Source: an uncultured Christensenella sp. (lineage in GTDB: Bacteria > Bacillota > Clostridia > Christensenellales > DTU072). Taken from it: 64,000 nucleotides of DNA. Shown here piece by piece: positions 1 through 64,000 of this stretch. The position numbers and the translations under genes were made by a program. Each line of letters begins with the position of its first letter. Position 1 is the stretch's first letter. The notes below the pieces were generated by a model. The model was not told where the DNA came from. It worked only from the letters and a program-made list of their open reading frames with translations, and searched no databases. The stretch is taken from the NCBI GenBank assembly GCA_949285605.1, contig CASDZI010000002.1, positions 14,683 to 78,682 of the forward strand, written 5' to 3'.

Positions 1-1
1 C

Positions 2-91
2 GTTATGGTAAAGGACGGCAAAGTCGTCTCCCGCTCCGTGGGCGTGCAGACCAAAGACCGTATCCTCGCTATGATAGAGGAAAACAAATAA
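2..91 (+). CDS. 3' end of a probable thioredoxin (truncated by window edge)
   Basis: Frame reads VMVKDGKVVSRSVGVQTKDRILAMIEENK*, resembling the thioredoxin C-terminus; the active site is outside the window. Confidence 0.6.
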   Translation, partial: VMVKDGKVVSRSVGVQTKDRILAMIEENK

Positions 92-135
92 AAAATTAAT
101 CTGTCTTTTCGAATACGGAAATTTTTCCTTGACGC

Positions 136-1677
136 TTACCCGAATATGAAGCTGTAACTTCCTACCGCTTTCGGGTAAGCGAACCATTTATCTTCGATAT
201 GGTCGGCGTCGTCGGGGACCATAAGATAATTGTGATTCAGATACTCCCGGTTGTCTTTGGCTAAAGCGTTGCCCCAGGTGATGTCCACCATATACCAGCG
301 GTTATTGACCTTTACCTTATTCCAGGCGTGCGCTCCGCCGTCCGTCGTTCCCGACACTTTCACCGAATCTATCCCCTCTATCCTCGTAAGACACAGAAAG
401 GCCTTGCTCAGTCCGTCGCAAATGGCTACTCGCTCTTTTTCCGAGAACTTCCCGTTCGAAGTATATCCGAAAACCCCTTCCATATATAAGCATTTATAGA
501 GGAATATCTTATCGCCGTAGCTCTCGTTGTCGGCGATTTTGTCCACGAACTCGTAGTCGTAGATCACCGTATCCACCAGATAGTCGTAGATATTGTGCAC
601 CTTGCTCGCCGCAGAATAGTTGTCGGCGTTGATTTGCGCAAGCACCCTCTTCATTTCGGTATAAAGATAATCGGCGTTACTGCCTTTGACGGGGACGGGA
701 CGGTAACCTTTTTTCATAGCGAAATAAAGTTGATCGCTGCTCGACACGGTGACCGTCTTTTCTATCTCGTCCACCGGGAAGGTCCTGTCGTGACTTCCTA
801 TCTCGTAATGCGCTCCGTTCAACGCCGTGGTGGCGTTGACGTAAATATCCTTGGAATCGGTAATGTATTGCGGATAAATCTGATAACCGAATTTGAAAAT
901 CAAATCGGCTACATCGGTATTCGGATCGTAACTGTAGCCGTAATTATAAGCGGCGGAATCCTCGAAGGACGCCACGGCGCACATTATTTCCGCTTCGAAA
1001 GCCTTGCCTTCGGACACGTCGGACGGATACAGCGAAAGGAAGTCGTACCCCATTTTGATATCGGCGGTGACTTCGTAATAAGACTCGGCGGAAGTAGCCA
1101 CTTCTTTGGCGTTCGGACGGAAAATAAGGGCGTAGGCATAGAACTCGAACAGTTCGTAACGGTCGGCTATATAATAGTCTATATCGCTAAATCCTCCGGG
1201 TACGTTGGCGGTATAAGCGGTATATTCCTCGGCGTTCAACGCCTTGTATTCGGCGGAATATTCCGAATATTTTACGTCGGAGACGATCTTTTTGACGGAA
1301 ACTGTCACGTCGTCGGCATACGTTACGTCGGCTTTCTCCAAAAGAAAATAATTCCCGTCGAACATATCGGCGTTTTTATCGGAAGTATAAGTGACGGTAA
1401 GATCGTCTGCAGTCACCTTGACTTCGTAGCTTTTAGCGTCGTCCTCGTCCCAGAAAGCCACCATTTCGCCGTTACGGAAACCTACGGCGAGGTCGTTTGC
1501 CGAGCCGTAAACGGTATTCTCGGGCAGCTCGTCCGCCCCGAAACCTTTGACGAAATTGAACATGGCGTCGATGTTGTCGAGAATACTCCCCACAACGGTC
1601 AGACACCCGCCGGTAAATACGCAGAGTATCAGCACTACGGCTAAAATTACGGTTAATTTACCTCTCGGTCGGGACAC
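136..1677 (-). CDS. Transglutaminase-like domain protein, membrane-anchored/exported
   Basis: AICDGLSKAF, HAWNKV and VDITW triad motifs; N-terminal hydrophobic segment; GTG at 1677 follows AAAGGAG (ORF track starts at 1698). Confidence 0.8.
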   Translation of the reverse strand: MSRPRGKLTVILAVVLILCVFTGGCLTVVGSILDNIDAMFNFVKGFGADELPENTVYGSANDLAVGFRNGEMVAFWDEDDAKSYEVKVTADDLTVTYTSDKNADMFDGNYFLLEKADVTYADDVTVSVKKIVSDVKYSEYSAEYKALNAEEYTAYTANVPGGFSDIDYYIADRYELFEFYAYALIFRPNAKEVATSAESYYEVTADIKMGYDFLSLYPSDVSEGKAFEAEIMCAVASFEDSAAYNYGYSYDPNTDVADLIFKFGYQIYPQYITDSKDIYVNATTALNGAHYEIGSHDRTFPVDEIEKTVTVSSSDQLYFAMKKGYRPVPVKGSNADYLYTEMKRVLAQINADNYSAASKVHNIYDYLVDTVIYDYEFVDKIADNESYGDKIFLYKCLYMEGVFGYTSNGKFSEKERVAICDGLSKAFLCLTRIEGIDSVKVSGTTDGGAHAWNKVKVNNRWYMVDITWGNALAKDNREYLNHNYLMVPDDADHIEDKWFAYPKAVGSYSFIFG

Positions 1678-1763
1678 GTTTTCTCCTTTGCCATACATTA
1701 ATATAATACTTATATTATATCAATATATGTTACTTTCGTCAAACGAGCCTTAAATAATCTGAG

Positions 1764-4184
1764 TTATTTTTCCTTGATTTTGACCACTTCGTAACCTGCT
1801 TCGGTCACGGCTTTGCTCACGGCTTCGTCCGAGAGAGCCTCCCCCCGAACGAATGCGCATTTCTTTTTCAGGTCGACTTCCGCATCCGTCACGCCTTCCA
1901 CCGCACTCAACGCCTGCTTCACTCTCGCCGCACAATGAGCACAACTCATACCTTTGATCTTGATCGTCTTTTCCATGGCTCCTCCTTTCTTTTCTTTCTT
2001 TCTTCCGTAAGCCGACAACCTTAAAGCGTTCAAGACTACCGTCACCGAGCTTAAGCTCATACAAGCCGCCGCTATCATCGGATCCAATAATTTCCCGAAT
2101 ACGGGATATAACGCTCCTGCCGCAATCGGGATACCTAACACGTTATATCCGAATGCCCAAAACAGGTTTTCACGAATTGTCTTCATAGTCCGTCCGCTCA
2201 GCTTGACGGCGTTTGCCACGTCGGAAAGACTGTTCTTTATCAGCACCACGTCGGCGCTGTCTATGGCTATATCCGTACCTGCTCCTATAGCTATCCCCAC
2301 GTCGGAGGCGGTGAGCGCAGGGGCGTCGTTTATGCCGTCGCCGACCATCGCAGTAACGTATCCTGCCGCCTTGTATTCCGAAACGTACCTTTCCTTGTCC
2401 TGCGGCAAAACTCCCGCTTTATACTCGTCGGTACCTGCTTCGAGGTGAACTTTTTTTGCGGCGGAATCGTTGTCGCCGGTTATCATTACCGTCTTTATCC
2501 CCTTTCCTTTCAGCCGCTTTATCGCTTCTGCCGAGTCTTCTTTTATGCGGTCGGTGATATAGAATACCCCTATGGTCTTCCCCTTCCTCGCCACGTACAC
2601 GGCGGTGAAGCCTTCCTGCTCCTCGTAGGAATTGTCTATCCCGTTTTCCGCCATAAAACGTAAATTCCCGACTAAGCAAAGTTCGCCGTCTATGGTCCCT
2701 CTTACTCCTCTTCCCGCTTCTTCGGAGAAGTTCTCTACTTTCTTAATCTCGGCGCCGTACTCTTCGGCAGCCCTCACCACCGCTTCGCTCAGAGGATGTA
2801 CGCTCAGTCTTTCTAGGGCGAGAGCGGTTTCGTAAAACCCGTCCTCGTCTGCGGCGCTTATCATTTCCACAGCGGGCTTCCCTTCGGTTATTGTCCCGGT
2901 TTTGTCCAAAAGCACGCAGTTCACCTTATGCAGAAGCTCCAGACTTTCGGCGCTTTTTATGAGAATACCGCGTTCCGCCCCCTTCCCCGTGCCTACCATT
3001 ATCGCAACGGGAGTGGCCAGTCCCAACGCACAGGGGCAGGAAATGACCAGTACGCTCACCGCTATCTTCAACGCAAAGGTAAACTGATACCCCGCTATCA
3101 ACCAGGCGACGAAGCAAACGAGACTTATCGCCATGACCGTCGGTACGAATATTCCGCTTATCTTGTCGGCAAGACGGCTTACGGGAGCCTTCGACGAGGA
3201 TGCTTCCTCCACCAGCCTTACTATTTTATTGAGTACGGTGTCTTCCCCCACCGCTTCCACTTTGAATTTTATATATCCGCTCGTCACGAGCGTTCCGCTG
3301 ACGACTTTTCCGCCTTCGCAAACCTCTACGGGTATACTTTCGCCCGTGATGCTCGATTCGTCCACAGCCGCACGTCCTTCCGCAACCTCTCCGTCCAACG
3401 GTATCCTTTCTCCGCTACGCACAGACACCACGTCCCCTACCGCTATCTCCTTCAAGGGACGTACCGTTTCCCCTTCTTCCGTCACCACGGTCGCCGTGTC
3501 CGGCGCAAGACGCAGGAGTTTTTCTATCGCCGAAGCGGTTTTTCCTTTAGAGCGGTTTTCCAGATATTTACCGAGAGTAATCAGGGTAAGTATCATCGCA
3601 GACCCGTCGAAATAAAGATTGCCGACGTATTCGGAAACTAACGAGTCGTTTCCCTTTACCGTCCCGTAAATCATCATGGCGTAAGCGAACAGCCCGTACA
3701 GAAACGACGCTCCGCTGCCCGTGGCGATAAGCGTGCTCATATTCGGCGCACCCTTGAAAAGCGCCTTGAAGCCCGATAGGAAATAATCCTTATTTACGAT
3801 AAGCACGGGCAGAGCAAGGCAAATCTGTATCCCTGCGTAAAGCAAAGGAATATCGGTAAGAAAATCGAGCGGCAACCCGACCATGGGACCCATCGCTATG
3901 ATGAAAAGCGGAACCAGAAAACCTATGCTCCACTTTAATCTCGTAAGAAATCCGTCCTTTTCCTGTTTTACCGCAAAATCATCCCCGTCGGCGACTTTCG
4001 CCCCGTACCCTGCCTTCTGTACCGCACAAATCACCGTCTCGTCGGATATATCCCCGTCCAGAACCAAAGAACGGGTAAGAAGATTGACTTCCGCCTTTTT
4101 GACGCCTTTTAACTTCCTGACTTCCTTCTCCACTCTCGCCGAACAGGCGGAGCAGGTCATTCCGGTAATTTCATACTTTTTCAT
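1764..4184 (-). CDS. copA: Copper-translocating P1B-type ATPase
   Basis: N- and C-terminal GMxCxxC HMA domains, CPCALGLATP, DKTGT, GDGIND, YN...P and MxxSS motifs. Confidence 0.93.
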   Translation of the reverse strand: MKKYEITGMTCSACSARVEKEVRKLKGVKKAEVNLLTRSLVLDGDISDETVICAVQKAGYGAKVADGDDFAVKQEKDGFLTRLKWSIGFLVPLFIIAMGPMVGLPLDFLTDIPLLYAGIQICLALPVLIVNKDYFLSGFKALFKGAPNMSTLIATGSGASFLYGLFAYAMMIYGTVKGNDSLVSEYVGNLYFDGSAMILTLITLGKYLENRSKGKTASAIEKLLRLAPDTATVVTEEGETVRPLKEIAVGDVVSVRSGERIPLDGEVAEGRAAVDESSITGESIPVEVCEGGKVVSGTLVTSGYIKFKVEAVGEDTVLNKIVRLVEEASSSKAPVSRLADKISGIFVPTVMAISLVCFVAWLIAGYQFTFALKIAVSVLVISCPCALGLATPVAIMVGTGKGAERGILIKSAESLELLHKVNCVLLDKTGTITEGKPAVEMISAADEDGFYETALALERLSVHPLSEAVVRAAEEYGAEIKKVENFSEEAGRGVRGTIDGELCLVGNLRFMAENGIDNSYEEQEGFTAVYVARKGKTIGVFYITDRIKEDSAEAIKRLKGKGIKTVMITGDNDSAAKKVHLEAGTDEYKAGVLPQDKERYVSEYKAAGYVTAMVGDGINDAPALTASDVGIAIGAGTDIAIDSADVVLIKNSLSDVANAVKLSGRTMKTIRENLFWAFGYNVLGIPIAAGALYPVFGKLLDPMIAAACMSLSSVTVVLNALRLSAYGRKKEKKGGAMEKTIKIKGMSCAHCAARVKQALSAVEGVTDAEVDLKKKCAFVRGEALSDEAVSKAVTEAGYEVVKIKEK

Positions 4185-4190
4185 ACCGCT

Positions 4191-4219
4191 ATTATACCAT
4201 TATCGGAAGGGAAAAACAA
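4191..4219 (-). promoter_or_regulatory. Sigma-A promoter of copA (TTGTTT-17-TATAAT, extended -10), probably leaderless
   Basis: TATAAT lies 6 nt before the ATG; no SD sequence. Confidence 0.65.
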
Positions 4220-4264
4220 GTATTTTGAATTAAATACTTAATTAAATATTTTTAGTTATACATT

Positions 4265-4294
4265 AAAAAAGGACGGAAAAATCCGTCCTTTTTT
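4265..4294. terminator. Intrinsic terminator after galE
   Basis: A6-GGACGGA...TCCGTCC-T6. Confidence 0.8.
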
Positions 4295-4319
4295 CTGTCG
4301 TTTTCTTAATAAAACGGTA

Positions 4320-5333
4320 TTATTCGCCGTAGCCGTCGGGGTTGGCGGACTGCCATCTCCAGCTGTCTCGGCACATATCGAGCAAGTCTTTCTGCGCGAC
4401 GAAACCTAATTTCTCTTTAGCCTTACTTCCGTCGGCGTAGCAGGCGGCGACGTCTCCGGGACGTCTGGGGACTATTTCGTAAGGAATTTTCCTTCCGCTG
4501 GCTTCTTCGAAGGCTTTGACCATATCGAGGACGGAATATCCTTTGCCCGTGCCGATATTGAAAATTTCCACGCCGTATTCTTCGATGTGTTCCAGCGCTT
4601 TGATATGGGCGTCGGCGAGATCCACCACATGGATATAATCCCTCACCCCCGTGCCGTCGGGAGTGGGATAGTCGTTTCCGAACACTCTCAAGGACTTGAG
4701 CTTGCCTACCGCCACCTGGGTGATAAAGGGCATAAGGTTATTGGGGATACCTCTGGGGTTTTCCCCTATCGTACCGCTTTCGTGGGCACCTACGGGGTTG
4801 AAATAGCGTAAAAGTATGATATGCCAGTCCTTATCGGCGGCATAGACGTCGGAAAAGATCCTTTCCCCCATAAGTTTGGTGGCGCCGTAAGGGTTGGTCA
4901 CTTCGCCTGTCGGCATATCCTCCACCAGGGGCAACGCTTTCGGCGTGCCGTAAACCGTAGCCGAAGAGGAAAACACCAGTCTCTTGCAGTTGTGTTTTGC
5001 CATGACTTCCGCTAAGGCGAGGTTCGCCATAAGATTGTTTTCGTAATAAAGTACAGGGAGAGCGCAGCTTTCCCCCACCGCTTTCAGCCCTGCGAAATGT
5101 ATAACGGCATAAATATCGTTTTCGGTAAAAATCCTGTCCAACATCTCCTTATCCCGACAGTCTCCTTCATAGAAGGTTATTTTTTTACCGGTGAGTTTTT
5201 CCACTCTTTTTATACTTTCGGCGGAACTGTTCACCAAATTGTCCAACGCCACCACCTCATACCCCCTTTCCAGCAGCAAGACGTTGGTGTGGCTCGCTAT
5301 ATAACCGGCTCCCCCGGTGACGAGTATTTTCAT
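4320..5333 (-). CDS. galE: UDP-glucose 4-epimerase
   Basis: GGAGYIA, HFAGLKAVGES, YGATK, LRYFNPVGAH, GVRDYIHV. Confidence 0.96.
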   Translation of the reverse strand: MKILVTGGAGYIASHTNVLLLERGYEVVALDNLVNSSAESIKRVEKLTGKKITFYEGDCRDKEMLDRIFTENDIYAVIHFAGLKAVGESCALPVLYYENNLMANLALAEVMAKHNCKRLVFSSSATVYGTPKALPLVEDMPTGEVTNPYGATKLMGERIFSDVYAADKDWHIILLRYFNPVGAHESGTIGENPRGIPNNLMPFITQVAVGKLKSLRVFGNDYPTPDGTGVRDYIHVVDLADAHIKALEHIEEYGVEIFNIGTGKGYSVLDMVKAFEEASGRKIPYEIVPRRPGDVAACYADGSKAKEKLGFVAQKDLLDMCRDSWRWQSANPDGYGE

Positions 5334-5346
5334 AGAGAACTCCTCC

Positions 5347-5919
5347 TTAATTGAATTTCATTTGCAAAAAAGCGTCCGTTACGTGAAAGGTGTCGCTTAA
5401 AGGCGGATTGAGAGAATACAGATTGAGGTACCCTTTTTCGTCGAAATCCTGCCTGTGGGCGTTGAAGAAAGCGTTATCCGCGTCCCACCCTCGTTCCGTC
5501 AGCTTTTCTATAGGTATAATTATATCACACGTCCAACCCGTTTGGTTAACGCTTATTGCGCTTTTTATAAAATTTTCTCCGAAAAGTTTTATCGAAATAT
5601 CTCCTTTCCCGTCGGAATTTGTAATCAGGGCAAGGTATAAAGCGTTATTTTGATTGACTTCCACTTCGAGATATTTGTTTTTTTCCCCTAACGTAAGCAT
5701 AAGTTCGACTATATCCCCTTCGTATAAGGGGGCGTTAAATTCATTATGCTCGGGACGGAAAAAGTCCTCCCTGCAATCGAAGCGGAAATAGAGATTCTCT
5801 TCGTCGTAGGAGACGTAAAATCTGGTTCGGGTCGACTTTTCTCCGCTGCGGCTGTCCGAAAGAAAGTTCTTGACGAAGGTTTTGCCTACGGGAAAGGTTT
5901 TATCCTGCAAAAAATCCAT
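5347..5919 (-). CDS. Carbohydrate-binding family 9-like (DOMON) protein
   Basis: YDEENLYFRFDC, LYEGDIVEL, YLEVEVN, WTCDIIIP pattern. Confidence 0.7.
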   Translation of the reverse strand: MDFLQDKTFPVGKTFVKNFLSDSRSGEKSTRTRFYVSYDEENLYFRFDCREDFFRPEHNEFNAPLYEGDIVELMLTLGEKNKYLEVEVNQNNALYLALITNSDGKGDISIKLFGENFIKSAISVNQTGWTCDIIIPIEKLTERGWDADNAFFNAHRQDFDEKGYLNLYSLNPPLSDTFHVTDAFLQMKFN

Positions 5920-6958
5920 TTATTATCTTCTCCGTTTGTTTTTTCTTGCGTTCCATATCCTTAAGTAACGCCATCTGCGCCGCCGCTCTCACCAGATTGT
6001 GTTCCGGATATGACACCGGGAAATACACGTCCCCTTCCAGATAATCTGTCAAAAACCGCAATCCGCATTCGAAAGTCATCACCGTCGGACTCAAAGAAAG
6101 CAATTCTCTTTCCGACGGAGTTACCGAATCTTTCGTTTCGGACAGGAACCCTTGACAGAACGCCTCGAAATACGGTAAGGAAAATTCTATCTTTTCCAAA
6201 TCTTTTTCGTCCTCCGCCGCCGTGGTGCCGCCCGAACGCACTGCGTCCCCGAAGTCGTAAAGTAAACTTCCTTTCATCACGGTGTCGAGATCGATCACGC
6301 AGACGGGTTCGTCGGTTTTTTCGTCGAGGACGAGGTTGTTTATCTTGGTGTCGTTATGGGTCACTCTTTCGGGGATACGCCCTTCGGAAAGAGGTCTGCA
6401 TATCGAGGGAGCGAGGAAGAAAAATTCCGAATACTCTTTACAAAGGTCGGCGGCTTTCTCCTTTCTGTCTGAACAGTTTCCGTAAACCGACAAAAATCTT
6501 TTCAGCCTTGCCGAAGTGTCGTGGAAATTCTCTATCACCGTAAAAAGCTCTTCGGAAAAATCGTTAAGATCGGCCTGAAACCGTCCGAAACCTTTTCCCA
6601 CGAGGTACATATCGTGCGCACAGGTCGCTTTTTCGCACACCTTCCCGTCGCAGAATGTCATCAGTCGGTAAAAGCCTCCATTATTATCCTTATAAAAATA
6701 TTTCCCGTCCCGGGTCGGGACGGGGGATACGGTAAACCGTTTTTCGGCAATGTGACGGGTGACTTTGACGACGTTGGACATCATTTTTTCCACGTCGGGA
6801 AAAACCTTATCGTTTATTTTCTGTAAGGTATAACGGGCTTTGTCGGTGGTAAGAAGAAAAGTCTTGTTGATATGACCGTTGCCCATCGGAACGCAGGAAA
6901 GGACGCTCCCTTCGGTGCGGAACGCTGCCGCTATCTCCGCCGAAAGACGCTCGGACAT
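5900..6958 (-). CDS. APH-family phosphotransferase, N-acetylhexosamine 1-kinase-like
   Basis: GNGHINKT, LQKIN, HNDTKINN, VIDLDTV, DFGDAVR, RFLTDYLEGDVYF. Confidence 0.8.
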   Translation of the reverse strand: MSERLSAEIAAAFRTEGSVLSCVPMGNGHINKTFLLTTDKARYTLQKINDKVFPDVEKMMSNVVKVTRHIAEKRFTVSPVPTRDGKYFYKDNNGGFYRLMTFCDGKVCEKATCAHDMYLVGKGFGRFQADLNDFSEELFTVIENFHDTSARLKRFLSVYGNCSDRKEKAADLCKEYSEFFFLAPSICRPLSEGRIPERVTHNDTKINNLVLDEKTDEPVCVIDLDTVMKGSLLYDFGDAVRSGGTTAAEDEKDLEKIEFSLPYFEAFCQGFLSETKDSVTPSERELLSLSPTVMTFECGLRFLTDYLEGDVYFPVSYPEHNLVRAAAQMALLKDMERKKKQTEKIINGFFAG

Positions 6959-7950
6959 TATTTCCTCTCCCAGTTTTCCTTGAATACCTGACGGGAACGG
7001 GCTATACAGAAGTTTCCTTCGGGTATGTCCTTGGTTATGGTGCTGCCTGCGGCGATAAACGCCCCGTTATGCACGGTTACGGGCGCTACAAGGTTGGTGT
7101 TGGCGCCGATAAAGACGTTGCTGCCCACCACGCAGCGCTGTTTGGAAACTCCGTTGTAGTTGGCGAACACCGATCCGCACCCGATATTGGTGTTTTCGCC
7201 CACGTCGCTGTCGCCCACGTAAGCAAGATGCGCCATTTTCACGCCGTCGGAAATATTACTGTTCTTGACTTCCACGAAGTCCCCCACCCGGCAGTAGGCG
7301 CCGATGTTGGCTCCTTTACGCAGACAGGCGAAGGGCCCCACCGTGGTATTGTTGCCTATTTTGGCTTCTATGGCGTAACTGGAACGGATATCCACGTTCT
7401 CCCCGACTTCGGTGTCGATAAGTTCCGTCCCCGAGAAAACAACGGCGTTTTTTCCGATACGGGTCTTTCCGCTCAACGTCACCATAGGATGAATAATCGC
7501 CCCCTCTCCTATCTCCACGTCCAAATCGATATAGGTGGTGGCAGGGTCGTATATCACCACGTTTCTGTCCGCAAATTTCTCTAAAACGTACTCTTTCAAA
7601 CGACCGCTGACAAAACTTACGTCGGCAAGACTCTTAAGCTGAAATGCGTATCGGTGGTCGCATTTTTTGAAACTTCCCTCAAAACCCGCCTTGGTAATGA
7701 ATCCGTCTCCCAGATTGTACGATACCTTCAACGCTTCGCACTCTGCGGCAAGCTGGGCGAGAAATTTTTCGTTCAATAACGGGGTGTCGTTGTATATAAC
7801 GCAATAGTACCCCTCAGCAGGCGCCACGGCGTCTTCGATTTTCTCGATTTCGGTAACGTCTTTCAGAAAATAGTCCTGTACGCCCTTAAGCGTTCTGCCC
7901 GCTACGGTCAGATGCGGAAAACGCTCTTCTTTTATTCTGTATATTTTCAT
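6958..7950 (-). CDS. glmU: GlmU-like protein: intact hexapeptide acetyltransferase domain, degenerate N-terminal domain
   Basis: VGPFACLR, GDFVEVKNS, HLAYVGD, NYNG, FIGANTNLVAPV, AAGSTIT; ATG 7950 overlaps the glmM stop; no LAAGxGTRM motif. Confidence 0.8.
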   Translation of the reverse strand: MKIYRIKEERFPHLTVAGRTLKGVQDYFLKDVTEIEKIEDAVAPAEGYYCVIYNDTPLLNEKFLAQLAAECEALKVSYNLGDGFITKAGFEGSFKKCDHRYAFQLKSLADVSFVSGRLKEYVLEKFADRNVVIYDPATTYIDLDVEIGEGAIIHPMVTLSGKTRIGKNAVVFSGTELIDTEVGENVDIRSSYAIEAKIGNNTTVGPFACLRKGANIGAYCRVGDFVEVKNSNISDGVKMAHLAYVGDSDVGENTNIGCGSVFANYNGVSKQRCVVGSNVFIGANTNLVAPVTVHNGAFIAAGSTITKDIPEGNFCIARSRQVFKENWERK

Positions 7951-9236
7951 AATACTCTCTCCTCTATATATTTTTTGATTTCCGAAGCGAACGCAACGGC
8001 TTTCTCCGTCTGTTCGGCTTCCACGAGAATTCTGATTTTCGGTTCGGTCCCGCTGGGACGCACCACTATGCGGTATTCCGAAGGAACGGAGGAAAGAAAA
8101 GCCCTTATCTCCTCGCTTGCGTTGAATTTCGCCACCGCCTCCTTGTCGCAGATTATACAGTCGCTGACCGACGGACACTCGACGATGTCGTCTGCCTCGG
8201 AGACCCGTTTCTTCATATTCAGGCAAGCCGTCAGAAGAGAGGCAAGGATCCCGTCGCCGGTCTTCAGATAATCGGAAAAAATCATATGTCCGCTCTCTTC
8301 GCCGCCCACGTTATAACCTTTCTTTATCATTTCCCTATACACGCACTTGTCGCCGACAGCGGTGCGTACGAGATTTATGCCCGCCGCCTTACAGGCTTTT
8401 TCGGTACCCAAATTACTCATTACGGTACCCACCATAGTGTTTTCGACCAATTCGCCCCTCGTCATCATATCTTTGCAATGGACGTACATAAGGTGGTCTC
8501 CGTTAAAAATTTTGCCGTCCTGTACGCACATTACTCTGTCGCCGTCGCCGTCGTAAGTAAAGGCTATGTCGTAGTCGGCATCACGGCATTTTTCCAGTAA
8601 AAATTTCGGCACGGTGGCGCCGCAACCGCAGTTGATGTGCACGCCGTCGGTCTCGGTATTGAAGGCGACCGCTTCCGCTCCCGCCCTCGAAAAAAGCTCC
8701 TTCGCTATTTCGCTAGTGGCGCCGTTAGCGGTGTCGAGGAGGATTTTTTGTCCTTTAAGATCGGGTTTTATTCTGTCGAGAAGATATTTTATGTAATGCT
8801 CTTTTCCGTCGATTTCGCTTACCGGTGCCTTAAGGTAACGCAGAAGCATTATCCCTCTTTCGATAGAGTCTTCCACCGCCTGTTCCGTTTCTTTTGACAC
8901 CTTGCTTCCGTCGGAAGCGAAAAGTTTTATTCCGTTGTATTCGGGCGGATTGTGACTTGCCGAAAGCATAATGCCGTAGTCGCAACGGTAAAGAGCCGTC
9001 AGAAAAGCAAGACACGGCGTGGGGATCATGCCGGCAAGCAGCACTTCCACACCGTTTTCGCTCAATACTTTGGTAAGCGTCTTTTCTATTCTTTTTCCGC
9101 TGACTCTGGGATCCCGTCCGATGACCACCTTGCGGCAGTCGGGAAGATAGGCTATCCCCAAAGCTATTTTTCTCAGATATTCTTCGGTAAATTCCTCCGC
9201 TTTACAGCGGATCCCGTCGGTTCCGAAATGCTTCAT
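7947..9236 (-). CDS. glmM: Phosphoglucosamine mutase
   Basis: FGTDGIR, SASHNP, DGDGDR, GGEESGH, RPSGTEP. Confidence 0.93.
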   Translation of the reverse strand: MKHFGTDGIRCKAEEFTEEYLRKIALGIAYLPDCRKVVIGRDPRVSGKRIEKTLTKVLSENGVEVLLAGMIPTPCLAFLTALYRCDYGIMLSASHNPPEYNGIKLFASDGSKVSKETEQAVEDSIERGIMLLRYLKAPVSEIDGKEHYIKYLLDRIKPDLKGQKILLDTANGATSEIAKELFSRAGAEAVAFNTETDGVHINCGCGATVPKFLLEKCRDADYDIAFTYDGDGDRVMCVQDGKIFNGDHLMYVHCKDMMTRGELVENTMVGTVMSNLGTEKACKAAGINLVRTAVGDKCVYREMIKKGYNVGGEESGHMIFSDYLKTGDGILASLLTACLNMKKRVSEADDIVECPSVSDCIICDKEAVAKFNASEEIRAFLSSVPSEYRIVVRPSGTEPKIRILVEAEQTEKAVAFASEIKKYIEERVL

Positions 9237-9244
9237 ACCCTCTC

Positions 9245-11170
9245 CTAAATTTTAGCTTTTTTGTTCATATGTTCCTTTCTGTACTCGCTCGGGACGAGTT
9301 CGAAAAGATAGGTCTCGGTGAGATCCTTGTCGCCTGCCGTGCTGGCTTGCCAGAGTTTTTCCAACGATTCGTTCAGGCGTACGTCGTCCACCTCGTTGAG
9401 CTTGCAAATAAAAATATCCTTATGCGAAGTCTTATCCACGTTTTCGTTGCCGTACTGCAATTCCTCGAAAAGCTTTTCCCCGGGACGGAGACCGCTGATT
9501 TTGATTTCGATATCCTTATTCGGAATAAGTCCCGACATACGGATAAGGTCGCTTGCAAGGTCGTAGATATAAACCGGCTCGCCCATATCGAGGACGAAAA
9601 CTTCTCCCCCCTTCGCTAAAGCCCCCGCCTGCAAAACCAACGTAACCGCTTCGGGTATGGTCATAAAATACCGTTTCATTTCCTTGTCGGTGACGGTGAC
9701 CGGTCCGCCTGCGTTGATTTGTTTTATGAAGGTCGGAATAACGCTTCCGCTGGAACCCAACACGTTCCCGAAACGCACCGCCGCCACCTGGGTCGTGAAA
9801 GTTTTGGAGGCGCTCTGCAAGCAGAGTTCCGCCACCCTCTTCGTCGCTCCCATAACGTTTGCCGGATTGATGGCTTTATCGGTGGATATGAGTATGAACT
9901 TCTTGACTCCGCTTGCGTTGCATTGCTCCAGCACGTTCTTGGTGCCGAAAACGTTGTTTTTGACGCTCTCGTCGGCGGAAATTTCCATCATCGGAACGTG
10001 TTTGTATGCGGCGGCGTGGAAAACCACGTCGGGACGGTAAAAGTCCATGACTTCCTTGAGTTTTCCTTTATCCCTCACCGAACCCATTTCCAAAGAATAT
10101 CTCTTGCGGTCGTGAGTCTTTTTCAGTTCTTCGTTGAATTCGAACATTCCGTTTTCGTGATGATCGAAAATAACCAGGTGTTTACACCCGTATTTCAACG
10201 CCTGACGACACAGTTCGCTGCCTATGCTTCCCGCTCCCCCCGTCACCATAATGACCTTGTTTTTTATGAATCCGTCCACGAGTTCCCGGTCCATAGTATG
10301 CTCGTCTCTGTGCAGAAGGTCCTCGATTTTTATATTCCTTATGCTAATTACGTCGGAATTGAGTTCGCTTTGAGCGTCACGGAACGCCGAGGTTATCATT
10401 ATCCTGACGTCGAACTGCTTTATGTAGTCGAATATGCTCCTCAATTCGGGTTTGGAAAGATTGGTGATGGCTATCGCTATTACGTTTGCTTTGTATTTTT
10501 CGATAACTCTTTTGATTTCGTTACGATCGCCTTCCACGGGAATATTGCTGATGAGGTTGCCTTCCTTGAGTTTGTCGTCGTCGATGATCGCCACCGGTTC
10601 GTAGCCGTCGGAAGGATTTTCCAACAACCTCTTGACGAGAGCCGCCCCGGTATATCCGGCTCCGTAAACTATGACTTTGTTGACGGGTTTCTTGACGGCG
10701 TTCTTGAAACGGAATCTGTAACGGGCTGCGATAATCAACCTTAAGGACACCCTGTAAAGCGCCGCCATAAAGAAAAACAGCATATAAGCGTTGAAGACCA
10801 AAGGATTGGGTACGTTATAGAGGTGTCCTGCGAAAGTAAAGAGTCCTCTGTATAAAAGTCCGAACGCAAGACTGCACACGCCTACCACTATCAGACGGAG
10901 AAGTTCCATGGTCCCGGCATAACGCCATACGATACGGTAAACGTTGGCAAAATACATTAAAAGTATGGTGGTTACGATACAGGGTAAAGCAAGGAGCATT
11001 GTAGCCCCGTACCCCGACGGAGAAGGCACGATATTCAGGCTGTCGAGGTAATACGCCAGACTGAACATACAGAAGAAAATGAAAATATCTATAAGCATCG
11101 GAATTGCGGTAATTCCGTGTTCTTTGAAGAAGCGTTTGATTTTCTTTTTATCGAAAGTGATTTTTTTCAT
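9245..11170 (-). CDS. Membrane-bound UDP-GlcNAc 4,6-dehydratase (CapD/PglF family)
   Basis: Four N-terminal TM segments, GGAGSIGSELCRQ, HAAAYKHVP, STDKA, MGATKR, RFGNVLGSSGSV. Confidence 0.92.
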   Translation of the reverse strand: MKKITFDKKKIKRFFKEHGITAIPMLIDIFIFFCMFSLAYYLDSLNIVPSPSGYGATMLLALPCIVTTILLMYFANVYRIVWRYAGTMELLRLIVVGVCSLAFGLLYRGLFTFAGHLYNVPNPLVFNAYMLFFFMAALYRVSLRLIIAARYRFRFKNAVKKPVNKVIVYGAGYTGAALVKRLLENPSDGYEPVAIIDDDKLKEGNLISNIPVEGDRNEIKRVIEKYKANVIAIAITNLSKPELRSIFDYIKQFDVRIMITSAFRDAQSELNSDVISIRNIKIEDLLHRDEHTMDRELVDGFIKNKVIMVTGGAGSIGSELCRQALKYGCKHLVIFDHHENGMFEFNEELKKTHDRKRYSLEMGSVRDKGKLKEVMDFYRPDVVFHAAAYKHVPMMEISADESVKNNVFGTKNVLEQCNASGVKKFILISTDKAINPANVMGATKRVAELCLQSASKTFTTQVAAVRFGNVLGSSGSVIPTFIKQINAGGPVTVTDKEMKRYFMTIPEAVTLVLQAGALAKGGEVFVLDMGEPVYIYDLASDLIRMSGLIPNKDIEIKISGLRPGEKLFEELQYGNENVDKTSHKDIFICKLNEVDDVRLNESLEKLWQASTAGDKDLTETYLFELVPSEYRKEHMNKKAKI

Positions 11171-11868
11171 TGGTAAAATATGCCCTTGTCGTCCTCTTCG
11201 GGCAGTTCCTCCATAAAGGATTTAATAGCGAAAAAAAGCTTTTCGGACGCCGAAAACAGAAATGCGTTGAAATCGGCGGGCGGATCTCCGTATTCGTCGT
11301 CGGAAATGCAACGAAGACAAAGGAATTTTTTGCCCGCTCTGAAGGCGCATTGCGCCACGGCGGCGCTCTCCATATCGCAGCAGCTTGCGCCGAAGAGGGA
11401 GACTATCCTGTCCTTGACCGTCTTGTCCGCCACGAATTGTTCTCCGCAGGCGACGGTCCCTTTCTTTGCGCCGCAGGACTTTTGCAGTAAAGAAGACAGC
11501 CCCTTGTCGCAGGGGAAGAATATTTTTTCCACGGTGCTGACGAAACCCACGGGATCGCCCAACGGAGAAGTGTCCACGTCGTGCTGAACGGCGTTTTCCG
11601 CAGCCACCAGGTCGAGGATCCGAACGTCTTTGCCCAGTCCTCCGCTGACGCCGACGCTGACGATGGTATCGGGGTTATAACGGGAGATAAGCAGCGTCGT
11701 TCCGAAAGACGCGTTGACTTTCCCTATTCCGCAAAGGGCGATAACGGACCTCCGTCCGTTGAAGGAAACTTTATAAAAATCCACTCCGTAAAGCGTTTCT
11801 TTATCGATCACGTTTTCCGAAAGGAAGGGTTCGGCTTCCTGTTTCATGGCTATCACTATGCCGATCAT
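11167..11868 (-). CDS. mtnN: 5'-methylthioadenosine/S-adenosylhomocysteine nucleosidase
   Basis: MIGIVIAM start, GIGKVNA, DMESAA, RCISD. Confidence 0.88.
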   Translation of the reverse strand: MIGIVIAMKQEAEPFLSENVIDKETLYGVDFYKVSFNGRRSVIALCGIGKVNASFGTTLLISRYNPDTIVSVGVSGGLGKDVRILDLVAAENAVQHDVDTSPLGDPVGFVSTVEKIFFPCDKGLSSLLQKSCGAKKGTVACGEQFVADKTVKDRIVSLFGASCCDMESAAVAQCAFRAGKKFLCLRCISDDEYGDPPADFNAFLFSASEKLFFAIKSFMEELPEEDDKGIFYQ

Positions 11869-11980
11869 ATTCGTTTTTTCCCTAAAATTATATTTAATAA
11901 ATTTTATCACGATATAATTATTAAGTCAACAACATTCCTTTCACGCCGCTGTCGTCTGTCGATTTTTGAACAAAATCATT

Positions 11981-12005
11981 AAAAAAGCCGCACTTTCGTG
12001 CGGCT
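11981..12005 (-). terminator. Intrinsic terminator after htpG
   Basis: AGCCGCAC...GTGCGGCT stem with U tract on the minus strand. Confidence 0.75.
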
Positions 12006-12035
12006 CTATTGGTTGACGTCCCTTGCCTTTTTTTC

Positions 12036-13886
12036 TCAACCTATCAGTTTGCAGACGAGATCGGCAAGACGGGTGGGGTTGTCCACGGCGACGCCTTCGA
12101 TTAAAAGTGCCTGGTCGTACAAAACTTCGGCGAGCATTTTCAGCCTGTCTTTGTCCTCGGCGTAAAGCTTCTTTACCGTTTCGAAAACCGGGTGCGACGC
12201 ATTGATCTCCAACACCTTTTCGGCTTTTATTTTGTCCTTGGGAGCGTTGGGCATACTGTTGATCACCTTTTCCATTTCGATGGTAAGCTCCCCTTCGCTG
12301 GTCAGGCAGACGGGATGAGTCTTCAGACGGGAGGAAAGTTTCACCTTGCCTACCTTCCCCTCCAACGCTTCTTTCAGAAAATCGGTTACCTCTTTGTCTT
12401 CCGCACTCTCTTCCACGCCGTCGTCTATCCCGATATCCTCCGACGCCACCGAACGGAATTCCTTTTCCTTGTAATTGAGCATGATCCTTATGGCAAATTC
12501 GTCGATACTGTCGGTCATACACAGCACGTCGAAGCCTTCCTCGGTCACCTTTTCGCACTGCGGCAAAGTCTTTATGCTCTCTGCCGACGCACCGGTGGAA
12601 TAATAAATGTATTTCTGATTTTCCGGCATTTCGGCTACATACTCGCCAAGCGTGACGAATTTATCCTTTTTCAGAGAGCGGAACAGCACCAGATCCTGAA
12701 GTTTATCCTTGTCGGCGCCCCAGTTGTCGTAGATACCGTACTTCAACTGCAATCCGAAAGCGGAGAAGAACTTTTCGTATTTTTCCCTGTCGTTTTCCAG
12801 AAGGTTGGTAAGTTCGCTTCTTATTTTCTTTTCGATATTCTGAGCGATGAGTTTGAGCTGGCGGTCGTACTGCACCGTTTCACGGGAGATGTTCAGAGTA
12901 AGCTCGCTGTCCACCAATCCCTTAACGAAACTGAAGTAGTCGGGCAGAAGATCCTTGCAAAGGTCGGTTATAAGCACGCCGTTGGTGTAAAGACGAAGCC
13001 CTTTTTCGAAACTTTTGGAGTAATAATTGTATTGCGGATGCGAGGGAATAAACAATAACGCCTTGTACTCGACGGCGCCCTCCGCCGAAGCGTGCACGGT
13101 GAGAAGCGGCTCCTCGGAATCGTAAAACGTATCCTTGTAAAAACGGTCGTACTCTTCCTTGGTCACTTCCTTCTTGTTCTTTTTCCACAAAGGCACCATG
13201 GAGTTGAGGGTTTCGGTCTCCTTGTATTCCTCTTCCTTGCCGTCCTCGGTGCGGTAACGGGTCGCTTCCATTCTTATCGGATAGCGGATATAATCGGAAT
13301 ATTTCTTAACGAGCTCCCTTATCTCGTACTCCTCGACGTACTTGCCGTATTTTTCCTCCTCGGTGTCGTCTTTGAGGTAAACGGTGACCACGGTGCCGTG
13401 CCCGTCCTTTTCCGCTTTCTTTACGTCGTAGCCAGCCGTACCCTCGGAAACCCATAAATTCGCTTCCTCGCTGCCGTAGGCTTTGCTTAAAACTTCCACC
13501 TTCTTCGCTACCATAAAGGCGGAATAAAACCCTACCCCGAACTGCCCAATGATGCTGACGTCCTCGTTCGGCTCGTTCTCCTTCTTGAAATCCAGCGAGC
13601 CGCTCCGCGCGATAACGCCTAAATTGTTCTCCAGTTCCTCCGCGGTCATTCCTATGCCGTTGTCTGCGATTTTCAGGATACGGTTTTCCTTGTCCAACGT
13701 GATGTCGATGGCGAAATCCTCTCTGTTTAGTCCGCTTATTCCTCCCGTCAGACTCTTGTAATACAGCTTGTCTATAGCGTCGGAACAGTTGCTCAACAGC
13801 TCTCTTATGAATATTTCCTTGTGAGTGTATATGGAATTTATCATTAAATCCAATACCCTCTGCGATTCTGTCTTGAATTTTTTCAT
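12036..13886 (-). CDS. htpG: Hsp90 chaperone HtpG
   Basis: IFIRELLSN, DNGIGMT, IGQFGVGFYS, NISRE. Confidence 0.97.
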   Translation of the reverse strand: MKKFKTESQRVLDLMINSIYTHKEIFIRELLSNCSDAIDKLYYKSLTGGISGLNREDFAIDITLDKENRILKIADNGIGMTAEELENNLGVIARSGSLDFKKENEPNEDVSIIGQFGVGFYSAFMVAKKVEVLSKAYGSEEANLWVSEGTAGYDVKKAEKDGHGTVVTVYLKDDTEEEKYGKYVEEYEIRELVKKYSDYIRYPIRMEATRYRTEDGKEEEYKETETLNSMVPLWKKNKKEVTKEEYDRFYKDTFYDSEEPLLTVHASAEGAVEYKALLFIPSHPQYNYYSKSFEKGLRLYTNGVLITDLCKDLLPDYFSFVKGLVDSELTLNISRETVQYDRQLKLIAQNIEKKIRSELTNLLENDREKYEKFFSAFGLQLKYGIYDNWGADKDKLQDLVLFRSLKKDKFVTLGEYVAEMPENQKYIYYSTGASAESIKTLPQCEKVTEEGFDVLCMTDSIDEFAIRIMLNYKEKEFRSVASEDIGIDDGVEESAEDKEVTDFLKEALEGKVGKVKLSSRLKTHPVCLTSEGELTIEMEKVINSMPNAPKDKIKAEKVLEINASHPVFETVKKLYAEDKDRLKMLAEVLYDQALLIEGVAVDNPTRLADLVCKLIG

Positions 13887-13914
13887 ACCGGATAACCTCC
13901 CGTTCGTTTTTTTG

Positions 13915-13941
13915 TTAGCACTCTCCCCTTTCGAGTGCTAA
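13915..13941. promoter_or_regulatory. CIRCE element (HrcA operator) upstream of htpG
   Basis: Exact TTAGCACTC-N9-GAGTGCTAA. Confidence 0.95.
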
Positions 13942-14091
13942 ACATATTATAATCCCGCCGCAGTCGCTTTGCAAGTGTTTTTATATAATTTTTGACGCAA
14001 ATTTTCCACCTATACCGCAAAAGCGGAAAAAGACAATTTTGCAAAAAGAAAAAATGTTTTAGACCTTTCGATAAGACATAGACTAATAAAT

Positions 14092-14901
14092 ATGAAAAAG
14101 AAAGGGGTAGCGTTGCTGGCGATCGTTTTACTTGCGTTTTCGGCGTTGACTATAGGGATAGGTCTGTGGACGTCGAGGAAAATCGAAACGGAGCTCTATG
14201 AAGAGACCCTGAACCTTTCCTCACCGATAAGGGTCTGTCAGATTTCCGATTTGCATTATCCTTATAACGGCGCAGACCTCGACAAGTTGTCGGAGGAGAT
14301 TACGGATATTTCTCCAGACCTCGTTTTTCTTACCGGGGATATCTTCGACGGGAAAGCCCGCAAAGAGGAGATGAGCGGACTTTACTCCTTCCTCTCCGCC
14401 CTTTCTTCGGTAAGTCCGGTCTACGCCGTGATAGGCAACCACGAAATAGGCAGTCCTCTGCTCGATGAATACGTCGATTTCTGCCGAAACGACGGGATCG
14501 AGCTTCTCCTCGACGAAACCGCCCTTTTCCGCAAAGGAACCACTACGGTCAAAATAACCGGTCTTAAGGACGGGAAACTGCTGAACAAAACCAACGTGCC
14601 CGATTATTTTAGCGAAAAAAAAGCCTCGCTTAATTTCGTTCTCGCACACAGACCCGAACTTTTCGACAGTTACGTTTCCGCAAATGCAGGCTACGTTTTC
14701 GCAGGTCACGCCCACGGCGGTCAAATGCGTTTTTTCAAAAAAGGCATATATGCTCCCGACCAGGGACTCTTCCCCTCCTACACTTCGGGCAGATATTCCG
14801 CCGACACTTCCGTAATGTTTGTAAGTCGTGGTTTGGGTGACGGATACTCGTCTTTCAGGTGCTTTAACCCATATCATCTGATAGTGGTAGATTTTGTGTA
14901 A
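14092..14901 (+). CDS. Metallophosphoesterase (YkuE-like) with N-terminal anchor
   Basis: SDLH, TGD, GNHE, AHRP, GHAHGGQ, SRGLG. Confidence 0.88.
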   Translation: MKKKGVALLAIVLLAFSALTIGIGLWTSRKIETELYEETLNLSSPIRVCQISDLHYPYNGADLDKLSEEITDISPDLVFLTGDIFDGKARKEEMSGLYSFLSALSSVSPVYAVIGNHEIGSPLLDEYVDFCRNDGIELLLDETALFRKGTTTVKITGLKDGKLLNKTNVPDYFSEKKASLNFVLAHRPELFDSYVSANAGYVFAGHAHGGQMRFFKKGIYAPDQGLFPSYTSGRYSADTSVMFVSRGLGDGYSSFRCFNPYHLIVVDFV

Positions 14902-15141
14902 GAGCTCGTTCTCCATCCTTTGAGTCCGCTTTTCTTGCCTTCGTTTTTTCAAAAAACAACGTCGTTTTTTGCTATACCGTTTTATCCTGTTTTATTTGAA
15001 TTTCCTTTTTTTCCCAAACGAAGTAATAGCTCGTTTTCGAGGAAAACACCCCCCTTTTTCGCAACGTGTCCCGGACGCCCTTTTTTCTGTTTTTCCCGCC
15101 TTGTCGGGGCGTCTTATTCGGTTAATATATATTTAATATAT

Positions 15142-15171
15142 TTGACACGCTGCGCGCTGAGGGTTTATAAT
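15142..15171 (+). promoter_or_regulatory. Sigma-A promoter of ileS (no T-box leader)
   Basis: TTGACA-18-TATAAT about 35 nt before the ATG. Confidence 0.7.
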
Positions 15172-15205
15172 GGATTGATTTTAATTGAAAACACGGAGGC
15201 ATACG

Positions 15206-18200
15206 ATGCGTAAAGAAAATCCCTCTCCCGATTTCATCGCTCTCGAAAAAGAGATTCTTTCTTTCTGGGAGAAGAACGAATGCTTCGCCAAACTGGTGGA
15301 AAAGAACAAAAACGGCGAAAGATTCCGTTTCCTCGACGGGCCCATTACCGCCAATAACCCTATGGGTATTCACCACGCCTGGGGCAGAACGCTCAAAGAC
15401 GCCAATATCAAATACAATTCCATGCACGGCAAGAGCTGCCAGTTCCAGAACGGTTTCGACTCACAGGGTCTTTGGGTGGAAGTGGAGACCGAAAAGGAAC
15501 TCGGGCTGAAAGACAAACGCAGCATTCTCGAATACGGTATGGATAATTTTACCGAAAAATGTATGGACAGGGTACGGAAGTTTTCGGCGATCATCACCGA
15601 ACAGAGCAAACGTCTCGGTCAATGGATGGACTGGGATCACAGCTATTTCACCAATACCGACCTCAACATCACCTCTATCTGGCACTTTTTGAAAGTCTGC
15701 CACGAGAAAGGATATCTGGTCAAAAGCCACCGCCCCATGCCCTGGTGTCCCCGTTGCGGCACCTCGCTTTCCGAACACGAAATGAGCGGAAGCTATAAGG
15801 ACGTCACCCACATTTCCATTTACGCAAAACTGCCCTTAAAGGATTCCGACGACAGTATCCTGGTCTGGACCACCACTCCGTGGACGCTGACCAGCAACGT
15901 AGCCCTCGCCGTCAATCCCGAAATAGATTACCTCAGAGTTAAAGTAAAAAGCGACGAAAGGACTCTCATCGTCGGAAAGAAAGCTCTTTCCAAATTAAAA
16001 GGCGACATCGTCACCGTTCTCGACGAATTCAAGGGAAGCGAGCTGGTCGGGAAGGAATACACCACCGTTTTCCCGGAATTCGAGGTTCAGAAATTCCCGC
16101 ACTTCATAGTTCCGTGGGAAGACGTGGACGCCGAAGAAGGAACGGGCGTGGTGCACATCGCTCCGGGTTGCGGCGCAGAGGACTTCGACCTCGGCAAAAG
16201 GCATAACCTTAAACAAATCTGTCCTATCGACGACAGCGGCATCATTCTTCCGGGGTTCGGCGCCCTCTCCGGTATGCAGACTTCCGAAGTTTTAGACACC
16301 GTCGTTGCGGATATGACGGCAAAGAACGTGCTTTACAAGACCGAACCCGTAACTCACAGTTATCCGCATTGCTGGCGTTGCAAGACGCAGGTGGTGTTCA
16401 AACTGGTGGACGAATGGAGTATAGCCACCGAAAAACTCAAGCCTTTACTGCTCGCCGCCGCCGACACCGTCAAATGGGAACCGGAATTTGCCGGCAAACG
16501 TATGAAAGACTGGCTGACCAATATGGGCGACTGGAATATTTCCCGTAAGCGTTTCTACGGACTGCCGCTTCCCTTCTATCCCTGTCCGCATTGCGGTCAT
16601 CTCACAGTGGTGGGAAGCAAGGAAGAACTTATCGAACTCAGCGAAAACAAATCCCTCGAGGGCGTGCCTCATCTGCACCGTCCCTATATAGACAAAATAA
16701 GAATCATCTGCCCGAAGTGCGGCAAGCCCGTGGAGAGAGTTCCCGAAGTCGGGGACTGCTGGCTGGACGCCGGCATAACGCCTTTCAGCACCAAGAAGTA
16801 TTTCGAGGACAAGGAATATTTCCAAAAGAACTTCCCCAGCGAACTGGTCATCGAAATGAAAGAACAGATCCGCCTGTGGTTCTATTCCCTGCTTTTTATG
16901 AGCGTGGTGCTTACCGGCAAAGCTCCCTATGAACAGGTAGTCGCCCACTCTTCTGTGGTCAACGAAGACGGCGGAAAGTTCTCCAAGACGGGCAATATGA
17001 TCCGTTTCGACGAAGCCGCCGAAAAAATGGGCGCCGATCCCGTCAGATACCTCTTCTGTTCGGCTCCCGTAGCCGGCGACGTCCGTTTCGGGTACAATCT
17101 TACCGACGAAGCGAGAAGAAAAATACTTTCCTTCTGGAACGTATACGTTTTCTTCAACCTCTACGCCTGCCTGGATAACCCCGACATAGCGCATTTCACG
17201 CCCGACGAAAGCACCCTCACCCATTCCGACAAATGGCTGCTCGCCCGTACCGAACAGTTCCTGAACGCCGCCGACGCAGGTATGAAAGCTTACCGCACCG
17301 CCGCGGTTATAAAGGAATTTGAAAGTTTCACCGACGACGTCAGCAACTGGTATATCCGTATCAACCGTAAGCGTTTCTGGAAGTCCACCGACAAGAACGA
17401 TCAGATGAACGCCTACAAATGTCTTTACGGAGCCATCAAGACGGTTTTGGGCGTTATGGCGCCGATAATTCCCTTCCTGACCGATTACATCTGGCAGAAC
17501 ACGGTAAGGTGTATCGAACCCGACGAAGCCATAAGCGTACACCTGTCCGACTACCCCGTCCTGAAAGGCGTAAACTACGGCGACGTGCTTGCCGAAACCG
17601 AAGCGGCGAGAGAGATCATAACCGTGGCGCAGAGAATGCGTAACGAAGCGCAGCTGAAAATAAAACAGCCCCTGCGTACCCTTTACGTGGTCTGCGACGA
17701 AACCTTCCGCTCCAAAGTGGAAGCCTTGGAAAACGTCATAAAAGACGAACTTAACGTGAAAGAAATACGTTTTTCTTCCGACGAAAGCGATTTCAACGAA
17801 AGATACTACACCGTCAATTTCCGTGTAGCGGGCGCAAAACTCAAAAAAGAAGCGCAGAACCTCAAAACCATCGTGGAGGGACTGGACAAAGAAGGTATGC
17901 GTAAGCTGGACGAAAGCTATCTTTCCGGCACCATAAATCTCGGGCCTTTCGAAGGTCTGACCTGCGACGTGTTCGACGTTCACACCCGTCCGAAGGAAGG
18001 ATTCGTTGTGTCCGCCGAAAACGGCTTTACCCTCGCCCTCGACACCGTGCTGGACGCCGCTCTCGTAAGAGAAGGTTTCATAAGGGAGACCATTCGTCAG
18101 ATACAGGTATTGCGGAAGGAAGCGGATTTTGCGGTGGAACAGCGTATCAAAGCCGAAATAAAGACTTTCGACGACGAAGCGGCTCTTGCCGTAAGCGAAT

Positions 18201-18325
18201 ACGCCGACAGGATAAAAACCGATATCCTCTGCACCGAGCTCACCGTAATAAGCGACCCCGCCGTGGAAAAGGAGATCGCCGTCGGTCAAAGCAAGCTCGT
18301 CATAAAACTGAAACTCGATAAATAA
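15206..18325 (+). CDS. ileS: Isoleucine--tRNA ligase, type 2
   Basis: DGPITAN, WTTTPWTL, GTGVVHIAP, YPHCWRC, DWNISR, long IleRS2-type C-terminus; GGAGG RBS before ATG 15206. Confidence 0.93.
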   Translation: MRKENPSPDFIALEKEILSFWEKNECFAKLVEKNKNGERFRFLDGPITANNPMGIHHAWGRTLKDANIKYNSMHGKSCQFQNGFDSQGLWVEVETEKELGLKDKRSILEYGMDNFTEKCMDRVRKFSAIITEQSKRLGQWMDWDHSYFTNTDLNITSIWHFLKVCHEKGYLVKSHRPMPWCPRCGTSLSEHEMSGSYKDVTHISIYAKLPLKDSDDSILVWTTTPWTLTSNVALAVNPEIDYLRVKVKSDERTLIVGKKALSKLKGDIVTVLDEFKGSELVGKEYTTVFPEFEVQKFPHFIVPWEDVDAEEGTGVVHIAPGCGAEDFDLGKRHNLKQICPIDDSGIILPGFGALSGMQTSEVLDTVVADMTAKNVLYKTEPVTHSYPHCWRCKTQVVFKLVDEWSIATEKLKPLLLAAADTVKWEPEFAGKRMKDWLTNMGDWNISRKRFYGLPLPFYPCPHCGHLTVVGSKEELIELSENKSLEGVPHLHRPYIDKIRIICPKCGKPVERVPEVGDCWLDAGITPFSTKKYFEDKEYFQKNFPSELVIEMKEQIRLWFYSLLFMSVVLTGKAPYEQVVAHSSVVNEDGGKFSKTGNMIRFDEAAEKMGADPVRYLFCSAPVAGDVRFGYNLTDEARRKILSFWNVYVFFNLYACLDNPDIAHFTPDESTLTHSDKWLLARTEQFLNAADAGMKAYRTAAVIKEFESFTDDVSNWYIRINRKRFWKSTDKNDQMNAYKCLYGAIKTVLGVMAPIIPFLTDYIWQNTVRCIEPDEAISVHLSDYPVLKGVNYGDVLAETEAAREIITVAQRMRNEAQLKIKQPLRTLYVVCDETFRSKVEALENVIKDELNVKEIRFSSDESDFNERYYTVNFRVAGAKLKKEAQNLKTIVEGLDKEGMRKLDESYLSGTINLGPFEGLTCDVFDVHTRPKEGFVVSAENGFTLALDTVLDAALVREGFIRETIRQIQVLRKEADFAVEQRIKAEIKTFDDEAALAVSEYADRIKTDILCTELTVISDPAVEKEIAVGQSKLVIKLKLDK

Positions 18326-18349
18326 TTTCCGTATAAAAAGGAGGTATTT

Positions 18350-18799
18350 ATGCTCAAAGACGAAATTAGAAGCGCTTTCAACAACGCCCGTAAAAGCGGC
18401 GACCACGTTACCAAAGACGCGCTTGAAGCGGTCATTGCCGGTATTTTACAAAAGGAAAAAACCGAAGTCGGAAAGGTACTTACCGACGGAGAGGTCATAG
18501 AATGTATCTCCAAGGAACTGAAAGTTCAGAGAGAAGTAGTTTCTTTCTCCGCCGAAAAAATGCCCGAAAAAGCCGCAGAAAGCGAAGCGAAAATAAAGAT
18601 CCTCACTTCCTTCCTGCCCAAACAGCTCACCGAAGAAGAGGTACTTAAGATAATAGCCGAAGCCGACGTCTATTCCGACGCTTCTCCCAAGACCAAGGGT
18701 ATGATAATAAAATCCGTAATGCCCCAAATTAACGGCAAATTCGATAAATCCAAAGTCAATCCCCTCGTGGAAAAATACCTCGCCGAAAAATATAATTGA
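18350..18799 (+). CDS. GatB/YqeY domain protein
   Basis: ILTSFLPKQLTEEE motif, ~150 aa. Confidence 0.85.
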   Translation: MLKDEIRSAFNNARKSGDHVTKDALEAVIAGILQKEKTEVGKVLTDGEVIECISKELKVQREVVSFSAEKMPEKAAESEAKIKILTSFLPKQLTEEEVLKIIAEADVYSDASPKTKGMIIKSVMPQINGKFDKSKVNPLVEKYLAEKYN

Positions 18800-18803
18800 C
18801 CCC

Positions 18804-18831
18804 GAGCGGACGGCACCCCGTCCGCTTTTTT
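18804..18831 (+). terminator. Intrinsic terminator
   Basis: GAGCGGACGG...CCGTCCGCTT plus T tract. Confidence 0.8.
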
Positions 18832-18847
18832 CGGTAAAAGCAAAACC

Positions 18848-18891
18848 ACTTTAGTAATTTAGTTGACTAAATCACTAAAGTATATTACAAT
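18848..18891 (+). promoter_or_regulatory. his operon promoter overlapped by a palindromic operator (HisR/YerC TrpR-like type)
   Basis: ACTTTAGTAATTTAGT-TG-ACTAAATCACTAAAGT (18848-18881) over TTGACT(18863)-17-TACAAT(18886). Confidence 0.75.
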
Positions 18892-18922
18892 CGTAAGTAC
18901 ATTTCTCTGAAAGGAGGCGGAT

Positions 18923-19969
18923 ATGACAGATTTCAGCGGACTGAAGAAGTCCGAAAAGACGGCGATGAAGCTCCGTGCCTTATATAACGGATACGGGTAC
19001 CGTCCTTTCCGTATGAGTAATTTCGAGGAGTACTCCTTTTATTTAAGGAACAAGAATTTTCTTCAAAGCGACAAAATAATAGCTTTCAACGACCTGGACG
19101 GGCGTCTGATGGCGTTAAAACCCGACGTGACCCTTTCCATAGTCAAGAACGCTTCGAAGGGCGACAAGTTTTACTATACCGAAAACGTCTACCGTCCCGC
19201 TTCTTCGGGCAAAAATTTCAAGGAAGTGAGCCAGACGGGATTGGAAGCCATGGGAGAGATAGATCTCTGCGCCGAATGCGAAGTTATTCTCCTCGCCTGT
19301 CTGAGCCTTGCCGAAATCGACCCGTCCTATGTCGTCGATCTTTCCCATATGGGTATAGTCGATTATCTGAAAGACAGGCTTGCGGAAAAAGGCGACGCAG
19401 CCCGCCTGACGGAATTTCTTTCTTCCAAAAACCGTCACGACGCCGAAAAACTCTTCGGAAAAGACGAGCTTTTAGACGCCGTATTCGACGGCGACGCGGA
19501 AAAAGCCGAAACCATCGCCCCCGAACTTAAACCCATTCTCGAGGAATTACGTTACGTCAAGAATTTCCTTTCCGCCCGCAACGTGAAAGTCAATATAGAT
19601 TTCTCCCTCGTCAACGACGAAAATTATTATAACGGAATTATTTTCCGAGGTTACGTGGAAAAAGTCCCCCGTTCGCTCCTTTCCGGCGGTCGTTACGACA
19701 AACTGATGACCCGTTTCGGGAAAGACTTTTCGGGGATAGGTTTTGCGGTATATCTGGACGAACTGGACGTCTATGACGAGAGAACCGATTGCGACTGCGA
19801 CGTCCTTCTCTTACAGGGAGACGCCGACGCCGAAACCGTCCTCGGCCTCGCCGACGGACTGCGTTCCGACGGGTTGTCGGTACGGGTGGAAAGATTTTTC
19901 CGACCCGATATAAAATGCGGAAAGGTCCTTACCGTGAAAAACGGCAAAACGGAGGTGTACCGTGCTTAA
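18923..19969 (+). CDS. hisZ: ATP phosphoribosyltransferase regulatory subunit
   Basis: ALKPDVTLSIVK, YYNGIIFRGY, GGRYD; first gene of the his operon. Confidence 0.9.
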   Translation: MTDFSGLKKSEKTAMKLRALYNGYGYRPFRMSNFEEYSFYLRNKNFLQSDKIIAFNDLDGRLMALKPDVTLSIVKNASKGDKFYYTENVYRPASSGKNFKEVSQTGLEAMGEIDLCAECEVILLACLSLAEIDPSYVVDLSHMGIVDYLKDRLAEKGDAARLTEFLSSKNRHDAEKLFGKDELLDAVFDGDAEKAETIAPELKPILEELRYVKNFLSARNVKVNIDFSLVNDENYYNGIIFRGYVEKVPRSLLSGGRYDKLMTRFGKDFSGIGFAVYLDELDVYDERTDCDCDVLLLQGDADAETVLGLADGLRSDGLSVRVERFFRPDIKCGKVLTVKNGKTEVYRA

Positions 19970-20582
19970 CATCGCTTTACCCAAAGGGCGTCTCGCCGAC
20001 AAGACCTGTATAGCCCTCACCGAAAAAGGTTACAACGTGTCCCCCGTGGAAAAAGGCGACCGCCGTCTGGTATTCACCGACAGCGACAACGGAATAAGAT
20101 ATTTTCTCGTCAAACCCAGCGACGTGGCAATCTACGTGGAAAGAGGAGTCGCCGACATAGGCGTGGTGGGCAAAGATATTCTTTTGGAATACCGTCCCGA
20201 CGTCTACGAACTTATGGATATGAATATGGGCGTCTGCCGTCTCGCCGTCGCAGGCAAGAAAGATTTTCGGGACGACACCGACCGTCCGTTGCGGATAGCC
20301 ACAAAATTCGTCAACGTGACCCGTAACTATTACGCAGGTCTCAACCGTGACATCGAGATAATAAAACTCAACGGCTCCATAGAACTTGCGCCGTTACTCG
20401 GAATGAGCGACGTTATCGTGGATATAGTGGAAACAGGCACCACCCTCAAAGAAAACGATATGTGCGTTTTGCAGGAGATAGTCCCGATAAGCGCAAGGCT
20501 CATCGCCAACAAAGCAAGCTACAAATTCAAAAAAGACGTCATCGACGAACTCGTACGGAGATTGAAAGAAAAAAATGATTAG
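19962..20582 (+). CDS. hisG: ATP phosphoribosyltransferase (short form)
   Basis: IALPKGR, GSIELAP, DIVETGTTL. Confidence 0.95.
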   Translation: MLNIALPKGRLADKTCIALTEKGYNVSPVEKGDRRLVFTDSDNGIRYFLVKPSDVAIYVERGVADIGVVGKDILLEYRPDVYELMDMNMGVCRLAVAGKKDFRDDTDRPLRIATKFVNVTRNYYAGLNRDIEIIKLNGSIELAPLLGMSDVIVDIVETGTTLKENDMCVLQEIVPISARLIANKASYKFKKDVIDELVRRLKEKND

Positions 20583-21849
20583 TTTCTACGACCTTAAGGA
20601 AATAACCTGCGAAGAAATCATCGCCCAAAGCGTTCCCGACACCTCGAAAGCCGAACAGGCCGTGAGAGAAATCATCGCCGCAGTCAGGGAAAAAGGCGAC
20701 GAAGCGCTTTACTTTTACAACGAAAAATTCGACGGCAAGACCTCTTCTCTGAAGGTAACGCAGGAAGAGATCGACCGTGCGGTAAAAAATACCGACCCGT
20801 ATTTTCTGGAAACTCTGCGTCAGGCTCGGAACAATATTTCCGAATACCACTCGGCGCAGATACGGAAAGGATACGAAATAAAAAGAGGAGCCTGCGTTCT
20901 GGGGCAGAAAATAACCCCTCTCGCCAAGGTGGGACTTTACGTTCCCGGCGGTACTGCACGGTATCCGTCCACGGTACTTATGAACGCAATTCCCGCCCGT
21001 CTTGCAGGGGTCAAGGAAATAGTAATGGTCACCCCTCCCGACAAGAACGGAAATATCCCCGACGTTATCTTAGCCGCAGCGTCGATAAGCGGAGTTACCT
21101 CGGTTTATAAAACGGGAGGAGCGCAAGCCGTGGCGGCATTAGCCTACGGCACCGAAACCGTCCCCAAAGTGGACAAGATAGTAGGACCGGGCAATATTTA
21201 CGTCGCCGCCGCAAAGAAAGAAGTTTTCGGTCTCGTGGATATAGATATGATAGCAGGCCCCAGCGAGATACTCGTCATTGCCGACGGAAAGAGTCCGGCA
21301 AAGTTCGTGGCGGCGGATCTTTTAAGTCAAGCCGAACACGACGTAAACGCCACCGCCGTGCTGATAACCGACAGTCCTCGCCTTGCCGAAGAAGTCAAAA
21401 AAGAGCTTTACTTACAGCTGGACAAACTCCCCCGTAAGGAGATAGCCGCTTCCTCCATAGAACGCAACGGAAAAATAATTTTGGCGGAAAATCTGTTGCA
21501 AGCGGTGGAAGTAGCCAACCGCATCGCTCCCGAACACCTGGAGCTTTGCGTGGAGGAGCCGTTCTCTCTCCTCGACAAGGTAGTCAACGCAGGATCGGTC
21601 TTCCTCGGCAGATACTCCCCCGAGCCTTTGGGCGACTATTTTGCGGGCACCAACCACACCCTGCCCACTTCGGGTACGGCGAGGTTTTCCTCTCCCCTTA
21701 ACGTGGACGACTTCGTGAAAAAATCCTCTTACATTTATTACGACAAGGCTTCCCTTCTCGCTTCGGGGGAACGCATAGCCGATTTTGCCGACAGGGAAGG
21801 GCTCGGTGCCCACGCCGAAGCCATCAGAATAAGGATGAAAAATGAGTAA
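20575..21849 (+). CDS. hisD: Histidinol dehydrogenase
   Basis: YVPGG, GPGNIYV, AGPSE, SQAEHD, APEHLE, NHTLPT. Confidence 0.96.
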   Translation: MISFYDLKEITCEEIIAQSVPDTSKAEQAVREIIAAVREKGDEALYFYNEKFDGKTSSLKVTQEEIDRAVKNTDPYFLETLRQARNNISEYHSAQIRKGYEIKRGACVLGQKITPLAKVGLYVPGGTARYPSTVLMNAIPARLAGVKEIVMVTPPDKNGNIPDVILAAASISGVTSVYKTGGAQAVAALAYGTETVPKVDKIVGPGNIYVAAAKKEVFGLVDIDMIAGPSEILVIADGKSPAKFVAADLLSQAEHDVNATAVLITDSPRLAEEVKKELYLQLDKLPRKEIAASSIERNGKIILAENLLQAVEVANRIAPEHLELCVEEPFSLLDKVVNAGSVFLGRYSPEPLGDYFAGTNHTLPTSGTARFSSPLNVDDFVKKSSYIYYDKASLLASGERIADFADREGLGAHAEAIRIRMKNE

Positions 21850-22909
21850 ATTCCTGAAAGACGCATACCGCTCTATCGCTCCCTACACCCCGGGAGAACA
21901 ACCCAAAGACCGCAGTTTTATAAAGCTCAACACCAACGAGTCCCCCTTTCCTCCCTGCCGAGGCGTGCTTGAAGCGGTAAAGGAAAACGACCTTTCCTCG
22001 CTGCGCCTTTACTCCGACCCTGAAAACGAAGAGTTGGAAAAGGCCATTGCCTCCTACTACGGCGTGGAACGCTCCAACGTGCTCGCTTCCAACGGCAGCG
22101 ACGAAATTTTAGCTTTTATCTTCTGCGCCTTTTTCGACGAAAAACACGAAGTCTGCTTCCCCGACATAACCTACGGTTTTTATCCCGTTTTCTGCAATTT
22201 CGCTTCCCTCAAAATCAACGAAATTCCCTTAAAAGACGATTTTACCGTGGACGTGGACGCATTCGTGAACACCGATAAAAACGTAGTTATCGCCAACCCC
22301 AACGCCCCTACCGGGATAGCCTTGAGCGTAAGCGACATACGCCGTATCCTCGACGCTTCCCCCGACCGCCTGGTGGTGGTGGACGAAGCCTACGTCGATT
22401 TCGGAAGTTACAGTTGCGTACCCCTTATCAAGGAATACGGGAACCTTATCGTCGTGCAAACCTTCTCCAAAAGTCGGTCTCTCGCAGGAGCCAGACTGGG
22501 TATGTGCTTTGCCTGCGACAGCCTTATAGCCGACCTTAAGACCGTCAAATTTTCCTTCAACCCCTACAACGTCAACCGCCTCACTTCCCTCTGCGGCGTT
22601 GCGGCTGTTAAAGACGAAAATTATTTCAATTACTGTCGGGCGGAAATTATGAAAAACCGTGCCTTTACCGCCCGTGAACTCAAAAACGCAGGGTTCGAAG
22701 TTTTGCCGAGCAGCGCTAATTTCCTGTTTGCAAAAAAGGAAGGTTTCGACGGGAAGCGTCTCTATTCGGCTCTGCGTGAAAAAGGTATCCTCGTCCGTCA
22801 TTTCGACAAACCGAGGATCAAGGATTTTATAAGAATAACCGTCGGCGACGAAACGCAGATGAAGACCTTTGTCGCCGCCGTAAAGGAAATTATCGGAGGT
22901 ACTTTATGA
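21842..22909 (+). CDS. hisC: Histidinol-phosphate aminotransferase
   Basis: KLNTNE, NGSDE, NPNAPTG, DEAY, TFSKSRSLAGAR. Confidence 0.95.
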   Translation: MSKFLKDAYRSIAPYTPGEQPKDRSFIKLNTNESPFPPCRGVLEAVKENDLSSLRLYSDPENEELEKAIASYYGVERSNVLASNGSDEILAFIFCAFFDEKHEVCFPDITYGFYPVFCNFASLKINEIPLKDDFTVDVDAFVNTDKNVVIANPNAPTGIALSVSDIRRILDASPDRLVVVDEAYVDFGSYSCVPLIKEYGNLIVVQTFSKSRSLAGARLGMCFACDSLIADLKTVKFSFNPYNVNRLTSLCGVAAVKDENYFNYCRAEIMKNRAFTARELKNAGFEVLPSSANFLFAKKEGFDGKRLYSALREKGILVRHFDKPRIKDFIRITVGDETQMKTFVAAVKEIIGGTL

Positions 22910-23514
22910 GAAACGCCCTCATCGAAAGACAGACCAAAGAAACTCTCGTCACCCTTTCCCTTTGTCTGGACGGAGGAAGTGCGGACGTAAAAACGGGGAG
23001 CGGTTTTTTCGACCATATGCTCACCCTTTTTTCTTCCCACGCCTCGATAGGACTTTCCGTCCGCTGTAAAGGCGACGCGGAGGTGGATTTTCACCATTCC
23101 GTCGAAGACGTCGGAATCGTCCTCGGACAGGCGTTGAAGGCTTCCCTCGGCGACAAAAAAGGCATCAACCGCTACGGAAGCATCATTCTTCCCATGGACG
23201 AGACCCTTATCCTTTGCGCCCTCGACATAAGCGGAAGAAGTTATCTTTCCTACGACGTTCCGCTGAACGCCACCCGCCTTACCGACGACGGCGACGACCT
23301 CAATCCGAAAGTGGGCGCCTTCGACTGCGAGCTGTGCGAAGAGTTCTTCCTCGCCCTCACTCGTACGGCAGACATAACTTTACACATCAAGAAACTGGAC
23401 GGCCGTAACACCCACCACATTCTTGAAGGGGTTTTCAAGGCTTTCGGAAGAGCTTTGAAGGAAGCCGTCAAAGTTACCGGCACCGACCTGCCTTCCACCA
23501 AAGGAGTGCTGTAA
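22906..23514 (+). CDS. hisB: Imidazoleglycerol-phosphate dehydratase
   Basis: FFDHML, HHSVED, PMDE, NTHHILE, STKGVL. Confidence 0.96.
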   Translation: MRNALIERQTKETLVTLSLCLDGGSADVKTGSGFFDHMLTLFSSHASIGLSVRCKGDAEVDFHHSVEDVGIVLGQALKASLGDKKGINRYGSIILPMDETLILCALDISGRSYLSYDVPLNATRLTDDGDDLNPKVGAFDCELCEEFFLALTRTADITLHIKKLDGRNTHHILEGVFKAFGRALKEAVKVTGTDLPSTKGVL

Positions 23515-23515
23515 A

Positions 23516-24124
23516 ATGCTGGGCGTTATAGATTACGGCGTAGGAAACCTCTTTTCCTTAACTGCGTCGTTACGTTTCATAGGGTGCGACGCCGTGGTAA
23601 GCAAAGACACGTCGGCACTGGACGGTTGCGACAGATTTATCCTGCCGGGAGTGGGCGCTTTCGCCGACGCCGCCGAAAAACTCCGCTCGACGGGACTGGA
23701 CGAATACCTCAAAAACGCCGTTAACAGCGGCAAGCCCCTACTCGGGATCTGCCTTGGGATGCAACTTCTGTTTTCCGAAAGTTACGAATACGGCGTGCAT
23801 AAAGGACTGGGGTTTATAGACGGCGCCGTCCTGCCCCTTGCCGACAAAGTCGACGGACTTAAAATCCCCCAGATGGGCTGGAACAAACTTACCGTAAGGA
23901 GAGAAAATCCCCTCCTTAAGGAAGCCGACGGAGAATATTTCTATTACGTTCATTCCTATTTTGCCGACGGCGACGGAGAGTATTGCGACGCTTACTCTTC
24001 CTACGGCGTGAACGTAGCGGGTGTAGTGCGGAAAGACAACGTGTTCGGCACGCAGTTCCACCCCGAAAAAAGCGGCAAAGCCGGACTTAAAATACTCCGT
24101 TCGTTCAGCGAGGTGAACTTATGA
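23516..24124 (+). CDS. hisH: IGP synthase glutaminase subunit
   Basis: DYGVGN, PGVG, GICLGMQ, QFHPEKS. Confidence 0.96.
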   Translation: MLGVIDYGVGNLFSLTASLRFIGCDAVVSKDTSALDGCDRFILPGVGAFADAAEKLRSTGLDEYLKNAVNSGKPLLGICLGMQLLFSESYEYGVHKGLGFIDGAVLPLADKVDGLKIPQMGWNKLTVRRENPLLKEADGEYFYYVHSYFADGDGEYCDAYSSYGVNVAGVVRKDNVFGTQFHPEKSGKAGLKILRSFSEVNL

Positions 24125-24837
24125 AAATCTTTCCTGCCATAGACATAATCGGCGGCAAAGCCGTCCGCCTTACCAAAGGAAATTACGACACTATGGAAAC
24201 TTTCGGCGATCCGTCGGATTTTGTCAAAAGTTTTGCCGAAGAAGGAGCGACCTGCCTGCATATGGTGGACCTCGACGGAGCCAGAAGCGGACAGACCGAC
24301 AACTTCTCCACCGTGGAAAAGATCTGCAAACTGTTGCCCGAGACGGAAATCGGCGGAGGGATACGTGACATCGACAGGATACGCCGCTACCTCGACGTCG
24401 GAGTGAAGAGAGTCATCCTCGGCACCGCCGCCGTCAAAGACCCGACTTTCTTAGACGAAGCCGTCCGTCTTTTCGGGGACGCTATTGCCGTAGGTGTCGA
24501 CTCGAAAAACGGTTTTGCGGCTACCGACGGGTGGGAAAAAGTTTCCCAAAAATCGGCTTTTGAGTTTTGCACCTCTTTACCCGAACGGGGAGTTAAGACG
24601 GTCATCTTTACCGACGTATCCTGCGACGGAATGATGAAAGGCACCAATCTTTCGCTCTTTGCCCGTCTTTCGGAGATACCTTCCCTCAACGTCATCGCAA
24701 GCGGCGGCATAACCTATTACGAGGAGATAAAAGCTCTGTCGGAAATGAAGCTTTACGGCGCCATCTTAGGCAAAGCGTTATACAAAAATCTGTTGTCTCT
24801 GAAAAAATCCATACTCATTGCGGAGGGAGAGAAATGA
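24121..24837 (+). CDS. hisA: ProFAR isomerase
   Basis: PAIDI, VDLDGA, GGGIR, IASGG. Confidence 0.95.
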   Translation: MKIFPAIDIIGGKAVRLTKGNYDTMETFGDPSDFVKSFAEEGATCLHMVDLDGARSGQTDNFSTVEKICKLLPETEIGGGIRDIDRIRRYLDVGVKRVILGTAAVKDPTFLDEAVRLFGDAIAVGVDSKNGFAATDGWEKVSQKSAFEFCTSLPERGVKTVIFTDVSCDGMMKGTNLSLFARLSEIPSLNVIASGGITYYEEIKALSEMKLYGAILGKALYKNLLSLKKSILIAEGEK

Positions 24838-25592
24838 TAACCAAGCGTATTATCCCCTGCCTGGACGTCAGGGACGGCAGAGTGGTCAAAGGCACCAACT
24901 TCCTGGGCATAAAAGACGTGGAGGACCCGGTAAGTCTCGCTTCCTTCTACAACGAGTCGGGTGCGGACGAACTGGTCTTTTACGACATAACCGCAAGTTA
25001 CGAAAAACGCAACCTCTTTACCGACGTGCTGAAATCGGTAGCCGAACAGATTTTCATACCGCTCACGGTAGGCGGCGGTATCAATACTCTTGCCGACTTC
25101 GACAGGGTGTTGAAGTGCGGAGCCGACAAAGTCAGCGTCAACAGCGGCGCGATAAAAAATCCCTCTCTCATAGAAGACGCCGCCCGTCTGTACGGCAACC
25201 AATGCGTGGTGCTGAGTATGGACGTGAAAAGAGTGGACGGCGTGTTCCGTATTTTTTCCCACGGCGGACGTATAGATACCGGTATAGACGCCTTGGAATG
25301 GGCTAAACGGGGGGAAGAAAGCGGAGCGGGCGAACTCGTCGTCAATTCCATAGACACCGACGGCGTCAAGCGAGGTTTCGACCTGGAAATGTTGGAAAAA
25401 ATCTGCAAAACGGTGAATATCCCCGTCATAGCCAGCGGCGGCGCAGGCAAAAAAGAGGACTTTTACGAACTTTTCGAAAAGGTGAAAGGCGTGGACGCAG
25501 GGCTTGCCGCCAGCATATTCCATTTCCGGGAAGTCCTTATCCCCGACCTTAAACGCTACCTGGTGAGCAAGAATATCGAAATGAGAATTTGA
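24834..25592 (+). CDS. hisF: IGP synthase cyclase subunit
   Basis: RIIPCLDV, GADEL, PLTVGGG, IASGGAG. Confidence 0.96.
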   Translation: MITKRIIPCLDVRDGRVVKGTNFLGIKDVEDPVSLASFYNESGADELVFYDITASYEKRNLFTDVLKSVAEQIFIPLTVGGGINTLADFDRVLKCGADKVSVNSGAIKNPSLIEDAARLYGNQCVVLSMDVKRVDGVFRIFSHGGRIDTGIDALEWAKRGEESGAGELVVNSIDTDGVKRGFDLEMLEKICKTVNIPVIASGGAGKKEDFYELFEKVKGVDAGLAASIFHFREVLIPDLKRYLVSKNIEMRI

Positions 25593-25634
25593 CCGCCCGA
25601 AAAGCGGATAAATATCCGAAAAAGGAGTTTTAAT

Positions 25635-26279
25635 ATGAACATCAACGAACTTAAATTCGACGAAAAGGGGCTTATCCCCGCCATAGTGCAGGACTACCGC
25701 ACCAAGGAAGTTCTGACCGTAGCCTATATGAACAGGGAAAGTCTGGAAATTACCCTAAACGAAAAACGCACCTGTTTTTTCAGCCGTTCCAGACAGAAAC
25801 TGTGGCGTAAAGGAGAAACCAGCGGCAACGTCCAGAACGTGGTAACTATAAAAGCCGACTGCGACGGAGACGCTCTCGTGGTGGAAGTGGACAAGACGGG
25901 TCCCGCCTGTCACACGGGCAGCGAAAGCTGTTTTTTCAACGACCTTTACGAAAACCCCGACTACAAGCAATTTTCCTACGAGAAGCTCTACGAAATGATA
26001 AAGGGGCGTAAAACCGAGAAAAAAGAAGGGTCCTACACCACTTATCTTTTTGAAAAAGGACTGGACAAAATCCTCAAAAAGGTGGGCGAAGAGTGTACCG
26101 AAGTCATCATCGGCGCAAAGGGCGGCAGTAAGGAAGAGACGATTTTCGAAATAGCGGACTTAGCCTACCACGTTATGGTGCTTATGGTGGAAGCGGGAAT
26201 ATCCACTTCCGACATCTTCGACGAACTCGCTTCCCGCCACGTCGTGGACAAAAAAATCAAGCAAGAGACTATGAAATAA
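25635..26279 (+). CDS. hisIE: Bifunctional PR-AMP cyclohydrolase / PR-ATP pyrophosphatase
   Basis: KGETSGN, DCDGD, ACHTG, KKVGEE, EIADL. Confidence 0.95.
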
Positions 26280-26308
26280 CCTCTTTTCAGGTAAACAATA
26301 CCGATTTT

Positions 26309-26342
26309 AAGCGGATCTTTTCAAACCGGGTCCGCTTTTTTT
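26309..26342 (+). terminator. his operon terminator
   Basis: AAGCGGATC...GGTCCGCTT plus T tract. Confidence 0.75.
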
Positions 26343-26444
26343 GCAAAAAAACAAGGGGCGGATTTCCCCTCTTGCATTTTTCCGATAATATTATATAATT
26401 TATTTATAAGCTTATAAATTTAACGAAAGAATTTCGGAGGCAAT

Positions 26445-28055
26445 ATGAAAAGAAACGGAATGTGTCCTGTTTGCTACCTGAAGCAGTTTTTTACCCCTCG
26501 TTCGTCGGTGACTTTGACCTGCGACTTCAAGAAGGTCCTGCCCGACGCTCCGTCGGCTCCGATAATGGGGTGGTCGAGCTGGAACACTTTCCGTAACGAA
26601 ATAGACGAAAAACTCATCCTCGACACCGCCAAGGCGTTAAAGGAAAAAGGGCTTCTCGACGCAGGCTACCGCTACATAAACTTAGACGACAACTGGCATT
26701 CCTCTTTGCGTACCTCCGAAGGTAAGCTCCAGGGCGACCTCGCCCGTTTCCCGAGAGGGATACGTCCTCTGTTCGAGGAATTGAACGCAATGGGCTTCCG
26801 CTGCGGATTGTATTCCTCCAACGGGACGTTGACCTGCGAAGACCTGCCCGCAAGCTTGCACAGAGAGGCCTTGGACGCCCGCACGATAGCTTCTTTCGGA
26901 GCGGAATATCTCAAATACGACTTCTGTCATAACGAAAAAATGAGTTTTTACGCTCCCCTCGTTTACGGGATAGAAATTTTCCGCAAAGGGAACGCTCCCG
27001 TCTTTTACGAATGTAAAAAAGCCCGTCTGGACGGCACGGCGCGGTTTATGCCGGACAGGTACGTCAAATGCGGTTTCCACGTTTCGGGACTGGACAAAAA
27101 CGGCGGCAGTATGACCTACGACAACGTTTACGCCGAAGAGGACGGAGAATACATCCTCACCGTCTGCGTCCGCAAAAAAGGCCGTTACGACAAGGTGCTC
27201 GCCGCCCGTATCGGCGACGAACTTTATCTTTACGACGTTCCCCCTCAGAAACGCTGGAACCACACCGCCCGTTTCCAGAAGCCGGTATTCTTGAAAAAGG
27301 GTCTGAACACCGTGACCCTCTTCAATCCGATAGGAAAAGCCGCCGACAGTGCCTTCCTGCAATACTACACCATGGCGAAGGAATTGTCCGCCGCCGCAAA
27401 AGAAAGACCCGGAGAATACAAGCCCATAGTCTTTTCGGTCTGCGAGTGGGGCAGGAACCGCCCCTACAAGTGGGCGCCCATCGTCGGCAACATGTGGCGG
27501 ACCACTCCCGACATACGACCGATTTTCCCGTGGATAAAGATAATCTACAACCACACCGTCAAGCTTTATAAATACGCAAGCGCAGGCGCCTGGAACGACC
27601 CCGATATGCTGGAAGTGGGGAACGGGAAACTCACCCGTAACCAGAATATCGCCCATTTCTCGTTGTGGTGTATGATGAACGCTCCTCTCGTCCTCGGTAA
27701 CGATATCCGCTCGATAAGCGAGGAAGTTCTGAGCATAGTGACCCAAAAAACCATGCTGGAGATCCACTCCGATCCCCTCTTCAAACCCTGTAAACGCATT
27801 ATCAAAGGGAAAGTGGACGTGCTGGCAAAACCCCTCTCCGACGACAGAGTGGCAGTACTCCTTTTCAATAAATCCAAACGGGAAAGAATAGTCCACCTCG
27901 ACGTGGACAAAGTCCTTTCCGATCCGTATATCGATCTGAAACACAAAGACAGCTATTGCGTAAAAGAGGTCTGGTCGGGCGAAGAAATGAACGTCTCCGA
28001 CGAACTCAACACCAAGATCCTCGGCGAATCGGTAAAGGTATATATTTTCGGATAA
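26445..28055 (+). CDS. GH27 alpha-galactosidase-family protein with an inserted CBM-like domain
   Basis: PIMGWSSWN, NLDDNW, YLKYDFC, CEWG, MWRTTPDI, WNDPDML, PLVLGND. Confidence 0.88.
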   Translation: MKRNGMCPVCYLKQFFTPRSSVTLTCDFKKVLPDAPSAPIMGWSSWNTFRNEIDEKLILDTAKALKEKGLLDAGYRYINLDDNWHSSLRTSEGKLQGDLARFPRGIRPLFEELNAMGFRCGLYSSNGTLTCEDLPASLHREALDARTIASFGAEYLKYDFCHNEKMSFYAPLVYGIEIFRKGNAPVFYECKKARLDGTARFMPDRYVKCGFHVSGLDKNGGSMTYDNVYAEEDGEYILTVCVRKKGRYDKVLAARIGDELYLYDVPPQKRWNHTARFQKPVFLKKGLNTVTLFNPIGKAADSAFLQYYTMAKELSAAAKERPGEYKPIVFSVCEWGRNRPYKWAPIVGNMWRTTPDIRPIFPWIKIIYNHTVKLYKYASAGAWNDPDMLEVGNGKLTRNQNIAHFSLWCMMNAPLVLGNDIRSISEEVLSIVTQKTMLEIHSDPLFKPCKRIIKGKVDVLAKPLSDDRVAVLLFNKSKRERIVHLDVDKVLSDPYIDLKHKDSYCVKEVWSGEEMNVSDELNTKILGESVKVYIFG

Positions 28056-28088
28056 TATTTTCCGTCCTTTTACCCTTAAAAATCCACG

Positions 28089-28116
28089 AAAAAACAGGGC
28101 TCGTACCCTGTTTTTT
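28089..28116. terminator. Bidirectional terminator between convergent genes
   Basis: A-tract-CAGGG...CCCTG-T-tract. Confidence 0.75.
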
Positions 28117-28134
28117 ATTCTCTCGACGGAATCC

Positions 28135-28818
28135 TCAAAGTTTTATTTCGCCGTTCACGACTTTTTCCATAAAGCGGTGTATCACCGAAAAATGCGTGCT
28201 GTTTTCAAAAACGATAAGCCCGTTCCCCGTCTTTTCGGCTAAAAACAGCGAATGAGCGTGTTTTATAAGGTCGTTATCGGCGCATATTATCGTGGTTTTG
28301 CCGTAATTAGCCGCCAACTTTTGCTCGTCGAGTCCTATGTCGGTCAGCATCAGACGGAGCAAAGCTCTTCGCCTTTTTATCGCAGGCAGGAAGGAAAGCG
28401 GAAAAAGTAAAGCGTATATTATTCGGCAAGGGATAAGAAATTTTTTCTTCAAAGCGTTTTCGTAAAGATTGCCGCTTACGGCGTAAAGTCTTTTGACTTC
28501 GGGCATTTCGGCGCAGAAAAAGGCTATATTGGCTCCGTCGCTGTACCCTGCCAAAGTGACGTCGGTAAGATTTTCGCTTTTTATAAACGCTTTCACGTCC
28601 TCGGCAAACCTCGCTATGGTAAACGGCTCTTTATATTCGCTTTTCCCGTGTCCTCGGGTGTCTATGGCGTAAACGCTCCCCTCAAACGGTATCTTGTCGA
28701 GGTACGGGGCAAACAAAGTCGAACTTTCTCCGTTGCCGTGGAGAAAAATCGCCGCCTTTTTCCCTTCCCCTTTCTTCAGATAGGCAAGACTTATCCCGTT
28801 TATTTCCTTACTTTGCAA
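28135..28818 (-). CDS. Alpha/beta hydrolase
   Basis: LHGNG, DTRGHG, GYSDG nucleophile elbow. Confidence 0.85.
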   Translation of the reverse strand: MQSKEINGISLAYLKKGEGKKAAIFLHGNGESSTLFAPYLDKIPFEGSVYAIDTRGHGKSEYKEPFTIARFAEDVKAFIKSENLTDVTLAGYSDGANIAFFCAEMPEVKRLYAVSGNLYENALKKKFLIPCRIIYALLFPLSFLPAIKRRRALLRLMLTDIGLDEQKLAANYGKTTIICADNDLIKHAHSLFLAEKTGNGLIVFENSTHFSVIHRFMEKVVNGEIKL

Positions 28819-30106
28819 AACACAGCTCCTTCAGGGCTTCGTAGTAAATGGCGAACATCTTTTCGAAGTCCTCCGTAGATATATATTCGTCGGCGCAATG
28901 CATCCCGTTGTTGCCGCCGGGAAAACACGGTCCGAACGCCACTCCCAAAGGCAGAACTCTCGCATACGTTCCGCCGCCTATGGCTACGGGACGAGCTTTT
29001 TCGCCCGTTACTTTCTCATAAGCGAAAAGCAATTTCTGCACCAACTCGTTTTCCTCGGGAACGTATAAGGGCAGGTGATAAAAGACTTCTTCCACTTCGT
29101 ACGGAAGGGTCTTTTTCAACGCAACCGTGACGTCCTCTTTGGAGATACAATGCGGATAACGGACGTCCACGCTCAGTACCGCCGTCCGTCCTTCGGTGAC
29201 TACGCAACCGGGATTTACCGTGAGCGCTCCGCTTTTTTCGTCGAAAACTTTCAGTCCTATCCCGCTCCCGTCGAAAGAAGCGAAAGCGTCATAAAGAAGT
29301 TTGAAACCTTCGAAAGCGGGCGACAGCGTGCGGAAAAGTTTAACTAATGCGTTTTCCCCTTGTTCGGGGTGACTGCCGTGAGAAGCTTTCCCTTTTTCGC
29401 TCACCGCAATACGCTTCCCTTCGTTAGAATAAGGTATCTTCGCCGTGTCCAGTCTGTCGATAAGAGATCCGTTTTTGGTAAAAAGTATTTTCGCCGAAGC
29501 AGGGACCATATTAGCCCGTTCTCCTGCGGTAAGGGAAATGACGTCGGAGGGAAGCGGTATCTTCACGGTGTGATACACTATCCCCTTTTCGCTGTTGATG
29601 ACGGGGAAATCTCCGTCGGGAGAAAATCCTTTTTGCGGCATTTCCTCTCTTTCGGCGTATCTGTCCATACACTTCCAACCGCTCTCTTCGTCGCACCCTA
29701 CTATAAAACGCAGTCTTTTTATGGGCTTGTATCCTTCGTCGAGTAACTTCACCGCCGCAAAAAACGCCGCGCAGAAAGGTCCCTTGTCGTCCATCGTCCC
29801 CCTGCCGTATATCTTCCCGTCCTCCGTTTCGGCTCCGAAGGGGTCGTGGCTCCAACCCTCGCCTACGGGTACCACGTCAAGGTGCGTAAGGACCCCAAAC
29901 AACTCTCCTTCGCCTATTTCGCCGTATCCGTAATACCCTTCGCCGTCCACCGTGCGGAAGGAGAGCGAACGCATTTTTTCAAGCGTTACGGCAAGGCACT
30001 CGGCTACTCCTCGCCCGAACGGCGCACCGTCGACAGGGGCGCTTTCCACGCTGTTTATCGCCACTATTTTTTTAAGAAACTCTTTTGCTTCGGATATTCT
30101 GTCCAT
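28808..30106 (-). CDS. pepV: M20 family dipeptidase (PepV/Sapep)
   Basis: HLDVVP, GRGTMDDKGP, DEESG, GGGTYAR. Confidence 0.85.
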   Translation of the reverse strand: MDRISEAKEFLKKIVAINSVESAPVDGAPFGRGVAECLAVTLEKMRSLSFRTVDGEGYYGYGEIGEGELFGVLTHLDVVPVGEGWSHDPFGAETEDGKIYGRGTMDDKGPFCAAFFAAVKLLDEGYKPIKRLRFIVGCDEESGWKCMDRYAEREEMPQKGFSPDGDFPVINSEKGIVYHTVKIPLPSDVISLTAGERANMVPASAKILFTKNGSLIDRLDTAKIPYSNEGKRIAVSEKGKASHGSHPEQGENALVKLFRTLSPAFEGFKLLYDAFASFDGSGIGLKVFDEKSGALTVNPGCVVTEGRTAVLSVDVRYPHCISKEDVTVALKKTLPYEVEEVFYHLPLYVPEENELVQKLLFAYEKVTGEKARPVAIGGGTYARVLPLGVAFGPCFPGGNNGMHCADEYISTEDFEKMFAIYYEALKELCFAK

Positions 30107-30222
30107 TTTCCCTCCTTGTTTTTGCGGAGAATAATATTATAAGTTACTATTTTATTATACACTATCGCCATAAAGTGTGGTACAATAATTTAACCGATAA
30201 AAAAATATTTTGGAGCCGATTT

Positions 30223-31671
30223 ATGAAAGTACGCACTCGTTTCGCCCCCAGTCCCACGGGATTTATGCACATAGGCAATCTCCGTACCGCCCTTTACGCT
30301 TACCTTTACGCCAAGCACTACGACGGCGATTTTATCCTTCGTATCGAAGACACCGATACCGCCCGTTTCGTGGAAGGAGCGGTGGATCTCATCTATTCCA
30401 CCCTGCAAAAAAGCGGTATCGTTCACGACGAGGGTCCCGACAAGGACGGCGGTTACGGTCCTTACGTTCAGAGCGAACGGAAAGACATTTACCGCAAATA
30501 CGCCGAACTGTTAGTGGAAAGAGGGGGAGCGTATTACTGTTTCTGCACGCCCGAAAGACTGGAAACTCTCAAAGACGAAAACGGCGTGACCCGTTACGAC
30601 AAACATTGCCTTTCCCTTTCCAAAGAGGAAGTCGCTCGCCGTATAGCGGCGGGAGAAAGCTACGTCATAAGACAGAACATTCCCACCGAAGGCGTGAGCG
30701 AATACGAAGATATGGTCTTCGGCAAGATCAGCGTCCCCAACTCCGATATGGAAGACGGGATACTCCTGAAAAGCGACGGTATGCCCACCTACAATTTCGC
30801 AAACGTCGTGGACGACCACCTTATGGAAATAAGCCACGTCATAAGGGGTACGGAGTATCTTTCCAGCACGCCGAAATATAACCTTATGTACGACGCATTC
30901 GGCTGGAAAAGACCCGAATATATCCACCTGCCGCCCATTATGAAGGACGCCCACAGGAAACTCAGTAAGCGTTACGGCGACGCAAACTTCGAAGATTTTT
31001 ACGAAAAGGGTTATCTGCCCGAAGCTATAGTCAACTACATAGCCTTACTGGGCTGGTCGCCTAAGGACAACGAAGAAAAAATGACTCTTGCCCGCCTCAT
31101 CGAACTTTTCGACGTGGACAACGTGAGTAAATCGGGTTCCATTTTCGACGAAACCAAAATGCGGTGGCTGAACGGTCTTTATCTCAAGGAAAAGACCGAC
31201 GAAGAGTTCACCGCCCTCGCCCGTCCTTTCTACGACAAGAGCGCCATAAGCGGAAAATACGACTACGACAAGTTCTCGGCTTTGTTGAAAACCCGAGTGG
31301 AGATCCTTTCCGAAGTTATAGACGCAGTCGCTTTCATAGAAGAATTCGGCGAATACGACCTTGCCCTTTACCAACACAAGAAGATGAAAACCGACGAAAA
31401 GACGGGACTTATCGCAGTCAAGGCGGCAATAGACGCCCTGGAAAAAGTCGATCCCTTCACTTCGGAAAACATACACGAAGCGTTGATAGCCTGCGGAGAA
31501 AACCGCGGACTGAAAAAAGGACAGATACTGTTCTCCGTCCGCCTTGCCCTTACGGGTAAAGCTTCCACCCCAGGAGGAGCCACCGAAATGGCGGACATAC
31601 TCGGCAAAGAGGAAAGTTTACGCCGTCTGCGCTTTTCCGAAAGCCTGTTGGAAAAATTCCTTTCGGAATGA
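30223..31671 (+). CDS. gltX: Glutamate--tRNA ligase
   Basis: VRTRFAPSPTG, HIGN, LRIEDTD, KLSKR. Confidence 0.96.
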   Translation: MKVRTRFAPSPTGFMHIGNLRTALYAYLYAKHYDGDFILRIEDTDTARFVEGAVDLIYSTLQKSGIVHDEGPDKDGGYGPYVQSERKDIYRKYAELLVERGGAYYCFCTPERLETLKDENGVTRYDKHCLSLSKEEVARRIAAGESYVIRQNIPTEGVSEYEDMVFGKISVPNSDMEDGILLKSDGMPTYNFANVVDDHLMEISHVIRGTEYLSSTPKYNLMYDAFGWKRPEYIHLPPIMKDAHRKLSKRYGDANFEDFYEKGYLPEAIVNYIALLGWSPKDNEEKMTLARLIELFDVDNVSKSGSIFDETKMRWLNGLYLKEKTDEEFTALARPFYDKSAISGKYDYDKFSALLKTRVEILSEVIDAVAFIEEFGEYDLALYQHKKMKTDEKTGLIAVKAAIDALEKVDPFTSENIHEALIACGENRGLKKGQILFSVRLALTGKASTPGGATEMADILGKEESLRRLRFSESLLEKFLSE

Positions 31672-32294
31672 GAACCTGTCATATTTTCGGTGCGGGAGAA
31701 TATTGTGTCCCCTCTTTTGAGAAAAAGGACGGGGATATGGTCATAGCCGCCGACGCAGGGTACGAGTATCTCAAAAAACTCGACGTCAAACCCGATTTTT
31801 GCGTGGGCGACTTCGATTCCCTCGGATACGTCCCCGAAGAAACCAATCTGCTGAAGCTAAATTGCATAAAAGACTACACCGACACCGAAGAAGCCATAGT
31901 TTTGGGACTGGAAAAAGGCTGTACGGACTTCCGTCTGTATTGCTGCACGGGAGGGTACCTGTCCCACACCGTAGCCAACGCCCAGTGTCTTGTCTCCCTC
32001 GCCCGTCAAGGTAAACGCAATCTGATGTACGGCGTAAAGGAAAACCTGACCGCCGTAAGCTGCGGAAGTATACTTCTGAAAGGACAAAAGGGACGGTTTT
32101 CCGTCTTTGCCTGCGGAAAAGCGGAGGGCGTCACGGTAAAAAACGCTTTCTACCCTCTCGAGGATGCGACTTTGACCGACGACCGTCCCATAGGAGTAAG
32201 TAACGAACTTATCGCTTCTCCCGTAGTTATCTCCGTCAAAAACGGCACGCTTTTAATCCTTTACGACAACGCCCTGGATATAGAGTTTCTCTGA
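31668..32294 (+). CDS. thiN: Thiamine diphosphokinase
   Basis: IAADAG, GDFDS, KDYTD, GVSNE. Confidence 0.88.
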   Translation: MRTCHIFGAGEYCVPSFEKKDGDMVIAADAGYEYLKKLDVKPDFCVGDFDSLGYVPEETNLLKLNCIKDYTDTEEAIVLGLEKGCTDFRLYCCTGGYLSHTVANAQCLVSLARQGKRNLMYGVKENLTAVSCGSILLKGQKGRFSVFACGKAEGVTVKNAFYPLEDATLTDDRPIGVSNELIASPVVISVKNGTLLILYDNALDIEFL

Positions 32295-32330
32295 AAAAAG
32301 TTCCGTCTTTTCGGCGGAACTTCTTTTTTT
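32295..32330. terminator. Bidirectional terminator
   Basis: AAGTTCCG...CGGAACTT flanked by A/T tracts. Confidence 0.75.
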
Positions 32331-32337
32331 ATTAAAA

Positions 32338-33642
32338 TTATTCTCCTTTAGATCTTTTTTTCTTTCTTATAAATCCGAACAGCGCTATTCCGCCGGCAAC
32401 GAGCGCAACGCCGCCCGTTATCGACACGGCGATTATTTCCCTCGTAGTCATAAAGGGTTCGGTCTTGGAAGGCGTCGGCGTGGTATTTTCTTTTATGTCG
32501 GACTCGAAAACCACCTTTACCGTAACGTCGGTTTCAGGCATTACGAAAGTAAGTTTACTGCCCGTAAAATCGGTGACCACGGCTCTGCCGTCGGCCGATA
32601 CCAAAACGTATTTTATGGAATAACCGTCCTTTATCCCGTCGAAAATTATCTCCACTATGTCTCCTGCCTTGTAACTTTCCTCGCAATCGTACTCGGCGTA
32701 AGCGCATTCCACGGTCACGGAATATTCTTTCGGCAAAGGAATCTCTTCGGGGTTTTCTTCAAGCTCTTCTTTCGCATAGATAATCATATCGTCCTCGGGG
32801 AATATCGGAAAAACGACTTCGCTCCCGTCTGCGTAAAGGAAAACTTTTCCGTCGGTGACTTTGTCGGAAGAAAGATATCCTCCTACCTCGACGTAAATAT
32901 TCCTCTCCGTGCCGTCGGAGACGGTAATTCGGTAATATACCCTTTCGTAAACGGAAAAATATTCTCCTTCGGCGGTTATTTTCCCCGAAGCAACGCCTTC
33001 GCTATCTACGAAACCGACAAAACGGTGGGTATCGGTATCTGTCTTTTCCGTCAGAGTTCCGCCGTAAAGGACGGAAACGCTTTCCCCGTCCACGGTGACG
33101 TTAAGAAAATAATCGGTAAACAACGGATAAAGGGTAATACTTTCTTCTATCGGCGACGAAACGTATTCTTCGGAAAATTCGGGATCGGTAAACCATTTGT
33201 CCACGGTGTACCCGAACACGCTGTCGTGCAAAACGGGGATCTCTCCGTAAAAAGCCGAAAGGGTAGTCGTTTCGTCGGCAACTTTTACCGTTATCGTTTC
33301 GGTTTTTCTTTCCTTTTTCCCGTAAAAATAAATCCTACCGTCCGACGAGTCGGAAAGCTCGACGGTATAAGGATAAACAACGGGACGGGTAAATTCTTCG
33401 TCGAAGTACCATTCCACGTAATAGCCCTCTCCTGCCGTTTCGTCTTCCAGTCCGGACGACAAGACAGTCCCTTCCCTCACGAAAGATATTTCCGATACCG
33501 TCACGCCCTCTCTTTCATAGACGAGAGTAAGGAGGTTTTCGGCAAAAGCCGCCTCCGCAGAAAGAACGGTCAGGCAGACGGTTGACGCAAAAATAAAGAA
33601 TACCGCAATTAAAACCGCTATGAGTCGGGGGAAAGTTCTCAT
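32338..33642 (-). CDS. Surface protein with InlB B-repeat-like units and C-terminal TM anchor
   Basis: Signal-like N-terminus, WYFDEEFT and WFTDPEFS units, FVMPETDVTV domain, TM helix plus basic tail; ATG 33642. Confidence 0.7.
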   Translation of the reverse strand: MRTFPRLIAVLIAVFFIFASTVCLTVLSAEAAFAENLLTLVYEREGVTVSEISFVREGTVLSSGLEDETAGEGYYVEWYFDEEFTRPVVYPYTVELSDSSDGRIYFYGKKERKTETITVKVADETTTLSAFYGEIPVLHDSVFGYTVDKWFTDPEFSEEYVSSPIEESITLYPLFTDYFLNVTVDGESVSVLYGGTLTEKTDTDTHRFVGFVDSEGVASGKITAEGEYFSVYERVYYRITVSDGTERNIYVEVGGYLSSDKVTDGKVFLYADGSEVVFPIFPEDDMIIYAKEELEENPEEIPLPKEYSVTVECAYAEYDCEESYKAGDIVEIIFDGIKDGYSIKYVLVSADGRAVVTDFTGSKLTFVMPETDVTVKVVFESDIKENTTPTPSKTEPFMTTREIIAVSITGGVALVAGGIALFGFIRKKKRSKGE

Positions 33643-33727
33643 ACGACAAATTTTACCATATTCCGACAACGGTTTTCAATAAAGTAATAAAAAAAGCCGC
33701 CTCCCTTTCGGGAAACGGCGACGGAAT

Positions 33728-35806
33728 TCAACAAACGCTGAAAAGAATATCTCCGTAAGACGGATACGGCCAGTATTCCTTTGCGGTGGAAAGTTCCATT
33801 TCGTCGGCTATCGCTCTCAAGCCTTTCATCTCGGGAATGACCCTGTCTCTGTAACAGAAAGCTCCCCTTTCGCCGTTTCCGAAAGAAAACGCTTCCTGCA
33901 TCGCTATCTCCAAGGACGCCAGCTTCTTGATGCCGGCATTGTATAAAGCGTTGAGTTTCTCCATCAGGGAGACGTTCATTTCCAATCCGGCATTCTTCAA
34001 CGCCACGTCCGTTTCGGCGAGGTCTTTAAGATAAGCCGATACCGCAGGAAGGATCCCCCTCTTCATCATATCCACCATCGTAAGCGTCTCTATCCGCAAT
34101 ATCTTGCAATAGTTTTCGGTGTAAATTTCCTGCCTGGAAGTTATCTCCTCTTTGGTGAAAACCTTGTGCCGAGCAAAAAGTTTTACGTTCTTTTCCGCAG
34201 TCAGAAGGGGTAGGGCGTCCGCCGTGGAACGTAAGTTAAGGAGTCCCCTTGTTCTCGCTTCGGTTACCCATTCCTCGGAATAATTGTTTCCGTTGAAAAT
34301 TATCTGCTTGTGCTCGCGCATAGTGCGGCGGACGATTTCGTTCACGGCTTTGGCCAAATTTTCGCATCCTTCAAGTTCGTCGGCGAACTGCCTTAACTCC
34401 TCTGCGACTATGGTATTGAGAATGGTGTTTATCCCTGCGATACTGAACGTGGAACCGGGCATTCTGAATTCGAATTTGTTCCCCGTGAAGGCAAAGGGCG
34501 AAGTACGGTTCCTGTCGGTGGCGTCCTGCGGAAGTTTGGGCAGGACGTGCACGCCTATCTCCACGTTGCATTTAGCCCGTTTGGAATAGGTCCGCTCTTC
34601 CTCTATCGCCGAAAGTATGCCGGTAAGCTCGTCTCCGAGGAACATACTGACTATCGCCGGAGGCGCTTCGTTGGCTCCCAGACGGTGGTCGTTGCCCGCA
34701 CTCGCTACCGAAATACGCAAAAGGTCCTGATACTCGTCCACCGCTTTGATGACCGCCGCAAGGAACAGTAAAAACTGTGCGTTTTCCGAGGGACTTTTCC
34801 CCGGTTCGAAAAGATTTTTTCCGGTGTCGGTGGAAAGGGACCAGTTATTGTGTTTGCCGCTGCCGTTGACGAAAGCGAAGGGTTTTTCGTGCAGCAGACA
34901 GACCATTCCGTGCTTTAACGCCACTTTTTTCATCATTTCCATAGTGAGCTGATTGTGGTCGGTGGCAAGTCCCACGGGACAATATATGGGCGCAAGTTCG
35001 TGCTGAGCGGGCGCCACTTCGTTGTGTTTGGTTTTGGCGAATATCCCCAGTTTCCAGAGCTCCTCGTCGAGGTCTTTCATATATTTGACCACACGGGTCT
35101 TTATAGCTCCGAAATAGTGGTCGTCCAGCTCCTGCCCTTTGGGCGGTCTGGCGCCGAAAAGCGTCCTGCCCGTGAACACGAGATCGGGACGGGCGTCGAA
35201 CATCGCTTTGTCTATCAGGAAATATTCCTGTTCCGGTCCGGCGGTGGAAACGACCCTCTTTACGTCGGTCTGTCCGAAGAAAGCGAGTATCCTGAGAGCC
35301 TGGCGGTTGATGGCTTCCATACTTCTCAAAAGCGGCGTTTTCTTGTCCAACGCCTGCCCGTTATAGCTGCAGAAAGCCGTGGGAATACAGAGTATTCCGT
35401 CCTTTATGAAAGCGTAACTCGTCGGATCCCAGGCGGTGTACCCTCTGGCTTCGAAAGTTGCCCTCAGTCCTCCCGAGGGAAAGCTGGAAGCGTCCGACTC
35501 TCCTTTTATGAGCTCCTTCCCCGAAAATTCCATAATGACGCCGCCGTCGGCGGTAGGCGTTATGAAGCTGTCGTGTTTTTCGGCGGTTATGCCAGTCATG
35601 GGCTGGAACCAGTGCGTATAATGCGTAACTCCGTGTTCTATTGCCCAGTCCTTCATTGCGTTGGCGACCACGTTGGCAAGTTCCAACGACAGACTTTCGT
35701 CCTCGGCTATGCATTTTTTGAGTGCTTTGTAAATTTCGGCAGGCAACCTCTCCTTCATCACGTTGTCGCTGAAAACCAGACTTCCGAACATTTCCGTGGT
35801 AGTCAT
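33728..35806 (-). CDS. Glutamine synthetase type III
   Basis: [48 protein letters not shown]. Confidence 0.95.
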
Positions 35807-35859
35807 ATTAGCCTCCTTTTATCGAAAAACGCCGCAACAATGAATTGCGACGCAGGTTT

Positions 35860-36648
35860 TTAACAATATTTTCTCAAGTCGTTCACGCTGTCCAGAACGT
35901 AATCGGGTTTGGTGTCGGACTTGAAAAGCATTTCCGGAGTGGTCTCCCCCGTCAGTACCAGCACGCTGGTCATTCCGTTGTTGAGCCCGAACTTTATATC
36001 GGTGTAAAGACGGTCGCCCACGAAAGCGCAATCCTTGGGAGACGCCGAACAATGATCGAACACGAATTCCGCCATGGGCGAACAGGGTTTACCTATGACC
36101 ACGTCGGGACGGTGTCCGTTGGTGGCGTAGATAAGTTCCATAAACGCTCCTGCGTCGGGCATATCCCCCTTGTCCGACGGACAGACGAGGTCGGGGTGGG
36201 TGGCTATGTAAACGCTCCCCGCCGTAATGAGGTTGGTGGCGTGGAAGAGTTTTTCGTAAGTAAGTTCGGTATCGAACGCAAGAATAACTATATCCGCAGG
36301 TTCGCCTATTTCCTTGACTTCTATCCCGTAGTCGGCAAATTCCTGTTTCAGACAGTCGGTGCCGAGGACGTAAGCGGATTTGTAAGGATAATGACGGTTT
36401 ATGTACTGGGCGGTAGCCATTCCGCTGGTCACTATCTGCTCCATGGCGGCGTCGTAGCCCATTCTGTGTATTTTTTCGAGGTAATCGTATTTGGATCGGG
36501 AGGAATTGTTGGTGACGAAGCAGACCTGTCTGCCGCTGTCGGTCAGTATTTTCAAAGTTTCCATCGCTCCGTCTAAAGGCACGTCGCCCATATTGAGAGT
36601 TCCGTCCATATCGAACAAAAATACTTTTACGTCTCTTAGATCAACCAT
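35860..36648 (-). CDS. HAD-IIA family phosphatase (NagD/AraL-like)
   Basis: FDMDGT, VTNNS, IGKP, GDRLYTDI. Confidence 0.9.
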   Translation of the reverse strand: MVDLRDVKVFLFDMDGTLNMGDVPLDGAMETLKILTDSGRQVCFVTNNSSRSKYDYLEKIHRMGYDAAMEQIVTSGMATAQYINRHYPYKSAYVLGTDCLKQEFADYGIEVKEIGEPADIVILAFDTELTYEKLFHATNLITAGSVYIATHPDLVCPSDKGDMPDAGAFMELIYATNGHRPDVVIGKPCSPMAEFVFDHCSASPKDCAFVGDRLYTDIKFGLNNGMTSVLVLTGETTPEMLFKSDTKPDYVLDSVNDLRKYC

Positions 36649-37603
36649 ATCCTATTATTCCTTCGGGGATCCCCCTGTTGTATATTTCCGCAAAAAGCGG
36701 ATTATCTGCGTTTACCGCCTCCGAAAAGGCCTTCGTTATTTCCTTTTTAGCCGCTCCGCCGAAACGGAAACCCACCTTGGCAAAAATATTTTTCAGCTCC
36801 TCTCTCGTCAGCAAAAGATCCTTTTCGCCGTAACGGGGACGGGCGTCGGTAACGACTTCGGGAACAAGTTTTTCCGCAGGTATAAGCATATCACGAAAAT
36901 TCCATTTTGTAAACAAAATAAGCAATCTATGGAAATAATATGCCGCATTCAGGTAGTTTTCCGTACCGCCGCCCAGCCGCCTTGCGGTTTCGGAGACGGT
37001 AAAAGAGGCAACGGAGCGATCTTTCAATCTTTCCGCCGTCAATGCAACCAATCGCAGACAACTGCGGACGTACTCCTCTCTGTCTTCGTTCCCGAAAAGG
37101 ACCTTCTTGGTGCCGAGCAACAACCCTTCCAACGCTTTGTCTTTGAAAATCCCCCCTTTATCCTTGTAGTAAACGGCAAGAGCTTCGGTAAAAATCGCCG
37201 CAACGCAGGCAAAACAATTCAAAGCGGCTTTTTCCGACGACGGACGGAATATCGACGTGTCTATGAAACAGAATTCCGCAAAGACGCCGTTATACGGCAT
37301 AAAGAGTTCCGGGAAAACAAAATCCGGGAAAAAAGCGTATCGTCCTTTTGCCAGTCTTTTTGCCGCAAAACAGGCTTTTTCTCCCCCCAAAGCCACGGTA
37401 AAACCGCTTTTCTTGAAATCGCCTTTCCCCGCTTCGAGCAGGTCCGCTTTGTAACCTTCGAGAGTAAGAAGACGGCAAAACTCCTCCCCCTTCTCCCTGT
37501 CCTCGTAAAACACGTTCACGTTGCCTGCCTGATAAAGCGCAGACAGTACTCTTATCCCCGACGACGTGTCTTCTCCGAAATTAAGGTTGGTTCTCGTTCG
37601 CAT
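36641..37603 (-). CDS. Hypothetical protein, degenerate glycerol-1-phosphate dehydrogenase/DHQS-like fold
   Basis: GAGGTG RBS before ATG 37603; VALGG...AAK and FIDTSIF segments in G1PDH-like order; overlaps the HAD start. Confidence 0.55.
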   Translation of the reverse strand: MRTRTNLNFGEDTSSGIRVLSALYQAGNVNVFYEDREKGEEFCRLLTLEGYKADLLEAGKGDFKKSGFTVALGGEKACFAAKRLAKGRYAFFPDFVFPELFMPYNGVFAEFCFIDTSIFRPSSEKAALNCFACVAAIFTEALAVYYKDKGGIFKDKALEGLLLGTKKVLFGNEDREEYVRSCLRLVALTAERLKDRSVASFTVSETARRLGGGTENYLNAAYYFHRLLILFTKWNFRDMLIPAEKLVPEVVTDARPRYGEKDLLLTREELKNIFAKVGFRFGGAAKKEITKAFSEAVNADNPLFAEIYNRGIPEGIIGYG

Positions 37604-37742
37604 AATCACCTCTTCGAATCTCGTTCTTTTCAAGATATTGTAACCCTTTCGAAAAGTTTTAATTCGGGAAATTAACGCTGATTTTGACGAATAGTAACCT
37701 CCGCTTATAATAATTAAACAATAATTACCATATACTACGTTT

Positions 37743-38849
37743 ATGAAAAAACCTCTTTCCTTTCCGATAAAACTCCTCTTGGTCGCTTTAGCGGCGTTCG
37801 TGGTATTCAATTACGGATTTTTCAGGGAAATATTCGGAAAGATAAACGAGGCGATGCAACCGATTTTCATCGGGATAACCCTTGCGCTCATAATGAACGT
37901 CCCGGCGGAATTTTTCGAAAAAAAGCTGTTTGCCAAGCTCAAGAAAGATAAACTTCGCAAGGCGTTGAGTTTAGCTCTGTCGGTCCTGATACTCGCAGGG
38001 GTGGCAGCCCTTGTGTTCGGGCTTGCCGTTCCCGCAGGGGTGGAAAGCGTAAAGGGGATATTTTCTTCGAAAAACGATTCTTCTCCCTTCGATAAACTCG
38101 CAAATACAAGCGCTTTTATGAATTTTCTCGTAACTCAAGGGAGAGTTCTGTACGAGAATTTCGCCTCGAAAATCTCCGACTATATGCCGCAAATGCTGGA
38201 TATAGCCAAAAACGTGTTCAAAATAGCCGCCAATATCCTCCTCGGACTCGGGATAGCGATAATGCTCCTCGCCAACAAGACCGCCCTCAAAAATCAGGCG
38301 TCCAAACTCTTCGGATTTTTGCTTAAAGGTAAAAACACCGAGAAAATCACCGAAATAGCCGATATCGCCGTGTCGAAATTTTCCCGTTACCTCGGCGGAC
38401 AAGTGCTGGAAGCGGTCATACTCGGCTCGGTCTGTTATCTGTGTATGCTGATTTTAAGGCTGCCCTATGCAGCTCTCATCTCCCTCGTCATCGGGTTTTC
38501 CAACCTGATACCCATCGTAGGCGCCTACGTCGGAGGGGGACTGAGCGCATTGCTCGTCTTTTCGGTAAGTCCCGCCAAAGCCGTGGTATTTATTATATTT
38601 ATTCTTATTCTGCAACAGGTGGAATCCTTCACCACCTATCCGGTAATAGTGGGAAAATACGTCGGTCTGAACGGTTTCTGGATAATGGTCTCCATCGTCC
38701 TGTGGGGCGGTTTGCTGGGCTTTTGGGGCGTTTTCCTCGGGGTGCCCTTTACGGCGTTTCTTCACGACCTTCTGGGCAGCTTCATCGCTCAGAAAAACAA
38801 TCTTCCCGCCTTGCCGCCTTCCCGTTCCGACGAGCCGAAACCCACTTAA
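37743..38849 (+). CDS. AI-2E family membrane protein
   Basis: Multiple TM segments, NLIPIVG, YPVIVG, WGGLLGFWGVFLGVP. Confidence 0.88.
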   Translation: MKKPLSFPIKLLLVALAAFVVFNYGFFREIFGKINEAMQPIFIGITLALIMNVPAEFFEKKLFAKLKKDKLRKALSLALSVLILAGVAALVFGLAVPAGVESVKGIFSSKNDSSPFDKLANTSAFMNFLVTQGRVLYENFASKISDYMPQMLDIAKNVFKIAANILLGLGIAIMLLANKTALKNQASKLFGFLLKGKNTEKITEIADIAVSKFSRYLGGQVLEAVILGSVCYLCMLILRLPYAALISLVIGFSNLIPIVGAYVGGGLSALLVFSVSPAKAVVFIIFILILQQVESFTTYPVIVGKYVGLNGFWIMVSIVLWGGLLGFWGVFLGVPFTAFLHDLLGSFIAQKNNLPALPPSRSDEPKPT

Positions 38850-38934
38850 AAATCCGGTAATGTATTTATGTAATAAAATTATTATATTTGAACCTTTTAA
38901 TTTATAATAAGGGCGTTGTCGCCCGAGTAAAAAA

Positions 38935-39333
38935 TCAGCCGCCGCAGAATTTTCTTCCGAACACGGGACAGAGCCTTTTCGCTTCGTCGCAGGCTTTTTT
39001 CAATTCGGATACGCCGTACGCTTCTCCTTGCCTTATATAGCTTCTGGAAGGGTTGTTTCCGAAAACCATTATTACCCCGTCGCAGGCAAAGCTCAAAGCA
39101 AGCCGCACCGCTTCCACGACGTCGGGCGCCTCGCTCTTCAGAAGAAAAACCACCCCTTCCTCGCTTTCCGCACTTTTCCCCTTTACCGTTAATTTACGTA
39201 AAGGAAAACGCTTCGCTTCCTCCTCGGTCAGGAAGGCGGCTCCGCTTGAGGCAGAAACTCTCGCGCCTTCTTCTATCTGTCCGACTCCCTCTTCCTTATA
39301 AAGTTTCGAAAAAAAGTAAAAAGGTCTGTTCAA
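38935..39333 (-). CDS. Hypothetical protein
   Basis: AAGGAG RBS before TTG 39333; fills the intergenic space; no recognisable family. Confidence 0.5.
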   Translation of the reverse strand: MNRPFYFFSKLYKEEGVGQIEEGARVSASSGAAFLTEEEAKRFPLRKLTVKGKSAESEEGVVFLLKSEAPDVVEAVRLALSFACDGVIMVFGNNPSRSYIRQGEAYGVSELKKACDEAKRLCPVFGRKFCGG

Positions 39334-39396
39334 AACCGTCTCCTTTCCATAAAACAAGCCGACCGAAGTCGGCTTGTATCGGTTTTTATTATGCGT

Positions 39397-41244
39397 TTAA
39401 GCGTTTGTATCGTATATTATCGTCGCGAACCCTTTTTCCGGTAAAGTTGCGCCGTTTTCGGCATAAGCGTAGCCGTATTGATTTGCGCTCAAGATAAGTC
39501 CGCCGTCCCCCGTTTCGTAAATTGCGGTCTTGACCGTGCCGCCCGCAAAATTCACGCTGCCGCTTCCGATGTTGAAGAGCGGTATGAGATAACAACCCGT
39601 TTCTTCGTTATAGAAAGCTCCGTCCTGCGTTTCGTTCACGTTTACCGTCACGGCAGAACCGAAATTAAGCGTATTGTACTGAGAGTACGCATTTACAAAT
39701 TCGGTAAGGGAATCGAATACGGTTACGCTTATTTCCGCTTCGTCGGGAGAAACCACTCCGTAATTGGGGGTTGCTCCCGTTATAATTTCTCCGGTGGGAT
39801 CGTAAGTGTAAATTATAGGCTCGGCAATGAATTCTATAACTCCGCCCAACATTCCGCTTACGTTACTGTTGTAAATAAAAGCCTGCTGCTCTTTCTCCAA
39901 AGACGATATGTTGTTAAAGGTGTCTTCGGAAATTATTCCCTTCCCCGCCAAAGTCGCCGTGGTGGAATTGGTCATAGCCGCAGTTACGGCAGAAGGTATT
40001 TCGTTCAGGGTGGTGTCCGCCGGTATGAGGCTCAACGCTCCGCTTTCCAGTTCGGTTTCGTCGAAAATTTCGTTCAGACCGAGAGTTTTAAGTCTGTCGT
40101 TAAGTCCGTTTATCGCCACGTCTTTCAATGCGATAAGTATGGGCTCGGACTTCGTCACGCCTGCTTCGGGATTGTCGGCTTCATAAATATCGATTATTTC
40201 CCCTATCTTGGTATTTTGGACGATTTCGGTAACTTTCGCACTTCCGAGTTCGTTAACCAAAAGGTCTTCCGTCCCGAAAAGCTCCGCTTTGCCTGCGGCT
40301 ATTTCTTCCTCGGTGGGCAGACGCATTTTACGCAAGACTACCGCGCTGTCCTTGGTAATGTTAACCACGTCTTTTACGTAAAGAGCGTTTATAGTTTCGT
40401 TGATGCCCTTCAAAGGATAGGTATTGGTTACGGTCTCTCCGTCGATAACTTCGGTGATTTCCTTGGTTTTGTAAATCGGATTGCCGTATTCGTCGAGTTT
40501 TATTTCTCCGTTTTCGTCAAGTTCGTACTGCGACTCTATGGAACTGTATTTCAACGCCTTCAAAGTCATATTGGCGTCGTCCTCTATCGTCATAAGTTCG
40601 CAAAGGAACATACTCTTTATCGTGGTGTCGGTGCTCGCCGCCCCTATATCCTTTATCGCTACGTTTTTGAGTTCCTGCAATACGGCGTTGCTTTCTTCGG
40701 TAATTTCGATAACTTCTCCCAAAGTATAACTTTCAAAATCCGAAAAAGCCGTGGCAAGCGGACTCGCCAGAAATTCGGCGTCGGAAAAGATCGGCATATC
40801 GGGAAACTCTATCCCGAACTTGTCTTTGGCGTTGTTTATGGTGAGGTTGTTGCTGACGGTCTCTCCGAGTTTGTCGAGGGTGGAAGTCTTTATGATCGAG
40901 GCGTCCACTCCGATAACTTCTTCCACGGTATCGCTGATCAGGCTGACGCCTATCAGTTTTTCCAAATCGCCGATTTCCTTACTTGACATATCGGACACTG
41001 CGGCAAGGATCTCTCTGCCCCACTCCATAACGCTCATCGCCTTGACGGAATCGTCGAAGGCAAGTTCCGTCGAAGTGTTTTTCTCTATCTGATCGCTGAT
41101 GGTGCCCACCATTCCTTCCTTCGTCAGAACGATGTATCCGCCGAGGGCGATCCCTCCCAGAGTAAGCACTACGCCGAGCAAGATACACAGGATGACAAGT
41201 AACGCCTTCCCCACGCATCCGCCGGCAAATCCGGTAAATTTCAT
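39397..41244 (-). CDS. Membrane-anchored acidic protein with degenerate internal repeats
   Basis: N-terminal TM segment, CAGGAGGAG RBS, recurring LxE(V/I)IxI...L..LK...I units. Confidence 0.8.
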   Translation of the reverse strand: MKFTGFAGGCVGKALLVILCILLGVVLTLGGIALGGYIVLTKEGMVGTISDQIEKNTSTELAFDDSVKAMSVMEWGREILAAVSDMSSKEIGDLEKLIGVSLISDTVEEVIGVDASIIKTSTLDKLGETVSNNLTINNAKDKFGIEFPDMPIFSDAEFLASPLATAFSDFESYTLGEVIEITEESNAVLQELKNVAIKDIGAASTDTTIKSMFLCELMTIEDDANMTLKALKYSSIESQYELDENGEIKLDEYGNPIYKTKEITEVIDGETVTNTYPLKGINETINALYVKDVVNITKDSAVVLRKMRLPTEEEIAAGKAELFGTEDLLVNELGSAKVTEIVQNTKIGEIIDIYEADNPEAGVTKSEPILIALKDVAINGLNDRLKTLGLNEIFDETELESGALSLIPADTTLNEIPSAVTAAMTNSTTATLAGKGIISEDTFNNISSLEKEQQAFIYNSNVSGMLGGVIEFIAEPIIYTYDPTGEIITGATPNYGVVSPDEAEISVTVFDSLTEFVNAYSQYNTLNFGSAVTVNVNETQDGAFYNEETGCYLIPLFNIGSGSVNFAGGTVKTAIYETGDGGLILSANQYGYAYAENGATLPEKGFATIIYDTNA

Positions 41245-41279
41245 ATTCTCCTCCTGAATACTCTTAAATTATTACACCG

Positions 41280-42083
41280 CTATACTGCGGTAGCGGCGAT
41301 TATTCTGTCGATGACTTCCTTGATATTGAAACTTTCGGTCAGGAATTTATAAATGTAATTGTTTTCGAACAATATCTTGGTAAGGGTGCTGTCTTCGATG
41401 AGGTTGTTGACGGGGATTATCCATTCGTAAGTTCCCAGCAAACGGATCACGGCAAGGCTGCCCCAGATTATGACCGCCGCAATGACGAGCCCGAGGATAG
41501 CCCCTATCAGTTTGTTGACGAAATGCCCGAAATAGGTAGCCGTCACGAATTTCTTGATCAGCATCATGAGAAGCTTGACTATTATCGCAAAAATAATGAG
41601 CAACGCCACGAACACTATTGCCATAACGATATAGCCTACCAGCGTGGAACTCAATACCGTTATGAACGGCACTCCGTTTTCGGCGTCCACCTTATCGGCT
41701 ATGACCTTTTCGATGACTCCGCTGAACATAGAATAATTCGTTCCCTGAAGAAGATCCGCAAAAGGATGCGCCACGCCGTCGGCTATGTAACCGAGTTCGT
41801 TGGCTTCGCCGTCGCCGTCGATGTCGTAATACTGTATGACCACGTCGCCGTTGGGAATGGATTCGGAAAGAGGTTGATCTAAAGCCTGGGTGAGACGTTC
41901 GTCGAGAGTGGTCTTATCCACCACGAATCCGGTAACGGTAGAAAGAAGCACCACGGTCAAAATAATGGCGAGCAACGACGAAACCAATCCGAAGATCAGC
42001 TTATACATCCCTCTCCAGATGCCGAATATCAGCAGCAGAACCGTCAATACCACGACGATTATATCCAAAATGATTCCCGACAC
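41280..42083 (-). CDS. CvpA family membrane protein
   Basis: DIIVV...GIWRG N-terminus, VNKLIGAILG; GGAGG before GTG 42083. Confidence 0.75.
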   Translation of the reverse strand: MSGIILDIIVVVLTVLLLIFGIWRGMYKLIFGLVSSLLAIILTVVLLSTVTGFVVDKTTLDERLTQALDQPLSESIPNGDVVIQYYDIDGDGEANELGYIADGVAHPFADLLQGTNYSMFSGVIEKVIADKVDAENGVPFITVLSSTLVGYIVMAIVFVALLIIFAIIVKLLMMLIKKFVTATYFGHFVNKLIGAILGLVIAAVIIWGSLAVIRLLGTYEWIIPVNNLIEDSTLTKILFENNYIYKFLTESFNIKEVIDRIIAATAV

Positions 42084-42222
42084 GAGTCCTCCCTCCGGCA
42101 CTTACAGCCTAAATAAATGTATGAAATAATTATACTTAATAAGCATAGTTAAGTCAAGAGGTACCGAGGCAATTTTACTTTGCGGGAATATTTGTTAATT
42201 TTTTGGTCAAAACTTAAGCATT

Positions 42223-42723
42223 ATGAAAACGTATTTCCGAAACAAACCGGTAATAATCTGTATCGGGACGCCCCAAGTATGCGGAGACAGTCTCGGTCCG
42301 AGGGTGGGGGACCTCCTCGTGGAAAAATATAACGTGGACGCCTACGTTTACGGCAGAAGCGCCCACCCCGTCAACGGAGTCAATTTCAACCGTTACGTCG
42401 AACACGTCAAAACGCATCATCCGCACAGTCTGATAATCGCCGTGGACGCCTGTCTCGGCGAAAAAAAGGACGTGGGCAGGATAAAATATACCGTCAAAGG
42501 CTTACGGGCAGGCGCCGCTCTCAACAAAGATCTCGCCTCCGTCGGAGACATCGGTATCCTCGGAGTGATAGCGGAAAAAAGCGGCAACAACCTCCTTTCT
42601 CTTATGAATGCCGACGAACGGACCGTTTCCCTGACCGCCGAAAAAGCCGCCGAAAAAATTTTCGCCGTCCTCTCGTCTTTAAGATTAAATTATATTTCCC
42701 GTTCTACCATAATAAGAGCGTAA
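42223..42723 (+). CDS. yyaC: Spore protease YyaC (DUF1256)
   Basis: ICIGT, GDSLGPRVG, IIAVDACLG, VGDIGI. Confidence 0.88.
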   Translation: MKTYFRNKPVIICIGTPQVCGDSLGPRVGDLLVEKYNVDAYVYGRSAHPVNGVNFNRYVEHVKTHHPHSLIIAVDACLGEKKDVGRIKYTVKGLRAGAALNKDLASVGDIGILGVIAEKSGNNLLSLMNADERTVSLTAEKAAEKIFAVLSSLRLNYISRSTIIRA

Positions 42724-42922
42724 CGCTTGCTTTGCGGCAATTTTTTCGTCGGTTTTCTTTCCGAAACAAACGTTTTTACGACGCTACAGACGGTTTGGCT
42801 GCGTTCGTTTCTTTTACGGAAGCAGACGAAAAAACACAAAAAAAGCGGATTTCGTTGCATATTATCGGACTCCGTGCTATAATATGGCAATACCGATATA
42901 ATTTTTAAGCGTTGAGGAAAAA

Positions 42923-45127
42923 ATGCCCGAAAACAAACAAAGCAATAAAAAATCGTTGATTTTCATTCTGATAGCGATAGTCATTATCATAGTGGTGGCG
43001 ATCATTCTGATGCAGAGTCTCGGCTCCAAGGTCCCCACTTTATCTTATTCGGATTTTCTTTATTATCTTTACGAAGGACGGGTAACGGGCGTCATAATGA
43101 CCGACAGTTACACCGCGAGAGTGCTTCTCTCCGCTCTTCCGCAGAATAGCGAAGTTCCCGAAGGCGTCCTTATGGGAAAGGGTTATACTTTGGAACAGTT
43201 CGTTCAAAGTAACAAAAACAGCGATTTTTACGTCGTAGTCGATTCCCGCAACACCATAAGCGACACCATAATGGAAGTTTGCGAAACGAACGGCTACACC
43301 GTGCCGTACATCGATTTGAACGATCCCAACAGCGGCACCAGCTGGTCCACGATAATTTCCATAATGAGTTTCGTGCTTATAGCAGGGCTCGCCATACTGA
43401 TGTTCTTCTCGTTAAGAGGCGGCAAAGGCGGCAACAACGCCCTCAATTTCGGCAAGACCAAGGCCCGTATCGCCAACAACGTCAAAGTCAAATTCACCGA
43501 CGTTGCCGGAGCGGAAGAGGAAAAGGAAGAACTGCGTGAAATCGTGGAATTTCTTAAATCCCCCAAGAAATTTATTAACCTCGGCGCGAAAATTCCCAGA
43601 GGCGTGCTCCTCGTAGGTCCTCCGGGAACGGGTAAAACCTTGTTTGCGAAAGCCGTGGCAGGCGAAGCCAACGTGCCTTTCTTCTCCATATCCGGTTCGG
43701 ATTTCGTGGAAATGTTCGTGGGCGTGGGCGCAAGCAGAGTAAGAGACCTGTTCGCCCAGGCTAAGAAGAATATGCCCTGTATCGTATTTATCGACGAAAT
43801 AGACGCCGTGGGGCGTCAGAGAGGAGCAGGTCTCGGCGGCGGGAACGACGAAAGAGAACAGACCCTCAACCAGTTACTGGTGCAGATGGACGGTTTCGAC
43901 ACCAACGACGGCATAATCATTATGGCCGCCACCAATAGAGCCGACATTCTCGATCCGGCGCTTTTACGTCCCGGTCGTTTCGACAGGCAGATTTACGTCA
44001 ACTCTCCCGACGTCAAGGGAAGGGAAGCCATCTTCAAGGTGCACGCCCGTAACAAACCCGTCTCCCCCGAAGTGGATTTCAAATCCCTCGCCCGTCTTAC
44101 CAGCGGTTTTTCGGGAGCGGATATAGCCAACCTTCTCAACGAAGCGGCGATCCTCGCCGCCCGTAACAACCGTCAGACCATACTGATGGTGGATATACTC
44201 GAAGGTATCAACAAGGTCATCGCAGGCCCTCAGAAGAAGAGCCGCATAATCACCGAAAGCGACAAGCGTATAACCGCCTACCACGAAGCCGGTCACGCCA
44301 TAGTGGGTCGTCTTATGAAACACTGCGACGCCGTGCAGGAAGTCAGCATCATTCCCAGAGGAATGGCGGCAGGCTACACTCTGAGCCGTCCCAAAAACGA
44401 CAACAGTCACATAACTAAGAACAAATTGAACGACGAAATAACCATGATGCTCGGGGGCAGAGCCAGCGAGGAACTGGTCATTCAGGACATTTCCACCGGC
44501 GCCAGCAACGATATAAAGAGAGCTACCGAATTAGCCCGCAGAATGGTCTGCGAATGGGGTATGAGCGAACGTCTCCCCAACGTCTTCTTCGGGGGCGAAC
44601 ACGAAGTGTTCATAGGACGTGACTACCAGACCCAGACCACCTACAGCGACGACGTGGCGGCTATCATTGACGAAGAGATCAAAAAGATAATAGACACCAA
44701 CTACGCCCGAGCCAAAGAGTGCCTTGCTTACCACAGAGAAGTTATGGACAATATGGTAAAACTCCTGTTCGAAAGAGAAACCATCTACGGCGACGAAGTG
44801 GATATGCTTATGGAAGGGAAATCCTTGGAAGAGATCAACGCTTATATCGACGAAAAACTGGCGAAACAGAAAAAAGAAAGCGAAAAACCCGCTCCGATAA
44901 TCACTCCCGTTTTCGTCCCGGCGTCCACCATAATCCTGCCCGGATCGGACGATAAAAAGGCCGACGGGGATGACAAGCCCGAAGAAAAAACCGCCCCCGA
45001 GGACAAAAATACCGAGGCGGCGCCGACGGAAAACGAAAAAGCGGACGACGAACCTGCCGAAAAACGGGACGACGTCCCCGACGAAAGAAAGGACAACTCC
45101 GAAAACGGGAATAAGGACGAGGAATAG
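42923..45127 (+). CDS. ftsH: ATP-dependent zinc metalloprotease FtsH
   Basis: Two TM segments, [30 protein letters not shown]. Confidence 0.97.
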
Positions 45128-45147
45128 TCTTTCACCTTTTGCGTAAT

Positions 45148-45180
45148 AAAAAAAGCGACGGACGCTCCGCCGCTTTTTAT
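45148..45180. terminator. Bidirectional terminator (ftsH / pur operon)
   Basis: A-tract-GCGACGG...CCGCCGC-T-tract. Confidence 0.7.
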
Positions 45181-45194
45181 TTTTGTTTTCTTGC

Positions 45195-48100
45195 TTAACC
45201 GAAGTATTTTACCGCCGAAGCGAATACGTTCATATCGAAGTTTCCGTCCACGTTGCGGTACAGCCCGTCCTGATACCTTTCGGTATGTCCCATTTTCCCG
45301 AAAACTCTGCCGTCGGGGCTGATTATCCCCTCCACCGCCATAAAGCTTCCGTTGGGGTTAAAGGGGCTTTCCATAGTGGCTTTTCCGTCGAAATCGACGT
45401 ACTGCGTGGCTATCTGTCCGTTCTTTATCAAGTTTTCCATAACGCCGTCGGGACAGATGAATTTCCCTTCGCCGTGACTTACGGGAACGCTGTATATATC
45501 CCCTACTTTGAAATTGCAGAGCCACGGGCTTTTGTCGGTAGCTATCCTGACGTTGGTCACGGTGGAAACGTGACGGGCTATGTTGTTGAAGGTAAGGGTA
45601 GCGCTGTCGGCTGTTTGCGGGGCTATCTTTCCGTAAGGCAGAAGTCCCAGTTTTATGAGCGCCTGAAAACCGTTGCAGATCCCGAGTACAAGTCCGTCCC
45701 TGCGGTAAAGCAGGTCGTTGACGGCTTCTTCCAGACGAGGATTGCGAAACGCCGTGGCAATGAACTTCCCGCTGCCGTCGGGTTCGTCTCCGCCCGAAAA
45801 TCCTCCCGGGAAAGCTATGATGTTGGCTTGCTTTATCTTGGACGCCATTTCCTCGATGGTTTCGGCTATATCCTTTGCGCTCCTGTTCCTGACCACGCAG
45901 ATATCCGCGACAGCACCCGCCCTTTCGAACGCCTTGGCGGTGTCGTACTCGCAGTTGGTGCCGGGGAACACGGGAATAAACACCCTCGGACGGGCTGTCT
46001 TTACCGTGGAAGCGAACTTTTCACCCGAAACGAAAGATACGTTCTTTGCTTTCCCTTCGGCTTTGGCCGTGGTCGGGAACACCTTTTCCAGCGTGCCTTC
46101 GTAATAATTCCCGAGTTCGGAAAGCGATACCTTGCCCCTCTCGGTGGAAATCACTCCCGTATCGTTAAGTTTACCGATATACTCTCCTTGCGGACAACTC
46201 TTTTCTTTCGTAACGATTATAAAGTCGCCTACGGCGTTGATGAACAGAGTTCTGCGGGGTATCTCCACTTCCAATCCCGCCCCGTTTCCGAACAGCGATT
46301 GCGCTATCGCTACGGCTGCGTTACTTTCGACCACGGTGGCGTTCAGAAGTTTTCCTTCGTCGTTCAATTTCGCTATAATGTCGTATAAGGTTTCCAGATA
46401 TTCGAAGTTAGGTAACCCATACTCGTCCTTTTTTAATTTCAGTCGGTAAACGTAACCCGTGGAGGAAAAAGCGTTGTGGAGGATTTTTTCATCGGTGGTA
46501 AGCCCCATCGCAAAAGCAATCAGCGTGGGCGGCACGTCGATATTTTCGAAACTTCCGCTCATCGAGTCCTTCCCGCCTATCGCTCCCTTTTTCATTTTCA
46601 TCTGGGCGTAAAACGCTCCCAAAAGGGCGGCGAGAGGTTCTCCCCACCTTTCGGGGTCCTTGTTCAGACGTTTGAAAAATTCCTGTAAAGTAAGATAAAT
46701 CGTTTCCTTCTTGACCCCTGCCGCTATCAGTTTGTTGACGGCGGTCACTACCGAATATACCGCTCCCGTGAAAGGACTGACGCTTAAAAGCTCGGTATTT
46801 ATCCCGAAGGAAGATACGGTCACGCTGTGCGTAAAGCCGTCGACGGGAGGTTTCGCCGCCATAACGAGGGAGGGCGTAAGTTGATATTTTCCGCCGAAAG
46901 GCATAAGCACCGTCGCCGCTCCTATGGTGGAGTCGAAGGTCTCTCCTGCTCCTTTCTGCGAACAGTTGTTGAGTTTTGCAAGTTCGTATTTCAACGCTCC
47001 CTTGATATCCTCGCCTTTGATAAGCATATCGGTATGGTTGTCGAGAGAATTGAAATATCCGTCCGCTTTATAGACGAGTTTTGCCGAGCGTACCTGTTTT
47101 ACTCCGTTGGTGTCCAGGAAGTCTCTGGCGATATCCACTATTGTTTCGTCTTTATAAAACATTCTGAGCCGTCCGCCGTCGGTAACTTCTGCCACAACCG
47201 TGGCGTCGAGGTTTTCCTTGTCGGCTAAGGCTATGAATTTTTCGGCGTCCTTTCCGTCCACGACTACCGCCATTCTTTCCTGCGACTCGCTGATGGCGAG
47301 TTCTGTTGCGGTCAAGCCGTCGTATTTTACCTTTACTCTGTCCAGATAAATATCCAGTCCGTCGCTGAGTTCGCCTATCGCCACGCACACGCCGCCTGCG
47401 CCGAAATCGTTACATCTTACGATGAGCGAGGAAGCCTCCTCCGAACGGAACAGCCTCTGAAGTTTCCTTTCCTCGGGGGCGTTACCTTTCTGAACTTCGG
47501 CTCCGCAGGTGTCCAAAGACGCCGAGGTATGACTTTTACTGCTGCCCGTAGCTCCGCCGCAACCGTCCCGTCCCGTAGCTCCGCCCACCAGTATCACCAC
47601 GTCGCCTTTGACCGGTCTTCTGCGTTTGACCCTTTCTTTAGGCGCTCCGCCGATGACGTAACCTGTCTCCAGCCTTTTTGCTTTATATCCGTCGTTATAG
47701 AGTTCTCTTACCGTGCCGGTAGCCAGTCCTATCTGATTGCCGTAACAGGAAAATCCCGCAAGAGCGGTCTTGGTAAGCACTCTCTGCGGCAGTTTCCCCG
47801 GCAAAGTCTTGCGGTAGTCCTCGTTCGGGTCGGCGGCTCCCGTTATCCTCATAGCCTGATAAACGTACGCCCGTCCGCTTAAGGGATCTCTTATCGCTCC
47901 CCCGAGACAGGTCGCCGCACCGCCGAACGGTTCGATTTCCGTCGGGTGGTTGTGCGTTTCGTTCTTGAACATAATGAGCCACTCTTCTTCTTTCCCGTCG
48001 TTGTCTATCTTGCAGACCACCGAACAGGCGTTGATTTCCTCGCTCACGTCCATTTCCTGCAAATATCCGTCTTTACGGAGTTTCTTGACGGCGAGGGTGG

Positions 48101-48914
48101 CTATGTCCATAAGGCAGGGATACTTGTCTTTCCTGTCCCCGTAAACTTCTTCGAATGTCTTTTTGTAGAGTTCCCAGCTTTCCTCTATATGCGGATTGTC
48201 GCAGAGGAAAGTCACGTCTTTGAGTTCGGTCAAAAAGGTGGTATGACGGCAATGGTCGCTCCAGTAAGTGTCCACCACCTTGAGTTCGGTATGGGTGGGT
48301 ACCCGTCCTTCCCTGCGGAAATATTCCTGCACGAAAAGGAGATCTTCGAAACTCATCGCAAACCCAAATCCGTCGTAATACTCTTTCAGCGCCTTTTCGT
48401 CCATATCGTTGAAGGAAGTCAGTTCCACCCGCATATTCTTCCTTTCGGGGGAAACCCTCTCCAGCGTTTCGGGTAGGTCGAAAGAACCTTCCTTGCTGTC
48501 CACGGCGTTTATCAGAAACTTCTTGATCCTCGCCAGCTCCCCTTCGCTTATTCCGTCGAAAAGATAGACGGTGGCGCACCTTACCATAGGTCTTTTCCCT
48601 GCGGTAAGCAAACTTACGCATTGCGCCGCGCTGTCCGCTCTCTGGTCGAACTGTCCGTCCAGATATTCCACCACCAAAGCCGTCTTACCGTCTATCCCGT
48701 CTATTTTCTCTCCCACGGTATCCACCGTCGGTTCGGAAAAAACCGACTGCTTGGCTCTCTCCAAATCCTTTGCGTCCAGTCCCTCCACGTCGTAACGCAG
48801 TATCCTGCGGAGATAATCGAGTTTTATCCCCAGCGTGCCGTATATATCGGCTTTCAGCTTCGGTACGGCGGTGTCGTACTTCGGTAATTTCTCCACATAA
48901 ATTCTGTCTACCAT
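45195..48914 (-). CDS. purL: Phosphoribosylformylglycinamidine synthase (large fused type)
   Basis: WSDHCRH, KNETHNHPTEIEPFGGAAT, DFGAGG, PGTNCE, GICNGFQ, MGHTER. Confidence 0.96.
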   Translation of the reverse strand: MVDRIYVEKLPKYDTAVPKLKADIYGTLGIKLDYLRRILRYDVEGLDAKDLERAKQSVFSEPTVDTVGEKIDGIDGKTALVVEYLDGQFDQRADSAAQCVSLLTAGKRPMVRCATVYLFDGISEGELARIKKFLINAVDSKEGSFDLPETLERVSPERKNMRVELTSFNDMDEKALKEYYDGFGFAMSFEDLLFVQEYFRREGRVPTHTELKVVDTYWSDHCRHTTFLTELKDVTFLCDNPHIEESWELYKKTFEEVYGDRKDKYPCLMDIATLAVKKLRKDGYLQEMDVSEEINACSVVCKIDNDGKEEEWLIMFKNETHNHPTEIEPFGGAATCLGGAIRDPLSGRAYVYQAMRITGAADPNEDYRKTLPGKLPQRVLTKTALAGFSCYGNQIGLATGTVRELYNDGYKAKRLETGYVIGGAPKERVKRRRPVKGDVVILVGGATGRDGCGGATGSSKSHTSASLDTCGAEVQKGNAPEERKLQRLFRSEEASSLIVRCNDFGAGGVCVAIGELSDGLDIYLDRVKVKYDGLTATELAISESQERMAVVVDGKDAEKFIALADKENLDATVVAEVTDGGRLRMFYKDETIVDIARDFLDTNGVKQVRSAKLVYKADGYFNSLDNHTDMLIKGEDIKGALKYELAKLNNCSQKGAGETFDSTIGAATVLMPFGGKYQLTPSLVMAAKPPVDGFTHSVTVSSFGINTELLSVSPFTGAVYSVVTAVNKLIAAGVKKETIYLTLQEFFKRLNKDPERWGEPLAALLGAFYAQMKMKKGAIGGKDSMSGSFENIDVPPTLIAFAMGLTTDEKILHNAFSSTGYVYRLKLKKDEYGLPNFEYLETLYDIIAKLNDEGKLLNATVVESNAAVAIAQSLFGNGAGLEVEIPRRTLFINAVGDFIIVTKEKSCPQGEYIGKLNDTGVISTERGKVSLSELGNYYEGTLEKVFPTTAKAEGKAKNVSFVSGEKFASTVKTARPRVFIPVFPGTNCEYDTAKAFERAGAVADICVVRNRSAKDIAETIEEMASKIKQANIIAFPGGFSGGDEPDGSGKFIATAFRNPRLEEAVNDLLYRRDGLVLGICNGFQALIKLGLLPYGKIAPQTADSATLTFNNIARHVSTVTNVRIATDKSPWLCNFKVGDIYSVPVSHGEGKFICPDGVMENLIKNGQIATQYVDFDGKATMESPFNPNGSFMAVEGIISPDGRVFGKMGHTERYQDGLYRNVDGNFDMNVFASAVKYFG

Positions 48915-50164
48915 TATTTAATACCTATATCCCGTCTGTATTCGGAATCCTTGAAGGAAATTTTTTCTATTTCGGAATAGACCTTTTCTCTGCACTCGGC
49001 AATAGTCTTTCCCTTGGTCGTCACGCAAAGCACCCGTCCGCCGTTGGTTACGAGCTGCCCGTCCCCAAACGCCGTGCCGCTGTGATAAATTTTTATATCT
49101 TCGGAAAGGTCGCCTATGGTTATCGGATAACCTTTGACGATTTTCCCGGGGTAACCGCCGCTTGCCATCACCACGCAGAAGGAACAACCGTCTTCCCACT
49201 CGACGTCGATGTCGGACAACGTCCCGTCGATACAGGCGTCGACAATCGAAGTAAGATCGGTCTTGAGAAGGGGCAGTATGACCTGCGTTTCGGGATCGCC
49301 GAAACGGGCGTTGTACTCTATGACCTTAACGCCGTTTTCCGTCGCCATCAACCCGAAATACAATACGCCCTTGAAGGGTCTCCCTTCTGCTATAAGCCCG
49401 TTTACGGTGGGGACGACTATCCTTTCGACAGTCTCTTTCATCACTGCTTCCGAAAAAACGGAAGCGGGAGAAAAGGCTCCCATACCTCCCGTATTGGGAC
49501 CCTTATCGCCGTCGTAAGCTCTTTTGTGATCCTGGCTCGTCGGCATAAGGGAAAAGCTCTTTCCGTCGCAGAAGGCGAGCAAAGTAAACTCCTTCCCCGT
49601 CAAAAACTCTTCGATAACCACGGTGTTTCCGGCGTTGCCGAAAGCCTTGTCGAGCATGGTTTTTTCCAGAGCCTTGCGGGCGTCGTCTCTCGTTTCGGCA
49701 ATTATAACCCCCTTCCCCAAAGCCAGTCCGTCGGCTTTTATAACGGTGGGAAGAGGACATTTTTCTATATATTTTTTGGCTTCGTCGTAATTGTCGAAAG
49801 TGCGGTATGAAGCGGTGGGGATATTGTATTTAGCCATAAATTCCTTGGAAAAAGCCTTGCTCCCTTCGATGATCGCCGCTTGCTTTCTCGGTCCGAAGCA
49901 CCTTACGTTATCCTGTTCCAGACGGTCGACGAGTCCGCCGTAGAGAGGGTCGTCGGGCGCCACGAAAACGGTGTCGATATTCTTTTCCTTCACCACCTTT
50001 GCGATATGTTCGAAGTCCATAACGCTTCCTTCGATACATTCCGCAACTTCGCTTATGCCGGCGTTGCCCGGCAGGCAATACAGTTTTTCCGTCCTCGGAC
50101 TGCGGGCGAGAGCGCACGCTATGGCGTGTTCCCGTCCTCCTCCTCCTATCAGTAAAATTCTCAT
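48914..50164 (-). CDS. purD: Phosphoribosylamine--glycine ligase
   Basis: GGGGREHA, KADGLALGKGV, QDHKR, NTGGMG, RFGDPE. Confidence 0.97.
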   Translation of the reverse strand: MRILLIGGGGREHAIACALARSPRTEKLYCLPGNAGISEVAECIEGSVMDFEHIAKVVKEKNIDTVFVAPDDPLYGGLVDRLEQDNVRCFGPRKQAAIIEGSKAFSKEFMAKYNIPTASYRTFDNYDEAKKYIEKCPLPTVIKADGLALGKGVIIAETRDDARKALEKTMLDKAFGNAGNTVVIEEFLTGKEFTLLAFCDGKSFSLMPTSQDHKRAYDGDKGPNTGGMGAFSPASVFSEAVMKETVERIVVPTVNGLIAEGRPFKGVLYFGLMATENGVKVIEYNARFGDPETQVILPLLKTDLTSIVDACIDGTLSDIDVEWEDGCSFCVVMASGGYPGKIVKGYPITIGDLSEDIKIYHSGTAFGDGQLVTNGGRVLCVTTKGKTIAECREKVYSEIEKISFKDSEYRRDIGIK

Positions 50165-50184
50165 ATCCGTTCCTCTTTACTTTC

Positions 50185-51717
50185 TCAATGCTTGAAATGG
50201 CGTATTCCCGTGAACACCATGGCGATGCCGTTATCGTTGCAGGCGGCTATGCTGTCGGCGTCCCTTATCGAACCGCCGGGTTGGACTATGGCTGCTATTT
50301 TGGCTTCGGCGGCGGCTTTCACGCAGTCGTCGAAGGGGAAGAATGCGTCGCTTGCCAGCACCGCTCCCTCGGTGTCCTCCAAAGAGTGCTCGATGGCTTG
50401 CCTGGTCGCCCAGATGCGGTTGGTCTGCCCCACTCCCACTCCGAGCAGCCTTTCGCCCTTAGCCAAAACTATGGCGTTGGACTTACAGTGCTTGACCACT
50501 TTCATGGCAAAACGCATGGTCTCTTTCTGTTCTGCGGTGGGTTCCTTTTCGGTCACGGTTTTCATTTCCTCTATGTCGGCAAGATCCGCGTCCTGCATAA
50601 TGAGTCCGCCGTAAATTTTCTTGAATTCCTTGGCGCCCGCCTTGTTGGGCTTAGCCACGTCGGGCAGACGAAGTACTCTGAGATTGGGTTTGGTGGCGAG
50701 GACTTTCAACGCTTCCTCGGTAAAATCGGGAGCTATGACGATCTCTAAAAAGATCTTGACCATTTCCTTCGCCGTAGCTTCGTCCACGGTGCGGTTGAAC
50801 GCCACTATCCCCCCGAATATGGACACGGGGTCGCACTCGTAACAGGCTTTGTACGCAGAATAAACGTCGTCTGCCGACGCTACTCCGCAGGGGTTGGCGT
50901 GCTTTACCGCCACAGCCGTGGGTCTATCAAACTCCTTGAGAAGTTCCACCGCTCCGTTGGCGTCGTTGACGTTGTTGTAACTCAACTGCTTCCCGTTGAG
51001 CTGTTCGGCGTTGACGAGGGAATTTTTAACGGGCAGCGCTTCGCCGTAAAAAGCCGCTTTCTGATGCGGATTTTCGCCGTAACGCATCTGTTCTTTCTTT
51101 TCGTAAGCCAGAGTGAGCTTGTCGGGAAAATCGATGCCGAGCATTTCTTTGAGATAACCGCTTATCATCGTGTCGTAAAACGCCGTGTGCTGGTAAACTT
51201 TATACATAAGATACTTCCGAGTATTCAACGTCACGCCGCCGTTTTCCATTTCCGAAAATACCTTTTCGTAATCGGCAGGATCCACTATGACCGCCACGTC
51301 CTGGTAGTTTTTCGCAGCGCTCCTCAGCATCGTGGGACCGCCTATATCGATGTTCTCCACGGCGTCGGCAAAGGTCGTACCCTCTTTCAGTATGGTCTGC
51401 TTGAAAGGATAGAGGTTGACGATGACCACGTCGATGGTGTTTATATTGAGCTTTTCCAGCTGTTCCATATGGGCAGGATTGCTTCTCATTGCGAGAAGTC
51501 CGGCGTGCACCGCCGGGTGCAAAGTCTTGACTCTGCCGTCTAAACATTCGGGGAAGCCCGTCACGTCGCTTATCCCTATCACGGGCAGTCCCGCTTTCTT
51601 AAGTACGTCGTACGTTCCGCCGGTAGAAATGATTTCGTAACCGAGGGCGGCAAGGCGCGCGCCTACTTTTTCTATATCGGTCTTATCCGATACGCTTATC
51701 AAAGCTCTCTTTTTCAT
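50185..51717 (-). CDS. purH: AICAR transformylase / IMP cyclohydrolase
   Basis: ALISVSDK, GRVKTLHP, IDIGGP, RYGENPHQ, SDAFFPF, RHFKH. Confidence 0.97.
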   Translation of the reverse strand: MKKRALISVSDKTDIEKVGARLAALGYEIISTGGTYDVLKKAGLPVIGISDVTGFPECLDGRVKTLHPAVHAGLLAMRSNPAHMEQLEKLNINTIDVVIVNLYPFKQTILKEGTTFADAVENIDIGGPTMLRSAAKNYQDVAVIVDPADYEKVFSEMENGGVTLNTRKYLMYKVYQHTAFYDTMISGYLKEMLGIDFPDKLTLAYEKKEQMRYGENPHQKAAFYGEALPVKNSLVNAEQLNGKQLSYNNVNDANGAVELLKEFDRPTAVAVKHANPCGVASADDVYSAYKACYECDPVSIFGGIVAFNRTVDEATAKEMVKIFLEIVIAPDFTEEALKVLATKPNLRVLRLPDVAKPNKAGAKEFKKIYGGLIMQDADLADIEEMKTVTEKEPTAEQKETMRFAMKVVKHCKSNAIVLAKGERLLGVGVGQTNRIWATRQAIEHSLEDTEGAVLASDAFFPFDDCVKAAAEAKIAAIVQPGGSIRDADSIAACNDNGIAMVFTGIRHFKH

Positions 51718-51749
51718 CTGACCTTTCTCCTTATATGATATTTTTTTGG

Positions 51750-52340
51750 TTATTCCTGCCCGTTGAACAGCTTTTTCAGCGTTTCGGGCAATAAAATATG
51801 TTCTGCTTCCAACACTCTCGCCGCAAGCGTTTCCGGAGTGTCGTCCTCCATAACGGGAACTTTCACCTGGGCGATTATCTCCCCCGTGTCCGTCCCTTCG
51901 TCCACGTAATGTACCGTCGCTCCGGAAAATTTTTCCTTGTTTTCCACCACCGCCCGGTGAACTCTCATTCCGTAAAAACCGTCTCCGCAGTAAGAGGGAA
52001 TGAGCGAAGGATGAATGTTTATTATTTTCTTTTCGAAAGCGTGCACGATATTCGGGGTGAGCACGGTAAGATACCCTGCAAGCACTATGTATTCCGCTCC
52101 CTTTTCCTTCAACAAGGCTATTATTTCGTCGAACATAGCCTCTGTGGACGAATAATCTTTTTTGCTGAATACCGCCGTGGGTATCCCCGCTTTTTTCGCC
52201 CGTTCGAGTGCGTAGATACCCTCCTTGCTACCCACTACGAGCACGATATCGGCTTGCAGAGACTTGTCGACGACGGCGTCGATTATGCTTTGCAGATCGG
52301 TACCGCCCCCCGAAACGAAAACGGCGATTTTTTTATTCAA
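51750..52340 (-). CDS. purN: GAR formyltransferase
   Basis: SGGGTDLQ, INIHPSL, GATVHYV, DTG. Confidence 0.95.
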   Translation of the reverse strand: MNKKIAVFVSGGGTDLQSIIDAVVDKSLQADIVLVVGSKEGIYALERAKKAGIPTAVFSKKDYSSTEAMFDEIIALLKEKGAEYIVLAGYLTVLTPNIVHAFEKKIINIHPSLIPSYCGDGFYGMRVHRAVVENKEKFSGATVHYVDEGTDTGEIIAQVKVPVMEDDTPETLAARVLEAEHILLPETLKKLFNGQE

Positions 52341-53352
52341 ATTCCACCCCCGCTTTGTCGGTGACCACGCCTAAGGACACGGGGTCTTCGCCTAAAGTTT
52401 TCAATACCCTTAAACACTCTTCCTCGGCGTCAGGGGACACGCAGAAAACCATTCCTATTCCCATATTGAAGGTGTTATACATTTTTCTGTCCTCTATCCC
52501 CGCTCTCTTCTGCAAAACTCGGAAAATCGTCGGGATTTCGTAAGAGGACGTATTTATTTTTATCCCTAAGTTTTTGGGAATTATCCTCGGTATATTTTCG
52601 ATAAATCCCCCTCCCGTGATATGCGCTATGCCTTTAACCTTGACTTTTTCTATCAAAGAAAGCACGGTCTTGACGTAAATACGGGTAGGCGTAAGCAATA
52701 TATCGGCAGGGCGACAACCCAGTTCCTCGTCGAAACGGGTGAGGTATTCCTTTTCGGCGGGGAAAAGCTGTCTTACCAGAGAAAATCCGTTACTGTGTAT
52801 TCCGCTGGAGCGTATCCCGACGAGTTTGTCGCCTTTCTTTATCTCCGAACCGTTTATTATCCTGTTCTTTTTGGCTATACCGCAGGAAAATCCCGCTATG
52901 TCGTATTCGCCTTCGCCGTAAAACCCGGGCATTTCGGCGGTTTCGCCGCCTATGAGAGCGCAGGAAGCCTGTCGGCAACCTTCCGCCACCCCTTTGACTA
53001 TCTCCGCCACCTTTTCGGGGACGAGTTTGCTTATCGCTATATAGTCGAGAAAAATCAACGGTCTGGCGCCCTGGCAGACTATGTCGTTGACGCACATAGC
53101 CACGGCGTCTATCCCTATGGTGTCGTGTTTGTCGAGGACGAAAGCGTATTTGAGTTTGGTCCCCACGCCGTCGGTCCCGGCTACCAGTACGTCGCCGTCC
53201 GCCTTGTCGTCGAGGGCGTAAAATCCGCCGAAGCTTCCGAGGTCTCCCACCACGTTTTTATCGTAAGTGCTTTGGACGTATTCTTTCATAAGTCTGACCG
53301 CAGAGTACCCTGCTTCCACGTCCACGCCCGCCTGTTTGTAATCTATAGCCAT
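52333..53352 (-). CDS. purM: AIR synthetase
   Basis: TDGVGTK, GGETAEMP, HSNGFS, HITGGG, FNMGIG. Confidence 0.97.
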   Translation of the reverse strand: MAIDYKQAGVDVEAGYSAVRLMKEYVQSTYDKNVVGDLGSFGGFYALDDKADGDVLVAGTDGVGTKLKYAFVLDKHDTIGIDAVAMCVNDIVCQGARPLIFLDYIAISKLVPEKVAEIVKGVAEGCRQASCALIGGETAEMPGFYGEGEYDIAGFSCGIAKKNRIINGSEIKKGDKLVGIRSSGIHSNGFSLVRQLFPAEKEYLTRFDEELGCRPADILLTPTRIYVKTVLSLIEKVKVKGIAHITGGGFIENIPRIIPKNLGIKINTSSYEIPTIFRVLQKRAGIEDRKMYNTFNMGIGMVFCVSPDAEEECLRVLKTLGEDPVSLGVVTDKAGVEFE

Positions 53353-53361
53353 ATTTTCTCC

Positions 53362-54783
53362 TTATTCGAAAAGTAATTTTTCGCTGTGGAAATTCCCTAA
53401 ATCCACTGCGTAATTTGCGTCGAAACAACCCGTGCAGAAATTGCCGCAACCGCAACACTCGGCGAGTTTTTCCAGCGGAAGGTAATGTAAACTGTCCGCT
53501 CCTATCAGTTTGCAGATTTCTTCGGCGTCTCTGTAACCGCCGATAAGCTGTTCCTTGGTGTCCATATCCACTCCGAAATAGCACGGCCATTTGACTATGG
53601 GGCTCGCCACCACCATATGAACTTCCGTTGCGCCGTTCTTGCGGAGGAGACTGATGATTTTTTTACTGGTAGTGCCTCTCACTATGGAGTCGTCCAGAAG
53701 AATAAGCCTCTTGCCCTGAATGTTGTTGCGGAAAGCGGTAAGTTTTATCTTAACGCTGTTTTCACGCATACTTTGGCTGGGCTGAATGAAAGTTCTGCCT
53801 ATGTATCTGTTTTTGCTCAAGGCGTCCACGTAAGGAATCCCCGACACATCGGAATAGCCTCTTGCGCTGACCAAAGCCGAATCGGGAACGCCTGCCACTA
53901 TATCGGCGTCGATATTGCACATTTCGGCAAGAATTTTTCCGCAGTTGTAACGGCTTTCGTAAACGCTGGTCCCGTCCAGAACGGAATCGGAACGGGCGAG
54001 ATAGACGTATTCGAAAATGCACGGGCGTTTGTCGGGGGGAGCAAAATACCTGCTGGTATAACTTCCGTCGGTATTGACGGTTATTATCTCCCCGGGCATA
54101 ACGTCCCTTATCACCTCGGCGTCGATGGCGTCGAGGGCGCAGCTTTCGCTCGCAAAAACGATATTGCCGTCCTTTTGTCCCATAATAAGAGGTTTAAGTC
54201 CGTTCCTGTCCCTGACGGCGTAGAGTTTATTGCCGCTCAAAACCAGTAACGCAAACGCTCCCACGAAATTCTTGCAGGCGTCGTAAATCCCCTGTTCCAC
54301 GCTTTCGGTGGAGTAGTCGTTGATGGCAGCCGCCAGCACTTCGCTGTCGGTACTGGACTGAAAGATATGCCCCTTGTAGATCATACGCTTCTTTATGTTG
54401 GGAGCGTTGATTATGTTGCCGTTGTGAGCAACAGCCATTCTGCCGAATCTGCCGTAAAACACGATAGGCTGGGCGTTGACGACGTTGCTGGACCCCATGG
54501 TGGAATACCTGACGTGGCCTATCGCCACGTTGGTGGAAGGCAAAAGACGCAGTTCCTCTTCGTGAAAAACCGCGTTCACCAACCCCATATTCTTATAATA
54601 AGCCACCTTGTCTTCGTCGTAGCTTACCGCAATCCCCGCACTTTCCTGCCCCCTGTGCTGAAGGGCGAACAGTCCGTAATAAACGTCTCTGGCAAGTTCC
54701 TGTTTCTCTTCGGAAATTATTCCGAATATCCCGCACTCTTCGTGCGTACCGAATTGTCTTTCGTCTAAAATAATGCTTTTCAT
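53362..54783 (-). CDS. purF: Amidophosphoribosyltransferase
   Basis: EECGIFG, QHRGQE, GHVRY, DDSIVRGTT, C-terminal Fe-S cysteines. Confidence 0.97.
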   Translation of the reverse strand: MKSIILDERQFGTHEECGIFGIISEEKQELARDVYYGLFALQHRGQESAGIAVSYDEDKVAYYKNMGLVNAVFHEEELRLLPSTNVAIGHVRYSTMGSSNVVNAQPIVFYGRFGRMAVAHNGNIINAPNIKKRMIYKGHIFQSSTDSEVLAAAINDYSTESVEQGIYDACKNFVGAFALLVLSGNKLYAVRDRNGLKPLIMGQKDGNIVFASESCALDAIDAEVIRDVMPGEIITVNTDGSYTSRYFAPPDKRPCIFEYVYLARSDSVLDGTSVYESRYNCGKILAEMCNIDADIVAGVPDSALVSARGYSDVSGIPYVDALSKNRYIGRTFIQPSQSMRENSVKIKLTAFRNNIQGKRLILLDDSIVRGTTSKKIISLLRKNGATEVHMVVASPIVKWPCYFGVDMDTKEQLIGGYRDAEEICKLIGADSLHYLPLEKLAECCGCGNFCTGCFDANYAVDLGNFHSEKLLFE

Positions 54784-54794
54784 AAATTAAGGTC

Positions 54795-55511
54795 TTATTT
54801 CTTTCCCATAAGTCTGGACAAAACTTCCTGATATGCGTCTTCCACCCCTCCGAGGTCCCTGCGGAAACGGTCCTTGTCCAGTTTTTCACGGGTGACGGTG
54901 TCCCAGAAACGGCAGGTGTCGGGAGAAATTTCGTCTGCGAGAATGATTCTTCCCTTGTAACGGCCGAATTCCAGTTTGAAATCTATAAGGTCGATATTTA
55001 TGTCTTTAAGATAAGCTCTCAAAGCGTCGTTGACGGCGAAGCTCGTCTTCTTGATAATCTCCAATTCTTCTGCGGTGGCGAGGTTCATCGCAAGAGCGTG
55101 GTAGTCGTTTATCATCGGATCGCCCAGGTCGTCGTTTTTGTAGCAGAATTCCAACACGGTGGAGGGAAGCACGGTGCCTTCCTCTATCCCGAGACGCTTG
55201 GATAAACTCCCTGCGGCGATGTTCCTGACGATAACTTCGATAGGTACGATGGCAACCTTCTTCACCAACGTGTCGGTGTCGGAAATTTCCTCTATGTAAT
55301 GGGTCTCTATACCCTTTCCTTCCAACATTTTGAAAAGATGATTGGAGCAAATATTGTTGACTATGCCCTTACCCTGAATAGTCCCTTTCTTGAGTCCGTT
55401 GAAAGCGGTGGCGTCGTCCTTGTAGGAAACGAGTACCACGTCGGGATCGTTCGTTGCAAAAACCTTCTTGGCTTTACCTTCGTAGAGCTGTTCTTTCTTG
55501 ATGAATTCCAT
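54795..55511 (-). CDS. purC: SAICAR synthetase
   Basis: [29 protein letters not shown]. Confidence 0.97.
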
Positions 55512-55533
55512 ATTCTGCCTCCGTAAAAGTAAT

Positions 55534-56028
55534 TTAATTTTTATAAAAATCGGCTATCGCCTTATCGTCGGCGAAAATCTTTTCCGCCATATTAACCTTA
55601 TATCGGGCTAACTTTTCGCAGAGTTCGGGATCCCCTACCGCCAAAATCTGAACGGCGAGCAAGGCTGCGTTTTCTCCGGCGCCCACTCCGACGCAGGCTA
55701 CGGGAACGCCAGAGGGCATCTGGACCATACTGAGCAGGCTGTCCAGTCCGTCCATAAGAGAACTCTTTATGGGCAGTCCTATGACGGGCAATACGGTATG
55801 TCCTGCGGCTACTCCGGCAAGGTGAGCGGCTTTCCCTGCGGCGCAGATGACGGTGCCGTATCCGTCTTTGGCTAAGGAAGCGAAAAACTCCGCCGCTGCC
55901 GAAGGCGTGCGATGTGCGGAAAGCACTCTGACGGTATATTCCACCCCGAACGATTCGAACACCTTTACCGCCGGGCGAAGAGCCTCGGCGTCCGATTTAC
56001 TACCCATTACTATAGCTGCTTTCTTCAT
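55534..56028 (-). CDS. purE: N5-CAIR mutase
   Basis: [27 protein letters not shown]. Confidence 0.96.
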
Positions 56029-56049
56029 ACTCTCTCCTTTTCTATAAAC

Positions 56050-56187
56050 AAAAAAGCACGGAATTTATCCGTGCGTTTTTTCAGTTCTGCCCCGACAAAC
56101 AGGGTATGGAGATACCCTTGCGTAAAACTAAAGTCAGTTGAAAGGTGAATTTTCTTTTCACTTCGTCCGCCTCCGTTTGCTGTCGGT
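56050..56187 (-). promoter_or_regulatory. Structured 5' leader of the pur operon ending in an intrinsic terminator (candidate riboswitch/attenuator)
   Basis: Several hairpins, then GCACGGA...TCCGTGC-U6 (56074-56050) just before the purE RBS. Confidence 0.6.
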
Positions 56188-56193
56188 ATTTTT

Positions 56194-56225
56194 ATGGTAA
56201 CAAATATCCTTTCCGTTTGCAAACG
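56194..56225 (-). promoter_or_regulatory. pur operon sigma-A promoter
   Basis: TTGCAA(56222-56217)-17-TACCAT(56199-56194), extended TG; the -35 lies inside palindrome CGTTTGCAAACG. Confidence 0.65.
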
Positions 56226-56318
56226 AAATAGGGGCGGTTCAAAAAACTTTCCCAAAAAAAATTTCCCCTTCCCCGTCTGTCGGGCAGGAAAGGGAAAATC
56301 CTATATTAAATTAAGGTA

Positions 56319-57188
56319 TTACTTATAAATTTTCAACGTCTCGTGCATCAACGTGCAATGCAGAACCCGACTTTCGAACACTTCGCCGTCCACCTGGGTC
56401 TTTCCGTCGTCCAACAGCGTGACGGTTATTTCCTTGGCTCTGAAATGCTCGGTGCAGGGTTCGTCGATGTGTTTGCCTTTCAAAAATTTCAATAAAAGAA
56501 GCGGAATCTTTCTTTTTTTGACTTCGTTTACGATAACCACGTCGAAGTAGCCGTCGTCCACGTCGGAAAGCGGACTTATGGGCATACCTCCGCCGATGTA
56601 ACGACCGTTTGCTACCGAAATGATGAACACGCTTTTTTCCGTTTTCACCCCGTCCAGTTCCATTATCATTTTATGGAACTTCAAATGCGCCAGCACGTCG
56701 AGAAGAGAAGCGTAATATTTGGCTTTGCCCGAAAAAGCTTTCATGGTGGAATATCTGACCAGAACGTCCACGTCCATACCGGCTCCCGCGGCGTTGAGGG
56801 CTCGTTTGGTGTCCAGCTGGATAAAATCGGTATAGCCCGTCTCTCCTTTCAAAATTACGTCCAGAGCGTCCTTGACGTTACGGGGAATCGAGGTGGCTTT
56901 GACGTAGTCGTTCCCCGTACCGCAGGGAATGAACCCGAGGGTAATTCGGGAAAAATCCTCTATCCCGTTCAGCGCTTCGTTGAACGTCCCGTCTCCGCCC
57001 ATTACTATAAGACGGCAGTCCTCCTTTTCTTCGTTGAGCTTGCGGACGATTTCGGTGGCTTCGCCGGCGTAACTGGTTTTATGTACCTCGTAAGGGATCT
57101 GTTTCCCTATCAGAATAGTCTCCACCGTCTTGAGGGCGGCGAGACTCTTCCCTTTCCCCGAACGGGGATTTACCAATATATCGAACAT
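56319..57188 (-). CDS. Diacylglycerol kinase family lipid kinase (DagK/YegS)
   Basis: NPRSGKG, GGDGT, PCGTGND, GGG, QVDGE. Confidence 0.9.
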   Translation of the reverse strand: MFDILVNPRSGKGKSLAALKTVETILIGKQIPYEVHKTSYAGEATEIVRKLNEEKEDCRLIVMGGDGTFNEALNGIEDFSRITLGFIPCGTGNDYVKATSIPRNVKDALDVILKGETGYTDFIQLDTKRALNAAGAGMDVDVLVRYSTMKAFSGKAKYYASLLDVLAHLKFHKMIMELDGVKTEKSVFIISVANGRYIGGGMPISPLSDVDDGYFDVVIVNEVKKRKIPLLLLKFLKGKHIDEPCTEHFRAKEITVTLLDDGKTQVDGEVFESRVLHCTLMHETLKIYK

Positions 57189-57334
57189 TTTTGTAACCTT
57201 CTTTTTACGTTTTTATCACGTTTATTGTATCAAATATTCTCTTTTTTGTAAAGAAAATTTTTTAATAGACAGGTTAAAACCGTCGATATATTATAATTTA
57301 AGAATAAATTTGCCCAAAAAACGACTTTTCTTGA

Positions 57335-58030
57335 TTAAGCCATAGTTTCGATAACCAATTTATCCGCAATCAAAGCGATAAGCTCGCTGTTGGTGGGTTT
57401 ATCTTCTTTCCCGTAAATTTTCATACCGAGGAACTGATTGAGATTTTCGATTTTTCCTCTATACCAGGCGACCTCTATGGCGTGTCTTATCGATCTTTCC
57501 ACCTTGCTCGGCGTGCTCATGCAAAACTCCGCCACCGCAGGATACAGCCCTTTGGTGATGCGGTTGATCATTTCCGGTTGCGAGACGGCGAGTTTGACCG
57601 CAACTTTCAGATACTGATAACCCTTGTTGTGCGGATGTATCCCCGCCCGCAAGAGTATTCCGCTCAGTCTCTCGTCTAAATTCCTGTTCTCCGAAACCTC
57701 TTTTTTCTCGGCGGTAAGACGTAACGCCGCCTCTTCTATCCCCTCGAAATCATACCTTGCGCAGAAAGCGTCGTATTCGGCGGAAAAAGAATTCCCCTCT
57801 GCGGCGTGTAAAATGATTTTCGGTCTGTTTTCTCTTAAGCGTTCCGCGATCGGGCGAAAATCAAACCCTTCTCCCACCACGATCACGTCGGGAACAAAAG
57901 CTTCGTTCGGATAACTTTCGGCGTCCAAAACTACCTTTACCGCAAAATTTTCCCTGTCGGCAAAATAATTGCCGATAAAAACGGCCATAGCTTCGCTCGA
58001 CTCACAAAATACCATCGTCAATCTTTTCAT
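57335..58030 (-). CDS. Spo0A C-terminal domain protein with degenerate receiver domain
   Basis: GIHPHNKGYQYL, ITKGLYPAVA, KVERSIRHAIEVAW, KPTNSELIALIADKL. Confidence 0.88.
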   Translation of the reverse strand: MKRLTMVFCESSEAMAVFIGNYFADRENFAVKVVLDAESYPNEAFVPDVIVVGEGFDFRPIAERLRENRPKIILHAAEGNSFSAEYDAFCARYDFEGIEEAALRLTAEKKEVSENRNLDERLSGILLRAGIHPHNKGYQYLKVAVKLAVSQPEMINRITKGLYPAVAEFCMSTPSKVERSIRHAIEVAWYRGKIENLNQFLGMKIYGKEDKPTNSELIALIADKLVIETMA

Positions 58031-58170
58031 TTTTATCCTCTTAAAATCACGATATTTCTGGCTTTATCCGCGGAAACAACTACATAATAACACATAATTC
58101 GACCTTTGTAAACACTTTTGAACAAAAAAGTTTTTATTTTTGTATAAAATTGTCGCTGCGCCGTTCCCGC

Positions 58171-58200
58171 AAAAAAAGACCCGTCCGAAAAGACGGGTCC
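58171..58200 (-). terminator. Intrinsic terminator
   Basis: GACCCGTC...GACGGGTC with U tract on the minus strand. Confidence 0.75.
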
Positions 58201-58222
58201 TTATATCGAACGTATAATAAAA

Positions 58223-59014
58223 TCATTCCTTCGGTTTTTCTTCCTCTTCCGCTTCTTCGGTATTGTCTTCCTCGGATTCGGCTTCTTCGGCGTTTTCCTC
58301 TTCCGCCTCTTCCTCTGCGGGAACTTCCTCTGGCGTTTCTTCGGCGGCTTCGGCGGCTTCTTCCGCTACCTCGACCTCCTCGATGGGAGCGGCCTCGACG
58401 GAAATTTCTTCGGCGTTTTCGGCGTTTTGTTCCTTGGCTTGTTCTTCGAGACGGGCCTCCTCTCTCTTGGCGTCGGCTTCCGCCATAATGGCTTCGGCGT
58501 TGACTTTATGTTTCGGTTCGAGCTTCTTGACCTTGATCTCGATGGAATAGAATTTGAAATTCAACGCCCCCATAAAGGCGTCTTCCAGCAAGGCCCTGAT
58601 ATAGCTTTCGATCTCCTCTATGTCTCTGCCCTTGACGGTGACGGCGATCTTCAGCCTTACGCCGTACTCGTTGACGATTATTGCGCTCTTGGTGCATTTA
58701 ACGCCTTCCACGAGCGCCACGGTGTCCTTGGTTATCTTTCTTACCACGCCCACGGTGGTCCTGGTGCCGCCTTCTTTGTCGGAACGGAGCACTATTTCCT
58801 TGACGGTTTCGTCGTTGATAAACAACATCGTCAAAACAAACGCCATTATCAACACATAAATCGAACCGAGGGTCACGAACAACCCTTTGACGAGAGCGTT
58901 GTCGAATTCCTCGACGGTTATCCCTCCGAATACCGCTACCAGCAGCACTATCACGAATACTATCGCAATGATCGCGCTCGCCGTGGCGAAGATCTTTAAC
59001 ATAGTCTTTTTCAT
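58223..59014 (-). CDS. AmaP-like membrane protein with acidic low-complexity tail
   Basis: Two TM segments, Asp23-like beta/alpha domain, E/A-rich C-terminus; GGAGG before ATG 59014. Confidence 0.6.
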   Translation of the reverse strand: MKKTMLKIFATASAIIAIVFVIVLLVAVFGGITVEEFDNALVKGLFVTLGSIYVLIMAFVLTMLFINDETVKEIVLRSDKEGGTRTTVGVVRKITKDTVALVEGVKCTKSAIIVNEYGVRLKIAVTVKGRDIEEIESYIRALLEDAFMGALNFKFYSIEIKVKKLEPKHKVNAEAIMAEADAKREEARLEEQAKEQNAENAEEISVEAAPIEEVEVAEEAAEAAEETPEEVPAEEEAEEENAEEAESEEDNTEEAEEEEKPKE

Positions 59015-59220
59015 AAACCCTCCGTTTGCATTAAGCATAATATGGATTATTGTTATTATTATACTATAATAAAGTTTTTTCAGTCAACTTCTGCAGGAAT
59101 TTTATTGTCAAAACACAGCCTGGAAAAATAAGAATTTATTTGAACGCAAAATGCTCCGCCGTACTGGACAATGGCGGTTTTTTGGTTTACAATAAAAGAA
59201 AAAATTTCAGGAGGCATTTT

Positions 59221-59358
59221 ATGGCTAAATATGTATGCAACGTATGCGGTTACGTTTACGACGAAGAAGAACAGGGAGTGGCTTTTGCCGATCTGCCCGA
59301 CGATTATGCCTGCCCTCTCTGCGGAGTGGGAAAAGAGGACTTCTCCCCGGAGGAATAA
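59221..59358 (+). CDS. Rubredoxin
   Basis: [12 protein letters not shown]...[14 protein letters not shown]; AGGAGG RBS. Confidence 0.93.
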
Positions 59359-59361
59359 TTT

Positions 59362-61188
59362 ATGCACCTTATCCGTAAGATAACCCCGGATCTGTATTAC
59401 ACCGGGGTCAACGACAGGCGTATTGCGCTGTTTGAAAACGTCTATCCCGTCGCCAACGGCGTCAGCTACAATTCCTACGTCCTGCTCGACGAAAAAACCG
59501 TGGTGTTCGATACCGCCGACGGTAATTTCACCAACAAGTATCTCGCTAACGTCGCCGCCGCACTGAACGGACGGAAAGCCGACTACCTCGTAGTCAGCCA
59601 TATGGAACCCGACCACAGCGCTTCGGTAAAGGCTTTGATGAACGCCTACCCCGATATGAAAGTTATCTGCAACTCCAAGTCGATAACCATGCTCGCCAAC
59701 TTTTTCGGAGATATTTCCGACAGAGCCGTTCTCGTCAAAGACGGGGAGACGATTTCCGTCGGAAAAAATACCCTTAAATTCGTGTTTGCGCCCATGGTAC
59801 ACTGGCCGGAAGTCATGATGACTTATCTCGTGGAGGAAAAGGTTCTTTTCTCCGCCGACGCTTTCGGTTCTTTCGGAGCCCTCGACGGGAATTTGTTTGC
59901 CGAAGAGAAGTCGTTTGAAGAGTATCTCCCCGAAGCAAGACGGTATTACACCAATATCGTGGGAAAATACGGCGCTCAGGTTCAGGCCGCCGTCAAAAAA
60001 CTCGCCGGCGTCCCCGTCGATTACGTCTGCCCTCTGCACGGCGTGATCTGGAAAAAGGATTTTGCGAAAATTCTGGCAAAATATCTCCTTTGGGCGGATT
60101 ACGAACCCGAAACCTCTACTGCGATGATAGTTTACGGGTCGGTTTACGGCGATACTGCGGAAGCTGCGGAAACGCTGGCGGCTTTCCTCGCCGAAAGAGG
60201 AGTAAGGGACATCAAAGTTTACGACGTGTCCAAAACGCATTATTCCTACCTTATCAGCGAAGCGTTCAGGGTGAGCAACATAGTTTTTGCGTCCATAACC
60301 TACAACGCTTCGGTCTTCCCCGCTATGGAACATTTTGTCAGAGAACTTACCGCCCACGGACTGAAGAAACGCTCCTTGAGCATAATTCAGAACGGCAGCT
60401 GGGCACCGGTGAGCGGAGCCAAGATAAAGGAAGTGCTCGCCGGTTGGAAAGACTCCTTTATCGTGGGCGAAACCGTTACTTTGAACAGTGCGGTCAAGGA
60501 AAATACCGTCGCCGAACTGGCTACCCTTGCCGACGCAATAGTTCTTTCGATGAATAAACCGTCGGTGGAAACCACGGGTACCGACGTTTCCGCAATGTTC
60601 AAGATAAGCTACGGTCTTTACGTTCTGACGGTAAAAGACGGCGACAAGGACAACGGCTGTATCATAAACACCGCTTCCCAGCTGACCGAAAACCCGAGAA
60701 GGGTAACTATAGCCGTCAACAAATCGGGCTATACCTGCGAACTGTTGCAGAAAAACGACCTTTTCAATCTGTCGGTACTTAGCGAAAAAACGCCTTTCGA
60801 CGTGTTCAAACGGTTCGGCTTTGCAAGCGGCAGGGATACCGACAAATTTGCGGGAACGGAGAAAGTGCGTTCTTCCAACGGACTTACCTATCTGCCCGAA
60901 TACGCCAATGCGGTAATTTCCGCTAAGATAGTCGCCCGTCACGACTACGGCACGCATATGCTGTTCGTAGCCGACGTCACCGAGGCAAAAACCCTCAACG
61001 GTGACCCCTCGGCGACATACGACTACTATTTCAAACACATCAAGACCGCTCCCCCGAAAGCGGAAGCGAAAAAGAAAGGCTTCGTCTGCAAGATCTGCAA
61101 TTACGTCTATGAAGGAGAAACCTTGCCTCCCGATTTTATCTGTCCTATCTGCAAACACGGAGCCGAAGACTTCGAACCTTTGAAATAA
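59362..61188 (+). CDS. Flavodiiron protein fused to flavin reductase and rubredoxin-like domains
   Basis: HMEPDH, HWPE, SADAFG, PLHG; flavodoxin; ISYGLYV...NGCIINT; CKIC...CPIC. Confidence 0.9.
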   Translation: MHLIRKITPDLYYTGVNDRRIALFENVYPVANGVSYNSYVLLDEKTVVFDTADGNFTNKYLANVAAALNGRKADYLVVSHMEPDHSASVKALMNAYPDMKVICNSKSITMLANFFGDISDRAVLVKDGETISVGKNTLKFVFAPMVHWPEVMMTYLVEEKVLFSADAFGSFGALDGNLFAEEKSFEEYLPEARRYYTNIVGKYGAQVQAAVKKLAGVPVDYVCPLHGVIWKKDFAKILAKYLLWADYEPETSTAMIVYGSVYGDTAEAAETLAAFLAERGVRDIKVYDVSKTHYSYLISEAFRVSNIVFASITYNASVFPAMEHFVRELTAHGLKKRSLSIIQNGSWAPVSGAKIKEVLAGWKDSFIVGETVTLNSAVKENTVAELATLADAIVLSMNKPSVETTGTDVSAMFKISYGLYVLTVKDGDKDNGCIINTASQLTENPRRVTIAVNKSGYTCELLQKNDLFNLSVLSEKTPFDVFKRFGFASGRDTDKFAGTEKVRSSNGLTYLPEYANAVISAKIVARHDYGTHMLFVADVTEAKTLNGDPSATYDYYFKHIKTAPPKAEAKKKGFVCKICNYVYEGETLPPDFICPICKHGAEDFEPLK

Positions 61189-61205
61189 AATCCCGAAAAA
61201 TATCG

Positions 61206-61237
61206 AAACGACCGCATTTCGGCGGTCGTTTTTTTTT
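61206..61237 (+). terminator. Intrinsic terminator
   Basis: AACGACCGC...GCGGTCGTT plus T tract. Confidence 0.8.
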
Positions 61238-61254
61238 GGAAATTCACGGACGGA

Positions 61255-61920
61255 TCATTCTTCCTTATTCCCCTCGTTCTTCTCGTTCTCTTCGGAAGGG
61301 TCGGGACTTCCCTCGGCGGCTTTTTCCTCGACAACTTTTTCCTCGGAATTTTCTTCCTGCTTTCCTTTCTTAGCCAGTTTGTTGGTGTTGATACTCTTGG
61401 CATACACCACGAAACGGCACCACAGAAATTCCAACGTCAGGTTCTGCGCCATGCAGATGAACAGAACGAGGTATTCGTTCCAGCCTTTGTCCATCGTGAG
61501 AAAATCCGTCAACCACACCGAATACGGGGTAAAAGCGACGTAAAAAAGGAACACCAACGCCATCGCCAAAGGCACGTTGTTGGCGGACTTGAAAGTGTAA
61601 CGGCGGTTTACGGTAAAATTGTAAAGTACGCTCAGCACCAAAGCGATAAGGTAGCTTACCCAGTAATTCCAACGTATGATCTCGTTCATCAAAGTGAACG
61701 CCCCGAGCTGGATTATACCCGCGCCGCAGGAAAAGAGCACGAATTTGAGGACCTGGATAAAGGTCTCCTTGGGGGTGAGCTTGACTTTGCCTTTACCTTC
61801 CTCCGAATCGTCCTTTGTCCGACAAGCGACGGCAGCCTCTTCGACGTCGGAATCTACGACGAGCTCCTTACTCTCCTCGCCGCAACCGTCGCAAAATGCT
61901 TTCTTATCTTTTTCTTCCAT
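61255..61920 (-). CDS. GtrA family membrane protein
   Basis: QVLKFVLFS, NFTVNRRYTFKS, four TM segments. Confidence 0.85.
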   Translation of the reverse strand: MEEKDKKAFCDGCGEESKELVVDSDVEEAAVACRTKDDSEEGKGKVKLTPKETFIQVLKFVLFSCGAGIIQLGAFTLMNEIIRWNYWVSYLIALVLSVLYNFTVNRRYTFKSANNVPLAMALVFLFYVAFTPYSVWLTDFLTMDKGWNEYLVLFICMAQNLTLEFLWCRFVVYAKSINTNKLAKKGKQEENSEEKVVEEKAAEGSPDPSEENEKNEGNKEE

Positions 61921-61965
61921 ATTCTCTCCGAAAAAAACCGCCCTCAAAAGGCGGCTAAGGGGTGA

Positions 61966-62892
61966 TTATCCTTTCAGATGCTTATCCATAAAGGCGAAAA
62001 CTTTTTCGAAACACTCTTTGGACGCTTTCGTCCACATATTCATATGGAAACAATGGTTGTCTATGAATTTCGTACTGGAATAAGTTTCGGTTTCCACTCC
62101 TGCGTCGATAAGGAGTTTAGCCAGAATTTCCCCCTGCCCTTTGCAGAAAATATCTTTCTTGCTCATCACGAGAAAACTCGGACACCAGTTCCCGTTGACG
62201 AAATTCGAGGGGCATATTTCTTTTATGTAAGGATAATCCTTAATGTTGGAGAAATCCTTTTTAAGCCCGAAATCGGCTCCCAAATAACATCTTCCGATAT
62301 CCCAAACAAGATTAAAAGGCAACTTCGTGAGTTCTATGGACGCCATCAGATCGTACGGTCCGCAGAAGCTCACCAAAAGGGCGGGTCTGACTTTGAACTC
62401 GGGGATACCGAGGGCGGTGCGTTGTTCTTCGCTGTTTGCTAACGACACCAGCTGCGTGGCGCAATACGCCCCTGCGCTGTCGCCCGTCACGCAGACCTTG
62501 TCGAGGTCTATATTATATTTTTCGGCGAGGACGGTCAGGTAATTAAGGGCGTTCACGCAGTCGGCGAGCGGAATGGGAAAAGGTCTCCTCGGGCTGAGTC
62601 CGTAGTTAATGTTTACGGTAAAATATCCGTGGTGAGCGAAACGTTTACAAAGACTTTTTCTGTGTTTTTTGTCCCCTTTAACGAAACCGCCTCCGTGAAT
62701 GTTCAGTACCACAGGCAATTTCTTCTCCCCGAGCAAAGCGGGGTCGTAATAAACTTCCCCGTTACATTCGTCGGGACGGGACTCGTCGTAAGCAAATTCC
62801 TTTTCTCTGACGATCCCCTTGTATCTGCGGTAGTTTTGAGCCGGATGGAACAATACGTCGATAGCCGTAAACAAAAATTCCGAACGTGTCAT
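61966..62892 (-). CDS. Alpha/beta hydrolase (HSL-type esterase)
   Basis: HGGGF, GDSAG. Confidence 0.88.
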   Translation of the reverse strand: MTRSEFLFTAIDVLFHPAQNYRRYKGIVREKEFAYDESRPDECNGEVYYDPALLGEKKLPVVLNIHGGGFVKGDKKHRKSLCKRFAHHGYFTVNINYGLSPRRPFPIPLADCVNALNYLTVLAEKYNIDLDKVCVTGDSAGAYCATQLVSLANSEEQRTALGIPEFKVRPALLVSFCGPYDLMASIELTKLPFNLVWDIGRCYLGADFGLKKDFSNIKDYPYIKEICPSNFVNGNWCPSFLVMSKKDIFCKGQGEILAKLLIDAGVETETYSSTKFIDNHCFHMNMWTKASKECFEKVFAFMDKHLKG

Positions 62893-62996
62893 AAGTCCTC
62901 CAAAAATTTCTTCGATAATAATATAATATTATACTCTAAACGGAAAGCTAATTCAAGGATAATTAAAAATAATTTTAACGAATTAGAATATAATAA

Positions 62997-63024
62997 TTGA
63001 CTTTCTGCGGTTAAATGATATAAT
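62997..63024 (+). promoter_or_regulatory. Sigma-A promoter upstream of the tRNA-Arg repeat region
   Basis: TTGACT-16-TATAAT with TG extension and AT-rich upstream element. Confidence 0.7.
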
Positions 63025-63097
63025 AAATGACGATATCCCCAAAAAGCATTACTGCTTTTCGGGGACCACGAAGAAAAACCCCAAAACGCGGTGCCGC

Positions 63098-63398
63098 TTT
63101 TCGGGGACCCCGAAGAAAAACCCCCGGTAAGTGTTTTTTCGGAAGACTTAATACCCCAACCTTTGGTTCCGTATTAAGTGTGTACCTTTAACTTAATATT
63201 TTCTTTTATGCGCCTTTAGCTCAATTGGATAAAGCGCTATACCCCAAAAAACGTTGCCGTTTTTCGGGGACCCCGAAGAAAAACCCCTGTAAGTGTTTTT
63301 TCGGAAGACTTAATACCCCAACCTTTGGTTCCGTATTAAGTATGTACCTTTAACTTAATAATTTCTTTTATGCGCCTTTAGCTCAATTGGATAGAGCG
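63098..63398 (+). repeat. Tandem duplication, ~139-bp unit with ~162-bp period
   Basis: 63098-63236 matches 63261-63398 with only a few differences. Confidence 0.9.
63210..63236 (+). pseudogene. Truncated 5' fragment of tRNA-Arg
   Basis: GCGCCTTTAGCTCAATTGGATAAAGCG, 26/27 identical to the tRNA 5' end, followed closely by a palindrome copy. Confidence 0.8.
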
Positions 63399-63448
63399 TT
63401 GGTCTACGGAACCAAAGGTTGGGGATTCGAGCTCCTCAAGGCGCGCCA
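63372..63448 (+). tRNA. tRNA-Arg (anticodon ACG)
   Basis: 77-nt cloverleaf: GCGCCTT/AAGGCGC acceptor stem, TTGGT-CTACGGA-ACCAA anticodon arm, TTCGA T-loop, encoded CCA. Confidence 0.95.
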
Positions 63449-63485
63449 AAAAATATCCGCTACATTTTTGTAGCGGATATTTTTT
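63448..63485. terminator. Terminator after the tRNA
   Basis: Perfect AAAAAATATCCGCTACA-TTTT-TGTAGCGGATATTTTTT. Confidence 0.85.
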
Positions 63486-63817
63486 CGCCTTGAGGACTTG
63501 CGAAGACCCAAAGGGGATTCGCAAATTGCCGTCAGGCAATCTGATGAGGTGCGGCTCACTTCTACTTACGGTATTTTCTTATCAGCACATATATGCTTAA
63601 TATAGGTATTCACTTTATCCGAATGGGTCCTCAAGGCGCGGCTTATCCGTTAAAATAGGACTTGCGAATCACCAAAAGGGATTCGTAAAGCCACCCCAAA
63701 AAGCATTACTGCTTTTCGGGGACCCCGGTTTTTTCTTCCTAAAGAGTTTTCCCCTTCACTCTGTAGCACATATATGCTTATATAGGTATTCACTTTATCC
63801 GAATGGGTCCTCAAGGC
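63486..63817. repeat. Two related structured units carrying tRNA 3'-end sequence
   Basis: AGGACTTGCGAA at 63493 and 63657; a ~54-bp block 63584-63637 repeated at 63765-63817 ending in TCCTCAAGGC. Confidence 0.8.
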
Positions 63818-63896
63818 ACAGCGCTACCCCAAAAAACGTTGCAGTTTTTCGGGGGACCGGAATAAATGCCGCTCATAGACATTTTTTCAACAGTGT

Positions 63897-63949
63897 TTGA
63901 CATTCTTTTACGGTGGTATTACAATATCAATATCCCCCCATGGGGGATA
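63897..63949 (+). promoter_or_regulatory. Sigma-A promoter plus CsoR/RcnR-type operator
   Basis: TTGACA-17-TACAAT; C/G-tract inverted repeat TATCCCCCCATGGGGGATA at 63931-63949. Confidence 0.75.
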
Positions 63950-63959
63950 AGGAGAAATT

Positions 63960-64000
63960 ATGGAACCGCATAAACACACGCAAGCCGTCCTAAACAGGAC
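63960..64000 (+). CDS. 5' end of a probable CsoR/RcnR-family metal-sensing repressor (truncated by window edge)
   Basis: AAGGAG RBS; MEPHKHTQAVLNR; operator directly upstream. Confidence 0.55.
   Translation, partial: MEPHKHTQAVLNR

Follow-up and report, generated by a model that had tools for sequence, protein, structure and literature searches.

Antisense copies of a tRNA-Arg(ACG) anticodon region in a Christensenella genome and a related family of small structured non-coding elements

As a rule, the part of a tRNA gene that integrative elements rebuild is the 3′ part, and the repeats of E. coli tyrT have been a known oddity since the 1970s. The internal guide sequence of a group I intron pairs as one contiguous antisense stretch with both sides of the insertion point, and in bridge RNAs each loop holds split guides for the two strands. 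To our knowledge, IS608 leaves no long target repeat. Displaced tRNA-gene fragments of integrative elements constitute the Islander signature (Williams 2002, as cited in PMC9897764), and a tRNA-dependent lysogeny is described by Guerrero-Bustamante & Hatfull 2024 (PMC10865867). PMC3201880 and PMC5934647 report that IS608 (IS200/IS605) transposes as a single strand with internal guide sequences, and according to PMC11208160 IS110-family elements encode a structured non-coding RNA, the bridge RNA, which sets the target by complementarity and is re-programmable.

The DNA analysed here, referred to as the window, is a stretch of 64,000 nucleotides from an uncultured Christensenella sp., whose genome (G000, genus g1, 93% complete) contains a single tRNA-Arg(ACG) gene. 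This gene, called by ARAGORN and matched by Rfam with a tRNA score of 62.5 bits, lies at 63372–63448 on the + strand, as do all features of the locus given below. In agreement with a sequence-only reading of the window, a direct sequence check located CCCCAACCTTTGGTTCCGTA twice upstream of the gene, at 63154–63173 (distal copy, inverted pair I1) and 63316–63335 (proximal copy, inverted pair I2), each copy being 100% complementary over 20 nt to 63405–63424 inside the tRNA. The matched stretch corresponds to positions 34–53 in linear tRNA numbering; it runs from U33 through the anticodon and the remaining loop into the 3′ anticodon stem, then takes in the variable loop and four bases of the T-stem. 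According to our own arithmetic (~58 × 1181 placements / 4^20), about 6e-8 exact 20-mers are expected by chance per tRNA with 1.2 kb of flank. The two antisense 20-mers are not independent of each other, since both lie inside one 162-bp tandem duplication (63098–63236 and 63260–63398, 91% identical), which also contains a truncated 5′ tRNA copy (63210–63236).

In the distal tandem unit (63098–63236; repeat family D2, 139 nt, 91% to the proximal unit at a spacing of 162) a spacer is followed by a hairpin around the inverse copy (63146–63179, a local hairpin in the MFE fold), the leader motif AACTTAATA with a spacer (63191–63209) and a displaced, truncated tRNA-Arg 5′ part (63210–63236; positions 1–27, one mismatch), i.e. 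a 22-nt exact sense match to the tRNA and then AAGCG. The proximal unit comprises its P3 module (63242–63275, family D3), the equivalent hairpin (63308–63341) and AACTTAATA with a spacer (63353–63371), which is joined to the working tRNA, and it is matched weakly by model R1 of the scaffold described below (63179–63316, 24.1 bits). The stem reported around each 20-mer was recovered at both copies, with ACTTAATAC at 63146–63154 and 63308–63316 and GTATTAAGT at 63171–63179 and 63333–63341, as was the second ACTTAATA (63191–63198 and 63353–63360). The latter is included in the leader motif AAYTTAATAT, which occurs in most related units of other genomes and is absent from all element-free loci. 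A −10 box and a dif-like Xer arm were both rejected as readings of this motif, its spacing to the tRNA start and to any −35 being inconsistent between loci. Farther upstream, two P3 module copies (CCCCAAAA..TTTTCGGGGACC, repeat family D3) at 63037–63112 represent the remains of one or more older units, the first displaced tRNA 5′ part being absent in G000; at the matching place the close relative G008 holds a leader and a truncated tRNA, and a G008-like leader variant was also found in run X2. In line with the earlier reading, the array is preceded by a sigma-70-like promoter (62997–63024; TTGACT-16-TATAAT, 11/12, TG extension), which would drive leader and tRNA and which is the sole promoter-like + strand site upstream of the tRNA; no minus-strand promoter-like site was found inside the upstream units of the window. 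The flanks consist of housekeeping genes with no large mobile element beside the locus, and no displaced 3′ half of tRNA-Arg was detected anywhere in the G000 assembly.

Judged from sequence, the upstream units are degraded members of a family whose small, structured, non-coding elements are present in multiple copies in metagenome-assembled genomes (MAGs) of gut Clostridia. A pattern scan with one genome per GTDB species gave 32 loci with intact units, all from Clostridia-type or Firmicutes/Bacillota MAGs, one of which (L047) is a chance match. The intact units are arranged in the order displaced tRNA part, two-hairpin scaffold, junction copy, new leader or terminator, and rebuilt gene. In the 5′ to 3′ direction of the tRNA strand, the units begin with the old tRNA part (1–41, ending ...ACGGAACC), followed by TGCTCG, a long hairpin P2 of variable sequence and conserved shape, CTGCGC, hairpin P3 (CCCCAAAAA..TTTTTGGGGNCCCC), a linker of 2–9 nt, the junction copy AACCTTTGGTTCC, which is the inverse copy of tRNA 36–48 and spans the break 41|42, and finally a small hairpin, the leader AAYTTAATAT and the complete tRNA; the element consequently sits in the 3′ strand of the anticodon stem. 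Throughout the family the junction copy is 12–22 nt long and inverse to the insertion junction. Its 3′ half (GGTTCC) pairs with the end of the displaced part (GGAACC), thereby closing the scaffold, and its 5′ half matches the target past the break. The elements measure ~90–230 bp, with a scaffold body of ~115 nt and two hairpins.

As for Islanders, the tRNA gene is split and rebuilt, a displaced direct-repeat partial copy is left behind (1–27 in G000, 1–41 in intact units) and the anticodon loop is the crossover region. Unlike Islanders, the units of 90–230 bp are non-coding and contain no integrase gene of their own, they rebuild the 5′ part together with a new leader, and they carry an inverse junction copy beside a covarying scaffold, in either orientation and also at non-tRNA targets. 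A REP element was rejected as a reading of CCCCAAAA..TTTTCGGGG: this hairpin is P3 of the scaffold, and all G000 copies on contigs with a called tRNA lie less than ~1 kb from it, mostly at 300 nt or less, the only other copy being on contig C7, where no tRNA was called. A literature search did not find a description of the element family, which seems to be undescribed; the supplements of PMC9897764, which hold tRNA fragment lists, might contain similar cases.

Analysis of 16 units by alifold unveiled changes on both sides in 17 of 27 pairs. When 40 further copies were aligned to model R1, 88.9% of the cells were paired, compared to 65.9% in shuffles, and double changes were present in 23 of the 27 pairs. 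The covariation score amounted to 0.42 versus 0.12 for shuffled alignments, none of 500 shuffles reaching 0.42, and slid controls scored at most 0.11. Helix 1, the P1 stem formed by the displaced end and the junction copy, also changes on both sides and pairs over 6–22 nt. With respect to the strand, wobble-type cells (27 vs 17) and pyrimidine-pyrimidine versus purine-purine mismatches (68 vs 13) lean family-wide to the top strand. For 15 of the 16 Arg(ACG) units the bottom strand gives the lower MFE, an advantage due mostly to a single A·C mismatch in one variant of P3. When the reverse strand was simply aligned with MAFFT, P2 came out too poorly aligned, and no structure was obtained. Rfam scans of window positions 60000–64000 (E up to 1) and of seven intact-unit loci returned only tRNA and chance-level miRNA/sRNA matches, and at the units these scans gave no match to a small self-cleaving ribozyme, a group I intron (Intron_gpI) or a T-box (RF00230). 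An unrelated T-box match below threshold (74 bits vs a gathering score of 93) lies 4 kb away at locus L050. In contrast to a T-box leader, the upstream units hold a continuous antisense of 13–20 nt and precede the very tRNA that they match. The order within the antisense stretch, 3′-side and then 5′-side, is that of a group I intron; at ~115 nt the body is nevertheless much smaller than a group I core, and the repeated part, not splicing, restores the gene.

The junction copy was found re-fitted to Arg-ACG, two Arg-TCG, Gly-GCC, four Leu and two Lys tRNAs. In G437 a tRNA-Arg(TCG) carries AACCCTCAGTTCC versus GGAACTGAGGGTT, and another tRNA-Arg(TCG) in G420 carries CTCAATGGTTCC versus GGAACCATTGAG, its displaced part ending GGAACC|TGCTCG. 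The corresponding copies are GGCAAATGTCGC for tRNA-Gly(GCC), TGTGGTGAAACGG for tRNA-Leu(CAG), AAGTGGTGGAATG for tRNA-Leu(CAA) and TTTTAATCAAGGG for tRNA-Lys(TTT). Even among the Arg(ACG) loci the copy tracks the tRNA at one variable position, which is G in 7 of 8 tRNAs with AAAGGCT and A in all with AAAGGTT. A 13-nt core of the junction copy stays perfect between units that are otherwise unalignable. Scaffold and junction copy are also found past the terminators that follow Leu, Lys and Gly tRNAs, there on the other strand, and scaffold copies occur at non-tRNA targets as well. Model R1 gave 84 matches in 19 of 20 genomes, with up to 13 in one genome. In a crude census of 56 copies, P3 was recognisable in 53, in 34 at least 15 nt of the left flank recurred downstream as a direct copy and an inverse copy of at least 10 nt was detected in 38; 21 passed both tests with the inverse copy spanning the repeat end, and 34 adjoin tRNAs. 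By the crude test of this census, the junction copy was not found in about a third of the scaffold copies. The earlier suggestion of an element that homes to the tRNA with a guide-like or target-memory sequence fits these data, both in the copy number of the scaffold and in the match of the inverse copy to the junction of each target (three kinds of tRNA-Arg, Gly, Leu and Lys).

Units are present in six of 20 related genomes, i.e. at five of 19 tRNA-holding loci and in G008, whose contig ends inside the array. The other 14 of 20 related loci lack the unit, element-free loci having short ordinary leaders, and in the order the pattern was detected in 5 of 401 genomes (controls 0). The ACTTAATAC/GTATTAAGT stem is not kept in the relatives, where the segment is paired otherwise. 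Without its P1 partner the junction copy is paired in three different local hairpins, one in G000/G008, one in G004/G001 and one in the Christensenella short form, which is present in isolates of the Christensenella or Catabacter type. Units within a genome are more alike than units of different genomes, which also fits purely local duplication, and in the material analysed we saw neither an excised circle nor empty-site polymorphism within a species nor recent identical copies at different targets. The interpretation given by the sequence-only reading is partly supported overall.

Profile searches in G000 gave one tyrosine recombinase and no Y1 transposase (PF01797), IS110 (PF01548), TnpB (PF07282) or reverse transcriptase (PF00078). 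Among 20 genomes with intact units, Y1_Tnp was detected in six, RVT_1 in two and IS110 in one, the latter two never beside a scaffold, and TnpB exceeded the cut-off in none; none of these four enzymes shows an association with the element that holds over G000 and the 20 genomes. Phage_integrase, present in 20 of 20, is the only family found in all genomes checked, the tyrosine recombinase common to them measuring roughly 345 aa, and phage-type integrase genes lie 300–520 nt from a scaffold in three loci. A tyrosine recombinase is expected in every genome anyway. No recurrent ORF was seen beside the scaffold among the copies listed.

In one genome, G418, the anticodon loop is used as attachment site by a large mobile element with phage-like genes. 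This element interrupts the displaced tRNA part at TCTACGGA and has a tRNA-Arg(ACG) of its own, which follows AACTTAATAT, the same leader motif as in the small units. With a core of only 8 bp (TCTACGGA), a tRNA that is not rebuilt and its own tRNA of the same isotype, this element is comparable to tRNA-dependent lysogeny; the likeness concerns the large element and not the small units, and the G000 locus has neither phage nor island beside it. On a viral contig a tRNA-Arg 5′ fragment lies 55 nt from a tyrosine integrase gene. A search of viral contigs gave a single match, in which CCTTTGGTT, beside a different tRNA-Arg fragment, is probably due to chance.

Direct observation covers the layout, the covariation of the structure, the fit of the junction copy to other targets, the patchy multi-copy distribution and, in one genome, the large mobile element attached at this anticodon loop. 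With some reserve we favour a small, mobile DNA element that uses its antisense segment to recognise the target or to recombine with it, and on balance we take the two 20-mers for the junction copies in a tandem pair of degraded units that belong to a small non-coding insertion element. Such an element would land inside the tRNA gene and displace the old 5′ part, and the rebuilt gene would still work because the element brings a new leader and a fresh 5′ part. We infer that the junction copy acts at the DNA level, where it may fold as a single strand into an attachment site resembling the target duplex, or may guide by base pairing as the 4-nt guides of IS608 do. A recombinase provided in trans would thereby be able to cut after GGAACC in element and target, and the repeated tRNA part would belong to the element as its right end instead of being a duplication that was filled in. 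Since the element finishes, at its right end, in a sequence like that of the target's left flank, excision would restore the target, a trait shared with IS608. In genus g1, including G000, a deletion from the D arm to P3 may have removed the anticodon arm of the displaced part together with P2; new local hairpins would then have arisen around the junction copy, the match in G000 would have grown to 20 nt and its units would have been doubled by unequal crossing-over. The G000 copies are thus probably relics and no longer mobile, and they are probably transcribed with the tRNA only because they are placed behind its promoter.

Structured hairpin ends are a further feature in common with IS608, as would be recognition of the site by pairing with a short element-internal sequence. 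The guides of IS608 measure 4 nt, in contrast to 12–22 nt here, and its Y1 transposase is absent from G000 and present in only six of the 20 genomes. The small units differ from the bridge RNA by their one contiguous, junction-spanning copy and from IS110 elements by the recombinase, which is missing in G000 and occurs in one of the 20 genomes. With the omega RNA of TnpB only the topology, scaffold and then guide, is alike.

The mobile element has to be weighed against a cis-acting RNA leader, whose antisense would pair with the anticodon arm and variable loop of the pre-tRNA and delay or gate its folding, RNase P processing or modification, the local hairpin being the off state. In the window the units do lie between the sole promoter-like site and the tRNA, and in the predicted MFE fold of the co-transcript, a check proposed by the sequence-only reading, every base of the proximal 20-mer is paired with the tRNA (−73.4 kcal/mol for unit plus tRNA vs −60.2 for the parts apart; −37.8 for the duplex alone). 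The perfect 13-nt core between unalignable flanks and the three local hairpins that pair this core after loss of the P1 partner also speak for a leader, and conservation of the core could reflect a host-level RNA function, as it could quasi-palindrome correction against the tRNA. The unit is, however, lacking at the 14 related loci and in 396 of the 401 genomes scanned in the order, and is therefore not needed to make tRNA-Arg(ACG); the flanking stem is not conserved, and the scaffold cannot act as a leader where it stands on the opposite strand behind the terminators of Leu, Lys and Gly tRNAs or at non-tRNA targets. Pairing over 20 bp with the mature portion of a tRNA that is essential and single-copy, moreover, looks more harmful than regulatory. 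We regard a leader as unlikely, and the cis-acting switch or tRNA-sensing leader proposed previously is not supported as the origin of the sequence.

Equally little credence is given to a guide RNA of an RNA-guided enzyme, laid out like the omega RNA of TnpB and functioning like the IS110 bridge RNA, with the scaffold as protein-binding RNA and the 12–22-mer as programmable guide for insertion, cleavage or modification; having no Rfam match, it would be a new RNA class. A covarying scaffold followed after 2–9 nt by a target-complementary segment which is re-fitted to at least nine tRNA species suits such a guide, as do the mismatch types, which lean to the strand where the scaffold precedes it. 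What it lacks is a partner, as evidenced by the scarcity of IS110 and TnpB and the absence of a recurrent ORF, and also a promoter: downstream-type copies face the tRNA terminator with no evident promoter, and the window units have only the promoter-like site of the tRNA itself upstream and no internal minus-strand site. Furthermore, half of the putative guide is locked in P1 with the displaced fragment. One contig of an RNA-library run (X20, depth 2.9, 7 differences) lies on 63223–63375 and indicates neither transcription nor a processing site, since the library may contain DNA and DNA contigs also break at the tRNA start. The units might finally be passive debris of repeated integrase events, deletions and accidental inverted duplication at a hot attachment site, with a functionless antisense. 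The large element in G418, the tRNA-Arg fragment near the integrase gene on the viral contig, the visibly degraded and duplicated state of the G000 units and the displaced tRNA fragments from integrations, which are common according to PMC9897764, agree with this. Debris would not keep a covarying two-hairpin scaffold or a perfect 13-nt core between unalignable units, nor would it recur with junction copies matched to other tRNAs; we deem it very improbable, and the simple inverted-duplication scar suggested at the outset falls on the same core and the strong covariation of the scaffold.

Behind the tRNA, a terminator hairpin and then CGCCTTGAGGA, which repeats the tRNA 3′ end in inverse orientation (63445–63496, inverted pair I3), mark the start of a downstream tail unit. 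Tail unit 1 (63486–63640, repeat families D4 and D6) has a different scaffold in a like layout and ends in TCCTCAAGGCGCG, a sense copy of the tRNA 3′ end; in tail unit 2 (63641–63822) a P3 module replaces one hairpin. Both are repeats behind a tRNA that end in a copy of its 3′ end, and 63486–63822 thus resembles RtT (E. coli tyrT, RF00391) in its layout of terminator, arm antisense to the tRNA, folded body and copy of the tRNA 3′ end, which is also that of the opposite-strand copies at Leu, Lys and Gly tRNAs. The upstream antisense units are the mirror image of this layout, a likeness judged by layout, and RF00391 had no match in window positions 60000–64000 (E up to 1) or the seven intact-unit loci. 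One scaffold links the upstream and downstream layouts at tRNA genes. A hammerhead was rejected as a reading of the tail units (CTGA[T/C]GAG ... CGARTGG): neither the order of the strands nor the A/G found where A14 would stand agrees with the hammerhead core, and Rfam returned no hammerhead match.

A wider and distinctly more tentative proposal is that of a natural programmable self-targeting insertion system, in which a ~115-nt structured nucleic acid (DNA hairpin or RNA) with a contiguous 12–22-nt junction copy would direct an enzyme to place the element in essential genes, tRNA genes among them, the element would repair the gene with its own part, and the upstream antisense leader and the downstream RtT-like units would be two orientations of one mobile-element class. 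If true, the half-tRNAs and antisense pieces that surround tRNA genes would have been left by tiny non-coding mobile elements which encode their target as a plain complementary copy. This would explain a recurrent annotation problem (pseudo-tRNAs, tandem tRNA fragments), supply a testable rule for the landing sites of the elements and point to an enzyme that reads a nucleic-acid address of 12–22 nt, an activity akin to those of the useful IS110 and TnpB. In G000, the single tRNA-Arg(ACG) precursor with its two perfect antisense stretches of 20 nt may have a lowered tRNA yield.

The only tRNA gene placed in the window, tRNA-Arg(ACG) at 63372-63448 on the forward strand (ARAGORN and Rfam), is preceded on the same strand by two antisense 20-mers at 63154-63173 and 63316-63335, which the repeat finder returned as inverted pairs with 100% complementarity to 63405-63424, confirming the two exact copies claimed by the sequence-only reading. 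According to our own arithmetic, the chance expectation for an exact 20-nt inverted match is about 6e-8 for this tRNA with a flank of 1.2 kb. The stem ACTTAATAC/GTATTAAGT described around each 20-mer is present, as is a further ACTTAATA 17 nt downstream, and the promoter proposed ahead of the leader was recovered at 62997-63024 as a promoter-like site (11/12 positions, TG extension), the sole one on the forward strand upstream of the gene. Absent from the earlier description were a 162-bp tandem duplication carrying both 20-mers (63098-63236 and 63260-63398, 91% identical) and a truncated 5' tRNA copy closing each tandem unit, the displaced copy lying at 63210-63236. A displaced 3' half was not found anywhere in the source assembly (1.71 Mb, 69 contigs, 47.6% G+C, 41 tRNA genes called, 93% complete). 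The locus is flanked by an esterase gene on one side and by transporter, glutamine synthetase, asparagine synthase, GMP synthase and CTP synthase genes on the other.

Upstream inverse copies were observed at five of the 19 tRNA-Arg(ACG) loci fetched from 41 genomes of the genus and order: in the source genome G000, in G004 (three units of 150 bp), G001 (two units of 156 bp) and G019 (one unit without the displaced half), and in G031 from another family (three units of 88 bp). Furthermore, G008 carries an array of the G000 type at the end of a contig. The motif AACTTAATA, which precedes the tRNA in most unit-bearing loci, is absent from all 14 unit-free loci. Among 401 genomes sampled evenly across the order, G000 counted, the pattern occurred in five and a reversed control pattern in none. 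With one genome scanned per GTDB species, 32 loci were obtained, all with record titles naming an uncultured Clostridia, Clostridiales, Christensenella, Catabacter, Lachnospiraceae, Firmicutes or Bacillota MAG; one of them (L047) was discarded as a chance match. Pieces of the G000 stretch were found at 90% identity or more in a bird metagenome run (X2) and a chicken gut metagenome run (X4).

Most of the 32 loci exhibit a longer regular form, which opens with promoter and leader, followed by tRNA positions 1-41 ending in ACGGAACC, TGCTCG, the long hairpin P2, whose sequence is dissimilar from genome to genome, CTGCGC and the hairpin P3 (CCCCAAAAA..TTTTTGGGGNCCCC). After a linker of a few bases come the 13-mer AACCTTTGGTTCC, a small hairpin, AAYTTAATAT and the complete tRNA. 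This 13-mer corresponds to the reverse complement of tRNA positions 36-48 (canonical numbering) and bridges the break that follows position 41. Its 3' half, GGTTCC, closes the body by pairing with the GGAACC in which the displaced part ends. Most loci match the tRNA over 13 nt; only in G000, G019, G001 and L054 is the match extended to 16-20 nt. A common deletion, running from the D arm (..AGCG) up to the CT that precedes P3, marks the units of the genus including G000, G008, G004 and G001; both P2 and the displaced part's anticodon arm were lost with it. In these units the 13-mer is paired within newly formed local hairpins: G000 and G008 use the ACTTAATAC stem, G004 and G001 use GGAACC..GGTTCC. 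Evidently, the family is multi-copy and patchy, stands in tandem arrays and is decayed in this genus.

For 16 intact units RNAalifold predicts the closing stem, P2 and P3, with 17 of 27 pairs maintained despite two-sided changes. In a second structure test, 40 copies outside this seed were aligned to R1, the covariance model built from the 16 units. Paired cells amounted to 88.9%, compared with 65.9% in shuffles, two-sided changes were found in 23 of the 27 pairs, and the covariation score of 0.42 (0.12 in shuffles) was reached by none of 500 shuffles. An alignment fitted to R1 is biased toward the structure; the slid control, in which partners were moved by 1-3 columns, retains the same bias and scored at most 0.11. 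Helix 1, in which the displaced end pairs with the junction copy, shows two-sided changes as well. The units have no match in Rfam. With respect to the folding strand, the bottom strand had the lower minimum free energy in 15 of 16 Arg(ACG) unit bodies (mean -44.5 vs -37.5 kcal/mol), largely owing to a single A.C mismatch that the TTTTCGGGG variant of P3 contains; most other copies have TTTTTGGGG. Among the 40 copies, wobble-type cells (27 for the top strand vs 17 for the bottom) and mismatches (68 pyrimidine-pyrimidine vs 13 purine-purine) lean toward the top strand.

The junction copy follows its target. At Arg(ACG) loci the target of the 13-mer varies at a single base, AAAGG[T/C]T: an A stands opposite every T-type tRNA and a G opposite seven of the eight C-type tRNAs, the exception carrying a 1-nt deletion. 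Searching 40 sources with R1 yielded 22 strong copies over the full length, weak hits on the units of the decayed genus and body-only matches elsewhere than at tRNA-Arg; in 20 genomes with intact units, 84 matches were obtained in 19 of them, with a maximum of 13 per genome. The scaffold was found ahead of two different tRNA-Arg(TCG) genes, with the junction copies AACCCTCAGTTCC and CTCAATGGTTCC, each reverse-complementary to its own tRNA at positions 36-47/48. Scaffolds on the opposite strand lie behind tRNA-Gly(GCC), tRNA-Leu (CAG, CAA, AAG, TAG) and tRNA-Lys (CTT, TTT), every one with an inverse copy of its own junction, which may fall in the D arm, the anticodon arm or at the variable/T boundary. 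On the scaffold strand the order is constant: the target's left part comes first, then the scaffold, the inverse junction copy and a linker, after which the left part is repeated and the remainder of the target follows. A terminator is found in the linker where the scaffold faces the tRNA 3' end, and the leader motif where it faces the 5' end. We thus describe a family of small structured non-coding elements with a constant layout and a target-following junction copy, and add one covarying scaffold in both layouts, upstream and downstream, with an inverse copy across the insertion junction each time.

In a crude automatic census of 56 scaffold copies, P3 was recognisable in 53, a direct repeat of the left flank (at least 15 nt) in 34, an inverse copy (at least 10 nt) in 38, and both repeats with the inverse copy across the repeat end in 21; some failures arise because mismatches break exact matching, and other copies truly lack the features. 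Adjacency to a tRNA applied to 34 of the 56. The few non-tRNA sites comprise terminators and a protein gene at L100 (G422:C5:245290-246254), its product judged topoisomerase/gyrase B-like by eye. Here the scaffold lies at the gene's 3' end, and a repeat of the final ~43 nt of coding sequence completes the reading frame beyond the scaffold. Several scaffolds in G429 and G423 (L085, L101, L104, L106, L112) adjoin a long-hairpin repeat around CAGGAGT...ATGACTG.

Because the units sit behind the promoter, the tRNA-Arg precursor in G000 is expected to contain both 20-mers. RNAfold predicts pairing of the proximal 20-mer with the tRNA over all 20 nt, the distal one remaining inside its own local hairpin, and folds unit plus tRNA at -73.4 kcal/mol vs -60.2 kcal/mol for the parts folded separately. 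This predicted pairing in a promoter-driven precursor is the basis for an alternative in which the antisense leader acts on the co-transcribed tRNA-Arg, which we judge to be quite improbable. A switch, as offered in the sequence-only reading, is unsupported as the origin of the antisense copies, with 14 of the 19 tRNA-Arg(ACG) loci having a promoter and a short ordinary leader instead of units. The predicted pairing may reduce tRNA yield or may have been co-opted. The target memory of a homing element, also suggested there, is supported in outline, the same scaffold being re-fitted to other tRNA junctions; homing as mobile DNA is the part that we only infer. We classify the units as small insertion elements of tRNA genes that are not autonomous and that probably are or were mobile DNA.

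In such an element, the repeated target part would constitute the right end of the element itself. The observed order would arise if element and target were both cut behind one shared short sequence (GGAACC for tRNA-Arg) and then exchanged strands, and the reverse reaction would restore the intact gene. The junction copy would supply recognition, either by folding back on the element's own site copy into a hairpin attachment site or by pairing with single-stranded target DNA. Hairpin attachment sites of such a kind are known from the CTX phage and from integron attC. The pairing option may be likened to IS608, whose 4-nt guides pair with single-stranded target DNA (PMC3201880, PMC5934647). Quasi-palindrome correction by template switching is a candidate process that could keep the copy perfect and lengthen it from 13 to 20 nt in G000.

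RtT repeats lie behind E. coli tyrT. They are among the closest relatives in kind, yet Rfam RF00391 gave no match here. The closest published systems also include guide pairing in IS608, IS110 bridge RNAs (PMC11208160) and tRNA-dependent lysogeny (PMC10865867), and the units resemble integrative elements in their displaced tRNA fragments (PMC9897764). A published description of the family was not found in the literature searched, the tRNA-fragment supplement of PMC9897764 being outside its scope. That the family represents a genuinely new kind of nucleic-acid-addressed insertion system is conceivable and rather doubtful.

No enzyme tied to the element was found among five families searched in G000 and the 20 genomes with intact units. 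Tyrosine recombinases (Phage_integrase) occur in all 20 and once, as a phage type, in G000; G000 has none of the others, Y1 transposase (6/20), IS110 recombinase (1/20), reverse transcriptase (RVT_1, 2/20) and TnpB (0/20 over the cut-off). Three scaffolds lie 300-520 nt from the starts of phage-type integrase genes (L118 1-1811, L119 2365-4836, L120 1596-3368); at L119 the integrase adjoins tRNA-Lys(CTT) and two scaffolds stand head to head. A broken-frame Y1 (IS200-type) gene lies ~270 nt from a tRNA-Arg(ACG) unit (G427:C6:45108-45462, near L042/L076). The anticodon loop is a working attachment site, as seen from a large element with phage-like genes in G418, inserted at the core TCTACGGA in the anticodon loop of the displaced tRNA-Arg part of an intact unit (L058 1480-1670 on G418:C60; L028 6000-6850 on G418:C64). 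It carries genes for a small terminase subunit, ParB-like, HTH-M78 and RhuM proteins, and its far end holds a diverged complete tRNA-Arg(ACG) behind AACTTAATAT. This design resembles the tRNA-dependent lysogeny described for mycobacteriophages (PMC10865867) and would be a Clostridia counterpart. On a viral contig (IMG/VR; L060 1425-2661) a tRNA-Arg 5' fragment that extends through the anticodon loop lies 55 nt from a divergent tyrosine integrase gene, so 5'-side arrangements exist; PIF1-like helicase and primase genes follow further along.

In a scan of 600 nt on either side of each of the 41 G000 tRNAs (exact matches of at least 11 nt), an upstream inverse self-copy was unique to tRNA-Arg(ACG). 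A downstream inverse copy of the own T arm or 3' end was present at seven (Arg-ACG, Gly-CCC, Asn, Val-CAC, Leu-CAA, Ser-GGA and one Leu-CAG), usually in the order terminator, inverse copy, conserved body, sense copy of the tRNA 3' end. The hairpin CCCCAAAA..TTTTCGGGGACC was considered as a REP element and dropped, its G000 copies clustering around tRNAs: on contigs with a called tRNA all lie within ~1 kb of it, most within 300 nt, and one more lies on C7, a contig without a called tRNA.

A second scaffold type, starting with GGGCGGATAGACGG, was observed in G000 behind the terminators of tRNA-Gly(CCC), Val(CAC), Leu(CAA) and Ser(GGA) (C3:40570-40713; C18:1-121; C41:383-407 onward; C45:1081-1107 onward), each time preceded by an inverse copy of the respective T arm; at tRNA-Gly a 20-nt sense copy of the 3' end and a terminator come after it. 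A third type lies behind tRNA-Arg(ACG), Lys(CTT), Val(GAC), Arg(CCG) and Asn, as two downstream tail units in the window (63486-63640 and 63641-63822) and elsewhere at C6:14450-14743, C32:12135-12390, C56:250-546 and C3:114720-115132. Its conserved strands TTCGCAAA, YCTGA[T/C]GAGG and CCGARTGG are reminiscent of a hammerhead core, which was rejected, as their order does not fit and Rfam gave no match. A repeat beginning AACCGAGGATAAGGGCGCATATAGCGCCCTTTCTTC is found immediately 3' of tRNA-Thr(GGT), tRNA-Tyr and tRNA-Leu(CAG) and after the tRNA-Arg(CCG) tail unit (C1:87179-87300; C30:17232-17400; C59:330-535; C56:250-330). At 63897-63955 of the window, a promoter-like TTGACA-17-TACAAT is followed by the palindrome ATATCCCCCCATGGGGGATA, and a short ORF begins just after it at 63961.
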